Source: Dictyostelium discoideum
Lineage: Eukaryota
Length of the DNA: 64,000 nt
Direction of reading: 5' to 3'
Assembly (NCBI GenBank): GCA_000004695.1
Contig: CM000154.2
Location: 1,600,001-1,664,000, forward strand
Shown: in pieces, positions 1-64,000 of the stretch
Position numbering within the stretch: the stretch's first letter is position 1
Layout of the letters: each line of letters opens with the position of its first letter
The notes under the pieces: model-generated
Database searches by the model: none
The model's input: the letters and a program-made list of their open reading frames with translations, nothing else
Told to the model about the DNA's origin: nothing
Made by a program: the position numbers and the translations under genes

Positions 1-1
1 A

Positions 2-265
2 ATCTCACCAAATCAAAAGAGAACAATTATCCGTCAAACTAAAACTACAACAACAAGAATTTTTAAAAAACCAATCTCCTCAATGGAACCAATTACAAAA
101 ACTGAAATAACCTCAAAAACTATTACTAGACCTGTAACTGAAATTCCTTCTAATGATCCAAAATCAAAACCAAAATTATCAACTCAAACAAGTTATTCTG
201 TCGACCTTTCACACTTAAATAATAACTCTTGGGTTTGGGATAATGGTGAAACTAGAAAATTATAA
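2..265 (+). CDS. 3' terminal exon or C-terminal fragment of a gene that begins upstream of the window; product unknown
   Basis: Frame 2 is open from base 2 through the stop at 263-265 (...[33 protein letters not shown]...GETRKL*). The track ORF 83..265 is only the ATG-delimited part. No recognisable domain. Confidence 0.3.
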
Positions 266-275
266 AACTAAATAG

Positions 276-337
<62 letters not shown>

Positions 338-466
338 TATATTGTTTGTTATTTTCTCAAATTCATTTAATCATTTTAATTAGTAAATAAATAAAAAATT
401 TATATTGTAAATAAAAAAAAAAAAAAAAAAGATTTATATTTTAAAAATTAATTGTTTTTTATTTAT

Positions 467-764
467 TTATTTATTTTTATTTGATAAAATTTTTTTAAAT
501 TCTTTAATTGAAACCCATTCTTTAAGATAAATAAAAGTACAAGTTTGAATAAAACAAATTATACCAATTAATAAATGGATACATGTTGATTTAAAACTAA
601 CAGCATTATATATATACTTATTTGATAAATTTGTAATTATAAATGATATTATAAATGATAATAATACCATTTTATTTGGTATCATATTTGATAATTTAAT
701 ATCTTTAATATTTTTAAAAAATGATTTCATAAAATAAACACTATAAATAATTCTTAATAACATA

Positions 765-797
<33 letters not shown>

Positions 798-1249
798 AAA
801 ATAAAATAAGTGTGTTAATATAAAATAATATTAATATTTAAAAATTATTTTTTAAAAAAAATAAAATCTTACTTAAACAATTTGCTAAAATAATACCAAT
901 ATTTTGAAATAATTTACAAAATATTAAAGTGAATAATAAGTAAATGAAACCAATTATAATTAATACCCAATTAACAGTTTTTAATTGATCTTCTTTTGCA
1001 ACACTATGAACAAATGATTCAGAAACACCATTAATTGCTAAAAATCCAACATAAATACAATAGAAACCTAATAAAACACCAGCATTTGTATCTCTAAATT
1101 TATTATTATATAATAAATTTAATAATAAATGTGAAAAACCTGGTCCAAAACAAGTAAAAACTAATGAAACTAAAATTAAAAATTTCATAATTACAATTAA
1201 TACATTCGCACCATTTTTAAAATCATCATTATTATTATTATTTTCTTGA

Positions 1250-1308
<59 letters not shown>

Positions 1309-1708
1309 GATTGTTGGAAATAATTTTGGAAACATTAAAAAACAAGTTTCTTCAATTGGTAAAAATAAAAATCTAACAATTAATGAACCTAAATTTGATA
1401 CGATTGCAAAAATAGCTTGACCTTGATTTGTCTCTGAAAAGAATAAAACAAATTTTTCACCCTCTTGTAATAATAATTTATAAATTGATTGCCATGTATA
1501 AAGTAATGATAATTTAATTAAATTTCTATCAATTCTAGTTGAAAATTTTGGAAATAATTGATCAATTGATTTAAAACAATTTGAAAATTCTTTATTATCT
1601 TTATTTTTATTATTATTAATTATATTAATTAAAAAATATCCAAAATATCCAATTACTAATGTTAATGAATATAAAATTTGTGCATATCCAAATCCAATTA
1701 ATCCCATC

Positions 1709-1739
<31 letters not shown>

Positions 1740-2368
1740 TATATATATATATTAATATGTATATATTAATAATAAAATATAATAAATAAATAATTAATTA
1801 ATTAATTAATAATTACATTTAAAATTACAATAAAATAATAAGTTGAAAAAGTTTTAAAAAATAATGCAAAACCTTCAACTGTAGTTCTAATTTTAAAGAG
1901 TAATAAATTTTGAGCTAAAATATACATTGGTTCACTTAATAATTCTAATATTGAACTAATTGTAAATAATCTTAAACCGTAATGATAATTTAAGATTTCT
2001 AATGTTTCTTTTGTTGATGTGTAGAGGAAAAAGTTTTCAAAAATGATTGATAATCCAATACCAATTGGTAAAACTAACCATGATAAATTTATAACAGATT
2101 TTAAATTATTATCATTATTTAATTTATCTGTAATATTAACTCTTGTACATGCTCTTCTAATTGCTTCACGTGATAAAAATAAAATTATTGATGACAATAA
2201 TTGATATTGAATTGCTGATACTCCAAAAATACTATCATCAACTCCAACAATTACTAATGTATTAATAATAAATGTAAATAATCTTGATATAATTTGTAAT
2301 CCAATTAAATAGAATGCTCCAACTAAACCATTCTTTAATACATTTGATTCTGTTTGTGGTTGTTTCAT
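467..2368 (-). CDS. RFT1-family oligosaccharide (Man5GlcNAc2-PP-Dol) flippase homologue. Three exons: complement(join(467..765,873..1707,1817..2368))
   Basis: Clear similarity to yeast/human Rft1: N-terminal ISRLFTFIINTLVI.., LFLSREAIRRACTR, ILELLSEPMYILAQ; middle exon QGQAIFAIVSNLGSLIVRFLFLPIEE and VFTCFGPGFSHLLL...LAINGVSESFVHSVAKEDQLK. Multi-pass hydrophobic protein. The true ATG is at 2368; the track start at 2392 is a TTG. Introns GTAATT..AAG (1708-1816) and GTAAGA..AAG (766-872) keep the frame. Confidence 0.8.
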
Positions 2369-2407
2369 TTTATTTTTTTGTTTATTCCTCAAAAATTAAA
2401 AAATTAG

Positions 2408-2441
<34 letters not shown>

Positions 2442-2764
2442 AAATCCACCATCACAAATCTAAATCAAAAAAAAAAAAAAAACAGAATTTTCTTTTTCTT
2501 TTTATTATGATAAAGTATATTACAACTTTTAAGAAATTATTTTTTAATATAGTTTTTGATAATTATTTTTTTTTTTTTATTGTTTTTTTTTTTATTTTTT
2601 TTTTTTCTTTAAATAGAATTATACATTTGAAGATAAAAAGGTGGAGAAGGTAGGAAAAAGGAAGGAAGAGGAGGATTATTGTTATTACTGTAGTTTGTTT
2701 TTTTTTTTTTTTTAGTTTTTAATTTTTTAGTTTTTTTTTTTATTATTATTTATAATTATTATTA

Positions 2765-3564
2765 TTATTTATTTGATTTAATTAAACTAAAGAATTCAGC
2801 ACGAGTTCTAGAGTCTTTTTCAAAAATACCGCAAACAGATGAGGTGACAGTACTTGCACCTGGTTTTTGTACACCTCTCATAACCATACACATGTGTGAT
2901 GCTTCAATTACGACGGCAACACCCATTGGATTTAAGTGAGCTTGAATTGCTTGTGCTATTTGTCTGGTTAAACGTTCTTGAACTTGTAACCTTCTGGCAA
3001 AAATTTCAGCAACTCTTGCTAATTTACTTAAACCTAAAACTTTTTGATCTGGAATATAACCAATATGGCATTTACCATGGAATGGCACCATATGATGTTC
3101 ACATAATGAAAATATATCAATATCTCTGACAACAACCATCTATTTTTTTTGTAAAAATAAAAAATAAAAAAATAGTTAGTATTTATAGATCTATATAATT
3201 GTGTATGTTTATATATATAAAATTTTATATAAAAACTTACTTCATGATGATTTTCATTAAAAATTGCTTCACCAATAACTTCATCAACAGATTGCTCATA
3301 ACCTTGTGTAAAAAATAATAAAGCCTTTGACATTCTTAATGGTGTCTTTAATAAACCTTCTCTATCTGGATCTTCACCTAAACTACTTAATAATGTCTTT
3401 ACTGATGATTGCATTGTATTTAAAACTTCATGGTTATGGATTAATGGTTCTCTCTTCTTTCCAAAATCAACTAATTCCTTTCCTTTTCCATTTGATCTTT
3501 CATAAATTTCTTCATCTTCATTTTCAATATGATTATCTTGGTATGATTTTAAATTGTCACTCAT
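2765..3564 (-). CDS. gchA: GTP cyclohydrolase I. Two exons: complement(join(2765..3139,3241..3564))
   Basis: Near-identical to GCH1 over the catalytic core: IFNENHHE|[65 protein letters not shown]. Intron GTAAGT..ATAG (3140-3240) in phase 0. ATG at 3564. Confidence 0.9.
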
Positions 3565-4183
3565 TTTATTTTATTTGTATATGTATATGTTATTATTGTT
3601 ATTGCTAAAGTTTTATTTTTGTATAAACAATAATTGTTGGATTTTTGAATAATTTTAAAAAAATAAAATATAAAAAAAAAAAAAAATAAATTGTCAGAAT
3701 TTTTTTAATTTAGAAAATAAAATAAAAAAAAAAAAAAAAAATTGAAATGAAATAAAAAAATAAAAAAAAAAAAATGAAATAAAAAAATATTAAAAAAAAG
3801 TTAAAAAAATAAAAAAAATGTGAAAAAATGATTTAATTAATGTTGGTTGGATTATAAAACTTAAGCATTAAAGAAGTAATTTTATGCGGCATTGGTGGGT
3901 TGGGCTCTTTCTTTTTTAAATTCACTTTTTTAATATTTATGATATGTTTATTTCTAATCTTTGGTTTTATTTATTATTTATTGTTATTTTTATTTTTTTA
4001 TCACTTTTTTTTTTTTTTTTTTTTTTTATTGGGCCAAAGAATGTGGTTGTGAAAGTATGAATAATTACATTTATAGAATAGTTTTTTTTATTTAATTTGG
4101 GTTTAATTTTTTTTTTTTTAATTTTTTTTTTTTTTAAAATTACATATATGTCGTGTTGCTTATAATTAGTTTTTAAGATTTCT

Positions 4184-4219
<36 letters not shown>

Positions 4220-4661
4220 AAAAAAAATTGTAGTATGAAAAAAAATGAAAAATTAATGAGAAAAAAAAAAAAAAAGAAAAAAATATTTTTCCTTTTTCTA
4301 GAACGAAAGAATGTTCCCAATTTTTTAAAATTTTTTTTTTTGAATTTTTTTTTTTTTAAATATCCCAAATATTCTGCAAACATTTTTTACAATTTTAAGA
4401 AAACCTATGGTTTATTTTTGATACCATCAAAAAAAACTAAAAAAAATTAAAAAATAAAAAAAAAAAAAAAAAAAAAAAAAACTATCAAGATATTTTTTTT
4501 TTTTTTTTATATCATCATAATTATCAAAACAAATAAATTTTATAAAAAAAAATATAATAAATAAATAAAAAAAAAAACAAAAAACACTAAAAATAGAAAT
4601 AAACTATCAAGATATTTTATTTTTTTATTCTTTTATTTTTTTATTTTTTTATTTTATTTTT

Positions 4662-5141
4662 TTATAAACCTAAATCTGATAAACTTGGATGATCATCAGG
4701 TCTTTTACCGCATGGCCAATGAAATAATCTTTGTGATTCACTAATTGAGAGATCATTTATTGATGCATGTCTTTGAACCATTAGACCAAATTCATTGAAT
4801 TCCCAATTTTCATTTCCATATGATCTAAACCAATTACCATTTAAATCTTTCCATTCATATGCAAATCTGACGGCAATTCTATTACTACCAGCTTGAAATG
4901 TCCACAACTCTTTAATTAGTCTATATTCAACCTCTTTTTCCCATTTCTTTTTTAAAAATTCAACAACTTGTGTTCTACCATTAATAAATTCATTCCTATT
5001 TCTCCATTTTGTATCCAAACTGTATGCAAGTGAAACAGTTTCTGCATTCCTTGAATTCCATGCATCTTCTGCCATTCTAACTTTTTTAATTGCATCTTCA
5101 ATATTATTAAATGGTGGTACTGGTAATTTTATTTCTTGCAT
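4662..5141 (-). CDS. DUF1348 (PF07080)-type small conserved protein, single exon
   Basis: [110 protein letters not shown] matches the bacterial/fungal DUF1348 family end-to-end. True ATG at 5141; the track start at 5147 is a TTG. Confidence 0.8.
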
Positions 5142-5484
5142 TTTCAAATTATTATTATTATTATTTTTATTATTATTTTTCTTTAAACTTTTCTTATTTT
5201 TTTATTTTATTATATTTTTCTCAACTAAAATACCTATATATATATGTTTTATTTTAATTTTAAAATTTTATTTTTTTTTTTAAAAATTAAATTGGATTCT
5301 GTTCTATTGATTCTATTAATCTTTGAATTTTTTGGATTAAAAAGAAAATTCTTTTTGTTGTCAATGAAAATAAAATTAAAAAAAAAAATCTTTTTTTATT
5401 TTTTTTTATTTTTTTTTAATTTTTTTTTTTAATTTCGACAAAAAAGTGTGTGTTGATTTTTTTTTTTTTTAATGTGTGAGGAAG

Positions 5485-7192
5485 ATGATATCATATGAAT
5501 ATTGTGATAGTAGTGATAGCTTCTATTTTAATGATATTCAAGATTTTGATTTTAACCCATGGATAGAAGTAAAAAGTGTTTCTGAAAAAGGTAGATGTGT
5601 ATTTTCAAAGAAATTCATACCAAAGGGTACAATGGTATTTAGGGATATCCCATATGCCGCAATCGTTGATAATCAATTCAAAAGAAATATTTGTACAACT
5701 TGTTTTAAAATTTTATTAGAATCAAATAGACATAATTTTCAAACATGTCCTTCTTGTTTGTGAGTTTATTTTTTTTTTTTTTCTTTTTGTTTAATTTTTT
5801 ACCCCCTCCACCATTTAAAATTTTCCCACTAATCTATTTTTTCTTTTTTTTTTTTTTTAAATTTTTAGTCAAGTTAATTATTGTTCAAATTATTGTAAAC
5901 AGTATAGTAAAATTGAAACTAAACATACAGAATTAGAATGTAAATGGATTCAAGATTTCACAGTTTCATTTAAACATCAAATGGCAGAAGATGATAGAAA
6001 TATTGTATTATTAGTATTAAAAATTTTAGCTAGAAGAATTCATGAAAAACAATCTACAATATTTCATAATAAACCTTTAACAACCAATACTTTTGAAACT
6101 TGTACAAGTAATAATAATAATATAGACTTATTACCAATGATACCAAATGATATACCAGATTTAATTGATCATCTAGATGATTATTTCATTAATTCTAAAA
6201 ATAATAATGAATTTGAAAATGAAGAAGAAGAAGAAGAAGAACAAGAACAAAAAGGAGAAGGAGAACAAGAAGAAAATGAAAATAATGAAAATAATGAAAA
6301 AGTTAAAAAAAAAGTAATAATAATAGATGATAATGAAAAAGAAAAAGAAGAAATAAAGAAATTTAATAAAATTTGGAAAAATGATTTTAAAAGATTAATT
6401 AATATTGCCAAAGTTATTCAAATAATTATTGATGATTCAATAGATAGTTTGGAAAATATAAAATGTGATTATGGATTTGTTGATAATCAAGGTGATACTG
6501 AAATGGTTGATAATTCAATTGATCCAAAAGGATTAGATAAATTGGTTGATAATTTATCAAGTTCAGATTTAAATATCTTAAGATTATTATGTAAAATTAG
6601 AGCAAATTATTTTGGTTTATGGAATTCTGCTTATAAACCAATACCATTAAATTCAATTGATGATGATGATGATGATAATAATAATAATAAAGAGAAACCA
6701 AATAATGATTATTTATGGTGTGGATCTGGTGTATATTTAAAATTGTCATTATTTAATCATAGTTGTTTTCCAAATTGTACAACTTTAATTGAATATAATA
6801 TAAATAAAAAGAATAGTAATAATAATAATGGTAATAATGGTAATAATAATAGTTATGGTGATACTAATCAATTAACAATTTCAATTATAACATTACGTGA
6901 TATTGAAGAGAATCAAGAGTTATTAATTACTTATATACCTTTGAATCAAAAAATTAATGATAGAGTAAAGAGTTTAAAATCAAATTGGCTCTTTCAATGT
7001 GATTGTAAACGTTGTCATTTCGAAAAGATAAATGAAAATCAAACTGAAAAAATTTATAAAGATTCTTGTTGTACAAATCAAAAGTGTTCTGGTGGTTTAT
7101 TGATACCATTGGAACAAAATTCAACTCAAGGTATATGTAGAGTTTGTAAAAACACTTATACATTACCAACTGTATTCTATCCACTAAAATAA
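5485..7192 (+). CDS. SET- and MYND-domain protein (SMYD-like lysine methyltransferase). join(5485..5759,5869..7192)
   Basis: MYND zinc finger spans the intron: CTTCFKIL..QTCPSC-L|F-QVNYCSNYCKQY..H..ECKW. SET core NHSCFPNCTT and post-SET CDCKRCHFEK. Acidic/poly-N insert. Intron GTGAGT..TTTAG (5760-5868). The track start at 5476 is a GTG; the first in-frame ATG is at 5485. Confidence 0.8.
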
Positions 7193-7200
7193 ACATGTAG

Positions 7201-7262
<62 letters not shown>

Positions 7263-7319
7263 ATAATAATGATAATAATAAAAATAAATAAATAAAAAAA
7301 AGTATTATTTCTTTCTTTT

Positions 7320-7359
<40 letters not shown>

Positions 7360-7943
7360 TTTTTAAAAAAAATCCACTTAATTTTAAGGGTTTGGAATTG
7401 TATAAAATCCCAAAGGTTAAGATTGTGTCTTTTAAAAAAGTAATGGTTTTCAGTAAAAGAAAAGATTAAGATGGTGTCTTTTAATAAACCAAAAGATAAA
7501 AAGAATATTATTTAAAACACGTAATCGTTTTATTTTTTTATTTTTTTTTGGGTAATAAAATTAGGTGTTGTAATGGAATAAAGAATATAGAATATGGAAT
7601 ATGGTATTTTTTTTTTTTTTATTCCTTTCCTAACAAAAAAAAAAAAAACGATAAAAAAAAAAAATAATAAAAAAAAATTATGATCAAATACTCAACTCAA
7701 ATAATAGTTTTGGGGTTATAAATAATTAATAATAATATTTCGATCCAGTTTCATTTTTGAAAATAAAATAAAAAAAATAAAAAAAATAAAAAAAAAAATA
7801 AAAAAATGAAAAAATAAATTATTTTTTGTTTTTTTTTTTTATTTTTTTAATTTTTAAAATTTCGTAGGGTTGTATAAATGCACATAAAATTATTTAATAT
7901 CAAATAGAATCAAATAAAAAAAGTATATAAAAATATATATAGC

Positions 7944-8049
7944 ATGTCAAAAAGAGTTAGTGCATTTGGAGCTGAGGGTGATGATGAACCTCAAGAAAAA
8001 CCAATGAAACCTTTTATATCATTTAGTAGTAATATCAATAACAACAATA

Positions 8050-8116
<67 letters not shown>

Positions 8117-11100
8117 TAATATTGGAACTGGAATTAATTTAAATATTAAAAATAATAATAATATAAATAATAATAATAATAAAAGTGGTTTCCCAGTTAA
8201 AAAATCAAGATTTAATGGAGAGGATGATGACGATGATTATTTCTTTTCAAATGTTCCACCTAAATCATCAATGACCACATTAAATAAATCTCCACCAAAC
8301 TTTGAAAATGCTAGTAGCAACAACAATAACAACAATAATAATAATAATCAAGAATCTGATAGTAAAAATCAAAATGAAGATGAAGACGATGAAATCGATC
8401 CATTAGATGCATTCATGGAAAATGTCAATGCACAAGCGGCAATTGATAACAGTAAATCCATTGAAAAAGGGCAACAGCAACAGCAATCACTAAAAGTATT
8501 GTATTTTCTTCACCACCATCTCGCTGGGATACAAAACTTTCATTTTGTCCACTACTAATTTTCACCCCTTTTTCTATAATTAATCTCTTTTTTTTTTTTT
8601 AAAAAAAAAAAATATTTATAAATAATTATAATAATAATTTTTATAATAAATAATAATAATAATTATAATTTTTATTATTATTATTATTATTTTTTTTTGT
8701 AATCATATTGATACAAAAAAATAAATAAAATAAAATAAAATAAAATAAAATAAAATAAAATAAAATAAAATAAAATAAATTTATAAAGTCTAAAAGAGAT
8801 GATATTGATAATGAAGATGATGAAGAAATATTCTATAAATTAAGACAAAAGCAATTGGCTAACAAATCATCAAAACAACAACAAGATGATGATGTAGATT
8901 ATTCAAGTTTAGACGAGTAAGTGACACCACAATTATATATAGATAAAAATATATTTAATTATTTTATTAATTCATTTTTTTTTTTTTTTTTTAATAATTT
9001 TTTTTTTTAGTGATGATGGATATTTTGATGATGAAGAATCATTAAAGAATGGTCAAAGTAAAGGTAAAAGAATTATTGAACCATTACCACCAATTGACCA
9101 TTCAAAAGAGGAATACATTGAGTTTAATAAAATCTTTTATGAAGAACATCCAGATATTGCCAATTTAACAGAAGAACAAGTATTTGAAATTAGAAAGAAT
9201 TTAGATATTAGAATGACAGGTACTGATTTAATTAATCCTGTCACTTCATTTGGTCATTATGGTTTCGATGATATTTTATTACAAGCTATAGCAAAACAAT
9301 CAATTGAAACACCAACACCAATTCAAAAACAAGCCATCCCCATCGCATTGTCAGGTCGTGATTTAATTGCAATTGCTAAAACCGGTTCTGGTAAAACCGC
9401 TACTTTCATTTGGCCTTCCATTTCACACATTATGGATCAACCCTATCTTGAAAAAGGTGATGGTCCAATCGCTTTATTCTTGGCACCAACTAGAGAATTG
9501 GCTCATCAAATTTATTTAGAAACTTTAAAATATTCAAAATATTTTAAATTAAAGTAAGTAATTTTAAAAAAAAAAAAAAAATGAAAAAAAAATTATTTAA
9601 TAAATTAAATATTTTTGATATTAATATTTTCCTTTTTTTTTATTTTTTTATAATAATATTAAATAGAACAACAGTATTATATGGTGGTGTATCAAAACAA
9701 CAACAATGTAAAGAATTAAAAGCAGGATGTGAAATTATTGTAGCAACACCTGGTAGATTAATAGATATGATAAAATTAAAAGCAACCAAATTAAATCGTG
9801 TTAGTTATTTAGTATTGGATGAAGCTGATAAAATGTTTGATTTCGGATTTGGACCACAAGTGTTATCAATTGTTAATCATGTTAGACCAGATAGACAAAC
9901 ATTATTATTTTCTGCTACTTTCAAACCAAATGTTGAAGAATTTGCACGTACTATTCTATCAGATCCAATAAAGATTTCAATTGGTATGATTGGTAGTGCC
10001 AATTCTGATATCACCCAAATCGTTCAAGTTTTAAAATCAGATTCTGACAAATGGAATTGGCTAACCAATCAACTAGCACTACTATTGAGCCAAGGTAGTG
10101 TATTAATCTTTGTTAGTACCAAAGTTGCCGTGGAACAATTGTCAAGCAATTTAACAAAATTTGGCTTTCAAACATGTACATTACATGGTGACAAGAATCA
10201 AATTGAAAGATCACAAACTATTCAAACTTTTAAAGAGGGAAAGATTAACATTTTAATTGCCACTGATGTTGCAGCTAGAGGTTTAGATATTCCATTGATT
10301 AAGAATGTAGTAAATTATGATACATCAAGAGACATTGAATCACATACTCATCGTATTGGTAGAACTGGAAGAGCAGGTAATACTGGTGTTGCTTATACTT
10401 TAATAACTCCAAAGGATATTCATTTCTCTGTTGATTTAATTAAAAATTTAGAATCTGCAAGTCAATTTGTGCCACCTGAATTAATAGATGTTGCAATGAA
10501 TAATCCTCATTTCAAAAGAGAAAGAGGAGGCGGTGGTGGTGGTTCAAATAGAGGTAGAGGCAGAGGTGGTGGCGGTGTGGGTTATCGTAGAAATAGTAGA
10601 GGCGGTGGTGTAGCTTTTAATAGTAATAGAGATAGCAGTAGAAGTGATTCTCAAAATAAATTTATTCCTGCACAATCTGTCGAGGGTGGAAGGTTATTTA
10701 ATCCAAATAATACAGATAATAGTGAAATCAATAATGAAAATGAAAAAAGTATCAATAATGAAAATAAATTCAGTAATAATAATAGTGGCTCAAGCAATGA
10801 TAGAAACAGCATTAACTACAGAAATAATAGTTTCAATAATAATAGTAATAATACTAATAATAGTGGAAACAGTAACTTCAACAATAGCAATAGCAACAAT
10901 GGCTACAGCAATAATAACTATAATAATAATTATAAAAATAATAGTAATTATAACAATAGTAATAATAATAATAATAGCTATTATAATAATAACAATAGTA
11001 ATAATAACAATAATAGTAATTATAATAATAGTAGTAATAATAACAATAATAATAATAATAATTATAGGAATGGCAATAATAATAATAATTATAACAACAA

Positions 11101-11404
11101 TAACTATTATAATAATAACAATAGTAATAATAACAGTAGCAATAATAACAATAGTAATAATAACAGTAGCAATAATAACTTCAACAATAACTTTAACAAT
11201 AATAATAATAATAATGATAATAGTAATTTCAATAGAGCTTTACCTTTTAATGATTTTAATAATAATAATAATAATAGTAATAATAATAACTTTAATTACA
11301 ACAATAACTTCAATAATAGTTATAATGCTAATAATAGTAACCACTACAAGAATAACAATAACTCCAATAATTTTAACCAACGTTCTCAATACAATAGACG
11401 ATAA
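7944..11404 (+). CDS. ddx42: ATP-dependent DEAD-box RNA helicase DDX42 (SF3b125) homologue. join(7944..8495,8789..8916,9011..9553,9667..11404)
   Basis: Collinear with human DDX42 across all exons: DPLDAFMENVNAQAAI; RDDIDNEDDEEIFYKLRQK; IIEPLPPIDHSKEEY..NLTEEQ..; Q-motif/motif I TPTPIQKQAIPIALSGRDLIAIAKTGSGKT; PTRELA; DEAD; SAT; HRIGRTGRAG; C-terminal Gly-rich RGG then a poly-N/Y tail. Introns GTATTG../AAAG, GTAAGT../TTTAG, GTAAGT../ATAG. Confidence 0.9.
8701..8776. repeat. (AAAAT)n pentanucleotide repeat within ddx42 intron 1
   Basis: aaataaaataaaataaaat... about 14 units. Confidence 0.9.
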
Positions 11405-11472
11405 AACATTAATAAATCTTTTTTTTTTTTTTTTATTTTTATTTTTAAAAACTAAAAATTCTTTTAATAAAT

Positions 11473-15213
<3,741 letters not shown>

Positions 15214-15237
15214 TATTTAATAATTATAATCTTTTGA

Positions 15238-15268
<31 letters not shown>

Positions 15269-16072
15269 AGAAAAACTGATAAAAAAAAAAAAAGTTAGAA
15301 AAAATTAAGAAATTTAAAAAAAAAGAAAAAATATCTTTTTTTATTTTTATTTTATTTTATTTTATTTTTTAAAATAAGATATTTTTGTGAAAAGTGTTTA
15401 AATGAAATTAAAAAAAAAAAAAAATAACTGAACTTCTCAAAAATTTTATTTTTTTTATTTTTTTTTTATTTATTTTATTGTTTTATTCATTTTATTTTTA
15501 TTTTTATTTTTTTTAAATGAAGTATTCTGTTTTTTTTTTTTTAAATTGATTGACATTTTGATTGAAATTATACTCTGGTAAATAAAACAAAACTATTTTT
15601 AAAATTAATCTCACCTTCCAATTTGTTTGTTGCCATGTTTCGCTTTGATCACATTTTGATTTTTTTTTCCTTTTTTTTTTAATTTTCAATTTTTTTTTTA
15701 TTTTTTTCATTTTTTTATGAAAATTTTTGGTAACCATCGCATCGCGTGATTAAAACGTTTTAATTAATATTTTTTTGAATTATTTTTTTTTTTAAATTTT
15801 TTTTTTTTTTTTTTTTTGCGCACATTTATAACTATTAATAACAATTTAACCTTACAACTTTGTTTTATTTATATTTATATTTACTGGGTTTCCTTTTCTA
15901 TAAAAAAAAAAATAAAAAAATAAAAAAAAAAAATAAACACCAAAAAAAAATAAAAAAATAAAAAAATAAAAATAAAAAAAAAATAAAAATATAAATATAA
16001 AAAAATAAAAAAATATTTAAAAAAAAAAAACCCTTTTTTCAGTAATATTATTTATAATTGCATACAATTATA
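15214..16072. promoter_or_regulatory. Bidirectional promoter region between the divergently transcribed orphan gene (minus) and the PI4KB gene (plus)
   Basis: Both ATGs face away from this AT-only interval. It contains one isolated GC-rich near-palindrome, ggtaaccatcgcatcgcgtgatt (15732-15754). Confidence 0.35.
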
Positions 16073-16549
16073 ATGAATAAAATAAGTGATACAATAATTA
16101 TTACCTCTACATCAAATGAAGATGAAGTAGATAATAATAACAATAATAATAATTTAAAAGAAATTGATCGCTCACCTAGAGTGAATAATAATAATAATAA
16201 TATTTTGACCAATGTAAATAATAATAAAAACAATACTATTACTAGTAGTGGCGGTAGTGATAGTAGCAGTAGTAGTAGTAATAATAATAATAATAAAATA
16301 AAAAAAAGTAAAAAACATAAAGAAAAAGAACACATGGATTCAATCGTTAAATTATATTCTGGTAAATTTGATTCTTGGATGGTGATTTGCCATCTTTTTA
16401 AATATAGGGATAACCCAGGTATAGTTGATTTTTTATGTAATAAAATGTATAATTTAGAAGATAAAGATATTGATTTCTATATAACCCAACTTTGGTAAGT
16501 TTAATAATATTTCAAAAATTATTTATATTAATATATATATTTTTCAAAA

Positions 16550-16603
<54 letters not shown>

Positions 16604-17371
16604 ATAAAAAAAATTTTTGCCAACACTTTTTTTTTTTATTACTTAATTTAATTAACTAATTATTTATTATAATTATTATTATTTAGTATATTATTAATTA
16701 ATCAACCACATGATCAAAAAGCATCATTTTCATCATTAGCAAGATTTATCTTGGATAGATGTGCAAGTTCATTTAGGTTTGCAATAAAAGCATATTGGAT
16801 TTTTCAAGCATTTGAAGAGGATGGAGAGAAAAATTTATTCAGTATTGAAGGTAGTGTATATTTGCATTCACCTTCAACATCACCAAAAGATGTACCAATG
16901 TATAGTAATGATCAAATAGTTCCTATAGATTTAGATAAAATATATAATCAAAGCCAATATGATGATGATGATTTCGATCTGTCTGATGATGATGGTGGTT
17001 TTGAAATAATAAAAAAAAATGACCATCATTATGAAAATGATCATCATATTGAAAATGATCCTAAGAAAGATATAAATAGCAATAACAATAATAATAATAA
17101 TATTAATAATAATAATAGTAATAATGATGATAATAATAATAATGAAATTTTGCCAAATGAAAATAGCGATAATAGTATAAATGATGAAAACAACCAATAT
17201 GGAAATAGTAATAATAATAATAATATTAGTGGTGAAAATGATAATATAAAAATCGATATAAATAGTCAGAATAAGAGTGATAGTAATATAGAAACATTAA
17301 ATTCAACATTATGCGAAGAAACAAAGACATCACCAATAAAGGATGATATGGAAAATAATAATAATAATAAC

Positions 17372-17417
<46 letters not shown>

Positions 17418-18921
17418 TTAATAATAATAATATTAATAATAATAATATTAATAATAATAATAATATTAATTATGGACATATTAATGGATCATTATCAACA
17501 TTGGATGGAATTGGTCAACCATATATATCACAACCAAATGATCCAATTGAAAATATTACACAAATTTTAAAAAGAAATAGAATTATTTATAAAAAAGTTG
17601 AAGAGAAAAAAGAATTGGCAACTAGATTAAGAGAATTTTGTGAAATGTCTGTAATTACTTGTTCTAGACCTTTAATTACAAGACCAAGAACATCTTCATT
17701 ACCTTCACCATTAATAAGTTATAATAGTGGTAAAATAGGTGGTAATTACCATAAAATTTTATCACCATCCTCAGTTGATTCAACTTCACTAATTAGTGAG
17801 GATGATAAAATCATTGAGAAAGAAGAAGAAGATAATGTTGTTGAAGATGATGATGATGATGAGGTTAACAGTGAAGATTTTATACCAACTGCCACAACAA
17901 CAGCAACAACAACAACAACAACAATACCAAATCACCTTTCAAAAACTACATCTGGTGTTGGTATCAATAGTAATTCAAGTACACCAATCAATATAAATAG
18001 TGCAGGAGCAGGTGCAGGTGGTGGTGGTGAAATTAATCATATCGGTTATGATGATATCTCTTATTTGGATAAATGCAAAACTCCACCTGCTGAATCAAAA
18101 TTATCTGATCATGATTTCGAATTTGAGCTTTCAAAAAGTCATAGATGTGATTATTTAAATGATATCCTTTCTTTTATTCAAAAATTAGCTCACATTTCTA
18201 AAATTTTATTACCAATTCCGATCGATTTAAGACGTATGTAAAAAATTATAGGAAAGGAAAAAAAAAAAAATTAAAAATTATTAATAATAATTATTATTAT
18301 TTTTCAGAGGCAAAATTAAAACATGAAATTAGTTTATTAAATATTAATTTACCATTAGGATTATATGTCCCATTATGGCAAAGTTCAAATCATCATTGTG
18401 TTGTTAGAATTCCACCAGAAGAAGTAAAGATATTGAATTCAAGGGAAAGAGTACCATTTTTATTAGTATTGGAAGTGATTGAAAGTGAACATGAAGCATT
18501 ATCAAGTAATATATTTGAAGTTGTTTCATCTTATCTTCAATATACAACAGGTAATAGTGCTTTAAAGAAAGATGATATCAAACGTAAATATTACTCTGAG
18601 AAATTTAAGAAAAGCTTTTTAAATTCTTCAATAAATTCTACAATTAGTAATTCTAGTGATAGTTGTACAACTGAAACAACAACAACAAGTCCTGTAGCAA
18701 CATCACCAACATTACCAATAAATATTCCACATTCAAAATTAATTAATGATGGATCAAATTCAATAAGTAAATCATTACCAGTTACACCAACTCAATCAAC
18801 AGTTTTAAATAATTTAATTTCAACTTCAACAGCAATATCACCACCATCACAACAACAACAATTGCCATCACCATCCAATACTACTACTACTACAACAACA
18901 ACAACAACAAATACTAATAAT

Positions 18922-18954
<33 letters not shown>

Positions 18955-19881
18955 TTATCAACATCACCAACAAATGAAAAAATTTTAAATGAAAATAAAC
19001 AAAATTCATCACCATTTGGTGAATCATGGCAAGAAAAGATTGAACGTTATAAAAAGATATCACCATTTGGTGATTATCCAAATTGGAGATTATATTCAGT
19101 GATTGTTAAAACTGGTGATGATTGTAGACAAGAACAAATGGCAGTACAATTAATTAGTAAATTTGACGAGATTTGGAAAGAAACAAGGCTACCTTTATAT
19201 CTAAGACCTTACTCGATATTGGTAACAAGTAGTGGTGGTGGTATCATTGAAACTATTCCCGATACAATGAGTTTACACAATTTAAAGAAATCAACACCAG
19301 GTTTTACGACCCTATTAAATTATTTCAAATCAACCTATGGCGATCCAAGTGGATTAAGATTCCGTACAGCTCAATCCAACTTTATTGAATCAATGGCAGC
19401 TTACTCAATAGTTACCTATATCTTACAAATTAAAGATCGTCATAATGGTAATATTTTAATTGATAAGGAAGGTCATATTGTTCATATCGATTTTGGTTTC
19501 ATCCTATCCAATAGTCCTGGTAATATTTCCTTTGAATCTGCTCCTTTCAAATTAACTCAAGAATTGGTCGATGTTATGGGTGGTATTCAATCTGGTCAAT
19601 TCCAATACTTTAAGGTTTTATGTGTCCGTGGTTTAATTGAGGCTAGAAAACAAGTGGATAAAATCATATCTCTCATTGAAATTATGATGTCTGGTCCAAA
19701 AATGTCTTGTTTTGTTGGTGGTAAAGAAGTAATCGAACAATTGAAAGCACGTTTCTTTTTAGATGTAAATGAACGTGAATGTTCAACTTTAGTAGAGAAT
19801 TTAATTTCTTATTCAATTGATCACTTTAAAACTCGTTACTATGATAAATATCAGTCATGGTTAAATGGTATATATCAATAA
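16073..19881 (+). CDS. Phosphatidylinositol 4-kinase beta (PI4KB/Pik1-type). join(16073..16494,16687..18233,18308..19881)
   Basis: N-terminal PI4KB helical motif SIVKLYSGKFDSWMVICHLFKYRDNPGIVDFLCNKMYNLEDKDIDFYITQL, then ARFILDRCASSFRFAIKAYW. Pre-kinase ISLLNINLPLGLYVPLW..HHCVVRIPPEEVKILNSRERVPFLLVLEV. Catalytic domain YILQIKDRHNGNILIDKEGHIVHIDFGFILS..FKLTQELVDVMGG with PI4KB-like C-terminus. Long poly-N/T inserts. True ATG at 16073 (the track start 16058 is a TTG). Introns GTAAGT..TTTAG and GTATGT..TTCAG. Confidence 0.85.
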
Positions 19882-20019
19882 ATATTCTCTCTTTTTAATA
19901 ATCAATTGTTTATAAAAATAATAATAATTATTCATTAACTATAATAATAATTATTATTTATTATTCAAATTTTAAATTAAAATAAATAAAAACAAATAAA
20001 TAATTAATTGATCAAATAA

Positions 20020-20052
<33 letters not shown>

Positions 20053-20140
20053 TTTTAATAATAAATGAAATTAATTTTTTTTTTACATGAAATATTACTT
20101 TTTATTTATTTATTTATTGGTTAATTAAAATTTTATTTAT

Positions 20141-21859
20141 TTATGTAATTACATTGGGTTCATTTCTACCAGTATAATGATTTAATTTTGAAATTTCAAC
20201 AAGTGCAATATGAATTAAAGATTTAAGATGAGTTTGAACATCATTATTTAATTGAGTAGGTTGAGTTTCATATTTATCGAAATAAACACGAACTGTGGCA
20301 CCAGTTGAACCAGTACCACTTAAACGATAGATAATTCTTGAGCCATCAGTGAAAATGATACGAAGACCTTGATGAGAGGAAACTGAACTATCAATTGGAT
20401 CTTTATATTCAAAATCATCACAAGATGCAATTTCATATTCCAAAGAATCAGAGATACCAGTGAATTTCTTACCAATCAATTGTTTGGATTCAATTTGTTG
20501 AGAAACATGTTTCATCATTGCTTCGGCTGGAGCAGTGTCAATTTCTTCATAATCGTAACGAGAATAATAGTTTCTACCATATTTTGCCCAATGTTGTTTG
20601 ACAATCTCTTCAATGGAAACAAAGTTCTTATCATTGGTTGATTGATTATGATGAGTTAAAATTTGTAACCAACAAATGATAGCCCAAATACCATCTTTTT
20701 CACGAATATGATCAGAACCAGTACCAAATGATTCCTCACCACAAATTGAGAGGGTACCAGCATCCATAAGGTTACCAAAGAATTTCCAACCTGTTGGTAC
20801 TTCAAAGAATGGAACCTTTAAATCAGTGGCAACTCTTTCCAAAGCTGCACTTGTTGGCATTGAACGAGCTAAACCTTTTAATCCACCCTTATTGAAATAT
20901 GGGATTGCTTTGTAATTTGAAGCTATAACTGCAACGGAATCGGATGGATTAAGGAAGAAACGTTTACCAAGGATCATATTTCTATCACCATCACCATCAG
21001 AAGCACAACCCATATCAAATTCGCCATTATTCATTTTCTTTACCAAAAGTGGTGCATAGGTTAAATTTGGATCTGGATGACCACCATTGAAGTCCTGGGA
21101 TGGATTACAATTGATGAGACAACTCTCTGGGATACCTAACTCATCTGTGAAAATTCTTTTGCCATAGGCACCAGTGACGCCACTCATTGCATCGAAATTG
21201 AATGTGAAATTTGGATGATTCTTTACAAACTTTCTAATTCCATCAAAGTCAAAGATGGTTTTCAATAGGGAAACATAGTCATCTGCACTATCAATAACCT
21301 CTATAACGAATTCACCATCATTCCATTCATAAGTTTTAAGCAAACCCAAATTGTCGACACTTACATTTCTAGTAGTCTTAATTTGTGTGATTGATGTGGT
21401 ATGTTTATAGATTGCATTGGTGATTGATTCTGGAGCTGGACCACCATTGGACATATTATATTTAATACCAAAATCACCATTTGGACCACCTGGATTATGT
21501 GATGCTGTTAAAATGATTGCACCCAATGCTGAACGAGCACGAACGATTGCAGAGATTGCTGGTGTTGAAAGTAAACCATATCTTCCTACTAAAATCTTTC
21601 CAACTCCATTGGCTGCTGCAATTTGAAAAATTAATTGAATAGCATCATTATTGTAGTAACGACCATCACCACCAACAACAATAGTTGATCCTTTTAATTT
21701 ATCTTCTGGTAAAGCATTGAAAATTGATTGAACAAAGTTACCAAGGTAATTTGTCTTCATTACTTCAGTTACTTTTTTTCTTAAACCAGATGTACCTGGT
21801 TTTTGACCTTCAAATGGTTGGGTCGGTATAATATTTACTTTAAATGTTTGTTTGAACAT
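20141..21859 (-). CDS. pgmA: Phosphoglucomutase (PGM1-type, alpha-D-phosphohexomutase), single exon
   Basis: Full-length match to PGM1: GQKPGTSGLRKKV, active-site loop TASHNPGGPNGDFGIKYN, metal-binding loop DGDGDRNM, sugar-binding GEESFG, C-terminal TGRNEPNVIT. ATG at 21859. Confidence 0.9.
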   Translation of the reverse strand: MFKQTFKVNIIPTQPFEGQKPGTSGLRKKVTEVMKTNYLGNFVQSIFNALPEDKLKGSTIVVGGDGRYYNNDAIQLIFQIAAANGVGKILVGRYGLLSTPAISAIVRARSALGAIILTASHNPGGPNGDFGIKYNMSNGGPAPESITNAIYKHTTSITQIKTTRNVSVDNLGLLKTYEWNDGEFVIEVIDSADDYVSLLKTIFDFDGIRKFVKNHPNFTFNFDAMSGVTGAYGKRIFTDELGIPESCLINCNPSQDFNGGHPDPNLTYAPLLVKKMNNGEFDMGCASDGDGDRNMILGKRFFLNPSDSVAVIASNYKAIPYFNKGGLKGLARSMPTSAALERVATDLKVPFFEVPTGWKFFGNLMDAGTLSICGEESFGTGSDHIREKDGIWAIICWLQILTHHNQSTNDKNFVSIEEIVKQHWAKYGRNYYSRYDYEEIDTAPAEAMMKHVSQQIESKQLIGKKFTGISDSLEYEIASCDDFEYKDPIDSSVSSHQGLRIIFTDGSRIIYRLSGTGSTGATVRVYFDKYETQPTQLNNDVQTHLKSLIHIALVEISKLNHYTGRNEPNVIT

Positions 21860-22370
21860 ATCTTTATTTAAATTCTATATATATATATATAAATTTTTGT
21901 TTATACAGTGATTATAAAATAAAAAATAATGAATTAAAAAAAAAAATAAAAAAATAATAAAAAAAAAAAAGTGGGGTTTTTTTGATTTAAAAAAAAATAA
22001 AAAAATAAAAAAATAAAAAAAAAAATTAAAAAAATAAAAAAAAATTTCTAAATTTTAATATAAAATTAAAATATTAAAAAGGGAATTTGTAAATTGATTT
22101 ATGTTTTTTTTTTTTTTTTTTTTTTTGTAATAATTTTTTTTTTTTTTTTTTTTTATTTGTGTAAACATTAGTTTTAAGTAAAATATTTTATATGCAAATA
22201 TTTTATTTTAACTTTTTTTGGTAAAAAATAAATAAATAAAAAAATTTTAATTTAATAAAAAAAAAAAATTACAAAAAAAAAGGTATCAAAAATGTTAAAC
22301 CATCAGAATTCCCACTAATAATTTGTTTTTTATTTATTTTATTTTTTTTTTTTTTAATTTTTTTTTTTTT

Positions 22371-22436
22371 TTGATATCTTTTTTTTTTTTTTTTTTGATA
22401 TCTTTTTTTTTTTTTTTTTGATATCTTTTTTTTTAC
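22371..22436. promoter_or_regulatory. Three direct copies of TTGATATC embedded in T-runs, in the divergent pgmA / NAT-1 intergenic region
   Basis: ...ttgatatct(n)ttgatatct(n)ttgatatct(n)acgaacc. Spacing ~25-32 bp, ~130 bp upstream of the NAT-1 ATG. Putative cis-element, function unknown. Confidence 0.3.
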
Positions 22437-22563
22437 GAACCAGTAAAAAAAAAAAAAAAAGAACGATGAGTCAATTGTTTTGTTTTTTGTTTAGAAAAAA
22501 TATTTTTTAATTATTTTTAATTTTAATTTTATTTTACTACCTTATATGTGTATTAAAATAATA

Positions 22564-23654
22564 ATGAATCCATTTACAGATTATCAAGTACAATTTTTTG
22601 AAAGAATAAAATTGAAACCAAGAATAATTGAATCATTAGATGATATTTCAGAAGTTTTAGTAGCTTGTTCAAAAGTATTTACATTTGAAAATTTAGATAT
22701 CATAAGTAATACTCAAGAAGCATTAACAAGAAAAGTTTTAATAAAACAAGTTTTAATTAATAAACAAGGTGGATTATGTTATAAAGCAAATACTTTATTA
22801 TATTATTTCCTTTTAGATTTCGGTTTAAATGTTCACCAAACTAGAGCAACTTGTGAAAATCAAGGTATTTTTCTTTTTTTTTTTTTATTTCATTTTATTT
22901 TATTTTATTTTATTTTATTTTATTTTATTTTATTTTTAGTTTTAGTTTTGTTAATAAATATTTTTTTTTTTTTAAAGAGAGTCATAGTCGTTGGAATATT
23001 GGCCATGGTCATATGATTAATATATTGAATTTTGAAAATAAATTATATGTAATGGATGTTGCATTTGGATGTAATTTATCATTAAGGCCAGTACCAATTA
23101 CAGATGATGGTAGTGAAGTTATTGAATCTTGTATTGGATTATATAGAGTTATTAAAAGAGAAAATATAGTTGCTGGAGTATATCATTATACACATATTTT
23201 AGAACATAGAAAACCAGATACTTATTTAATTGAATCTGCAAAGAATTGGGTAATTGGTTATGCATTTGATCCTTTATTAATTTGTAAAAATGATGGTGAT
23301 GATGATGATGATGATAATAATAATAATAATAATACTCATCAAACTCAAATTCAACAATTAGTAATAGATGATCCAAATAAAGATTTTTGTGTAAAGCCAT
23401 TAGCAACTAAATTAATAAATAATACAGATAATAATAATAATAATAATTCAATAGCGACATTAACCTTAAATTCATTCACACTTACAAATTGTAAAACTGG
23501 CGAAAAAATTAAAACAAATTTTGATAATGATAATTTATTTGAACAATTTAATCAACATTTAATTTCAATTTTTAATTTACCACCTTTAAAAATTATACCT
23601 CAAATATTTTTAAATCAAACATCAAATTTTCCTATAAATAATTTAAATAGTTAA
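22564..23654 (+). CDS. Arylamine N-acetyltransferase (NAT) family paralogue 1. join(22564..22864,22978..23654)
   Basis: NAT N-terminal FENLDI, catalytic Cys in QGGLCYKAN, His in GHGHMINIL, Asp in YVMDVAFG. Intron right after ..CENQG, same position in all three paralogues, containing an (ATTTT)n repeat. Start chosen at the second ATG (MNPFTDYQVQFF) by homology to the paralogues. Confidence 0.8.
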
Positions 23655-23804
23655 ATAATAAGATTTAAAAAAAAAAAAAAAAATTTTTAAAAAAAATAAA
23701 TTAATTAATAATTTTTATTTCTTTCGATATATCTTATTTAATAAAAACAAAAAACTGCGAAAAAAATAAAAAAAATAAAAAGAATTAATTGTTCTAAAAA
23801 TGAA

Positions 23805-23906
23805 AANNNNNNNNNNNNNNNNNNNNNNNNNNNNNNNNNNNNNNNNNNNNNNNNNNNNNNNNNNNNNNNNNNNNNNNNNNNNNNNNNNNNNNNNNNNNNN
23901 NNNNNN
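23805..23906. other. Assembly gap (102 N)
   Basis: Run of n between NAT paralogues 1 and 2. Confidence 1.
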
Positions 23907-24316
23907 TAACTTTTTTTATTACTTTTTGGGTCACTATCTTTTTTTGGTCAAAAAGCAAGATTTTTTTTATGTTACAATCTTTTTTTGGTAATAACTTTTT
24001 TTATGTAAAATAAAAAATAAAAAAAAAAAATACCCCAAAAAAGGGTCGGAATAGAAGGAGTTTAAAAACATTGCTGACATCATTGATTGACGGTTAAAAA
24101 ATAAAATTAAAAAAAAAAAAAAAAATTTAATGTAAAATTAACAAAAATATGATTCCGAACTTTTTTGGGTAATTCCGAGCTTTGGTATAAGATTTTTTCG
24201 AATTCTTATTATTATTTTTTTTTTATTTAACTTTTTTTTTTTTTTTTTTTTTTTCATATTTTATTTTAGTCTAATAAAAGTTTAAAAACAAATATATATA
24301 TATAAACAAATAAAAA

Positions 24317-25307
24317 ATGGAACCAAATCCAATATTTAGCGAATTTCAATTAGAATTTTTTAAAAGAATTAAAATGCAACCAAAATCAATAGAAACATTA
24401 AATGATGTTTCAGAAGTGATGAGTGGTTGTGCACAAATTTTTTCATTTGAAAATTTAGATGTAGTTGCAAATACAACTGAACCTTTAAATAGAGAAGTGA
24501 TAATTCAACAACTTGTAAATAATAAACAAGGTGGATTATGTTATAAAATTAATTCTGTATTTTATTATTTTATTAAAAGTTTTGGTTTTAATATTTATCA
24601 AGTTAGATGTTGTGTTGAAAATCAAGGTATGTTTTTTTGGTTAAAAAAAAAAAGTTGAAAAAAAAAAAAAAAATTTTATTAACAAATTTTTAAAAAAATA
24701 AAAAATAAAAAATAAAGAAACACATGATTGTTGGCAAATTAATGGTGCACATATTATAAATATAATTGAATATGAAAATAAAAAATATTTAGCAGACGTT
24801 GCATTTGGATGTAATTTATCATATGAACCAATTCCATTTTCAGAAGAGATTATTGAATCATGTACAGGTTTATATCGTATTCGTAAAGTTGATAATATTA
24901 TTAGGGATATTAAATATACATATCTTTTAGAATTTAAAAAACCAGATTCATTTTCACCAGAATCTGCTCGTTTATGGACCAATGGTTATGCATTTGATCC
25001 ATTGGTAAAAGCAATTGATATTGATGAAAATGATAAAATTGATAGTCATGCAACTCAAATTCAACAATTAATTATTGATGATCCAACAAAAGAATTTAGT
25101 GTTAAACCTTTAGCTACAAAAGTTGTAAACAATGAATCAATAGCAACTTTAACCTCAAATTCATTCACTTTAACAAATTGTAAAACTGGTGAAAAAACAA
25201 AAGTTACCTTTGATATCAATAATGAAATCAAACAATTAGAACAATTTAATCAACATTTAATTTCAATTTTTAATTTACCACCTTTAAAATTTTTACCAAA
25301 AATTTAA
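24317..25307 (+). CDS. Arylamine N-acetyltransferase family paralogue 2, more diverged. join(24317..24626,24718..25307)
   Basis: MEPNPIFSEFQLEFF..FENLDV..QGGLCYKIN..CVENQG|ETHDCWQINGAHIINIIEYENKKYLADVAFG... C-terminus SIATLTSNSFTLTNCKTGEKTK..FNQHLISIFNLPPLK shared with the paralogues. Same intron position. Confidence 0.75.
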
Positions 25308-25651
25308 AAATAATATGAAAATAAAAAAATAAAAAAAAAATAAAAAAAAAATAAAAAAAATAAAAAAAAAAAAACAATTGATTCGTGTCTGAAAGTGTGG
25401 ATTTAAAAAAGAATCTAAATTTTAATTCAGGAATCTTCTTTTTTTAGAAAATGTTTGTGCAATAATTTATTTTTTTTTTTATTTTTTTAATTTTTTTTTT
25501 TTTATTTTTAATTTTAAAAGAAAAAAAAAAAAAAAAAAACAAAAAAAAATAAAAAAAATAAAAAAACCATATTTTTTTTCAACCTTTTACAACAGATATA
25601 TCTAAAAAAAAAAAAAAAATAAAAAAAAATAAAAAAAATAAAAAAAAAAAA

Positions 25652-25989
25652 ATGGAAGCAATTTCAATATTTTCAGATTATCAATTACAATTTTTTAAAA
25701 GAATTGGAATGAAACCAAAACCAATTGAAACATTAGATGATGTTTCAGATGTAATGAAAGCATGCTCAAATGTATTTTCTTTTGAGAATTTAGATATTGT
25801 ATCTAATTCATGTGAACCTTTAAATAAGGATGTATTAATAAAACAAGTAATATGTAATAATCAAGGTGGACTATGTTATAAAATCAACACTTTATTATAT
25901 CATTTTCTTTTAGAATTTGGTTTCAAAATTCATATAATTAGAGGTAGTGTTGAAAATCAAGGTATGTGAATAAAAATTAATTTTTAAAA

Positions 25990-26030
<41 letters not shown>

Positions 26031-26671
26031 TAATAATTGTTTACATTAATAATTTTATAGAAACTCATTCAGATTGGAATATTCCAACTGGTCATATGAT
26101 TAATATAATTAATTTTGAAAATAGGTTATATGTTGTTGATGTTGCATTTGGATGTAATCTTTCATTGAGACCAATTCCAATTACAGATGATGGTAGTGAA
26201 GTAGTTGAATCCTGCACAGGTTTATATCGTGTTCGTAAAGTTGAAAATTGTGTTTCTGGAAAATATAATTATACACATATTCTAGAACATAGGAAATTGG
26301 ATAGTTTTTTAATTGAATCTGGAAAGACCTGGGTGACAGGTTATGCATTTGATCCATTATTAATTGTTGATAATAATAATAATAATGAAAAAACAACCCA
26401 CCAAACACTTGTACAACAATTAGTAATTGATGATCCAACTAAAGAATTTAGTACTAAACCTTTGGCTACTAAAATTGTAAATGATGGTTCATCATTCTCT
26501 ATTGCAACTTTAACTGCAAATTCATTCACACTTACAGATTGTAAAACTGGTCAAAAAACTAAAACCAATTTTGATAATGATAAATCATCATTTGAACAAT
26601 TTAATCAACATTTAATTTCAATTTTTAATTTACCACCTTTAAAAACAATTCCGCCAATATTTTTAAATTAA
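25652..26671 (+). CDS. Arylamine N-acetyltransferase family paralogue 3. join(25652..25961,26061..26671)
   Basis: MEAISIFSDYQLQFF..FENLDI..QGGLCYKIN..VENQG|ETHSDWNIPTGHMINIINFENRLYVVDVAFG..; C-terminus nearly identical to paralogue 1. Cys-His-Asp triad intact. Confidence 0.8.
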
Positions 26672-27369
26672 TCAGAAAAAATAATAAAAAATAAAAATAA
26701 AAATAATACTTTTATTTTTTTTATTTTTTTTTTTAAAAAAATTTTAATTTTTTATTTATTTTTTTTTTTTTTTTTTATGTCGACTAAACGATACATATAA
26801 AAAAGACAACCGGAAATCTTTGGGCGATAATTTATTGGTGATTGTCTTTGGGCGAAATTTAATTGAAAAATGTTTTTTGTTTTTTTTTTTTTTTTTTATA
26901 TTTTTTTTTTTTTTTTTTTTTAAAATAAAATTTTTATTACTGTTATTTTTTTTTTTTATTTTATTTTATTTTTTTTATAAAATATATACTAATCTAAATT
27001 TAGTACTTTATAGGATCTTTTATAACAATTTCTTTTTTTTATACAAATAAACGAAACATATAAAGGTAGCTCAAAAAAATTAAAAACAAATAATTGGAAA
27101 TTAATAATAAAAAAAAAAAAAAACCCACACACAAGCCTTTGGTATCATCCTTTAACACAAAAATCTAATCAAAAAAAAAATAAAAAAAAATAAAAAAATA
27201 AAAAATAAAAGAAAAGAAAAAAAATGAAAAATAAAAAACACAAAGGTTTAATTCAAACCAATAACGAACACACAACACAAAATTAACACTACCACCATTA
27301 TTCTCATAACACACAACGATCATGGGTTAATTATTTTTATTATTATTGTTGGTTTACAAAATAATTAAA

Positions 27370-27401
<32 letters not shown>

Positions 27402-27535
27402 AAAAAAAAGTGATTGTGAGAGATTATTAATTTTTTAAATATTTTGTGTGTGTTTTTCAAAACAATAATAATAAAAAATCAATAAAATTAAAAAATTAAA
27501 AAATTAAATATAATAATAATAATAATATCAGCTAC

Positions 27536-27569
<34 letters not shown>

Positions 27570-27737
27570 AAGAGAGTGTGCAGGGGTAAAATAATTTTAA
27601 ATATTTTGTTTTTAGTTAATTATTATTATTTTTTTTCTTTTATTTGTTTATTTTTAATTTTATTTTATTTTTTGTTTTTTTGTTTTTAAAATATTTTTTT
27701 TTTATTTATTTTTTTTTAAAAATTTTATATTTTTTTN

Positions 27738-27836
27738 NNNNNNNNNNNNNNNNNNNNNNNNNNNNNNNNNNNNNNNNNNNNNNNNNNNNNNNNNNNNNNN
27801 NNNNNNNNNNNNNNNNNNNNNNNNNNNNNNNNNNNN
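27738..27836. other. Assembly gap (99 N), followed by low-quality sequence to ~27990
   Basis: Run of n, then ttaaggggatttaaggggttttaagggg...cccccccggggggtaaggttgg, which is atypical for this genome. Confidence 1.
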
Positions 27837-27984
27837 TTAAGGGGATTTAAGGGGTTTTAAGGGGATTTAAATTTTTTTGGAAACCTTACCGGTATTTTTA
27901 AATTATTTTGCCCCAAAACCCCCTTCCAAAAAATTTTCCCCCCCGGGGGGTAAGGTTGGTTAATTTTTAAAAAATATTCTGGGG

Positions 27985-28048
<64 letters not shown>

Positions 28049-28210
28049 CTTTTTGTTAATTAATACATATTATTAATATTCAAAATTCTAACGATTTTTT
28101 TATTTTTATTTTTATTTTTATTATAAAAAGGATTCAATCTTTAAACTACAAAACTAAAAATAGAACACAAAAAATTTTAAAATAGAAAAAAAAAACACAA
28201 AAAAAAAAAG

Positions 28211-28243
<33 letters not shown>

Positions 28244-28379
28244 CTTTCATCAAAAAGTTTTTTTTTTTAATTTTTTTATTTTTCGTATCTCAACTGTCAC
28301 AAAGTTTTTTTTTTTTTTTTTTTAAAATTTTTTTTTTAAAAAAAAAAAAAAAAAAATTTTTTTTTTTATTAAAATACCT

Positions 28380-30997
<2,618 letters not shown>

Positions 30998-31606
30998 CCC
31001 TATATAAATATATTAAAAAAAAATTAAAAAAAAAAAAAAATAAAATAAAATAAAAAAAACCATAAAAATATAATAACCCAAAAAATCAAATAATATAAAT
31101 GTTATTTATTTTTATTTTCTATTTTTATTTTTATTTTTTTATTTTTTTATTTTTTATTTTTATTTTTTTATAAAGATATATACAAATTCTCATACATAAA
31201 CACCCCCTCACACGATACTCAATCAAAACTTTTAAATTTTTTTTTTATAGTTTTTTTAGTTTAATATGTAATTAATTAAATTCATTCATATAATATATTA
31301 TGTCATAATGTGGGTTTGATAACCACACCTATATATCAAGTACTTATATAAAAAAATAAAAATAAAAATAAAAAAAAAAAAAAAAAAAAAAAAATAAAAA
31401 TAAAAAAAGGTGTGGTATCGACCGAATGGAAAACTATAAATAGAATTAGATTTTTTATTTTTTTTTTATTAGTATTAGTTTTTTTTAAAAAATAAATAAA
31501 AAATAAAAAAACTTAATAAATATAACAAAAAATAATTCAATAATATTAAACAATAGTTATATAATAATATTTGGGGAAAAAAAAAAAAAAAAAAATTAAA
31601 ATAACA

Positions 31607-32334
31607 ATGAGATTTTTAAAATCATTGTTATTATTATTTGTTTTAATTGGAAGTGGTAATGCTTCAAGATCAATTAATTTTGATAGATTCAATTTAGAAT
31701 TTAATAGTTGTGGTGGTGAAAATCAAAAACAACAACAATTACAAAATTTAAAAATTAATAAATGTTCAAAAATTGATATTAAAGATTGTTTAAATGGTTC
31801 ATTTATGTTAACAAAAATGGATGATGGATTTGTTGGTACTCATTACTCTGATTCAAAATGTCAAAATCCAAGTAACAAATTATTTTTCACATGTGATGGT
31901 AAAGAAGGTCAATTAATGAATAATAGTTTTTTTAAAGTTGCGTGTTTTCAATCAAATCAATTAAAATTTAATTATAATCAAACCCAAGAAAAATATCATA
32001 GTAAATATATTGAATTGTTAGAGAAAAATAAAAATACAAATAATAAAAATGGAAATAATTTTAAATTTACAATTATGGATGATAATATAATTTCTGATTT
32101 AAAACAAGAGAAATTTAATAACCAATCAAATTCCAAATATAAAATTACTGATAATAATTATTTGGATGATCAACAAGAACATGAAAATACTGAATTAAAA
32201 TCAAAACAAACTTCAAGAAATAATAATAATTATAAAAATAATAATAATAATAATAATAATAACAATAATAATAAAAATAAAAATAATAATAATAATATAA
32301 ATACTAATATTAGAAATGGTAAAAATAATAATAA

Positions 32335-32382
<48 letters not shown>

Positions 32383-32851
32383 TCAAAATAATCAAAATAA
32401 TATTAGAAATGGTAAAAATAAAAATAATAGTAATAATAGTATTAGAAATAAACCAAGAAATAATCCAGATGATATTTATTTACCACCTCAACATTCATCA
32501 CAAGGTCCAAGTTATCAAGAAGAAAGTTATTCATTTCAAGATGTATCAGGAACTGAATCTGAATACATTCAACAAATTAATGATACAATTCAAGAACTAA
32601 ATACAACATTTAATGAAAATTCATCATATTTCACCGAAACTCCAATTTTTACTGAAACTCCAAGTGATACAATCCCACCAAATCCAACTGTTTCTCATGT
32701 AAATCCAACACCAACAGTAACTACAAATCCTCCAAGTGAATCATCAAGTCAAGAATTAACTGAAACACCCGCTCAAGGAAATTCTTCATCATTTTTATTT
32801 ACAAATATTTCATTGATTTTAACATTATTTATTATGTCTTTTTTATTTTAA
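31607..32851 (+). CDS. Secreted, probably GPI-anchored protein with an N-terminal Cys-motif domain and a long Asn/Lys-rich linker
   Basis: Signal peptide MRFLKSLLLLFVLIGSGNA. Cys motif ..KCSKIDIKDC..KCQNPSNKLFFTCDGKEG..FFKVACFQ. Ser/Thr/Pro-rich stalk. C-terminal hydrophobic tail SSSFLFTNISLILTLFIMSFLF typical of a GPI signal. True ATG at 31607 (the track start 31571 is a TTG). Confidence 0.6.
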
Positions 32852-32984
32852 ATAAAAGTAACTTTGTTGTAATTTAAAAAAAAAAATAATAATAATAATA
32901 ATAAATATATAAAAATAAATAGTAACCCCATTTATTATAAATTATTTTACAAATAATAACCCCACGTTAATTATTTATATTTTA

Positions 32985-33026
<42 letters not shown>

Positions 33027-33090
33027 GTCCTGTGGTATTAATAATAATTTTTTATTATTTATTATTATTATTTCAAAATTTCATAAAATA

Positions 33091-33876
33091 ATGAAATTAA
33101 AAAGAATATTATTTTTAATATTATTTTTGTTTATTTATTTTTGTATAGTTTTATCTTCAAAATCTTTAGAAAATGTTAAAAGTGATCAATTTGAAATTGG
33201 GAGAGAATTTAATGTATTATTACCAATTTTCGATGAAAGTTTCATAATGGTAGAATTAGAGTGTTTTCAAGTTGATGAAAAATCATCATTTAAAATTGAA
33301 AAGATTGGTGATGAAATGTATGTTGGAATTAACTATTTTGATGGTAATTGTTCAAATATTGAAGGTGAATTTCAATTTAAATGTACAAATAATTTTATGG
33401 ATATAATTTCATGTGAATTCTTTAAAGTTGCATGTTCAAATAAAATCGTTATACCATTTGAAAAAGAAAAAAAAAAAGAAACCATTTTAATGGAATTGTA
33501 TGGATATAAAGGTGATTTTGAAAATAGTCAAGAATTATTACAAGTATTAAATGATTTTTCCAAATTACCAAGAACATTTTCATCACCACATAAAGTTGCA
33601 TATGCTGATGATTTTGATTCAAACGATCAACTACAAGCAATTCAAATCAATACAAAACAAACTGAAAATGAAATTATTCCAGTTATTGAAAAAGAAAAAG
33701 ATGATGATTTGAAAACAGCTGATAAAAACAATACAAAAATTTCAAATGAAAATAATAATAATAATAATAATATTAACAATGAAAAAAATAATAGCAATAA
33801 TTATTTAAATTTAAATAATTATTTAATATCTTCAATAATTATATTAATAAATTGTTTAATTTTTTGTTTAAATTAA
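33091..33876 (+). CDS. Paralogue of the upstream secreted Cys-motif protein (signal peptide and C-terminal hydrophobic tail)
   Basis: Signal peptide MKLKRILFLILFLFIYFCIVLSS. The same spaced Cys motif LECFQ..YFDGNCSNIEGEFQFKCTNNF..SCEFFKVACSNK (FFKVAC shared with 31607..32851). Poly-N. C-terminal hydrophobic YLISSIIILINCLIFCLN. Confidence 0.6.
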   Translation: MKLKRILFLILFLFIYFCIVLSSKSLENVKSDQFEIGREFNVLLPIFDESFIMVELECFQVDEKSSFKIEKIGDEMYVGINYFDGNCSNIEGEFQFKCTNNFMDIISCEFFKVACSNKIVIPFEKEKKKETILMELYGYKGDFENSQELLQVLNDFSKLPRTFSSPHKVAYADDFDSNDQLQAIQINTKQTENEIIPVIEKEKDDDLKTADKNNTKISNENNNNNNNINNEKNNSNNYLNLNNYLISSIIILINCLIFCLN

Positions 33877-33889
33877 TTTTTTTTTTTTT

Positions 33890-33922
<33 letters not shown>

Positions 33923-33971
33923 ATTTGTTTTTTTTTTTTATTTTCATGTTACCCCTTACCAATTAATCGCA

Positions 33972-34661
33972 ATGATAGACTTTAAAAAATTAATGCTTGA
34001 AGAGAAAAAGAAATTATTATTAGAAAAGCAACAAAAAGAAAAACAAGATCAATATCAATTACAAAGAGATAAAGAAAAAGAAGATTTTATTGATGAAAAT
34101 GATAAACAACAACAACAACGACAAATCAAAGATAATAAAGAAAATGATGTAGATTTTGATCAACAACTTTATGAAGAAAATTTAATAATAAAATTAAAAC
34201 AATATAAATTTGGATCAATAGATTCAATATTTTATATTGAAGATTTTATAAATAAACAAGAAGAAGAAACCATTTTATCAAATGTATATAATAAAGAAAA
34301 TGAAAGTAAATGGACTCAATTAAAGAAAAGAAGATTACAAAATTGGGGTGGTAATCCAATATCATCTGGTATGATAGAAGAGGAAATACCTCAATGGTTA
34401 AATATAATTTGTGAAAAGATTCACAATTCTTCAATATTTCCAACTAGAAATGCAAAACCAAATCATGTACTTTTAAATGAATATAATGTAAATGAAGGTA
34501 TAATGCCTCATAAAGATGGACCTCTTTTTTTCCCAATGGTTTGTATTTTAAGTTTAAATTCAACATGTAAGTTTTTATTTTTTTTTTTATTTTTTTTTTT
34601 ATTTATTTAAAAGTGACCAACCATTTTTTTATATATCCAACATAATAATAATAATAATTAT

Positions 34662-34695
<34 letters not shown>

Positions 34696-34951
34696 TTTAA
34701 TGGATTTTTATAATAATTTAAAAGAAGAACCATTTGAAAAGATATTTTTAAGACCAAGATCACTTTTAATTTTTACAGAAGATGCATATAAAAATTATTT
34801 TCATGGTATAAAAGAATCATATTCTGATTTAATTACTGAAGATGTAATGAATAAAAACTTGGATGGAATTAATTTACATAAAGAATTTGATAGAGGTATT
34901 AGAGTTTCATTAACAATTAGAATAGTTCCAAATACAATTAAAAAAAAATAA
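33972..34951 (+). CDS. AlkB homologue 6 (ALKBH6-like 2OG-Fe(II) oxygenase). join(33972..34565,34695..34951)
   Basis: WTQLKKRRLQNWGG, NHVLLNEYNVNEGIMPHKDGPLFFPMVCILSLNST|C-LMDFY, RSLLIFTEDAYKNYFHGI, RVSLTIRIVP. Collinear with the ALKBH6 HxD...H...R motif order. Intron GTAAGT..AAAG in phase 1. Confidence 0.8.
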
Positions 34952-35028
34952 AAAAATAAAAAAAAGAATAAAAGAAAAAAAAAAATTAAATGAATAAATC
35001 TCTTATTTTATTTTTATTTTTATTTTAT

Positions 35029-36351
35029 TTAATTAAATAAATCATTTGAATAATGATCCATTACAAAGGTAGAGAGTTGATTAAAAAAGTAAATGAATGC
35101 AAATTCTGGAATATGAGGACTCATTAATATATTAATTTTAATCCATCTATCAATACCACCTCTTTTATAAATTTTAAAACTATAATCGAATGGGAAATTA
35201 CCTAAATCAATACCAGACTCCAACAAACTATTCCAATAAATTTTAAATAATTTTTCTTCATTTTCTCTTCTAAATTTAATTTCACAATTACTAATTATAA
35301 ATTGAGCCATATCAGAGAAAGGACAACCAAAACCAATTTCACTAAAATCTAAAAGATATAATTTATCATTTTTATTGTGTTGTTGTTGCTCAACGCCATC
35401 TAAAACCAATGGCACCATAACATTACCAGCATGAAAATCGCCATGAATTAAAGAGAATGCATTCTTTTCATTACTTGTATCAATTCTTGTTTTGAATTGT
35501 TCCCATTTTAAATAATGATTAAAATAAATTTCAATAACTTTCAAAACTTGATCAACATTAATTAATGGTGATGTTTCTTTATATTGTTCTTGTATTTTCT
35601 TTATAATTGGTAAAGTCTTTTCTTCCCATGTTGATTTCAAAACTTGATAATTCTTTTTGACCCATTCTTCTTTACCACAATCATTACCTTGATAAATATC
35701 GAAATCTTTTAACCAAGAATTTGATTGATTTGATAAAAGTTTTTTACAATCTCCCCAATTTTCTATATGAATTTTCGAAGTCTCTAAAAAACATTTCTTT
35801 ACAATTTCAAATGGATCATATAAATCTAGATTCAAACCTTGGACTTTACCCCAACATTGATTACCCATCACTTTACAAGCCGATACATATTCTGATAAAT
35901 CTTGCATTATAATTGAATATTCACCAGTTTCATTATTTTTATTTGCATAATAAATTATTGGTAAAAAATCAAATTTCATACCACTTTCTTTATTTGATTT
36001 CATTTGTTTTTGATAAAATTCAGCTTCCCTATATGTTTTACTTTCAAGTGATGATACAATACATGAAGCACTATCGTTTTTAATTGATTTAATAACAATA
36101 GAATTTGGTAATGAAATTGATGATAAACTATCATCATCATCATCATTGTTATCAACATTCTTATTATCCCATTTTAAATAAACTCTTGATATTTCACCCA
36201 TTAAACCACCTTCTAACAATTTTTCTTGAATTTTAAATTCAATCAATTTGATTTTCTCTAAATCTTGTTTTGGTAATTCTAGTTGATCTTTAATAATTGA
36301 TTCAATAAATTCAATTGTTAAATCATTTCTAAAAATAATTGATTTTACCAT
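35029..36351 (-). CDS. Phosphotransferase-enzyme-family protein (APH / choline-ethanolamine-kinase-like, CHK/EcKinase-type), single exon
   Basis: Brenner motif LIHGDFHAGNVM followed by LLDFSEIGFGCPFSDMA (the DxxxG-like Mg-binding region). 440 aa, no intron. ATG at 36351. Confidence 0.75.
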   Translation of the reverse strand: MVKSIIFRNDLTIEFIESIIKDQLELPKQDLEKIKLIEFKIQEKLLEGGLMGEISRVYLKWDNKNVDNNDDDDDSLSSISLPNSIVIKSIKNDSASCIVSSLESKTYREAEFYQKQMKSNKESGMKFDFLPIIYYANKNNETGEYSIIMQDLSEYVSACKVMGNQCWGKVQGLNLDLYDPFEIVKKCFLETSKIHIENWGDCKKLLSNQSNSWLKDFDIYQGNDCGKEEWVKKNYQVLKSTWEEKTLPIIKKIQEQYKETSPLINVDQVLKVIEIYFNHYLKWEQFKTRIDTSNEKNAFSLIHGDFHAGNVMVPLVLDGVEQQQHNKNDKLYLLDFSEIGFGCPFSDMAQFIISNCEIKFRRENEEKLFKIYWNSLLESGIDLGNFPFDYSFKIYKRGGIDRWIKINILMSPHIPEFAFIYFFNQLSTFVMDHYSNDLFN

Positions 36352-36472
36352 TTTTTTTATTTATTTATTTATTTTATTGAATTAATAATTGGGTGGGTGA
36401 AAAAAAAAAAATAAAAAAAAGAAAAGTGTTTAAATATAAAAAAAAAAGAACTAAAACCAAAAAAAGTTTTAA

Positions 36473-36508
<36 letters not shown>

Positions 36509-36816
36509 CTATTTTTCCCAAAATAAAAAAAAAATGAAGAAAATAAAACTAAAACCTTTCGACTAGATAATATTACTTTTGGTAATATGTCTAAAAAAAA
36601 ACACCTGTTTTTTGATTTTTATAGATCTTTTCAAAAAGATTTTTTTTTTTTTTTAAATTTATTTTTATTTATTTTTTTTTTTTTTTTTTTTTTTTCTTTT
36701 AGTTCAAAAATAAAAAAAATTAAAAAATTTTTTATTTTACATATATATAAGTCGATAAATAAAAAAAATTAAATATAAAAAAACAAATAATGATTGTATG
36801 TTTTAATTATTTAATG

Positions 36817-36854
<38 letters not shown>

Positions 36855-36909
36855 AAAAAATTAAAATTTAACATATTAATTCTTCATCTTTTTTTTTTTT
36901 ATTGATAAG

Positions 36910-38483
36910 ACATTAAATTATGATAATAATAAAAAATCAATTACAATTCCAACTAAAATATTTATAAATAATGAATGGGTAGATAGTATAGATTGTAATG
37001 AAAATTTTAGTTTAATTAACCCAACCAATGAAGAATGTTTAGGTATAATTGGATTAGGTGGTAGAAAAGATGTTGATAGAGCAGTCGAAGCAGCAAGATC
37101 AGCAATTAGAGGTAAATGGTCAACGATGGCACCATTGGATAGAGGAATACTTTTGAACAAGTTGGCAGATAAATTAGAAGAGAAAAGAGAACAAATGGCA
37201 ACCATTGAATCAATTAATGTTGGTAAACCAATTGGTGAATCATTGGTTTACGATTTAAAACAATCGATTACATTCTTACGTTATTTCGCAGGTTGGGCTG
37301 ACAAAATCACTGGTCGTACAATTCCAATCTCAAGTTCATCAGACACATCAACACCAACAAGACAAGTATTAGCATACACTAAACAAGTTCCATTGGGTGT
37401 TTGTGCTTTAATTTTACCTTGGAATTTCCCACTTCAATTATTAATGTTTAAACTTGCACCAGCATTAGCAGCAGGAAATACAGTTATCATTAAACCATCA
37501 GAATTTACACCATTATCAACTTTTTATTTGGCAGAATTAATTAAAGAAGTTGGTTTCCCACCTGGTGTGGTAAATGTAGTTTGTGGTCTTGGTTCTGTAG
37601 TTGGTGATGCAATGAGTTCTCATATGAAAATTAATAAAATTGGTTTCACTGGTTCAACAAAAGTTGGTAAAATGGTTCAAAACTCTGCTACCAATAGTAA
37701 CTTAAAACATTGTTCACTCGAATTAGGTGGTAAAAGTCCAATCATTATTTTTAATGATGTTGAAGATTTAGATTTAGCTGTTATTCATTCGTAATGTATA
37801 TTAAATTTATATATTATATTGTTATTTTTAAATACTAATTATTTATTTTAATTTTTAGTTTCCATGGATTATTTTGGAATGCAGGTCAATGTTGTTCAGC
37901 AGCATCTAGAATTTATGTTCAATCAGGAATTTATGATCAATTTGTAGAAAAGATTAAAAAACAAGTTGAATCAAGAGTATTAGGTGATCCATTAAGTAAA
38001 GATACTCATCAAGGTCCACAAGTTAATAAATTTCAATTTGAATCAATTTTAAGATATATTGAAACTGGTAAGAGAGAAGGAGCAACATTAGTATGTGGTG
38101 GTAAAAGATTTGGTAATAAAGGTTACTATATTGAACCAACCGTTTTTTCAAATGTTACTGATGTTATGACAATTGCAAGAGAAGAAATTTTTGGACCTGT
38201 AATGTCAATCTTAAGATTTGAAACTGTTCAAGAAGCAATCGATCGTGCAAATGATTCAGAATTTGGTTTAGTTGGCGCTGTCTTTACAAAAGATATTAAT
38301 AAATCAATCATTGTTTCCGATCAAGTTCAATCAGGTTTAGTTTGGGTAAATAGTTTTAATATCATTGATCCATCCATTCCATGGGGTGGTTTTAAATCTT
38401 CTGGTAAAGGTAGAGATGCTTCTGAATATTGTCTTTCAGTTTGGACTGAAACTAAGACTACTGTACTTGATGTAAAACTTTAA
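36910..38483 (+). CDS. Aldehyde dehydrogenase (ALDH1/2-like). join(~36910..37790,37867..38483). The 5' end/start codon is unresolved.
   Basis: IPTKIFINNEWVDS..NPTNEE..; W..PWNFPL; catalytic ELGGKSP and GQCCSAAS (Cys); EEIFGPV; C-terminus as in ALDHs. Intron GTAATG..TTTAG. The ORF frame is open back to a stop at 36877 with no in-frame ATG (see findings). Confidence 0.85.
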
Positions 38484-38486
38484 AAA

Positions 38487-38606
<120 letters not shown>

Positions 38607-38614
38607 AGATGTAA

Positions 38615-38659
<45 letters not shown>

Positions 38660-38799
38660 AATATATGTATGTTTTATTTAATTATTTACTTGTATTATTA
38701 CTTTTTTTTTTTTTTTATATATTTTTTTTTTTTATATTTTTTTTTTATATTTTTTTTTTCTTTATTATTATTATTATTATTGATAAATTATTTAATTAT

Positions 38800-41700
38800 T
38801 TATTTCTTAGATAAATCGATTTCACCTGAAGATTTTGAGGATTTACAACAACAGCAGAGATATTTCTTAACTTTTTTAATGAAAGAAGATCTCATTTGGA
38901 GCCATGCTACGACGTAAGCGGCAATACAAGCTACAAGGGCTAAAGCTTGAATAAGACATGCAATTAATTCACCAGCGGCGCTTGGTGATTTGATGTGAGT
39001 GAGTGAGAGAGAAACTGTAACAATATTGATGGCAGTTAAGAGATATTCGAGCCATAATTGATAATGATCGAAATATGGTTTACGGATGAATAATAATACA
39101 GCATAACCAATGAGAGCGATATCAATGACAACTACTTGAACGATTGGAACGGCTAAATCAGTACCAGTTAATGGATAGTTGGTCATTGGTTTGAATGATA
39201 AGATACCAATGATAACGGCCATAATGAATCTCTTGATAAACATGAAAACAACGAAACGATGATCAGTCTTTGGTTTGTAGTGAACGTAGAGACAGCCAAA
39301 TCTTTGTTTAAAGGTTGGATTGTGGAGACGAGCTTCTGGAACTGCAAGAAGGAACCAAATGGCAATTGGTAAACCAATACCATAGAGAACAAAGATAATG
39401 GCACCTGGAATGATGATTCTATAGTCATGTAATGGTGTAACCATAGCAAATGAGGCAGCAATTAAGACACCAATGTAACCAAATGTTAAAATACGTACAA
39501 GTACATGAATGAGACGATTAGTGACCACTTCTTTCCAATGAATTAAACTTTCCATGAATGAAATGATGGCATAGGCTAAAAGTAATGGAACTAAGAAAAC
39601 ACCCAATAAAAGACCAAACCAGAAGAGAATATTTGGAAGGAGGTAAAGATCACCTGAACCTAAACTATTTTCATATTGTGCCATAGATAAAATTGTACGG
39701 GCAGTGTTTGATGTCCAATCAGTTGGAACACTCCAAATTTGTGGTGGATTGATTGATGGTGGAAGTGGAATACCTAAATTTGACCAATCGAGATACTCGG
39801 TGAAACTGATGAAACGTGATGGGAAAACAACACCAATATGACTAACGAGTGAAATTAATTGGAATTGATCCATAAATGTCCATGCTTTGTGGGAACGTTG
39901 ATCTCTCCACCATAAGACTGAAGCTTCTTCATGGGTTGCTTTTGGGAATTGACCAGATTTATTTTCTTCTGCATAATCTTTAGCACGTTTAATATCGATT
40001 GGAACAGTGGTACCAATATCAATAATGTAGAGAATACCAACGAATGCAATGAAAATGCATGCCAATGCAATTACACCAGTTTCAACATTGGTATCAAAGA
40101 ACCAAGTACGACAGAAACCTTCGAATGGACCATATCTATCACCTTCCTTGCAAAGTCCATCAACTTCACACCAACCACAAGTAGTTCTTGAAAGACATGA
40201 TTCACTATCGGTATAATAGGTACATGGTGGTGGTGGGACTAATTCATTACAAGTTTCACCCATATGAGCACTATCACAAACACAAGTATAATTTGCAGTA
40301 TTACATGTACCATAACCATTACAACTATCTTTACATCTACGAATTTCACATTGAGCGCCTTCCCATTCTGATGAACAATAACAGAAACCATTTTCACATT
40401 TACCATTATCAGTACCAGTACAATTATTTAATGTCAAACAAAGTTCTTTATTGAAAAAAAAAAAAAATAATAAAAAAAAATCATTAGTTCTCCTCACGAG
40501 TAATTAATGATTTTATATAATAAATAAATAATAATAAAATATTTACCTTCTTCACAACCTTGACCTTGGTAATTGTGGTCACAAACACATGTACCATAAT
40601 TACATTCACCATGACCAGAACAATCTGATGGACAAATTGATTTAAATGTACCATAGAAAACACTATCTGGATAGAAAACTGAAATTGTTTTGGTTATTGA
40701 ATCAACTGAAATTGCAACTGATTGGGTGTTGGCTATATTTTCAGAAAGTGAACCTGTATTACCACCACTTGTATCAGTACCAATAAGTTGAGAACCTGAT
40801 GATGTTGTAGTAGAGAAGAAGAGTTGACCTCCTTTTACATCAATTCCTGCTGAAGGACATAATGAACCAAGAATTGTAAATGAATGTAATAATGTGATAT
40901 CAGTTGCTGAATAGTGGAAAATATCGACTTGAGTAATATATGAATTCATTCCACCTGCTTGACCACAAATATATAAAAGTTGTCTCTCTTCATCAACTAC
41001 ACCTGAACTTCTTAAGTTTGCAATTGATGAATTTGAATATATGGCAATTTTAGCTTTTAGAGTCATATTAAATACTAAAATATCACCATCAGAATCACCA
41101 ATAAAAGCTAATCCAAGTTTTGAATCTACAGTACTATAAAATTTGGTAAATAAAATTCAAGTTAGTTTAAAATAAAAAGTGAAATAAAAAGTGAATAAAA
41201 TAAAAACTTACATTGAAGATGGATCATTAATTGCAGCATCAAGTAAAATTTCATCATAACTGCTTGTACCAAATGTACCAGTAGCAGTATCATTAATGTG
41301 AATCAATACAGCCTCACCAGTAGCACTCTTTGAGGATAAAAAGAAAACGTCATCACCATATGATACACCACCATTAAGAGTAGTTACAAGTGAACTGTAT
41401 TTTTCATCATTGAGAAAGTCTGTGGATTCCATTGAAGTAATATCACCTTTTTTAACTCTGTTGAGGGAACCAATTGACATTGTGTAAACACGGTTTGCAG
41501 TAACGGCTGATGAAATTGGAGAAACTGGAACTGAAGTATATTGATTCCATGTTGCTTGGCTGCCTGTGTTTCCATCTTTTGAAAATTCTTCCATTAAACT
41601 TATATTTAATTGAAAGTAATTTACATCTCCACCAAAACTATAAAAAGAATTTGCTAGAATTGAACCAATTGGGAAATCTGCTGAAGTTGGAAAACCTGGT

Positions 41701-41837
41701 TGATCTGATGTGAAGGAAATTGGTTTTTCTGGATTGATTGAAAAACGTTCTATGTCATCATCTGAATAAGCAAAATTAAAAATTGCTAATAATATTCCAA
41801 TTAATAGAATCATTGATCCTATTTTTTGTGATTTCAT
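38800..41837 (-). CDS. Type I-like signal-peptide protein with EGF-like and PSI cysteine-rich modules followed by ~9-10 transmembrane helices. complement(join(38800..40445,40547..41133,41211..41837))
   Basis: Signal peptide MKSQKIGSMILLIGILLAIFNFAYS. EGF-like CSGHGECNYGTCVCDHNYQGQGCEE, CENGFCYCSSEWEGAQCE, CNGYGTCNTANYTCVCDSAHMGETC. PSI-like CLSRTTCGWCEVDGLC. Then many hydrophobic helices to the C-terminus ending KYLCCCCKSS. Introns GTAAGT..ATAG and GTAAAT..AAAG in consistent phases. Confidence 0.75.
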
Positions 41838-42256
41838 TTTTTTTTTTTTTTTTTTTTTTTACTATATTTGTTTATTATTAAAATTGGGAAAAAAAAAAAA
41901 AAAAAAGATTTTTTTTATATATTCGTATTACAGAAATGAAATGTTTTTATTTTTTTTTTTTTTACAACGGGGTATAAAAAAAATTTTTACAAAACTTCGA
42001 AAAAAAAAAAAAAAGTAAAAACTATTCTGTTTTTTTGTTTTGTTTTATTTTATTTTTTTTTTATTTTTTTTTCTTTTTTTTTATAAGCTAATAATACAAA
42101 CTAATCTAAAAAAAAGAAAAGAAAAGAAAAAAAAAAAAAAGAAAAGAAAAAAGGTCTCTAAAAAAAAAAATAAAAAAAAACAATATTTATATAAAATTTA
42201 AATTTAAAATAAAAAAAAAATCTAAGCCCCAACCTTTTTTTAAAAAAAAAAAAAAG

Positions 42257-42294
<38 letters not shown>

Positions 42295-42449
42295 AATTTT
42301 TGCCGTTGAATCTACTTTTTGTTATTTTAGATTATATGGTAAATTTTTTTTGATTAACTGACAAAAGATGCATTCACAAACCAAAAAAAAAAGACTTTTT
42401 TTTTAAAAGAGCCAAAACATGCACAGAAATTGTAATAAAACAATTTTTT

Positions 42450-42496
<47 letters not shown>

Positions 42497-42939
42497 CTTT
42501 AGGATTATTAAAAACAATTTTTTTTTTCTTTTTTTTTTTTTTTATCACCCAATCAAATAATTATTTTTTTAAATTTATTATTTTTTAAGTAATCAAATCG
42601 GTTCATGTTTTTCTACCCAAATTTTCTGGAAACCCACTTTTTTTTTTTTTATTTTCTTTTTTTTTAAAAAAAAAATTAAAAATCGAGAATTTTTGAAAAG
42701 ATATTTATTTTCAAAGTTTTGGTTTTATTTTTTATAAATTGTATACAAGTCACGATATTTAAACCAAGTGTTATTTGGCTTAAATTTGGTTTTTTTAACA
42801 AATCCAAAGAAAAAAAAAAAAAAAAAAAACAAACAGAACCAAACCAAAACTTTGGTTAAAACATTTAGATATTTTTTTCAGATTACAAATCGACATTTAA
42901 ACCATTTGTTTTATTTATTTTATTTATTTTATTTATTTA

Positions 42940-42984
<45 letters not shown>

Positions 42985-43302
42985 GAGGTTTTGGTTTTGG
43001 TTTGTTTTAATTTAAATTTTAATTTTAATTTATTTTTATTGGCATGGGAGAAATAGATTATTGTTAAATATTTGGACAATTATATTATTTTTTGTTAACT
43101 CGTTTTGAATCTCTTGTTTTAATTTTTTTTTTATTTTTTTTATTTTTTTTTTAAATTTTTTTTTTAATTTTTTAATTTTTTTTTTTATTTTTTTATTTTT
43201 TTATTTTTTTTTTTTTAAGGTATAATTATTTTTATTCTTATTTTCATTTTTATTTTTATTTTTATACTTAATTATTATAGATTTTAAATTTACATACAAT
43301 TA

Positions 43303-43351
<49 letters not shown>

Positions 43352-43528
43352 TTTTTTAAAAAAAAGGTATTTATAGATTTTACACACAATTATATCATTT
43401 TTTTTTTATTTTCATAAATATCAATAATATCTTCTTTTTTTATGATCACAATTGTTATATGATTTTTTTTATTTTTATTTTTATTTTTGTTGGGGGTGGG
43501 TGTTTCTACTATTATTTTTATTTTTAAT

Positions 43529-43568
<40 letters not shown>

Positions 43569-43761
43569 AACCAATTAACCCACACCTTTAAAAAAATCCT
43601 CTATTTAATAAAAAAATTTAATAATTTAATAATTTAATAATTAATTTCCAAATTATAAATTTATAATCATATAATAACTTTTTTTTTTAATCAAAAAAAA
43701 AAAAAAAAAAAAAAAAAAACCTCTAAAAAAAATCTAAAAAATATTAAATTTTTTTTAAAGA

Positions 43762-44799
43762 ATGGGTAATTTAATAATTACAACATTTAAAGGACTATTC
43801 CTTGTATTATATATTGTATTTATATTTTCATGTATTGCATTAAGTGATGCAATTATGATGATTAGTATACCTGTATTATTGGTATCAAGAAGTTATTTTA
43901 GAAAGATTACAAACGCAATTGCACATTTCGGATGGCCATTAATTACATTAGCATTTGAAACATTAGGTAGAAATAAACTTGTTTTCACAGGTGATTCAAT
44001 TAAAGATTATCAAAATTTTGATAACAATCAAAAGAAAGTTTTAGGTAAAGATCGTAATGCATTGGTATTGATTAATCATACATATCATTGTGATTGGTTA
44101 TTATCATTCAGTTTGGGTGAAAGAAGTGGCAGAATTGGGAATATCAAAATAGCAATGAAGGATATAATCAAGTATGTCCCCTTTGCAGGTATTGGCATCT
44201 GGGCAATGGGTTTCATATTCCTATCGAGAAAATGGCAAAACGACCAACCCAAGATCAATAAAGCCTACGAACACCTTCGTAAAGATGGCGAACCATTTTG
44301 GTTCGTTACCCATCCAGAAGGTAGCAGAGTGAGTGAAAAGAATTTAAAAGAGTCTCAAGAATTCTCAAGGTCTCGTGGTTTACCAATTTTGGAGAATCTT
44401 TTAATCCCACGTGTCAAAGGCTTCACCTCATCAGTGGTTGCATTACATGACCAAATCGATGCAGTCTACGACCTAACGGTGGCATATAAAAAGAAGCCTG
44501 GAAATATCTTTAGACTATTATACGGTGCCAATCCAACTGAAATTCATGTTCATGTGCGTAGATTCCCAATTTCGTCAATACCAGTTAACGATATCAAAGG
44601 TGTTGAACAATGGTTATATAAAACTTATCAAGAAAAAGATAGACTATTAAAATCATTCAAAGAGAATGGTTATTTCTCTGATGGTAAATTTTTAGATCAA
44701 CCATTTAAACCTCAAAAATATTTAAAGAATTTATTTGTTTGGATAATTAGTTTATTAATTTTTTTTACAATTTTAATAAATTTATATTTTAAAAAATAA
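43762..44799 (+). CDS. 1-acyl-sn-glycerol-3-phosphate acyltransferase family (AGPAT3/4/LCLAT1-like lysophospholipid acyltransferase), single exon
   Basis: Acyltransferase motif I NHTYHCDW (HX4D), motif III HPEGSR, N-terminal TM segments, C-terminal TM. 345 aa. Confidence 0.85.
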   Translation: MGNLIITTFKGLFLVLYIVFIFSCIALSDAIMMISIPVLLVSRSYFRKITNAIAHFGWPLITLAFETLGRNKLVFTGDSIKDYQNFDNNQKKVLGKDRNALVLINHTYHCDWLLSFSLGERSGRIGNIKIAMKDIIKYVPFAGIGIWAMGFIFLSRKWQNDQPKINKAYEHLRKDGEPFWFVTHPEGSRVSEKNLKESQEFSRSRGLPILENLLIPRVKGFTSSVVALHDQIDAVYDLTVAYKKKPGNIFRLLYGANPTEIHVHVRRFPISSIPVNDIKGVEQWLYKTYQEKDRLLKSFKENGYFSDGKFLDQPFKPQKYLKNLFVWIISLLIFFTILINLYFKK

Positions 44800-44865
44800 A
44801 TAAAAAAAAATAAAATAAAAAAAATAAATATTTGGTGTATTATTATATATAATATATATGATTTA

Positions 44866-44912
<47 letters not shown>

Positions 44913-44946
44913 AAAATTTGTAAGATATCCTTTGTTTTGATATTTA

Positions 44947-45218
44947 TTATGATATAAATACTTTTTGAACCCTTTCGATTGGTTCTATACACATAGGACA
45001 AACTTGAAGGAATTGAGAACAATAGAAACAAATTGCATAATGGCCACACCAAAGTAAAACAGTATCTGATGGTCTTTCCCAACAAACTTTACAACATCTG
45101 TCATCCTTTGAACTTGAACTTATTGTACTATGTAATGTACTATTATCACGTTTATGCTTATGAGTACTATTATTATTATTATTATTATTGTTGTTGCTAT
45201 TTATATTTACACTATTTA

Positions 45219-45290
<72 letters not shown>

Positions 45291-45397
45291 TTTTGTTATT
45301 TCCACTATCTATTAATTCAATGGATAGTTGTTGTTTTAATTGTACATTATTATTATTTATATTATTTATATTATTATTATTATTATTGTTGTTGTTG

Positions 45398-45472
<75 letters not shown>

Positions 45473-46620
45473 ATTGCGTTCAATTGATTTAAACCACTAT
45501 CACTTGATGACCATGAAGATGCTAAAGAATCTGTTGCTGTATTAAATAAAGGAGGCGAATTTAAAGGTTGGGGTGTTGGATGATGTGAGCTATGATACAT
45601 ATTATTACCACCATTTGTTGGTGGTTGATTGCTATTATTATTGTTATTATTATTACTGCTATTATTATTGTTGTTATTATTATTACTACTATTATTATTA
45701 CTATTGTTGCCCCCATTATATATATTATTATTTGAAGAAGAAGCGGCTAAAGATTGTTGTTGTTGTTGTTGTTGTTGTATATTTGAAGAAGTTGGTGAAG
45801 GTTTCATATTTGTAATTTTATTAACTTTACAAAATTTTTCACTTAACATCGTAATGATTTGATAATGTGAGTTTTGTTTCGCAAAAAATATGGCAGTTTT
45901 CCCTACAGCGTCCCTTTTATTCACATCTGCTCCCATATTTAATAAATATTTCACTAAAATTTGATTTCCTTCATTTGCTGCCCACATCAATGGTGTCATC
46001 TTTTGTTTATCACATAAATTAACATCAATCATTATCATACCATTATTATTATTATTATTATTATATAAATTATTACCACTATTATTTAAAGTTGAAGAAG
46101 ATGAAGCACCACCCAATGTGGGTGATGAATTATATGTACTTTCTTTTTCTGACCTATTATTATTATTATTATTATTACTATTATTACAATTATTATTATT
46201 ATTATTATTTAAATCAGTTGTACAAGTAAATAAAATTTCGACTAATTTTTCATCACCTCTTTTAACAGCTGTAATTAATGGAGTTAATGATAATTCAGTG
46301 ACAGAATTTGGGTTTGCACCAGCACGAAGTAATAATGATACTAATTCCTCTTCACCATTGATAACACAATGATGTATTGGTGTTAAACCTGAATTATTTG
46401 GAATATTTATATTGGCACCCATTTTAATTAATTCGATGATCACTGATTTCTTTCCCATTTGTGATGCTATATTTATTAATGTGCTACCTGATGAATCGGT
46501 AATTGAATTGATGTCAACCTTTTTCATTTTTTTCATTATCTTTTTAAATTTTGAAACTCCATATTCACTTTGTATACTTTCAATTGCACGATTTCTTAAC
46601 TTACTTTCTGATTGTCCCAT
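44947..46620 (-). CDS. Ankyrin-repeat protein with a C-terminal C3HC4 RING finger (probable N-myristoylated E3 ubiquitin ligase), single exon
   Basis: N-terminal MGQSESK (myristoylation consensus). ANK repeats (GSTLINIASQMGKKSVIIELIKMGANIN, GLTPIHHCVINGEEELVSLLLRAGANPN, MTPLMWAANEGNQILVKYLLNMGADVN). RING CKVCWERPSDTVLLWCGHYAICFYCSQFLQVCPMC. Long poly-N/Q inserts. Confidence 0.8.
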
Positions 46621-47548
46621 TTTATTATTATTATTATTATTATTATTTTTTTATTTATTTAAAAAATAAAAAATTATTTAAATGGAGATATTATTTATTT
46701 ATTTTTATTATTATTTTTTTTATTATTTTTTTTATTTATTTTTATTTATTTATTTTTATTTATTTTTATTTATTTAATTATTTATTTATTTTTTGGTGGT
46801 TTAAAAAAAAAAAACTTTACCCCTTTTTTTTTTTTTTTTTTTTTTTCCCAACTATCCTTTTTTTTTTTTTTTTCCTTTTTTTTTTTTTTTTTTTTTGTAG
46901 TTTAGAAAAAAACTCTTTTTTATCTCCTTTTTTTTTCCTATAGGAAAACTGATTTTTTTTTTTTTTTTTTTTTTTTGTAAATAATTTATTATTGCTCTTT
47001 TTTTATATGAAAATTTTTTTATTTTTTTTATTTTTTTATTTTTTTATTTTTTATTTTTTATTTTTTTTTGAAATTATAATAAAAAATTTCTATAGTGTCT
47101 TGTTATTTTTAGAATTGAGATATATAATTATTTTTTATTTTTGTATTTTTTTTTTTTTTTTTTTTCAAAAAAAAAAAAAAACTAATTTATTATTAATTTT
47201 TAATGTTAGAGTTTTTTTTTTATGGATATTTTATATGTTGTGTTGTAAAAAAAAATAAAAATAAAAAATAAAAATAAAAATAAAAAAAATGTGAGATGTG
47301 GTTGTTATAAATAAACTATATCAAAAATAAAATTTAAAATAAAAAAAAAATAAATAAAAAAAAAAACACTTCAAAGGGGTTGGTATTTAAAAAAATTCTC
47401 AATTTTTCGGACTTTTAAGATAGTTTTGTGATTTAAATAAATTATAATAGGGATTTTTTTGAAAGATTTTTAAAGGGCCCTTATTTATTATTATGGTTAT
47501 TATTATTTTAACCACGGGGATTTTATTGTAAGTTAAAGGGGGTAAACC

Positions 47549-47648
47549 NNNNNNNNNNNNNNNNNNNNNNNNNNNNNNNNNNNNNNNNNNNNNNNNNNNN
47601 NNNNNNNNNNNNNNNNNNNNNNNNNNNNNNNNNNNNNNNNNNNNNNNN
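47549..47648. other. Assembly gap (100 N)
   Basis: Run of n, flanked by near-identical ~80 bp direct repeats. Confidence 1.
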
Positions 47649-48132
47649 TATTATTATTATTGTTATTATTATTTTTATTATTATTATTTTATTATTATTT
47701 TAAATGTAATAAACTAATAAATAAAATTAAATAATTAAATAATTTAAGAGTTAAAGAATAAAAAAAAAAAAAAAAAATAAAATTAAAAATAAAAAAAAAA
47801 TTAATAAAAAAAAAAACACTTCTAAGGGGTTGGTAATTAAAAATAGAATCAAAATTAAAAAAATAAAAAAAAAATAAAAAAATAAAAAAAAAATAAAAAA
47901 AAAATAAAAAAAATAAAATAAAATAACAATCTTTTTTTTTTTTTTATTTTTTTTTTATTAATCTAGGGGTAAATATTGAATGGTAGTGGTGGTTAAGTTA
48001 CATTTATTTTTGCATTGCAGAGTCGTCGGATATATTACTTTTTATTATTTTTTTTTCCAATTTTTTTTTTCTTTTTTTTTATATATATTTTATTATTATT
48101 ATTATTATTATTATTTTTTTTTATCTATTTAT

Positions 48133-48942
48133 CTATTTATTTAAAAATTTATTTAAATCAAATAATTCTTCCTCTAATTTTTTCTTTTGTTTTTGTAATT
48201 TTCCAAACGATAGTTTTTCTTTTTCTTTTACAATCAATTCATCCAATTGATTGTTTTCGATCATAATTCCTTTATATTGATTTCTTATAAATTCAATCTC
48301 TTCAATAATATTAATATTTATATCATTATCATTATTTTTATTATTATTATTATTATTATCAGTTTCTTTATTTTTATTTTTATTATTTTTATTATTTTTA
48401 AAAGTTAGTTTTACTTTTTTTCCATTTTTTTTTATTTTTTTTTTTATTATCTTTATTTATTTTTTTTATTTATTACATACCTAAAATCATTGGATCATCA
48501 AATTCATTATTGGATTGATTTCCAAATGAATAATCAATATTGTTAAATAAATTGGAAATTAAATTAATGATTTGATGTTTGGTTTGTTCCAAATGTTGAT
48601 TTTCCAAATTATAATTTTCCAATTCTTTATCCAATAATGAAAATTCTTTTTTAATTTTAAATTCCAATTGTATAGTTTGTTCGATTGATGGTTTTTTAGT
48701 GTTTTCAATATTTTCCAATTGAAAATATAATTTCTTAATATCATATTGTTTTTTCGCCACTTCAACTTTTAATTGATGTGATTCCAACTCTAATGATTGT
48801 AATCTTTCACAATTTGTTTTCTTTATAGTTTCATTATATTTTAAACTGGAATAAACTTGTTTTAATCTTTCACTTTGTTTATTAAATAATATATTTAATT
48901 TCATTATTTGATTCTTTAAAATTTCATTATCTTTACAATTTA

Positions 48943-48994
<52 letters not shown>

Positions 48995-49051
48995 TATTTG
49001 ACTTTTTAAATCATTGTGAAAATTATTCTTTTCTTCTTCTTCCATTTTCAT
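48133..49051 (-). CDS. Coiled-coil protein with poly-Asn tracts. complement(join(48133..48413,48481..49051))
   Basis: Heptad-rich sequence (LKNQIMKLNILFNKQSERLKQVYSSLKYNETIKK..LQSLELESHQLKVEVAKKQYDIKKLYFQLENIEN..). Proposed intron GTATGT..AAAG joins to a second coiled-coil exon ending ..KKKLEEELFDLNKFLNK*. No catalytic domain. Confidence 0.5.
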
Positions 49052-49758
49052 AAATTAAATAATTCAAAAGATAGAGTGAATAAAAAAAAATAATAATAAA
49101 AAAAAAAATAATGTTTAAAAGACTAATAGATTTAAAATTGTATTTATACTCTTTTTTTTTTTATTTTTATTTTTTCAATTATTAATTTTTTTTTTTTTTT
49201 AATTAAAATAAATAAATAAACATTTGATTTAATTAACCCATGTTTGTAAATCACGATAATATATTATTAATAGTTTAATGACATTTTTATCCATTTATAG
49301 AGTTTAGTTTTGTTTTGTTTTGTTTTTTTTATTTATTTTATTTTTATTAATTTTATTTTATTTTATTTTTATTTTTTTTAAAAAAAAAAAAAAAGTGTGT
49401 GTGGGTTTAAAATATATAATACAAATGTGGTAAAAAACAGTATTTTTTATTTTTGTTGGATAACACCGTTCATTAAAAAAAAAAAAAAAAAAATTAAAAA
49501 AAATAAATAAAAAAAGGAAAAAAATTTAATAATTAAATTAAGTTTTCAAAATAAAATTTTTTTTTTTTATTTTTTTTTATTTTTTTTCTAAATTAAATTT
49601 TTTTTTTTACTTTTTTTTTATTTTTTTATTATTATTATTATTATTATTTTCCATTCATATATACCATCATCACTTATTAGTTTAAAATTACAAATATAAA
49701 ATAATATAAATTGGGAAGAGGGTAAAAATTATTTTCCATACAGCTTCAAATCAGTATT

Positions 49759-52129
<2,371 letters not shown>

Positions 52130-52257
52130 TGAAAAATACATTTAAATAATAATAAATAATAGTTTTTTTATTATTAAAAACATAAAATATAAATAAATAA
52201 AGTATACAAATACATACTTAAAAGTATTTTTAATAATACATAGTTTATTTGTTTTTG

Positions 52258-55200
52258 TTATTCAGTTTTTAAACCAGTTTTAATTGATTTTTTTAATATT
52301 TTAAAATATTTATGTTTTAAATAATATTCATAAAGTATAAATCTATATACTAGTGTTCCAATTATTAATGGTATAAGCAAAAGTAATAAAAATATAAGAG
52401 GATTAATTTTACTATTACCATTTCCAATGTCATTATCATTTGGTGAGGGTTTTTCTGTTTGATTTGGTTTAATATTATATAAAGAAAATGATTGAATTGA
52501 ATAGTCATCAATAATGTTATAATACTTTCCTTGGATATATGCATATATTGTTGTATTTACACTAATTTTTAAAGAATTATTAATTGAGAAATCATAATTT
52601 TTAAAATTATATAATGGAGGAATTGATTTATAATATGTGTCATTATAATTTGAAATATAAATAAATATTAAATCGTTAATATCTGTTGTGGAACTTGATA
52701 CTAAAGAAATCAGAGTTGATGGATGGAATGATGTTACTAATGGTACCATTTCAATTAAGGGTCTATCTCCATAAACTGTTATTGAAATTGTTGCTTCTGT
52801 TGAATAGAGATAATCATAAGGTTGGTTTGATTTCTCAACGGTTGCAATTGCAACTATATAATATACACCAACATAGTTTGGAGAGAATTTACCAACATAT
52901 TGATAATCATAAGTTGAGCCAGTTGGTTGTTTAATTGCATCAATTAAAAGTGGTATGTTGGATTTGGAATTCGAATATTTAATTGAGAAAAATATTGAAC
53001 AACTTTCACCTGGATAAAGTGTTGTACAACTCATTGTGATGAATTGATTTTTACTTTTATCCAAATAACCTCCTTGACCTGGATTAATTATTGGTTTGTT
53101 TGGACGAAGATATTTCTCTACAGTGTAAATGAAATCTAATATATTACTATTTGCTTTAAAACTATTTACACACATCATTAAAAAGATTGTAATGGTTTCT
53201 TCAGAATTTGGTGATGATAAAAATAAACTTGATGGAAATAGTTGAGATTGAGGTGATGGGATTGTTGCTGGATCATTTTGATTTGATGAATTTATAAACT
53301 CAATAACTGGTAAACAACCATTATCACAATTACCATAGATTGTTACATTTTTATAATAGGTACCTGATGGTTTTGAAACATATGGGTCAGAACATCTATC
53401 TCGTAAGATGATTTCAGAATTTGATGGCTCTGAACAAATAAAATCCTTTGGACAATCAATTGCACTAATTGAAAACTTTTGATATGATAAACTTGGAGAT
53501 AATTTCAAAATTAAACTAGTTCCATTTAATGGTTGTGAATCTTCAGTTGCATCACCATTACCAACTTCAACTTTGAATGATCCAATATGTTGAAAGTTTT
53601 TATTATTTGGATAAATTCCAAAATCAAGAGAGTTTGAAATATATTCACCATATTGTAAAAAAATTGGAGGATCCATTTGATATGTATAAACTAAAACTTT
53701 ACAAATTTGTTTACTATTTAATAATTTATTAAAAAAATTCTAAAAATTAAAAAAAAAATAAAAAAAAAAGAATTTTAAAATTTATTATGATAATTATTAA
53801 AGTGATTCTATTCTATTCTATTCTATTCTTTTTTTTTTTTTTTTTATTTTTAAACTTACTTTAAAATTTTTTGAACAAATACAATAATAACCTTTTTCAA
53901 TTGAAGATATATTAAAAGGATTTAAATATTCTAAACTATTTGAAACTTGAATATCTAAAGATGATTGACAAACTGATAAATCACTTGAACTTTTTATTAA
54001 TGTATATTGATATAAAGTTTTAAGACCAACTAATAATGAATTACTTTGAATTGTAATTAAATAACTATTTGAATCTTTTTGATATTTTGATTTGATAGTT
54101 GGTAATAATTGATCGAAATCAAATGTTAATTTAAAGTATTTTTGAGTAATTCTTGAACATGCTTGATTTATACAACCAATGGCTCTAAGATGTAATAAAC
54201 AACCAAATTCAGGTGTTGTACATTGAATTACTAAATAATCATCTTGAAAATATTCTATACCACTGGAGCTATTTAATAGTGGTGGATTAGTAATACCTTG
54301 ATCAACTATATCATAAAATATACTATAGTTTTTATAAAAGGTAATGGTAGTAATTGAAGTTGAAGTTGTATCCTCTATGGATGGTATTAATATTTTCAAT
54401 GGTACACTATTGGTAAAATTAATTTGATTAGGTGGTGAAATTATTGGTGGTGGTATGGTTGGTTGAACTTTATAAATGAAATCACCTGTAAAACTGAAAT
54501 ATTGATCCAATTTAGAAAGTACTTTAAATGTAATATTATTCATACCAATGGTTGGTTCTGCAATTAAATCGACACCATACTTTGGATTATATTTATTACT
54601 TGGAGGATCTGATAAATCAGTTGAATAATAAATCCATGATGATGAAATACTATTAATTGATGGGGTGGTTTTACAATCAATTAATATAGTCACCTTTACA
54701 TCAAAAATAAGTGTATCACCATTGGAGGCAGAGTATGGTGATGGTGTTAAGGTACAATTAATTAAACCTTGAAATTTATAAATACTTGAGGCAACATCGC
54801 TACTTAAACGACCACTCTTAAATGAACGTACTTTTAATTCTATTGTATCGATATTTGTAAATGTTAAACCTTGACTAGTTGGGAAAGCTATTGATGTTTC
54901 AATTGGATCACTAGAATCAATTGTATAACGTAATGTATAGCCAGTGGTAACTTGAATATCGTATACTAAATTCACTATTGTATCAGTTTTATAGGAACCA
55001 GAAGGTAATGTAAAAGTTGGTGCTGGTAATGGTGGCATACAAGAGAAACTAGATTTATCAAATGAAAAACGACCAAAACAACCACAACTATTGATTTCAT
55101 TTCGAGGTAGTAATGAAGTTGGTGGATAAATATAGCTTAATGATGAGGGACTCTCTTTAAAGGTTGGCATTGTTGGACAAGCAATGCAAGCAAATGGCAC

Positions 55201-58200
55201 TACACTCTTTGGAGAAACAGTTTCATAATCTATATCAATTTGATTAGCTTGTAATGGTAATGTTGATTTTGGAATCACAATTTCAAACTCTATAAAATTT
55301 GAAGATTCTGTTGAAATTGAAATTGAAATATCTTTCATTGTTGTTGGATTTGGTAATGGTGTAATTGATATTCTAGAGATTTTAGTTGTCGATGGTAAAT
55401 TTAATATAACATAGCCAAAACCTGTTTGACCACTCGTACACCAATAGCTATTTGCATTATCATCGAATAAATTATTACAGGTATTACCAGTACCATCATT
55501 ACTACTTGATGAACATGATATTGGTTTAATTTGTTCACCTCTTTCATTAAAAATTCTAACTGAAAGTAAACCAACTTTTTTATCAATATTATTTGAATAA
55601 TAATTATCACTTTTATTATATTGATAGACTGATGAAATTAAAAGTTGTTTTGTTTTCAATAACTTAAATTCACCATCAATACAATCACATTGAGATGGAT
55701 CATTTAAATTTCTAAATGAATTTGTTGGACATTTTGATAGACAATAATTTAAACCACCATTAACTACAAATTCTTTTGAAGTATCTTTACAATGACAAGT
55801 ACAATCGGTTAAATTTAAAGCCAAACCATCGGAATCTAAACAAGATGAAACACAATTACCTTTACATAAAGTTTCACCAATTTGAGGATCACATGAATTA
55901 ATAATCATATCATTTGTATTTTTATAACCTAATTCCTTTGGTGATAATGCTCTGTTATAAGTTTTAAATTCATCAATCATAAAAGAGATTCTATTAAATT
56001 GTGAACCACCAATATATTGATAGTTTGATTGAGCATTGAAAGCTGTAGTTGTGAATATAGTCCTACCAACTCTTTCACCATTTATATAGAAACTAATGAT
56101 ATTATTAGTTTCAACTATAACTGCAAAATGAAAGAATGATGCTGGTATTACCATTGAAGGTACTGTTGAATCTTTGAAAATGATTTGTTGTGTTGATGGG
56201 TTTGTTATTGAAGGTGTAATTGTTTTGTTACTTGCAGTGTAAATGAATGATAATTCCCATGATTGATAAATTCCTGTAATACCAACAATAGAATCAATGT
56301 TTGGTAAATTTGCTGTATCAATTTTTAACCACATTTCAATTGTAGTAGCACGATTTAAAAAATCTGTTGGTAAAATATTACGTGGTGAATTATAATCTGA
56401 ATTTGTGAAAATCAATTGATATTTTGGAGTTACCAAACAACTATCAGTTATGCCATTTGAACCGAACCCTAATCTATTTGAATTAATAGTGAATGCAGAT
56501 GGTGAAGTTGGTATTGTACATTCATATATTGTGTTATTCATTAATGGTGAATAATAACCAATTGGAGTATCAATACATGGTTGAAGGTTATAATTATCCC
56601 AAGTACCTAATTTATATTGTTTTGGTAGACCACATAGGTAAGGACAAAATGGTGAAATACCAATTTTACCATTGCTCAATAGAAAACTGGCAATCGTATT
56701 TTCAGGAATATCTCTACAAATATCACAAACACCATCGAAACCATAATAAAAATTCACTGTAACATCAGTGACACATTCACTGTGATCATAATGTCTACAA
56801 GTTGGATAAGGACATGAATTTGGTGAAACTGTTCCAACGACTGGTGGTATAATTATTGGTGGTGGATAAATGATTGGTTTATTTGTTGATTTTGGATAAA
56901 CTAAATTTAAAACATATCCATCTTGTTGAAATAATAATGAATCTGAACTTTTTACTACATTTGAAAATAAACTAGATGTAATAAATCTAACATTATTCTT
57001 ATTACCAAAATCATACATTAAAATATCAGTACCACCACCACCACCACCATTACCAATACCAACTAATTGTCCTGTACCTGATAATTGATTTAAAATTGTT
57101 AAATCTAATGTTGTTGATTCTATCTTTTTTACCAAATCTCTACAATAACAAATATCTTCAAATGTAATCTTTTTTGATAAACTATAATAAAATGATGATG
57201 TTGTTGAAGAAGATGGTGAAATAATTTGATTAAATGATTTATATATTGAATTTATAATATTAAAATCACAATAAAAATAATTTAAAGAAGTTGATAATAT
57301 TAGAGTACTGCTGCCACTACCTGAAGTTATTAAATTTGAACTTGATTTTATTAAATTTGAAATTAAAAATAAATTTGATTCAATTGATTTTAAATTATTA
57401 AAATTTAAATTTTGATACTCTCCAATAATAATATTCTTTGATTCAATTGATAAATTATTTAATAATAATAATTCATTTACTAATAATCCGATTAAAGTTG
57501 AACTGGTAGTAAATTCTAAATAATATTCTAATAGAGTTTGACCTGCTTCAAATAAATTTGGAATTTGAATTTCAAATTGATTTGTTGATCCAAAAAATAT
57601 ATCAATACATGATAATTGATAATCATTTAATTGTTTTAAATCTTTTAAAATATTTGTTAAAGTTGAATTTATTGATAAATTATAAGTTGATGATGAAGAT
57701 GATACTGCTGCTACTGTTGAATAAGGAGAATAATCTGGTAAAAATTGTAAAATATTTAATAATGAATTTAATGAATTTAAAACTGTATTAATTGAATATG
57801 ATGTTTGATCAATTATTTTCGATTTTAATGGATCTGATAAAATCAATGGATCAATTGGTGATAAAAGTGATTGAATGTTTTTTGGAATTGGTGGTTGTGA
57901 TAAATTTATAAAATTATTAATTATTAATTTAATTTGTTCAATCATTTCATTCCAATATGAATTTGAACGATTATATTGATCAATTGATTGATAATTACTT
58001 AAAAATGATGAAACATAATAAAAATAGGTTTGTTTTGAAGAGAAATAAGATTTAATTGAATTCTTTACATTTAATCCTTTATCAATAAATAATAAAATTA
58101 TTTGAATATCTGATAAATTTGGTGAATCATTATCAATACATCTTGAAATTGGTAAAATAATTTTACAATCTTCTAGATTATTATTATCTGTATAACATTT

Positions 58201-58617
58201 TAATTTTTCATTAAAATTAAATGAACTATTTTTAATATTTTCTATGTTTAACTTTTGTTAAAAAAAAAAATAATAAAATAATAAAATAAAAATAAAAATA
58301 AATGAATATGTTAATATTTTATTTATTTTATAATTATTATAATTAATAATAATTTTTTTACAAACATTTAATTTATTTATTGAAGGATTATTATTTGAAA
58401 AAGTATATTGTTCACATGGTTGTGATTTTTTATTAATTATAAATGATGGGGAATTTAATGTAGTTGGATATCTAAATGAACTATAAATTAAATTTGAAAT
58501 TATTGTCGAATAATAGTTCTCCCATTCAATTTGTGTTTGATTATAAATATTTTCACAATTTGTTTGTGTGAAAATTGTGAAAAATAAAAAAATAAAAATA
58601 ATTTTTGGGAAAAGCAT
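52258..58617 (-). CDS. Very large (~1.9k aa) type I membrane/extracellular adhesion-like glycoprotein with discoidin (F5/8 type C)-like and LamG/ConA-like modules. complement(join(52258..53749,53860..58251,58366..58617))
   Basis: Exon 1 is a signal peptide (MLFPKIIFIFLFFTIFTQTNC). Exon 2 (the 1375-aa ORF) contains a LamG/ConA-like segment (..IEMWLKIDTAN..FHFAVIVETNNIISFYINGERVGRTIF..FMIDEFKTYNRALSPKEL) and a discoidin-like segment (NNLFDDNANSYWCTSGQTGFGYVILNLPSTTKISRISI). Exon 3 is joined by GTAAGT..TTTAG in frame and ends with a single TM helix (INPLIFLLLLLIPLIIGTLVYRFIL) and a short basic tail. Many N-glycosylation sites. Confidence 0.7.
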
Positions 58618-58896
58618 TTTTTTTGATGGAAATTGGCGACCAAAAAAAAAAAAAAAAAAAATCTAAAAAAAACTCTTTTTTATTTTTTTTTTTTTTTTTT
58701 CAAAAACTCAAATTGGAGAACTCAATTACTGAGAGAAAAAAAAAAAAAATTTAGATTTTTAATTTATAGTTTACAATCTAAATTTTAATATTAAAACTGT
58801 AAATTAAAAAAAAAAATGAAATAAAAATATATTTTAGTAAAAAAAAAAAATAAAGAATAATACATTTTTATGATTTTTTATTATTTATTTATTTAT

Positions 58897-60154
58897 TTAT
58901 AATTTTGAATTTAATAATTTATCTTTAATTTCTTTTGAAACTCTAAAACCTGATTCTAAGGCACCTTCCATATAACCAATCCAAACTGAAGCAGTTTCTG
59001 TACCAGCCCAATGAATTCTACCAACTGGAGCACGTAAATGTTCACCACATTGGTAGAGAGTACCTGGACTAGTGTAACCTAAATAACAACCACGTGAATA
59101 TTCTTCTTCTTTCCAACTTTTCTCTAAAAAGATTCTTGGAGATAATGCTTTTGGACCCCACCAACGAGCATAACAGTCTAAGACGGCTCTCTTTCTTTCT
59201 TCTGGTGATTTTTCAGCCCAATCTTTAGCGGCTGAAGCAGCAATGAAACCAACGATAGCTGTTTTCTTATCGTCATGTGAAGAGTCATCATAGCAGATAA
59301 AGATTGGACCTTTATCAGAGATGGCTTCAGCTGAATAACCTTCTTTTCTCCAGAATGGTTCATCATAGATGGTGATGGTTTTAATGACGGAACCCATTGG
59401 CATTCTTTGAGTGAGTTCATCACGTCTTGGTGGCATAGATGGTGAATAATGAATACGGCCAGCCAATGTTGGTGGAATTGCAACAACAATGTATTTTGAA
59501 CGATAAGTTGAACCGTTATCAGTTTTAATGGTACATTGATTGGCATCTTGAATAATGGAACGCACTGGTGCATTTAAAGTGTAATGCTTCTCACCGATTT
59601 TCTTTGCTAAACCTTCAGAGATTTGTTGTGAACCACCAATTAAACGATCTTGTTGTGCTCCACCATGAATATCTGCTAATAAACCATAGTTACCAGCTGT
59701 ACGAATGAAATGTAAGAAAAATAAGAAACTAACTTCAGTTGGTTCTGCGGCAACGCAAACACGACAAAACCAATCGATGATGGATCTTGCGTCATTACCT
59801 TTAACATTCTTCTCCACCCATTGTGCTACTGTTAACTGATCATATTCCTTTGATTTACTATGTGCATATGGTTTATCTGGATTCAATTCGGCTGATAATT
59901 CATCGATCTTGCTAATTGACTCGAATAATCCTTCTAAATTATAACTCTTATTTAAATTACTAATATTACCTTGATAATAAACTTTCTTACCATTAATCTC
60001 TAATACATGTTTACCTTCATCATATTGTGGGAATGATTTAACTCCAAGTTCGTCACATAATTCTTTTAAATATTTATGTGTACCTCCCATCCATTGTCCG
60101 CCTAAATCAAACCAATAATCTTCAACTTTAATTGACTCTGTTCTACCACCAAAT

Positions 60155-60191
<37 letters not shown>

Positions 60192-60196
60192 AAATT

Positions 60197-60234
<38 letters not shown>

Positions 60235-60374
60235 AAATTTTTTAATTAAAAAATTTTACTTACATCTTTTGGTTTTAATACCATTACATTTAAACCAGCT
60301 TTTTTAAATTGATAGGCAGCATTTAAACCTGTTAAACCACCACCAACGATAACAACATCATAGAGTGTCGACAT
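58897..60374 (-). CDS. Flavin-containing monoamine oxidase (MAO-A/B-like amine oxidase). complement(join(58897..60156,60264..60374))
   Basis: FAD dinucleotide fold MSTLYDVVIVGGGLTGLNAAYQFKKAGLNVMVLKPKD|RFGGRT. Collinear with human MAOB through WF..VCVAAEP.EVS, GGSQQISEGL, YIVVAIPPTLAGRIHYSPSMP, MGSVIKTITIYDEPFWR, and the FAD-attachment region W..EEYSRGCYLGY...GTETAS.W.GYMEGA. Intron GTAAGT..AAAG in phase 0. Confidence 0.9.
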
Positions 60375-60657
60375 TTTCGTTTTATTAATATTACATACAC
60401 ACCCAATTGTGAAACGAATTGGAAAAAAAAAAAAAAAAAAAAGTAAAAAAAAAAAAAAAGAAAAAAAAAAAAAAATCAAAAAAAAAATCAAAAAAAATCA
60501 AAAATAATTAAAATATTTGACCTCATAAATAAAAATCTTTCTAATTTAAAATATTTGAAATTTCTATTATTTCTTCAAAACCACACATTTTTAATTTTAA
60601 TTTTTTTTTTTTTTTTTTTTTTTTTATGCTTATTTTAAATAGTGTTTGCAATATGTA

Positions 60658-60688
<31 letters not shown>

Positions 60689-60755
60689 AGTAATTAAAAA
60701 CCTTTTTTTTTTTTTTTTTTTTTTTTTTCAAAACCCAGGATTAATTAATTTCATT

Positions 60756-61907
60756 TTAGGTTTGTGTTTTTTTTTCTTTATAATTTTTCCAAACAATTAA
60801 TGATATTAAAAAAGTTATAATAAAAATTAATCCATTTAATGCATATGTTGCTTGAGGATAATAAATTCTATTACCTGAATTTGCTGTGAAATATGAATAA
60901 ATATTTTCGAAAATTAAAGAAGCCAAAAAAGTTGCCATTGATCCAATTGCCTGAGTACCTGTTATAATAGTACCTTGTAAATTATATGGTATAGAATTTG
61001 AAACAATTGATTGAATTAATGATAAATTATTTGTACCATTTGCATTTAAAGCACTACCTAAAATCCATAGATATTTACTATATCCTGAAAATACCAAAGA
61101 TATATGTGCAATTATTCCAACATTAATACCAATTGATACAGTTTTTCTAGGTGCTTTAGTTATTATTATTATTAAAATAAAATTATTAGTTTATTGTTTT
61201 AATTATTATTTAATTTTTTTTTTTTTTTTTTTTCCCCACTTACAAAAATATTTTAATAAAATTGGAATAATTAAAACACCCCAAATTATAATGAAAACAC
61301 CTTGACTACCTAAATAAAGACCATTTTCTTTTGAACCCCAATTATACATCAATTCTGAATAAAAATAATAACTTGTATTTACATCCTCTGATGAAAAACT
61401 CATTAAAACATAAATTAAAATTACAAATGATATAAAAGGTGAATTTGAAAATAAATTTTTAATCAATTTAAATGGATTTAATGTTTGATTATTAGAATTA
61501 TTTGTATTAATTTTTTTTTCAAGTTTTGCATTTTCAGTACTTTCTTTTAGAAATGGTATAATTGAAATACATAAAATCATTAATCCACCTGCTACTAACA
61601 AAATAATATATGATGATGACGATGATGATAATGATAATGATGATAATCCAATGAAAATTAAAGGACCTGTTATAACACCAATTCCAATAGATGCACCTAA
61701 TAATGAGTATAATAATGGTAATTGATCTTCTTCCGATAAATCTTTAAGGAATGAAAATATTGCAGCAGCCGCTGCATTACTAATTCCAGCAAAGGTATGA
61801 GAAACATAAAAAAAATATAAACAATTTGTTTTTACTGTTATAATACATGCTACCACATCTAATATTGACGATCCAATACCTATATACATAATTGGTTTTC
61901 TACCATA

Positions 61908-61940
<33 letters not shown>

Positions 61941-62346
61941 TAAATAATTTATATTTTTGTCATATTGATATCCTTCAGATTTATAAAATTACAAGAAAAA
62001 TTATGATAACTTACTTATCTGATAAATTTCCAAGTAAAGGTCCAAATAAGAAATAAGTAGCATATGGGAGAGAATCTGAATATGATTTATAATAACTAGC
62101 TTTTGATTGAGTTTCAAATATTGATAAATTTGGGAAATTATAATTTACATAGTTTAAAAATATATTTGGTATTTCAATTGAAAAAACATAATCAGACATT
62201 ACAGCCAATGTATAAAATAAATAAATTAATAATAATTGTTTAAAATATTTATGGTGTCTTAAAGAACTTTTTACTTTTATTTCATCATCAACACCATTTT
62301 TATTTAGTAATGGTTCTTTTGAAGATTCTTCATCATTTATTAACAT
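60756..62346 (-). CDS. Major facilitator superfamily transporter. complement(join(60756..61153,61244..61908,62015..62346))
   Basis: Twelve-ish hydrophobic helices. MFS signature loop GPLLGNLSD|KYGRKPIM spans intron 1 (GTAAGT..AAAG). Second intron GTAAGT..AAAG. ATG at 62346. Confidence 0.8.
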
Positions 62347-62583
62347 TATTTTTTTTTTTTTTATGAAAGACTTTATTTAAAAAAAGATTTAATAAAAAAA
62401 AAAATTAAAAAAAATTTAATAAAAAAAATATAAAAATAACCAATCAAAAAAAATAGTAGTTTGGATATTTTTATAAAAAAAAATAAAAAAAAAATATATT
62501 TCAGATATTTTTTAAAAAAAAAATCTTGGTAAATTTACAATTTTGTAAAAAAATTAAAAAAAAAAAAAAGAAACATATATCGG

Positions 62584-64000
<1,417 letters not shown>

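Follow-up and report, generated by a model that had tools for sequence, protein, structure and literature searches.

Two members of the DUF1348 family (Pfam PF07080) provide the closest comparisons for the gene described here. PFL_3262 of Pseudomonas fluorescens, deposited as PDB 2IMJ, is the structural-genomics representative of the family. The fungal protein 71cR of Cercospora nicotianae belongs to the same Pfam family as the amoeba protein, is cytosolic and carries no signal sequence. It is induced under cercosporin (perylenequinone) toxicity and confers cercosporin resistance in Neurospora; Cercospora strains with a disrupted 71cR had no phenotype, and the toxin was not detectably modified (PMC4608573). 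In the literature searched, no experimental phenotype was found for any DUF1348 member beyond 71cR. Most classes of Dikarya contain the family, which is lacking in the sampled genomes of Mucoromycotina/Kickxellomycotina, Chytridiomycota, Neocallimastigomycota and Microsporidia (PMC4608573). The enzymatic NTF2-like superfamily, comprising ketosteroid isomerase, limonene/polyether epoxide hydrolase and SnoaL-like cyclases, shares 8-16% sequence identity with DUF1348. Compared with these enzymes DUF1348 has an extra conserved C-terminal tail of 20 residues, and it is a member of none of their families.

A further point of comparison is the set of 16-18 classical candidates for bacterium-to-Dictyostelium transfer, with ThyX, IptA, DUF885, DUF1121, DUF1289 and DUF1294 among them (Eichinger 2005; revisited in PMC3188802). 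Like DUF1348, these genes encode bacterial-type domains, have bacterial nearest relatives, are integrated in the genome and are conserved in other dictyostelids, and their role in the host is often unassigned.

The DUF1348 gene and its product

The gene lies in a stretch of 64,000 nucleotides of Dictyostelium discoideum DNA, the whole of which is called the window here. An uninterrupted open reading frame (ORF) of 159 codons occupies positions 4662..5141 on the minus strand, running from an ATG at 5141 to a TAA at 4662-4664. The following features were identified from the sequence, translations, sequence comparison and Pfam matches:

841..1722, minus strand: Rft1 gene, a neighbour
2765..3564, minus strand: GTP cyclohydrolase I gene in two exons, both matching Pfam PF01227; same position and orientation beside DUF1348 in D. 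firmibasis
3565..4661, no strand: AT-rich spacer from the DUF1348 stop to the GTP cyclohydrolase I start, GC 0.11-0.18, with long A/T runs and low-complexity ORFs only
4662..4664, minus strand: stop codon TAA
4665..5141, minus strand: single-exon coding sequence of the 159-aa DUF1348 / NTF2-like protein
4884..4895, minus strand: codons of Q83-A84-G85-S86, containing a 2-residue insertion relative to bacterial KELWAFT--DNRIAV
5097..5108, minus strand: codons of N12-N13-I14-E15; one residue more after PPF than most family members have
5142..5484, no strand: AT-rich spacer of 343 bp, GC 0.14-0.16, shared with the divergent SET-domain gene
5485..7192, plus strand: SET-domain protein gene with at least two exons (Pfam PF00856), collinear in D. 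firmibasis

An earlier note, made from the sequence alone, had taken the 159-aa product for a full-length member of DUF1348 and had proposed an HMMER comparison with PF07080. That comparison confirmed the assignment: the profile matched from position 1 to 130 of 130 over residues 9-141 (E = 8.3e-60), with 200.9 bits against a Pfam gathering threshold of 22.1 bits, and all motifs quoted in the note are present. A search of NCBIfam with the same protein gave no match. When 48 sequences from bacteria, dictyostelids and dinoflagellates were aligned, the window protein retained all 45 invariant and all 25 nearly invariant columns of the family. It aligned with PDB 2IMJ at E = 2.9e-66 (residues 3-159 against 6-159, 66% identity) and conforms to the NTF2-like alpha+beta cone fold of that structure. 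The gene product is a cytosolic NTF2-like cone protein without an N-terminal presequence. Because the whole protein is collinear with 2IMJ, there is no space for an intron in the ORF, and the description of the gene as intronless holds; in the D. discoideum genome the lack of introns is weak evidence for transfer.

The amoeba protein differs from PFL_3262 by the 2-residue insertion in the Q83-S86 region and by one extra residue after PPF. At the gene level it is AT-rich, stands in a eukaryotic context and lies away from any TetR regulator. The dN/dS of the gene is 0.26-0.36 and, by the NG86 method, 0.28 against D. firmibasis and 0.36 against Tieghemostelium lacteum; the DUF1348 gene is therefore under purifying selection.

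Some public entries for family members carry wrong propagated names. A D. firmibasis entry in UniRef is named 'Response regulator receiver', and the DUF1348 proteins of Caballeronia catudaia and of a Rhodospirillaceae metagenome-assembled genome (MAG) are named '50S ribosomal protein L21'.

Genomic context and composition

The placement of the gene between eukaryotic-type genes with compact flanks, as first described, was borne out, Rft1 and GTP cyclohydrolase I lying to one side of it and the SET-domain gene to the other. In D. firmibasis the order SET gene, DUF1348, GTP cyclohydrolase I and Rft1 is kept, and collinearity with the window extends over 12 kb; the evidence for synteny within group 4 comes from this one compared locus. 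Between D. discoideum and D. firmibasis, DUF1348 is about 85% identical, GTP cyclohydrolase I 97-100% and Rft1 84-94%. Thus, despite its extreme conservation among bacteria, DUF1348 is less conserved in this pair than GTP cyclohydrolase I and no better conserved than Rft1.

The G+C content is 22% for the window, 11-18% for the flanks of the gene and 0.31 for the DUF1348 ORF. The GC3 of the ORF is 0.15, inside the 0.06-0.24 range of the 33 long ORFs of the window, while that of the Pantoea homologue is 0.56. These values agree with the AT-rich, host-adjusted codon usage that had been proposed. No compositional island was found at the locus, and no tRNA gene in the window. In its DNA the gene therefore resembles host genes throughout and is no contaminant.

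The 343-bp spacer at 5142..5484 is presumed to be the promoter region of the DUF1348 gene. In contrast to bacterial loci, this spacer holds no bacterial regulator gene. Similarly, no remnant of bacterial flanking DNA was found in the spacer at 3565..4661. The latter, at approximately 1.1 kb, is strikingly long for so compact a region; it includes 20-30-base runs of poly-A/T, and aaactatcaagatatttt occurs in it as two near-repeats, at 4479-4497 and 4602-4620.

Relatives among dictyostelids and bacteria

A single-sequence search of about 5.8 billion proteins, for which the best 120 matches were listed, placed D. citrinum (90% identity), D. dimigraforme (89%), D. firmibasis (85%), Pantoea ananatis (70%) and T. 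lacteum (71%) at the top. Below these matches followed hundreds of bacterial and metagenomic proteins with 66-73% identity. A profile built from five dictyostelid sequences gave its highest scores, 320-346 bits, to the four database dictyostelids, below which bacteria began at 278 bits. No other named eukaryote occurred among the best 120 matches of either search. Likewise, neither D. purpureum nor any member of dictyostelid groups 1 and 2 or of the remaining Amoebozoa appeared among the best 120 matches listed; in the profile search the lowest of these scored 259 bits, so that weaker homologues could fall below them. The earlier note had called for a check of other dictyostelids and Amoebozoa; presence was established in D. 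citrinum, D. dimigraforme, D. firmibasis and T. lacteum, and within the best 120 matches listed it extended to no other Amoebozoa.

Homologues from 80 bacterial genomes, each representing a species, share 63-69% identity with the window protein; they belong to Gamma- and Betaproteobacteria, Acidobacteria, Cyanobacteria, Nitrospinota, Bacteroidota and others. The identity between D. discoideum and bacteria has a median of 69% (58-74%), which lies within the spread of bacteria-to-bacteria comparisons (median 72%). For 71cR the identity to the amoeba protein is put below about 66%, a figure judged from the absence of fungal sequences from the best 120 matches.

The family is also carried on plasmids. 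DUF1348 genes were found on 292 plasmids, 88 of them conjugative or mobilizable and 84 from Pantoea, and Pantoea megaplasmids gave the best match among the plasmids (71%). These megaplasmids were considered as a donor, since their genes share the longer N-terminal segment with the dictyostelids and have the top bit score. The tree did not support them (5 of 48 replicates), and we retain them as a lead only.

DUF1348 in other eukaryotes

The family had been called mostly bacterial and fungal. Bacteria and fungi are indeed carriers, but dinoflagellates and brown algae have DUF1348 as well, and the description has to be widened accordingly. One 50%-identity cluster representative was traced to Cladocopium and Fugacium (Symbiodiniaceae), and a search from this protein returned a Symbiodiniaceae/dinoflagellate clade followed directly by Alphaproteobacteria (Xanthobacter, Rhodospirillaceae). 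In Durusdinium trenchii the gene takes up 5.2 kb for 182 residues on a 643-kb contig and is therefore a genuine nuclear gene with several introns. Among brown algae, Scytosiphon and Hapterophycus carry the family.

Like the amoeba gene, the Symbiodiniaceae and brown-algal genes are eukaryotic nuclear copies of the same family. They differ from it in having introns and N-terminal extensions, of 20-95 residues in the dinoflagellate and brown-algal copies, both of which the amoeba gene lacks; further, the dinoflagellate clade is nearest to Alphaproteobacteria. The extensions could be targeting peptides. Identity to the amoeba protein was 55-62%, below the bacterial values, for the other eukaryotic copies compared, namely those of dinoflagellates and two unnamed sequences of probable eukaryotic origin.

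The extensions seen in long metagenome representatives were also considered as a sign of eukaryotic origin and set aside, as they are probably over-called starts or read-through. A 332-aa protein from an ENA metagenome contig joins the C-terminal part of MoaC to a DUF1348 domain with an Ala/Ser-rich insert inside, and may represent a genuine fusion in a eukaryote of high GC or result from read-through in gene calling.

Origin of the dictyostelid gene

The explanation that we consider probable is a single transfer from a bacterium to dictyostelids before groups 3 and 4 split, followed by adaptation to the host and including a role for the product in small-molecule handling. According to this proposal, one bacterial DUF1348 gene without its regulator would have entered the ancestor of dictyostelid groups 3 and 4, would then have taken on the AT-rich codon usage of the host, gained the 2-residue insertion and stayed under purifying selection, and would have obtained a fixed place beside GTP cyclohydrolase I in group 4. 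The amoeba copy, having no TetR partner, would be expressed from the AT-rich spacer that it has in common with the SET-domain gene.

Phylogenetic placement was assessed by neighbour-joining (NJ) of 194 sequences over 154 columns of a MAFFT --auto alignment, using Kimura distances and 200 bootstrap replicates; the tree taxa include no named fungal sequence, and the deep nodes are weak. In this tree the dictyostelid sequences were placed inside the bacterial cloud, with an exact sister group that is weakly supported. None of the 200 replicates united all eukaryotes in any of the three analyses. The smallest clades that join dictyostelids to another eukaryote always hold non-eukaryotes as well, at a minimum of 2-12 depending on the analysis and a median of 117 or more. 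Together with dictyostelid identities of 66-74% to bacteria against 55-62% to other eukaryotes, these results lend support to the note's proposal of a horizontally acquired gene, and a bacterial origin of the dictyostelid gene is well supported by the sequence comparisons. The direction of the transfer and its single timing are our inference.

Vertical descent is the strongest of the alternatives, although an unlikely one. It holds that early eukaryotes had DUF1348, possibly from the mitochondrial endosymbiont, that many lineages lost it and that the similarity of the amoeba protein to bacteria is a matter of extreme conservation. The family does occur in at least four eukaryotic supergroups (PMC4608573 for fungi), and it evolves so slowly that proteins of different bacterial phyla are about 72% identical and similarity discriminates poorly. 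The dinoflagellate copies, with their introns, N-terminal extensions and nearest relatives in Alphaproteobacteria, fit such a descent, as do the weak deep nodes of the NJ trees. Against this, eukaryotic monophyly was never recovered in the three analyses, and the dictyostelid proteins are nearer to Gamma/Betaproteobacteria and Acidobacteria (up to 74%) than to other eukaryotes (62% or less). Within Amoebozoa, only groups 3 and 4 are represented among the best 120 profile matches, and the reported lack of the family in the sampled Mucoromycotina/Kickxellomycotina and basal fungal genomes (PMC4608573) also goes against vertical descent, which would need very many independent losses. The earlier note had named homologues across eukaryotic supergroups, in a tree following species phylogeny, as the finding that would speak against transfer; several supergroups do have homologues, but the tree obtained departs from species phylogeny.

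The group-4 sequences formed a single clade in 99.5% of replicates. Together with T. lacteum they were strictly monophyletic in 28% of replicates with all taxa, in 42% after Dayhoff-6 recoding and in 67% without two low-GC marine MAG sequences. Sequence identity cannot show a single origin, because the D. discoideum protein is 71% identical to that of T. lacteum and up to 74% identical to bacterial ones, and bacterial phyla have a median of 72% among themselves. The insertion is more informative. Among approximately 435 family members with a scannable flanking motif, it is present in all five dictyostelid proteins (the four database proteins and the window protein); the other 431 database sequences comprise 430 with the short form and one with a single extra residue. 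Since it occurs only in dictyostelids in this census, the insertion favours a single acquisition that preceded the split of groups 3 and 4. The 8-residue variant of the segment after PPF is less restricted, being found in 26 of 419 scanned members, including plasmid-borne genes of P. ananatis (PPFNDVQDAIKKVRLAE).

Two separate acquisitions from bacteria, one by group-4 Dictyostelium and one by Tieghemostelium, would account for an identity between the two proteins that is no greater than that of either to bacteria. The T. lacteum gene is a single exon too, and no gene within ±6 kb of it has a counterpart in the window, so that the two loci show no synteny; moreover, two bacterial MAG sequences (Bermanella and Crocinitomicaceae) attach to T. 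lacteum in the NJ tree. We nevertheless regard two acquisitions as very unlikely. Both lineages have the 2-residue insertion at the same site, which was seen nowhere else among the approximately 435 members, and both have the longer PPFNNIED segment. The attraction of the MAG sequences tracks amino-acid composition, their FYMINK fraction of 0.29-0.30 equalling that of dictyostelids and exceeding the 0.22-0.25 of the other bacterial sequences checked, and it is without both of them that monophyly rises to its highest value. DUF1348 was thus most likely acquired once, before dictyostelid groups 3 and 4 diverged, as judged from this shared insertion.

The same two MAG sequences were considered as evidence of the donor and rejected as a likely compositional artefact: they have dictyostelid-like FYMINK fractions, do not contain the insertion and are only 66-70% identical. 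The Bermanella (Gammaproteobacteria) and Crocinitomicaceae (Bacteroidota) MAGs carry DUF1348 proteins that are 88% identical and the same divergent pirin/quercetinase neighbour, which suggests mis-binning or very recent transfer.

A donor among other eukaryotes, such as a fungus or an alga, is a little less probable still than two bacterial acquisitions. Fungi and algae carry DUF1348 and live in the same soil and water habitats as amoebae. However, no fungal or other eukaryotic protein is among the best 120 matches, in which the lowest identity is about 66-67%, and known eukaryotic copies reach 62% at most; in addition, introns and a presequence set the dinoflagellate and brown-algal copies apart from the amoeba gene, which has neither. 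An assembly artefact or contamination with bacterial DNA, conceivable for a mainly bacterial family, is ruled out by the composition of an ORF (GC 0.31, GC3 0.15) lying in 22%-GC DNA between intron-bearing host genes, by the same gene order in the independent D. firmibasis chromosome assembly and by the size of the contigs, about 0.9-4.9 Mb, that carry related genes in four dictyostelid assemblies.

DUF1348 can be compared with the classical candidates for transfer. Orthologues are present in other dictyostelids (D. citrinum, D. dimigraforme, the syntenic D. firmibasis gene and T. lacteum), and the dictyostelid sequences are embedded within bacterial ones in the 194-taxon NJ tree, with weak support for the exact sister group. 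DUF1348 is absent from the classical lists (Eichinger 2005, revisited in PMC3188802), presumably because the list required absence from fungi. That rule, 'not in plant, animal or fungal genomes', excludes a family found in Dikarya, and also in Symbiodiniaceae and brown algae, which weakens membership of the list and not the inference of transfer. A further difference is one of age, as DUF1348 reaches back at least to group 3, whereas the classical lists were dated only to the group-4 ancestor. DUF1348 thus adds one more well-documented bacterial gene fixed in social amoebae, dated before groups 3 and 4 split, to a known kind of event; no general view is changed by it.

Bacterial context and possible function

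In bacteria the commonest immediate neighbour of DUF1348 is a TetR-family regulator, which lies directly upstream in 38 of the 80 loci and is co-directional in 26 cases (median gap of about 34 bp) and divergent in 11; these TetR-linked loci are phylogenetically clustered, with many from Photorhabdus, Caballeronia, Paraburkholderia and Pseudomonas. Other recurrent neighbours are pirin/quercetinase, PNPOx-like and oxidoreductase genes. Beside the amoeba gene there is no TetR regulator, its upstream neighbour being the SET-domain gene.

The fold, the TetR linkage in bacteria and the fungal 71cR resistance result lead us to propose, tentatively and at somewhat less than even likelihood, a ligand-responsive small-molecule role, in which the protein would detoxify or convert a hydrophobic metabolite. 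Like its structural neighbours, the product may use acid/base chemistry in the interior of the cone to bind or convert its ligand, a small molecule that would be hydrophobic and probably polycyclic. For a soil bacterivore, a plausible use would be the handling of a bacterial or fungal metabolite. Dictyostelium, a tractable organism in which the gene is single, small and highly conserved, may be a convenient system in which to study the function of DUF1348.

Members of the family occur in thousands of bacteria, in fungi, in algae and on many plasmids. It is conceivable, although we would not go as far as calling it likely, that dictyostelids, Dikarya, Symbiodiniaceae and brown algae each took DUF1348, as a highly conserved one-gene unit that is often plasmid-borne and TetR-linked, from a different bacterial source and kept it under selection. 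Such repeated capture, if true, would suggest that DUF1348 has an activity that is self-sufficient, of broad use and directed against some widespread small molecule.

In P. ananatis, plasmid NZ_CP035036.1 carries a DUF1348 gene at 196363-196836 that lies directly downstream of lumazine synthase and near acetoin/butanediol genes, without a TetR neighbour.

Follow-up and report, generated by a model that had tools for sequence, protein, structure and literature searches.

The nat1-nat2-nat3 locus of Dictyostelium discoideum: an annotated tandem array of three predicted arylamine N-acetyltransferase genes

Introduction

Arylamine N-acetyltransferase (NAT) fold enzymes include the amide synthases RifF and GdmF and N-malonyltransferases such as Fusarium FDB2. 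Bacterial and protist NATs are reported to have been described already, by Glenn et al. in 2010 (FEBS Lett), as having a mixed phylogeny. The closest relatives of solved structure to the proteins described here are (BACCR)NAT3 of Bacillus cereus (PDB 4DMO) and a Bacillus anthracis NAT (3LNB). In D. discoideum the NAT genes have been catalogued as (DICDI)NAT1 onward in NAT nomenclature surveys (PMC11213898). NAT1, NAT2 and NAT3 are annotated both in the model-organism reference and in the curated NAT nomenclature, and the array they form is thus already known. The database entries Q54IU9, Q54IU8 and Q54IU7 carry the names "Probable arylamine N-acetyltransferase 1", "2" and "3", which are homology predictions.

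The 64-kb stretch of D. discoideum AX4 DNA analyzed here, termed the window, displays three intact paralogous genes of the PF00797 (arylamine N-acetyltransferase) family. On the basis of sequence comparison the locus is taken, with a probability of about 0.9, to be the annotated nat1-nat2-nat3 tandem array.

Results

Gene models and the tandem arrangement

The spliced products of the three genes are the same, residue for residue, as XP_636704.1, XP_636690.1 and XP_636691.1 when compared with the databases. They are also identical to the UniProt sequences Q54IU9, Q54IU8 and Q54IU7 and are the same genes. The outer limits in the original prediction of three head-to-tail genes with one intron each (22564–23654, 24317–25307 and 25652–26671) are exact, and the genes splice cleanly. 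The predicted chain lengths of about 290 aa fall short of the actual lengths, which are 325 aa for NAT1, 299 aa for NAT2 and 306 aa for NAT3. Feature positions are listed in Table 1.

Table 1. Positions of nat1-nat2-nat3 gene features and of the gap and palindrome in the spacer, numbered from the first nucleotide of the window
Feature	Position	Strand	Description
NAT1 exon 1	22564–22864	+	aa 1–100 and first base of codon 101; FTFENL; catalytic Cys72 (TGT, 22777–22779)
NAT1 intron	22865–22977	+	113 nt, GTATTT...TTAAAG, 6% GC, phase 1
NAT1 exon 2	22978–23654	+	His112 (23010–23012), Asp127 (23055–23057), poly-Asp/poly-Asn tracts, stop codon
Assembly gap, 100 N	23807–23906	.	about 86 bp in GCA_054883475.1: A-rich tract and palindrome left arm; no coding sequence
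Palindrome right arm	23916–23968	.	perfect 53-bp-arm inverted repeat; 6-nt loop 23910–23915; left arm within gap
NAT2 exon 1	24317–24626	+	FSFENL; Cys75 (24539–24541)
NAT2 intron	24627–24717	+	91 nt, GTATGT...ATAAAG, 9% GC, phase 1
NAT2 exon 2	24718–25307	+	His115 (24750–24752), Asp130 (24795–24797), stop codon
NAT3 exon 1	25652–25961	+	FSFENL; Cys75 (25874–25876)
NAT3 intron	25962–26060	+	99 nt, GTATGT...TTATAG, 6% GC, phase 1; in-frame TGA directly after donor site
NAT3 exon 2	26061–26671	+	His115 (26093–26095), Asp130 (26138–26140), stop codon

Each gene has a single GT..AG intron, found in all three copies at the same alignment column and in phase 1 after ENQ. Exon 1 ends with ENQ and a single further G; the codon divided by the intron (G/AG or G/AA) encodes Glu, so that the protein reads ENQE across the junction and not ENQG as had been proposed. 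The three genes are all on the + strand, with spacers of 662 bp between NAT1 and NAT2 and 344 bp between NAT2 and NAT3. They are adjacent, are mutually closest relatives and have a common intron position and phase, as is characteristic of tandem duplicates. A tblastn search of the 64-kb window shows no fourth NAT copy.

Family membership, motifs and fold

The PF00797 (Acetyltransf_2) domain is detected in NAT1, NAT2 and NAT3 with E-values of 1.6e-21, 3.4e-27 and 1.7e-26 and scores of 77.6, 96.2 and 94.0 bits, the gathering score being 22.8 bits. All three copies contain the motif QGGLCYK, whose Cys (C72, C75 and C75, respectively) occupies the column of the catalytic Cys in 4DMO, in 3LNB and in human NAT1 and is invariant across three multiple alignments. 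The Arg of the "RGGYC" motif is replaced by Gln in all copies; this position also varies among the nearest homologues from dictyostelids and Bacillales. The His motif is GHMINI in NAT1 and NAT3 and AHIINI in NAT2; the proposed pattern GH(M/I)INI thus describes copies 1 and 3 but not copy 2, which does not have GHIINI. The His aligns to His107 of human NAT1 and is invariant in all alignments. The Asp lies in YVMDVAFG, YLADVAFG and YVVDVAFG of NAT1, NAT2 and NAT3; its aligned counterpart is Asp122 in human NAT1, an Asp in 3LNB and the catalytic Glu in 4DMO. The N-terminal "VPFENL" type motif reads FTFENL, FSFENL and FSFENL, with E and N invariant in one multiple alignment. The original prediction of NAT-fold proteins with an intact Cys-His-Asp triad is therefore upheld: the PF00797 match and the alignment of the triad with solved NATs had been named beforehand as the results on which NAT identity would stand or fall, and both come out in its favor.

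The AlphaFold2 model of NAT3 has a pLDDT of 89.8 and a pTM of 0.89, and the protein is predicted to have the three-domain NAT fold (helical bundle, beta-barrel and alpha/beta lid). When this model is compared with the PDB by Foldseek, all 40 matches at E ≤ 0.001 are to NAT-family proteins, and the next matches, which are transglutaminase-like, are at E of about 1e-2. The TM scores with 4DMO and 3LNB are 0.92–0.93, normalized to the target. NAT1 and NAT2 would be expected to adopt the same fold, given 62–72% identity. Lower in the Foldseek list are NAT-fold enzymes with other chemistry, i.e. amide synthases and the Fusarium FDB2 N-malonyltransferase.

Divergence of the paralogues and age of the array

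NAT1 and NAT3 are the closest pair, with an amino acid identity of 71.5% over the full length, rising to 75.7% in exon 2, and NAT2 is the most diverged, with 59–62% identity to the other two. The C-terminal halves of copies 1 and 3 had been described as near-identical; the per-exon and sliding-window identities do not agree with this, as nucleotide identity is 71–87% in most 90-nt windows and attains 91% only in the last ~130 nt. In neighbor-joining (NJ) trees the trio clade has a bootstrap value of 99% and the NAT1 plus NAT3 grouping 71%.

The three genes form 1:1:1 orthogroups across D. discoideum, D. citrinum, D. dimigraforme and D. firmibasis, with NJ bootstrap values of 99–100 for each orthogroup. 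At least two further species have a 1:1 orthologue of each copy; for NAT2 and NAT3 the number is three. These 1:1:1 orthogroups show the two duplications to be older than the split of the four species. Whole-gene concerted evolution was rejected, since orthologues are closer than paralogues except in the last ~130 nt and the orthogroup bootstrap values are 99–100%. D. firmibasis has exactly three copies, all with the intron position and phase of the D. discoideum genes. Its gene order, pgm (on the − strand), NAT1, NAT2, NAT3 and the downstream gene (which in D. discoideum encodes an ankyrin/PH protein), is also the same.

The dN/dS ratios between D. discoideum and D. firmibasis are 0.31 for NAT1, 0.25 for NAT2 and 0.27 for NAT3, and indicate that all three copies are under purifying selection. 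The array is old and maintained. The view that the locus arose by local duplication with ongoing divergence holds with respect to duplication, but its implied recency is overstated, as the duplications predate the species splits and the copies are under purifying selection. The comparison shows that a single ancestor with one phase-1 intron was duplicated in tandem twice. NAT2 was the first to branch off, leaving the common ancestor of NAT1 and NAT3, which separated later (a grouping with only 71% bootstrap). Both events preceded diversification of the D. discoideum species complex, with all copies then retained under purifying selection.

The assembly gap and palindrome

A gap and a cluster of odd repeats had been noted ahead of copy 2. 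The gap of 100 N and complex repeats are indeed present, although the N run begins at 23807 and not at 23805 as first given (23805–23906). The "odd repeats" are a palindrome with 53-bp arms, whose DNA hairpin has an energy of −53 kcal/mol. In the newer assembly GCA_054883475.1 the NAT1-NAT2 spacer is free of gaps and has a length of 646 bp, compared with 662 bp in the window. Sequencing failed here at a perfect palindrome, which accounts for the gap between copies 1 and 2; no hidden or collapsed copy is involved. A fourth copy at this site was rejected, as the newer assembly has there only about 86 bp, made up of an A-rich tract and part of the palindrome, and tblastn shows no other NAT in the window. 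The palindrome sequence has no second copy within the 64-kb window and is absent from the NAT1-NAT2 spacer of D. firmibasis; a conserved role for it is on both counts unsupported.

Relationship to bacterial NATs

The remark in the original prediction that the origin of these genes merits checking was apt, as the nearest relatives outside of the dictyostelids are in the Bacillales. When 1.84 billion representatives were searched exhaustively with phmmer, all 20 of the named top matches were dictyostelid or Bacillales. The best 120 matches of a wider profile search contain no non-dictyostelid eukaryote; apart from dictyostelids there are only bacteria, mostly Bacillales. The B. cereus NAT3 score is 155 bits compared with 45 bits for human NAT1.

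The dictyostelid NAT family may well descend from a gene that an early dictyostelid took up horizontally from a Bacillales-like soil organism, i.e. bacterial prey, with the NAT1-3 lineage later gaining a spliceosomal intron and then undergoing tandem triplication. With Bacillales as the nearest outside relatives, and with no intron in the homologues from D. purpureum and Cavenderia, the data fit an ancient origin in bacteria and later intron gain. In the NJ tree, which is without Acanthamoeba or other amoebozoan NATs, the bootstrap value for dictyostelid monophyly is only 22% and deep nodes do not resolve.

Genomic neighbors and possible function

Neighboring the array are a PI3/PI4-kinase domain gene, a phosphoglucomutase gene and the ankyrin/PH gene. 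PKS or NRPS domains and tailoring genes were not found beside the array among the scanned open reading frames of at least 120 aa, which are a part of those in the window. A biosynthetic cluster context of the RifF/GdmF type was rejected for the locus, there being no PKS, NRPS or tailoring neighbors among the reading frames scanned. A mobile element linked to a tRNA gene near the array was likewise rejected, as the window contains no tRNA genes.

A literature search, accession searches included, found no biochemical or genetic data or enzyme assays for the three proteins. By family relationship NAT1-3 are putative N-acetyltransferases, and each would use the ping-pong mechanism of NATs. Acetyl-CoA or another acyl-CoA would acylate the catalytic Cys (C72, C75 and C75), activated by the His and Asp, and the acyl group would then pass to an aromatic amine, hydrazine or N-hydroxyarylamine.

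Discussion

Alternative explanations

The 100-N gap between copies 1 and 2 raises the question of whether the copy number is an assembly artefact, with a repeat collapsed or expanded around 23807–23906. This has already been refuted and its probability is negligible: the copies differ by 28–41% in protein sequence and therefore are not misassembled duplicates of one gene, and the three genes, with a gap-free spacer of nearly equal length, recur on a 5.29-Mb contig of an independent D. discoideum assembly. Consecutive locus tags for the trio are also present in several other D. discoideum strain assemblies and in three other species. The number three has thus been checked, with GCA_054883475.1 and D. 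firmibasis each carrying exactly three. It is very improbable, too, that any of the copies is a duplicate in decay that has lost its function. The obvious candidate is copy 2, the most divergent with 59–62% identity to the others, and in NAT1 poly-Asp/poly-Asn insertions interrupt the Pfam match at residue 193. Yet in all three copies the reading frame is intact, the splice sites are canonical and the triad is complete, and each copy is retained as a 1:1 orthologue in other species, as given above. The dN/dS ratio is moreover lowest in NAT2, which also has the best Pfam score of the trio.

A further possibility is that NAT1-3 act in endogenous or secondary metabolism rather than in detoxification of xenobiotic arylamines, e.g. 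as an amide synthase, by transferring an acyl or malonyl group to a metabolite of Dictyostelium, or by acetylating a folate catabolite. Chemistry of this kind is within the reach of the NAT fold, and the fold matches include an amide synthase (GdmF), an N-acyltransferase from Streptomyces and the N-malonyltransferase FDB2 of Fusarium. Secondary metabolism has been argued to be a major role of microbial NATs, and the NAT3 isoforms of Bacillus, the closest solved relatives, are associated with NRPS-type clusters (PMC11213898). Such a role is nevertheless rather unlikely. In the reading frames scanned, the flanks of the array are free of PKS, NRPS and tailoring genes, and antiSMASH shows no cluster for protist NATs with the possible exception of (DICDI)NAT4, which is outside the window (PMC11213898). 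In addition 4DMO, the closest solved relative, is reported to be an active arylamine N-acetyltransferase (PDB entry title; PMC11213898).

Significance

Beyond confirmation of the annotation the array matters little, and the value of the following points is modest. The gap between nat1 and nat2 in the reference is explained by a perfect palindrome with no gene inside. A triplication that is dated and selectively maintained offers a clean test system for subfunctionalization of NAT paralogues, and its host is a genetically tractable soil predator of bacteria. The physiological substrates could be bacterial or soil arylamines, hydrazines or folate catabolites. With its affinity to Bacillales and its intronless members in other dictyostelids, the family is a tidy candidate for transfer from bacterium to amoeba with subsequent intron gain.

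Comparison with known NATs

The 4DMO sequence of B. cereus matches the three proteins with E-values of 1.9e-44, 1.5e-42 and 7.9e-37 (130–155 bits), and its identity to NAT3 is ~39% over 244 aligned residues. The trio and the Bacillus structures 4DMO and 3LNB have the same three-domain fold (in the trio, as predicted) with Cys and His aligned. The third triad residue is the canonical Asp in the trio and in 3LNB but Glu in 4DMO. The Dictyostelium proteins are 35–70 aa longer than the Bacillus NATs and have low-complexity Asn/Asp inserts. Unlike the Bacillus NATs they display a conserved C-terminal tail (EQFNQHLISIFNLPPLK), and their genes differ from those of Bacillus in having an intron.

Other dictyostelid NATs belong to the same subfamily, with 31–39% identity, and group with the trio beside the Bacillales in the NJ tree. 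Those compared are D. purpureum DICPUDRAFT_33247, Cavenderia fasciculata XP_004356142.1, sequences from Tieghemostelium, Heterostelium and Polysphondylium, and D. discoideum NAT6. The D. purpureum and C. fasciculata genes have no intron and are not syntenic with the trio, and Cavenderia has an independent tandem NAT pair of its own.

Human NAT1 and NAT2 (2PQT and 2PFR) are members of the same family, with an aligned Cys-His-Asp triad and the same overall fold, but are much more distant (45 bits, and 16–18% identity in structural alignment). The original prediction raised possible substrate diversification for soil toxins; the specificity positions F125, R127 and Y129 of human NAT1 align to F, C and L in each of the three Dictyostelium copies, which thus give no sign of diversification at these sites.

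Gene models and identity of the array

The region is extremely AT-rich (14–21% GC in 1-kb windows), with homopolymer-rich spacers between the coding blocks. Spliced models were made from the three ATG-to-stop spans of the original prediction, which had placed three tandem arylamine N-acetyltransferase (NAT) genes here. By exact-sequence look-up the products are XP_636704.1/Q54IU9 (NAT1), XP_636690.1/Q54IU8 (NAT2) and XP_636691.1/Q54IU7 (NAT3), named "Probable arylamine N-acetyltransferase 1, 2, 3" of Dictyostelium discoideum AX4. Thus the earlier observation is real and its coordinates are exact, and the genes are already annotated and catalogued. The proteins are 299–325 aa long and not ~290 aa as had been estimated. 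A tblastn search of the 64-kb window found no further NAT copy or fragment.

Each copy has one intron at a conserved position, as predicted. The introns are of phase 1, lie at the same alignment column, have canonical GT..AG ends and are 6–9% GC. Exon 1 ends in ...GAA AAT CAA G in all three copies and is followed by GTAT; exon 2 begins after AG. The split codon is GAG or GAA, thus the junction residue is Glu (ENQE) and not the Gly (ENQG) originally read. Upstream of nat1 are three tandem GATATC units with T runs, which may be a promoter-region repeat.

Coordinates of the array and other features (window positions unless another assembly is named)
Feature	Position	Remarks
NAT1 (+)	exon 1 22564–22864; exon 2 22978–23654	intron 113 nt; product 325 aa
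NAT2 (+)	exon 1 24317–24626; exon 2 24718–25307	intron 91 nt; product 299 aa
NAT3 (+)	exon 1 25652–25961; exon 2 26061–26671	intron 99 nt; product 306 aa
EQFNQHLISIFNLPPLK 3′-end region	23500–23620 (nat1); 25210–25290 (nat2); 26560–26650 (nat3)	
GATATC + T17–18 units	22373–22440 (starts 22373, 22397, 22420)	~130–190 bp upstream of nat1 start codon
Poly-Asp/poly-Asn tracts	23296–23330; 23420–23450	nat1 exon 2; D6N6 and N-rich
Gap and palindrome right arm	23807–23968; right arm 23916–23968	left arm inside gap; whole palindrome at 5541–5652 of the newer assembly locus
Other 100-N gaps	27737–27836; 47549–47648	
EcKL ORF (−)	35029–36351	~8 kb from array
Flavin amine-oxidase ORF (−)	58897–60090	~32 kb from array
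Cavenderia fasciculata NAT pair	5001–5867; 6155–6994 (C. fasciculata locus)	intronless

The gap between nat1 and nat2

An assembly gap does precede NAT2, but the N run is at 23807–23906 and not 23805–23906. In the newer D. discoideum assembly GCA_054883475.1 a 5.29-Mb contig codes for these three proteins, again in the order NAT1, NAT2, NAT3, which bears out the copy number. The NAT1–NAT2 spacer is 646 bp there versus 662 bp in the window; the flanks are near-identical, and ~86 bp stand where the window has 100 N. The fill starts with an A-rich tract and continues with a stretch that is exactly reverse-complementary to the sequence just right of the gap. The two complementary stretches are the 53-bp arms (5541–5593 and 5600–5652 of the newer assembly locus) of a perfect inverted repeat with a 6-nt loop and a predicted DNA hairpin energy of −53 kcal/mol. 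The gap thus most probably reflects a palindrome at which cloning or sequencing failed, and no gene is hidden in it. The palindrome sequence has no second copy elsewhere in the window and is missing from the spacer of D. firmibasis; it may be a foldback element, a regulatory site or neutral. The window has two more 100-N gaps.

Divergence and age of the copies

NAT1 and NAT3 had been described as near-identical in their C-terminal halves, which was overstated. Their amino acid identity is 71.5% overall and 75.7% in exon 2, and nucleotide identity reaches 91% only in the last ~130 nt, versus 86–88% between nat1 and its D. firmibasis orthologue in that stretch. NAT1–NAT2 and NAT2–NAT3 identities are 58.7% and 61.9%. 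In 90-nt windows, orthologues are closer than paralogues everywhere but the 3′ end, where a 51–56-nt stretch encoding EQFNQHLISIFNLPPLK is nucleotide-identical in all three paralogues. Gene conversion over a short tract could account for this, as could a strongly constrained C-terminal tail together with codon bias. Paralogue differences, low-complexity inserts included, are mostly within about residues 165–240. The poly-Asp/poly-Asn tracts of nat1 are absent from the other copies, and NAT1 is 325, 327 and 316 aa long in D. discoideum strain assemblies.

D. firmibasis displays the same gene order: a large upstream gene, phosphoglucomutase (minus strand), NAT1, NAT2, NAT3 and a ~618-aa gene whose D. 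discoideum counterpart has ankyrin and PH domains. All three of its NAT genes have the phase-1 intron after ENQ. Consecutive NAT locus tags are also found in D. dimigraforme, D. citrinum and several D. discoideum strain assemblies. In a neighbour-joining tree of 71 sequences the trio clade has 99% bootstrap support, each of the three orthogroups 99–100% and the NAT1+NAT3 pairing 71%. The tree thus places two tandem duplications before the radiation of this species complex. Purifying selection acts on all three copies (Nei-Gojobori dN/dS, D. discoideum versus D. firmibasis: NAT1 0.31, NAT2 0.25, NAT3 0.27).

Relatives and origin

In an exhaustive phmmer search against 1.84 billion cluster representatives, the trio falls into a single 50%-identity cluster, and the next matches are 31–39% identical. 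The 20 named ones among the top matches are all dictyostelid (D. purpureum, Cavenderia fasciculata, Tieghemostelium lacteum, Heterostelium pallidum, Synstelium, Polysphondylium violaceum, D. dimigraforme, D. discoideum NAT6) or Bacillales (Metabacillus, B. cereus group, Paenibacillus, B. testis, Cytobacillus, Terribacillus, Jeotgalibacillus). Thousands of bacterial NATs of ~250 aa came up in a wider profile search; of its best 120 matches, those with names include no eukaryote outside the dictyostelids and belong mainly to Bacillales, besides a few from Bacteroidota and Ignavibacteriota.

The NAT genes of D. purpureum (870 bp for 289 aa) and C. fasciculata (867 bp for 288 aa) have no intron and lie in neighbourhoods unrelated to that of the trio. 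Since the relatives are dictyostelid or Bacillales and these two genes are intronless, the sequences fit an ancient bacterium-to-dictyostelid transfer, with the intron gained later in the NAT1–3 lineage. This scenario of Bacillales origin and intron gain is the sole mildly novel reading of the array. However, the deep nodes are weak in a tree whose amoebozoan NATs are all dictyostelid (dictyostelid monophyly 22%, trio plus D. purpureum 33%). The coding sequences, at 23–26% GC, are fully ameliorated towards the base composition of the host. Glenn et al. 2010 reportedly noted already in their abstract that the phylogeny of NATs from bacteria and protists is mixed.

C. fasciculata has a tandem pair of NAT genes independent of the trio, thus tandem NAT duplication recurs in dictyostelids. 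D. discoideum NAT6 (P0023/DDB_G0277549, outside the window) is 487 aa long with two stretches matching NAT3, and is predicted at 538 or 192 aa in different strain assemblies; fusion, duplication or mis-modelling of a NAT gene may explain this.

Function and genomic context

Established for NAT1–3 are their place in the family, the intact triad, the fold and the selective constraint on them. By the ping-pong mechanism of the family, they would take an acyl group from acyl-CoA as a Cys thioester and hand it on, with an aromatic amine, hydrazine or hydroxylamine as acceptor. At the human NAT1 specificity positions F125/R127/Y129 each of the three paralogues has F/C/L in the alignment, and the differences are concentrated at ~165–240, thus substrate diversification is possible but unsupported. 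No experimental study of the three proteins came up in a literature search.

The array is flanked by a PI3/PI4-kinase-domain gene, the phosphoglucomutase and the ankyrin/PH gene; helicase, SET, acyltransferase, EcKL, CBS, lectin-like and amine-oxidase genes are farther off in the window. Nothing in this context points to a biosynthetic cluster. The EcKL (ecdysteroid-kinase-like) and flavin amine-oxidase ORFs belong to small-molecule-metabolism families; at their distances from the array, no clustering is implied. By antiSMASH, protist NATs are without clusters, (DICDI)NAT4 being a possible exception (PMC11213898).

Catalytic triad, fold and comparison with known NATs

All three proteins match the NAT family profile PF00797 far above its gathering score. 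The original prediction is correct in substance; family match, triad and copy number, on which it had staked itself, are as it described. The catalytic Cys and His of PDB NATs align with the Cys of QGGLC and the His of G/AH(M/I)INI. The predicted GH(M/I)INI motif holds except in NAT2, which has AHIINI and not GHIINI. The curated family motifs, namely VPFENL, RGGYC, THRL and VDV (PMC11213898), are all recognisable save that the Arg of RGGYC is Gln, a position that varies too among the nearest dictyostelid and Bacillales homologues.

The best PDB-sequence matches of all three are 4DMO, B. cereus NAT3 (130–155 bits), and 3LNB, a B. anthracis NAT (118–136 bits), ahead of Salmonella, mycobacterial and human NATs (28–45 bits). 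The AlphaFold2 model of NAT3 was built from an alignment of 39 sequences and reaches a mean pLDDT of 89.8 and a pTM of 0.89. All 40 of its Foldseek matches in the PDB with E ≤ 0.001 are NAT-family structures, followed by transglutaminase-like proteins at E about 1e-2. Its top matches are again 4DMO and 3LNB (TM 0.92–0.93 normalised to target, rmsd 2.4 Å).

The Asp of (M/A/V)DVAFG pairs in alignments with human NAT1 Asp122. 4DMO is a known Cys-His-Glu variant (PDB entry title; PMC11213898), and its catalytic Glu is at the position where Dictyostelium NAT1–3 have this Asp, whereas 3LNB has Asp at the triad position, as do NAT1–3.

Follow-up and report, generated by a model that had tools for sequence, protein, structure and literature searches.

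A lineage-restricted tandem gene pair encoding probable surface glycoproteins with a shared cysteine module in Dictyostelium discoideum

The stretch of DNA analysed here, hereafter the window, comprises 64,000 nucleotides of Dictyostelium discoideum chromosome 5 (assembly GCA_000004695.1, contig CM000154.2, positions 1,600,001 to 1,664,000), and it carries two adjacent genes on the same strand, called A and B below, whose features and coordinates are collected in Table 1. Both open reading frames are confirmed where the initial annotation had placed them, with 239 bp between A and B. The product of gene B is identical (100%) to the AX4 protein DDB_G0288515, and gene A corresponds to a gene call of 414 amino acids in a newer D. 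discoideum assembly (GCA_054883475.1). A probable sadA, the substrate-adhesion gene (DDB_G0288511), lies four genes downstream of B, about 5 kb from the A/B pair. Given this position, gene identifiers would not be strictly positional here, and DDB_G0288513, a gene up-regulated at 20-22 h that might have been equated with gene A on the strength of its adjacent identifier, was therefore dropped as a candidate.

Table 1. Genes A and B and the features of their products (positions within the window; residues numbered within each protein)
Feature	Position	Strand	Extent	Remarks
Gene A	31607..32851	+	single-exon CDS, 414 aa plus stop	hypothetical secreted, anchored glycoprotein
A signal-peptide-like segment	31607..31666	+	residues 1-20	MRFLKSLLLLFVLIGSGNAS; hydropathy
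A shared cysteine module core	31757..31966	+	residues 51-120	C53, C61, C85, C96, C113 and FFKVAC motif
A poly-Asn/Lys low-complexity spacer	32216..32455	+	residues 204-283	variable length between species
A Thr/Pro/Ser-rich mucin-like stalk	32627..32779	+	residues 341-391	adjoins the putative membrane anchor; FTETPIFTETPSDTIPPNPTVSHVNPTPTVTTNPPSESSSQELTETPAQ
A GPI-signal-like tail	32780..32848	+	residues 392-414	(G)NSSS cluster, then hydrophobic tail to the end
Gene B	33091..33876	+	single-exon CDS, 261 aa plus stop	DDB_G0288515; UniProt Q54IU4 'Transmembrane protein'
B signal-peptide-like or signal-anchor-like segment	33091..33159	+	residues 1-23	hydropathy
B shared cysteine module core	33256..33456	+	residues 56-122	C58, C87, C98, C108, C115 and FFKVAC motif
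B-specific conserved non-repetitive segment	33460..33615	+	residues 124-175	EKEKKKETILMELYGYKGDFENSQELLQVLNDFSKLPRTFSSPHKVAYAD
B C-terminal hydrophobic tail	33805..33873	+	residues 239-261	after NNSNN; hydropathy

Orthologues of gene A in four other Dictyostelium genomes are 83-93% identical to it, those of gene B are 77-94% identical, and the A-B tandem is syntenic in five genomes of the D. discoideum group, where it is flanked by an Ank/PH gene and a 2OG-Fe(II) oxygenase gene. Over the whole gene dN/dS amounts to 0.19-0.26 for A and 0.13-0.37 for B, and over the regions that contain the module described below (residues 21-125 of A and 24-123 of B) to 0.11-0.36 and 0.11-0.29, respectively. 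A and B are real genes under purifying selection across the five genomes. A polymorphic pair of the kin-recognition type, such as tgrB1/tgrC1, is unlikely in view of the low dN/dS values and of the near-identical B modules in other D. discoideum strains.

In both proteins, hydropathy analysis finds hydrophobic 15-mers (Kyte-Doolittle mean >1.6) at the very N-terminal and C-terminal ends and nowhere else, leaving no cytoplasmic tail; this bears out the proposed layout, in which a signal peptide and a hydrophobic tail mark secreted, membrane-anchored proteins. The segments are MRFLKSLLLLFVLIGSGNA (followed by S) and GNSSSFLFTNISLILTLFIMSFLF at the N- and C-terminus of A, and MKLKRILFLILFLFIYFCIVLS (followed by S) and NNSNNYLNLNNYLISSIIILINCLIFCLN at those of B. 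Small residues occupy positions -3 and -1 after the hydrophobic N-terminus of A, of B and of all their orthologues, and by the -3/-1 rule cleavage of A is likely to fall after GNA. Residues 1-20 of A are invariant in five species with the exception of position 3, and the N-terminal segment of B is found in 5/5 species, provided that the D. citrinum gene call, which is truncated, is given an upstream extension; with about 17 residues, the hydrophobic stretch of the B segment is long and may instead serve as a signal anchor. At the opposite end, the A tail GNSSSFLFTNISL is invariant in five species, and the B tail may act as a GPI signal or else anchor the protein in the membrane by its C-terminus. 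Among the B orthologues, that of D. dimigraforme stands out by a longer, divergent tail. All orthologues of A and of B keep 14-19 hydrophobic residues at the very end of the protein, and the combination of such a stretch with a cluster of small residues is present and conserved in both proteins; as far as tail anatomy alone goes, this is consistent with GPI anchoring.

Between module and tail the two proteins have been said to carry divergent low-complexity stalks. The divergence holds, but B is not of low complexity throughout, as its residues 124-175 form a conserved segment that is near-invariant in five species (dN/dS 0.04-0.18), has no similarity to A, and is helical in a low-confidence model only. 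In A the region of the poly-Asn/Lys spacer reaches a dN/dS of 0.92, and the Thr/Pro/Ser-rich stalk, which is probably O-glycosylated, is conserved in five species.

The feature that joins the two proteins is a cysteine module. A single BLASTP comparison of A with B gives E = 0.032, and an hhalign comparison of profiles built from the five-species orthologues gives a probability of 84% and E = 7e-6 over 66 columns with 33% identity (A51-120 / B56-122). The Smith-Waterman score of the module is 93 versus 27.7 +/- 5.2 in composition-preserving shuffles (z = 12.5, 0/2000), the A and B modules are each other's best non-self match in a six-frame tblastn search of the 64-kb window (E = 2e-5 to 5e-5), and this cross-match was found again at 5/5 orthologous loci (E = 3e-5 to 1e-3). 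On the evidence of these alignments, A and B are true paralogues by virtue of the shared module, with a similarity beyond chance. The module had been put at about 100 residues; its existence and its FFKVAC end stand, but significant similarity extends over only about 67 residues (A51-120 / B56-122). The 30 residues upstream of it show no significant similarity between A and B, and neither do the sequences downstream (shuffle z = -1.7), on which score homology outside the module is rejected, although MAFFT aligns a few residues there.

Four pairs of cysteines align within the module (A53/B58, A85/B87, A96/B98 and A113/B115). The identical spacing with which they had been credited applies to the last three of the four (spacings 11 and 17) but not to the first interval, which measures 32 in A vs 29 in B. 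Further cysteines are C35 and C61 in A and C108 in B, and this one extra residue makes the count of ectodomain cysteines in B odd. All six mature-protein cysteines of A (C35 upstream of the core and the five of the core) and all five ectodomain cysteines of B are invariant in five species.

The view that the module corresponds to no described domain is supported as far as Pfam, NCBIfam and PDB sequences are concerned, none of which contains a match. Searches with the full proteins and with module-only sequences of all orthologues returned nothing near the cut-off from Pfam (E up to 10) or NCBIfam (E up to 1), a profile search of PDB sequences gave 0 matches at E <=10, an exhaustive profile HMMER scan of 1.84 billion representatives yielded no credible relative beyond B itself, and the module profile found no relatives among metagenome and viral contigs. 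A protein search with B recovered only orthologues, from D. discoideum, two D. cf. discoideum, D. dimigraforme and D. citrinum. The corresponding search with full-length A and with A1-203 recovered nothing, A itself being absent from a collection without poly-Asn proteins of this kind, so that negative results for A-like proteins are weak and the search for paralogues is not exhaustive. The suggestion that the module defines a family is not established, only A, B and their D. discoideum-group orthologues having come to light in these searches. The AlphaFold2 models are too poor to use (pLDDT 43 for the A module and 38 for B24-178), which renders the fold search uninformative; Foldseek against the PDB with the B24-178 model returned meaningless HIV-RT matches only.

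The expression profile during development had been named as a check. For B, DDB_G0288515 appears in the UP_Hr12_gradual and UP_Hr14_gradual lists for filter development (Rosengarten et al. 2015, PMC4403905, Additional file 7), that is, B is up-regulated at 12 h and 14 h. The gene is not mentioned in the main texts of the literature searched or in the other supplement sets searched, and B is absent from the life-cycle proteome supplements searched.

We lean, with moderate confidence, towards the explanation that A and B arose by an old tandem duplication, are restricted to D. discoideum and its closest relatives, and encode cell-surface glycoproteins; that the products are a lineage-restricted pair of GPI- or tail-anchored surface glycoproteins is probable. 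A cleavable N-terminal signal peptide would take both proteins into the ER, and the hydrophobic C-terminal tail that follows GNSSS in A and NNSNN in B would be exchanged for a GPI anchor or, alternatively, would keep the proteins in the membrane essentially without a cytoplasmic part, in either case placing them at the cell surface. The module of about 67 residues would then occupy the membrane-distal end, and it is probably beta-rich, with the four conserved cysteines paired in two disulfides, a picture drawn only from weak model secondary structure and from cysteine conservation. In A the module would be spaced from the membrane by the poly-Asn spacer and the Thr/Pro-rich, presumably glycosylated stalk, and in B it would be carried by the conserved segment that A lacks, with an acidic/Asn-rich linker after it. 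Its role would most likely be that of an extracellular binding unit in cell-cell, cell-matrix or cell-substrate contact, and in the case of B at least it would serve in the multicellular stage. Against this picture count the possible signal anchor of B, its UniProt name 'Transmembrane protein', the uneven cysteine count of its ectodomain and its absence from the life-cycle proteome supplements searched. A more ambitious version, in which the module represents a novel disulfide-bonded fold of extracellular type, either originating in the D. discoideum lineage or altered there past recognition, and A and B act in post-aggregative cell-cell or cell-matrix contact, is put forward tentatively and is rather doubtful.

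Among the rival explanations, the one that fares best, though it is unlikely, places A and B, as divergent members, in the ponticulin or ponticulin-like family, so that the module would be a ponticulin domain and not new. Ponticulins are Dictyostelium proteins of small size that have a signal peptide and a GPI anchor, are predicted to be rich in beta-strands, and link the plasma membrane to actin. A and B have a layout in common with them, consisting of a signal peptide, a Cys-containing region predicted to be beta-rich, a Ser-rich or Ser/Asn-rich omega-like region, and a hydrophobic, GPI-signal-like tail (Hitt et al. 1994, PMC2290967). An alignment of A with an unverified PonA sequence, which can serve as a lead only, is colinear and brings four cysteines and a CLN-SF motif into register with a pairwise hhalign E = 0.02, but the same alignment has a probability of 2.4%, and BLASTP gives E of at least 10. 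At 414 and 261 amino acids, moreover, A and B are 2-3 times larger than the ponticulins (about 15-17 kDa when mature; PMC2290967, PMC4920372) and, unlike these, have long stalks of low-complexity or mucin-like sequence. Neither A nor B is named ponticulin-like in UniProt or NCBI.

A soluble fate is somewhat less likely again. A and B would in that event be secreted or extracellular-matrix components of the slime sheath, stalk or spore coat, and their tail would serve neither as a GPI signal nor for stable anchoring. The Dictyostelium matrix commonly contains secreted proteins rich in cysteine, the rise of B at 12-14 h falls at the onset of sheath and prespore matrix genes, and the B tail is interrupted by Asn and Ser and divergent in D. 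dimigraforme. A terminal hydrophobic stretch of 14-19 residues in all A and B orthologues would nevertheless be unexpected in soluble proteins, and there is no Pfam similarity to known spore-coat or sheath domain families.

It is improbable that the module represents, in Dictyostelium, a cysteine repeat widespread among eukaryotes, a notion raised by the sole foreign match of the exhaustive profile search, a Plasmopara halstedii protein (PHALS_00500-type, KAL8010953.1) with 23 repeats in 4054 amino acids. The whole-sequence HMMER value is E = 1.1e-7 against 1.84 billion representatives, a motif is held in common (C-x7-8-S[FY]-x3-[KR]-x-D ... Y-x-D-x-x-C), and the oomycete protein likewise begins with a signal peptide and includes a Pro/Thr stalk and a hydrophobic tail at its C-terminus. 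The score is, however, the sum of 18 weak matches, each of <=7.7 bits, and as these fall on internally duplicated repeats they are not independent evidence; they span about 40-50 of the 101 profile positions, in no case extending to the FFKVAC end. Unlike the A/B module, the Plasmopara repeat is 166 amino acids long, has a different number of cysteines and lacks an FFKVAC-type C-terminal strand. With hhalign probabilities of 0.1-1.7% for the module profile against the aligned repeats, and on the per-repeat scores, the protein is rejected as a homologue. Lastly, the supposition that the A-B similarity stems from chance or composition, or that one of the reading frames is not a functional gene, is effectively refuted: the pairwise BLASTP value is just 0.032 in an extremely AT-rich genome with a biased amino-acid composition, but the shuffle z of 12.5, the profile-profile E of 7e-6 and the cross-match reproduced in five genomes contradict chance, and intact, syntenic reading frames under purifying selection in five genomes, together with the transcriptional regulation of B, contradict a non-functional gene.

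Under the favoured explanation, that of anchored surface glycoproteins, A and B look like ordinary lineage-specific members of this class; since uncharacterised lineage-specific proteins of the secreted and GPI types are very numerous in D. discoideum, the pair would not surprise a specialist, nor does it touch a long-standing open question. Should the module be a new extracellular binding domain, it would add one more lineage-specific surface-protein family to the multicellular stage of Dictyostelium and would offer a small, tractable case of the origin of orphan surface proteins via tandem duplication and stalk swapping. The practical value lies in the corrected description of the module of the A/B pair.

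In relation to known systems, the ponticulin family is, like A and B, specific to Dictyostelium and arranged in tandem gene clusters (PonC1-5, PMC4920372). Ponticulin binds and nucleates F-actin at the membrane. PsA and contact site A/gp80, which are developmentally regulated, GPI-anchored glycoproteins of Dictyostelium, consist of an N-terminal globular domain borne on a Pro/Thr-rich, O-glycosylated stalk and followed by a GPI signal. They have no sequence relationship to A and B, whose globular module is an orphan, but the layout of gene A fits them closely and B is likewise under developmental regulation. The elements of this mucin-stalk architecture, namely the signal peptide, the globular domain, the Ser/Thr/Pro stalk, and a putative omega site with its hydrophobic tail, can all be read in A, and every one of them save the Ser/Thr/Pro (Pro/Thr) stalk can be read in B.

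The tandem genes A and B, noted in the initial annotation as neighbouring paralogues and encoding, as found here, proteins of 414 and 261 aa, were confirmed as ORFs on one strand at the positions listed in the table, in a window characterized by extreme AT richness and by poly-Asn tracts in coding sequence. The product of B is 100% identical to the D. discoideum AX4 hypothetical protein DDB_G0288515 (UniProt Q54IU4, 'Transmembrane protein'), which places the window on D. discoideum chromosome 5, and the D. discoideum assembly GCA_054883475.1 annotates a gene whose product is exactly equal to A. The region between the two genes (32852-33090) measures 239 bp here and 233 bp in GCA_054883475.1, where both coding sequences are identical; one might guess that homopolymer-tract length accounts for the difference. 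Loci of D. dimigraforme, two D. cf. discoideum isolates, and D. citrinum were fetched via B orthologues, and every one contains the A-B pair at the same position among the same neighbours: three arylamine N-acetyltransferase genes and an ankyrin/PH gene upstream, and genes for a 2OG-Fe(II) oxygenase, an EcKL kinase, an aldehyde dehydrogenase, and an EGF-repeat protein downstream. The last of these is probably sadA, the gene for a substrate-adhesion molecule, and its 952 codons and EGF repeats agree with SadA. The identifier of sadA is DDB_G0288511 (supplement of PMC9686302).

Features of the A and B proteins (residues) and of their genomic neighbourhood (window positions)
Feature	Position	Strand	Remarks
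Three tandem arylamine N-acetyltransferase (PF00797) paralogues	~22500-26700	+	upstream of pair; array kept in 5/5 Dictyostelium loci
Gene A	31607-32851	+	414 aa
Gene B	33091-33876	+	261 aa
952-aa gene with EGF/teneurin-type repeats	~38770-41840	-	~5 kb downstream of B
A, predicted signal peptide	1-19/20		GNA then S
A, N-terminal region holding module	~100 residues		six cysteines
A, polar segment	126-203		conserved
A, poly-Asn/Lys spacer	204-283		length variable
A, Ser/Glu/Gln-rich segment	between spacer and stalk		conserved
A, mucin-like stalk	about 341-391		Thr/Pro/Ser-rich
A, C-terminus			GNSSS, then 19 hydrophobic residues
B, N-terminus			hydrophobic, longer than in A; cleavage likely after VLS
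B, module			five cysteines; one invariant N-glycosylation sequon, N86-C-S
B, B-specific segment	124-175		conserved; after module
B, linker	after B-specific segment		acidic/Asn-rich
B, C-terminus			NNSNN, then spacer, then 17-residue hydrophobic end

Despite a weak pairwise BLASTP match (E = 0.032), the similarity between A and B is real, as three independent tests agree. Alignment of five-species orthologue profiles with hhalign joined A51-120 to B56-122 over 66 columns (E = 7e-6, probability 84%, 33% identity); none of 2000 composition-preserving shuffles reached the observed module score (z = 12.5); and in six-frame searches of the 64-kb window the two modules were each other's best non-self match, a cross-match regained in all five orthologous loci. 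The homologous segment, which ends in FFKVAC, spans ~67 residues and not the ~100 originally suggested, the flanks on either side being without significant similarity. Four cysteine pairs align (A53/B58, A85/B87, A96/B98, and A113/B115), A has two further cysteines (C35, C61) and B one (C108), and the identical spacing that had been claimed holds for the last three pairs (11 and 17 residues) but not for the earlier interval.

All module cysteines are invariant, and purifying selection on the pair is evident from Nei-Gojobori dN/dS values of 0.11-0.36 for A21-125 and 0.11-0.29 for B24-123, the regions containing the module, and of 0.04-0.18 for B residues 124-175; the ratio climbs toward 0.9 only within the poly-Asn tract of A. 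The D. citrinum B-orthologue call (221 aa) begins too late and so lacks a signal peptide, which is restored, at about 9850-10000 of the fetched locus, by an in-frame upstream extension encoding MFLNKLLLIILYLFFYFCNFLTFS. In the filter-development lists of Rosengarten et al. 2015 (PMC4403905, Additional file 7, sheet filter_UP), B appears among the genes whose expression rises at 12 h and at 14 h; it is therefore transcribed and developmentally regulated. The same file includes DDB_G0288513 among the genes rising at 20 h and 22 h, and DDB_G0288517 once, in a later sheet; neither can be mapped to A, as dictyBase identifiers are apparently non-positional around this locus.

The initial impression that the module resembles no known domain was borne out by Pfam (E up to 10) and NCBIfam (E up to 1), both empty for the full proteins and for the module alone in every orthologue. 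When the complete set of PDB sequences was searched with a profile, nothing matched at an E of 10 or less, and metagenome and viral contigs yielded no relatives. An exhaustive HMMER search of 1.84 billion cluster representatives recovered B itself and a single foreign protein, from Plasmopara halstedii (KAL8010953.1; E = 1.1e-7). This protein was rejected as a homologue, as its score adds up 18 matches to internally duplicated repeats, none above 7.7 bits, the matches span less than half of the module profile, and profile-profile comparison with 23 aligned repeats gave a probability of 1.7% or less. KAL8010953.1 (4054 aa) carries 23 cysteine-containing repeats of ~166 aa (YLADGKCHK...SYRATRK.DGSA.VQ.Y.D..C), together with a signal peptide, a Pro/Thr stalk, and a C-terminal tail that is hydrophobic. 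It has no credible Pfam match and represents an uncharacterised repeat family in its own right. Two AlphaFold2 runs on shallow alignments reached pLDDT values of 43 and 38, so that no fold is assignable, and what Foldseek returned for such a model is noise.

The module is, so far as these searches reach, confined to the D. discoideum species group. Neither the exact sequence of A nor its 83-93%-identical orthologues were found in a collection of 15 billion proteins, though A is annotated in GCA_054883475.1, and the non-repetitive N-terminal 203 aa of A had no matches there. It is likely that poly-Asn proteins are missing from the collection or swamp its word index, and the AX4 reference annotation may have a different gene model for A. 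The homology searches appear blind to poly-Asn Dictyostelium proteins; further paralogues with such tracts may have been missed, and the family has at least two members.

Hydropathy agrees with the signal peptides and GPI-like tails noted earlier, as the 15-mers with a mean above 1.6 are confined in A and B to the very ends of the chain, N-terminal and C-terminal. The reading somewhat favoured here is that both proteins would enter the ER by N-terminal targeting and be anchored to the cell surface through either a GPI or the C-terminal tail, each displaying on a spacer a small, putatively disulfide-stabilised module whose role would most plausibly be extracellular binding in the multicellular stage.

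The main rival, that A and B are divergent members of the ponticulin family, seems unlikely. The analogy drawn in the initial annotation is a reasonable one: ponticulin is described as carrying a glycosyl anchor and predicted beta-strands, and its signal peptide as being cleaved (Hitt et al. 1994, PMC2290967), and ponticulin-like genes also form tandem clusters (PMC4920372). An unverified PonA sequence was colinear with the module and had four cysteines in register, at an hhalign E of 0.02 and a probability of 2.4%, without statistical support; kinship is a lead, not a result. As lineage-specific surface proteins the pair would be of modest significance, since Dictyostelium has numerous such proteins and nothing in A or B is mechanistically unexpected. 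The module is an orphan without an assignable family, in an architecture of an already known kind: A follows the pattern typical of Dictyostelium surface glycoproteins with a GPI anchor and O-glycosylation, modifications that A would presumably share.
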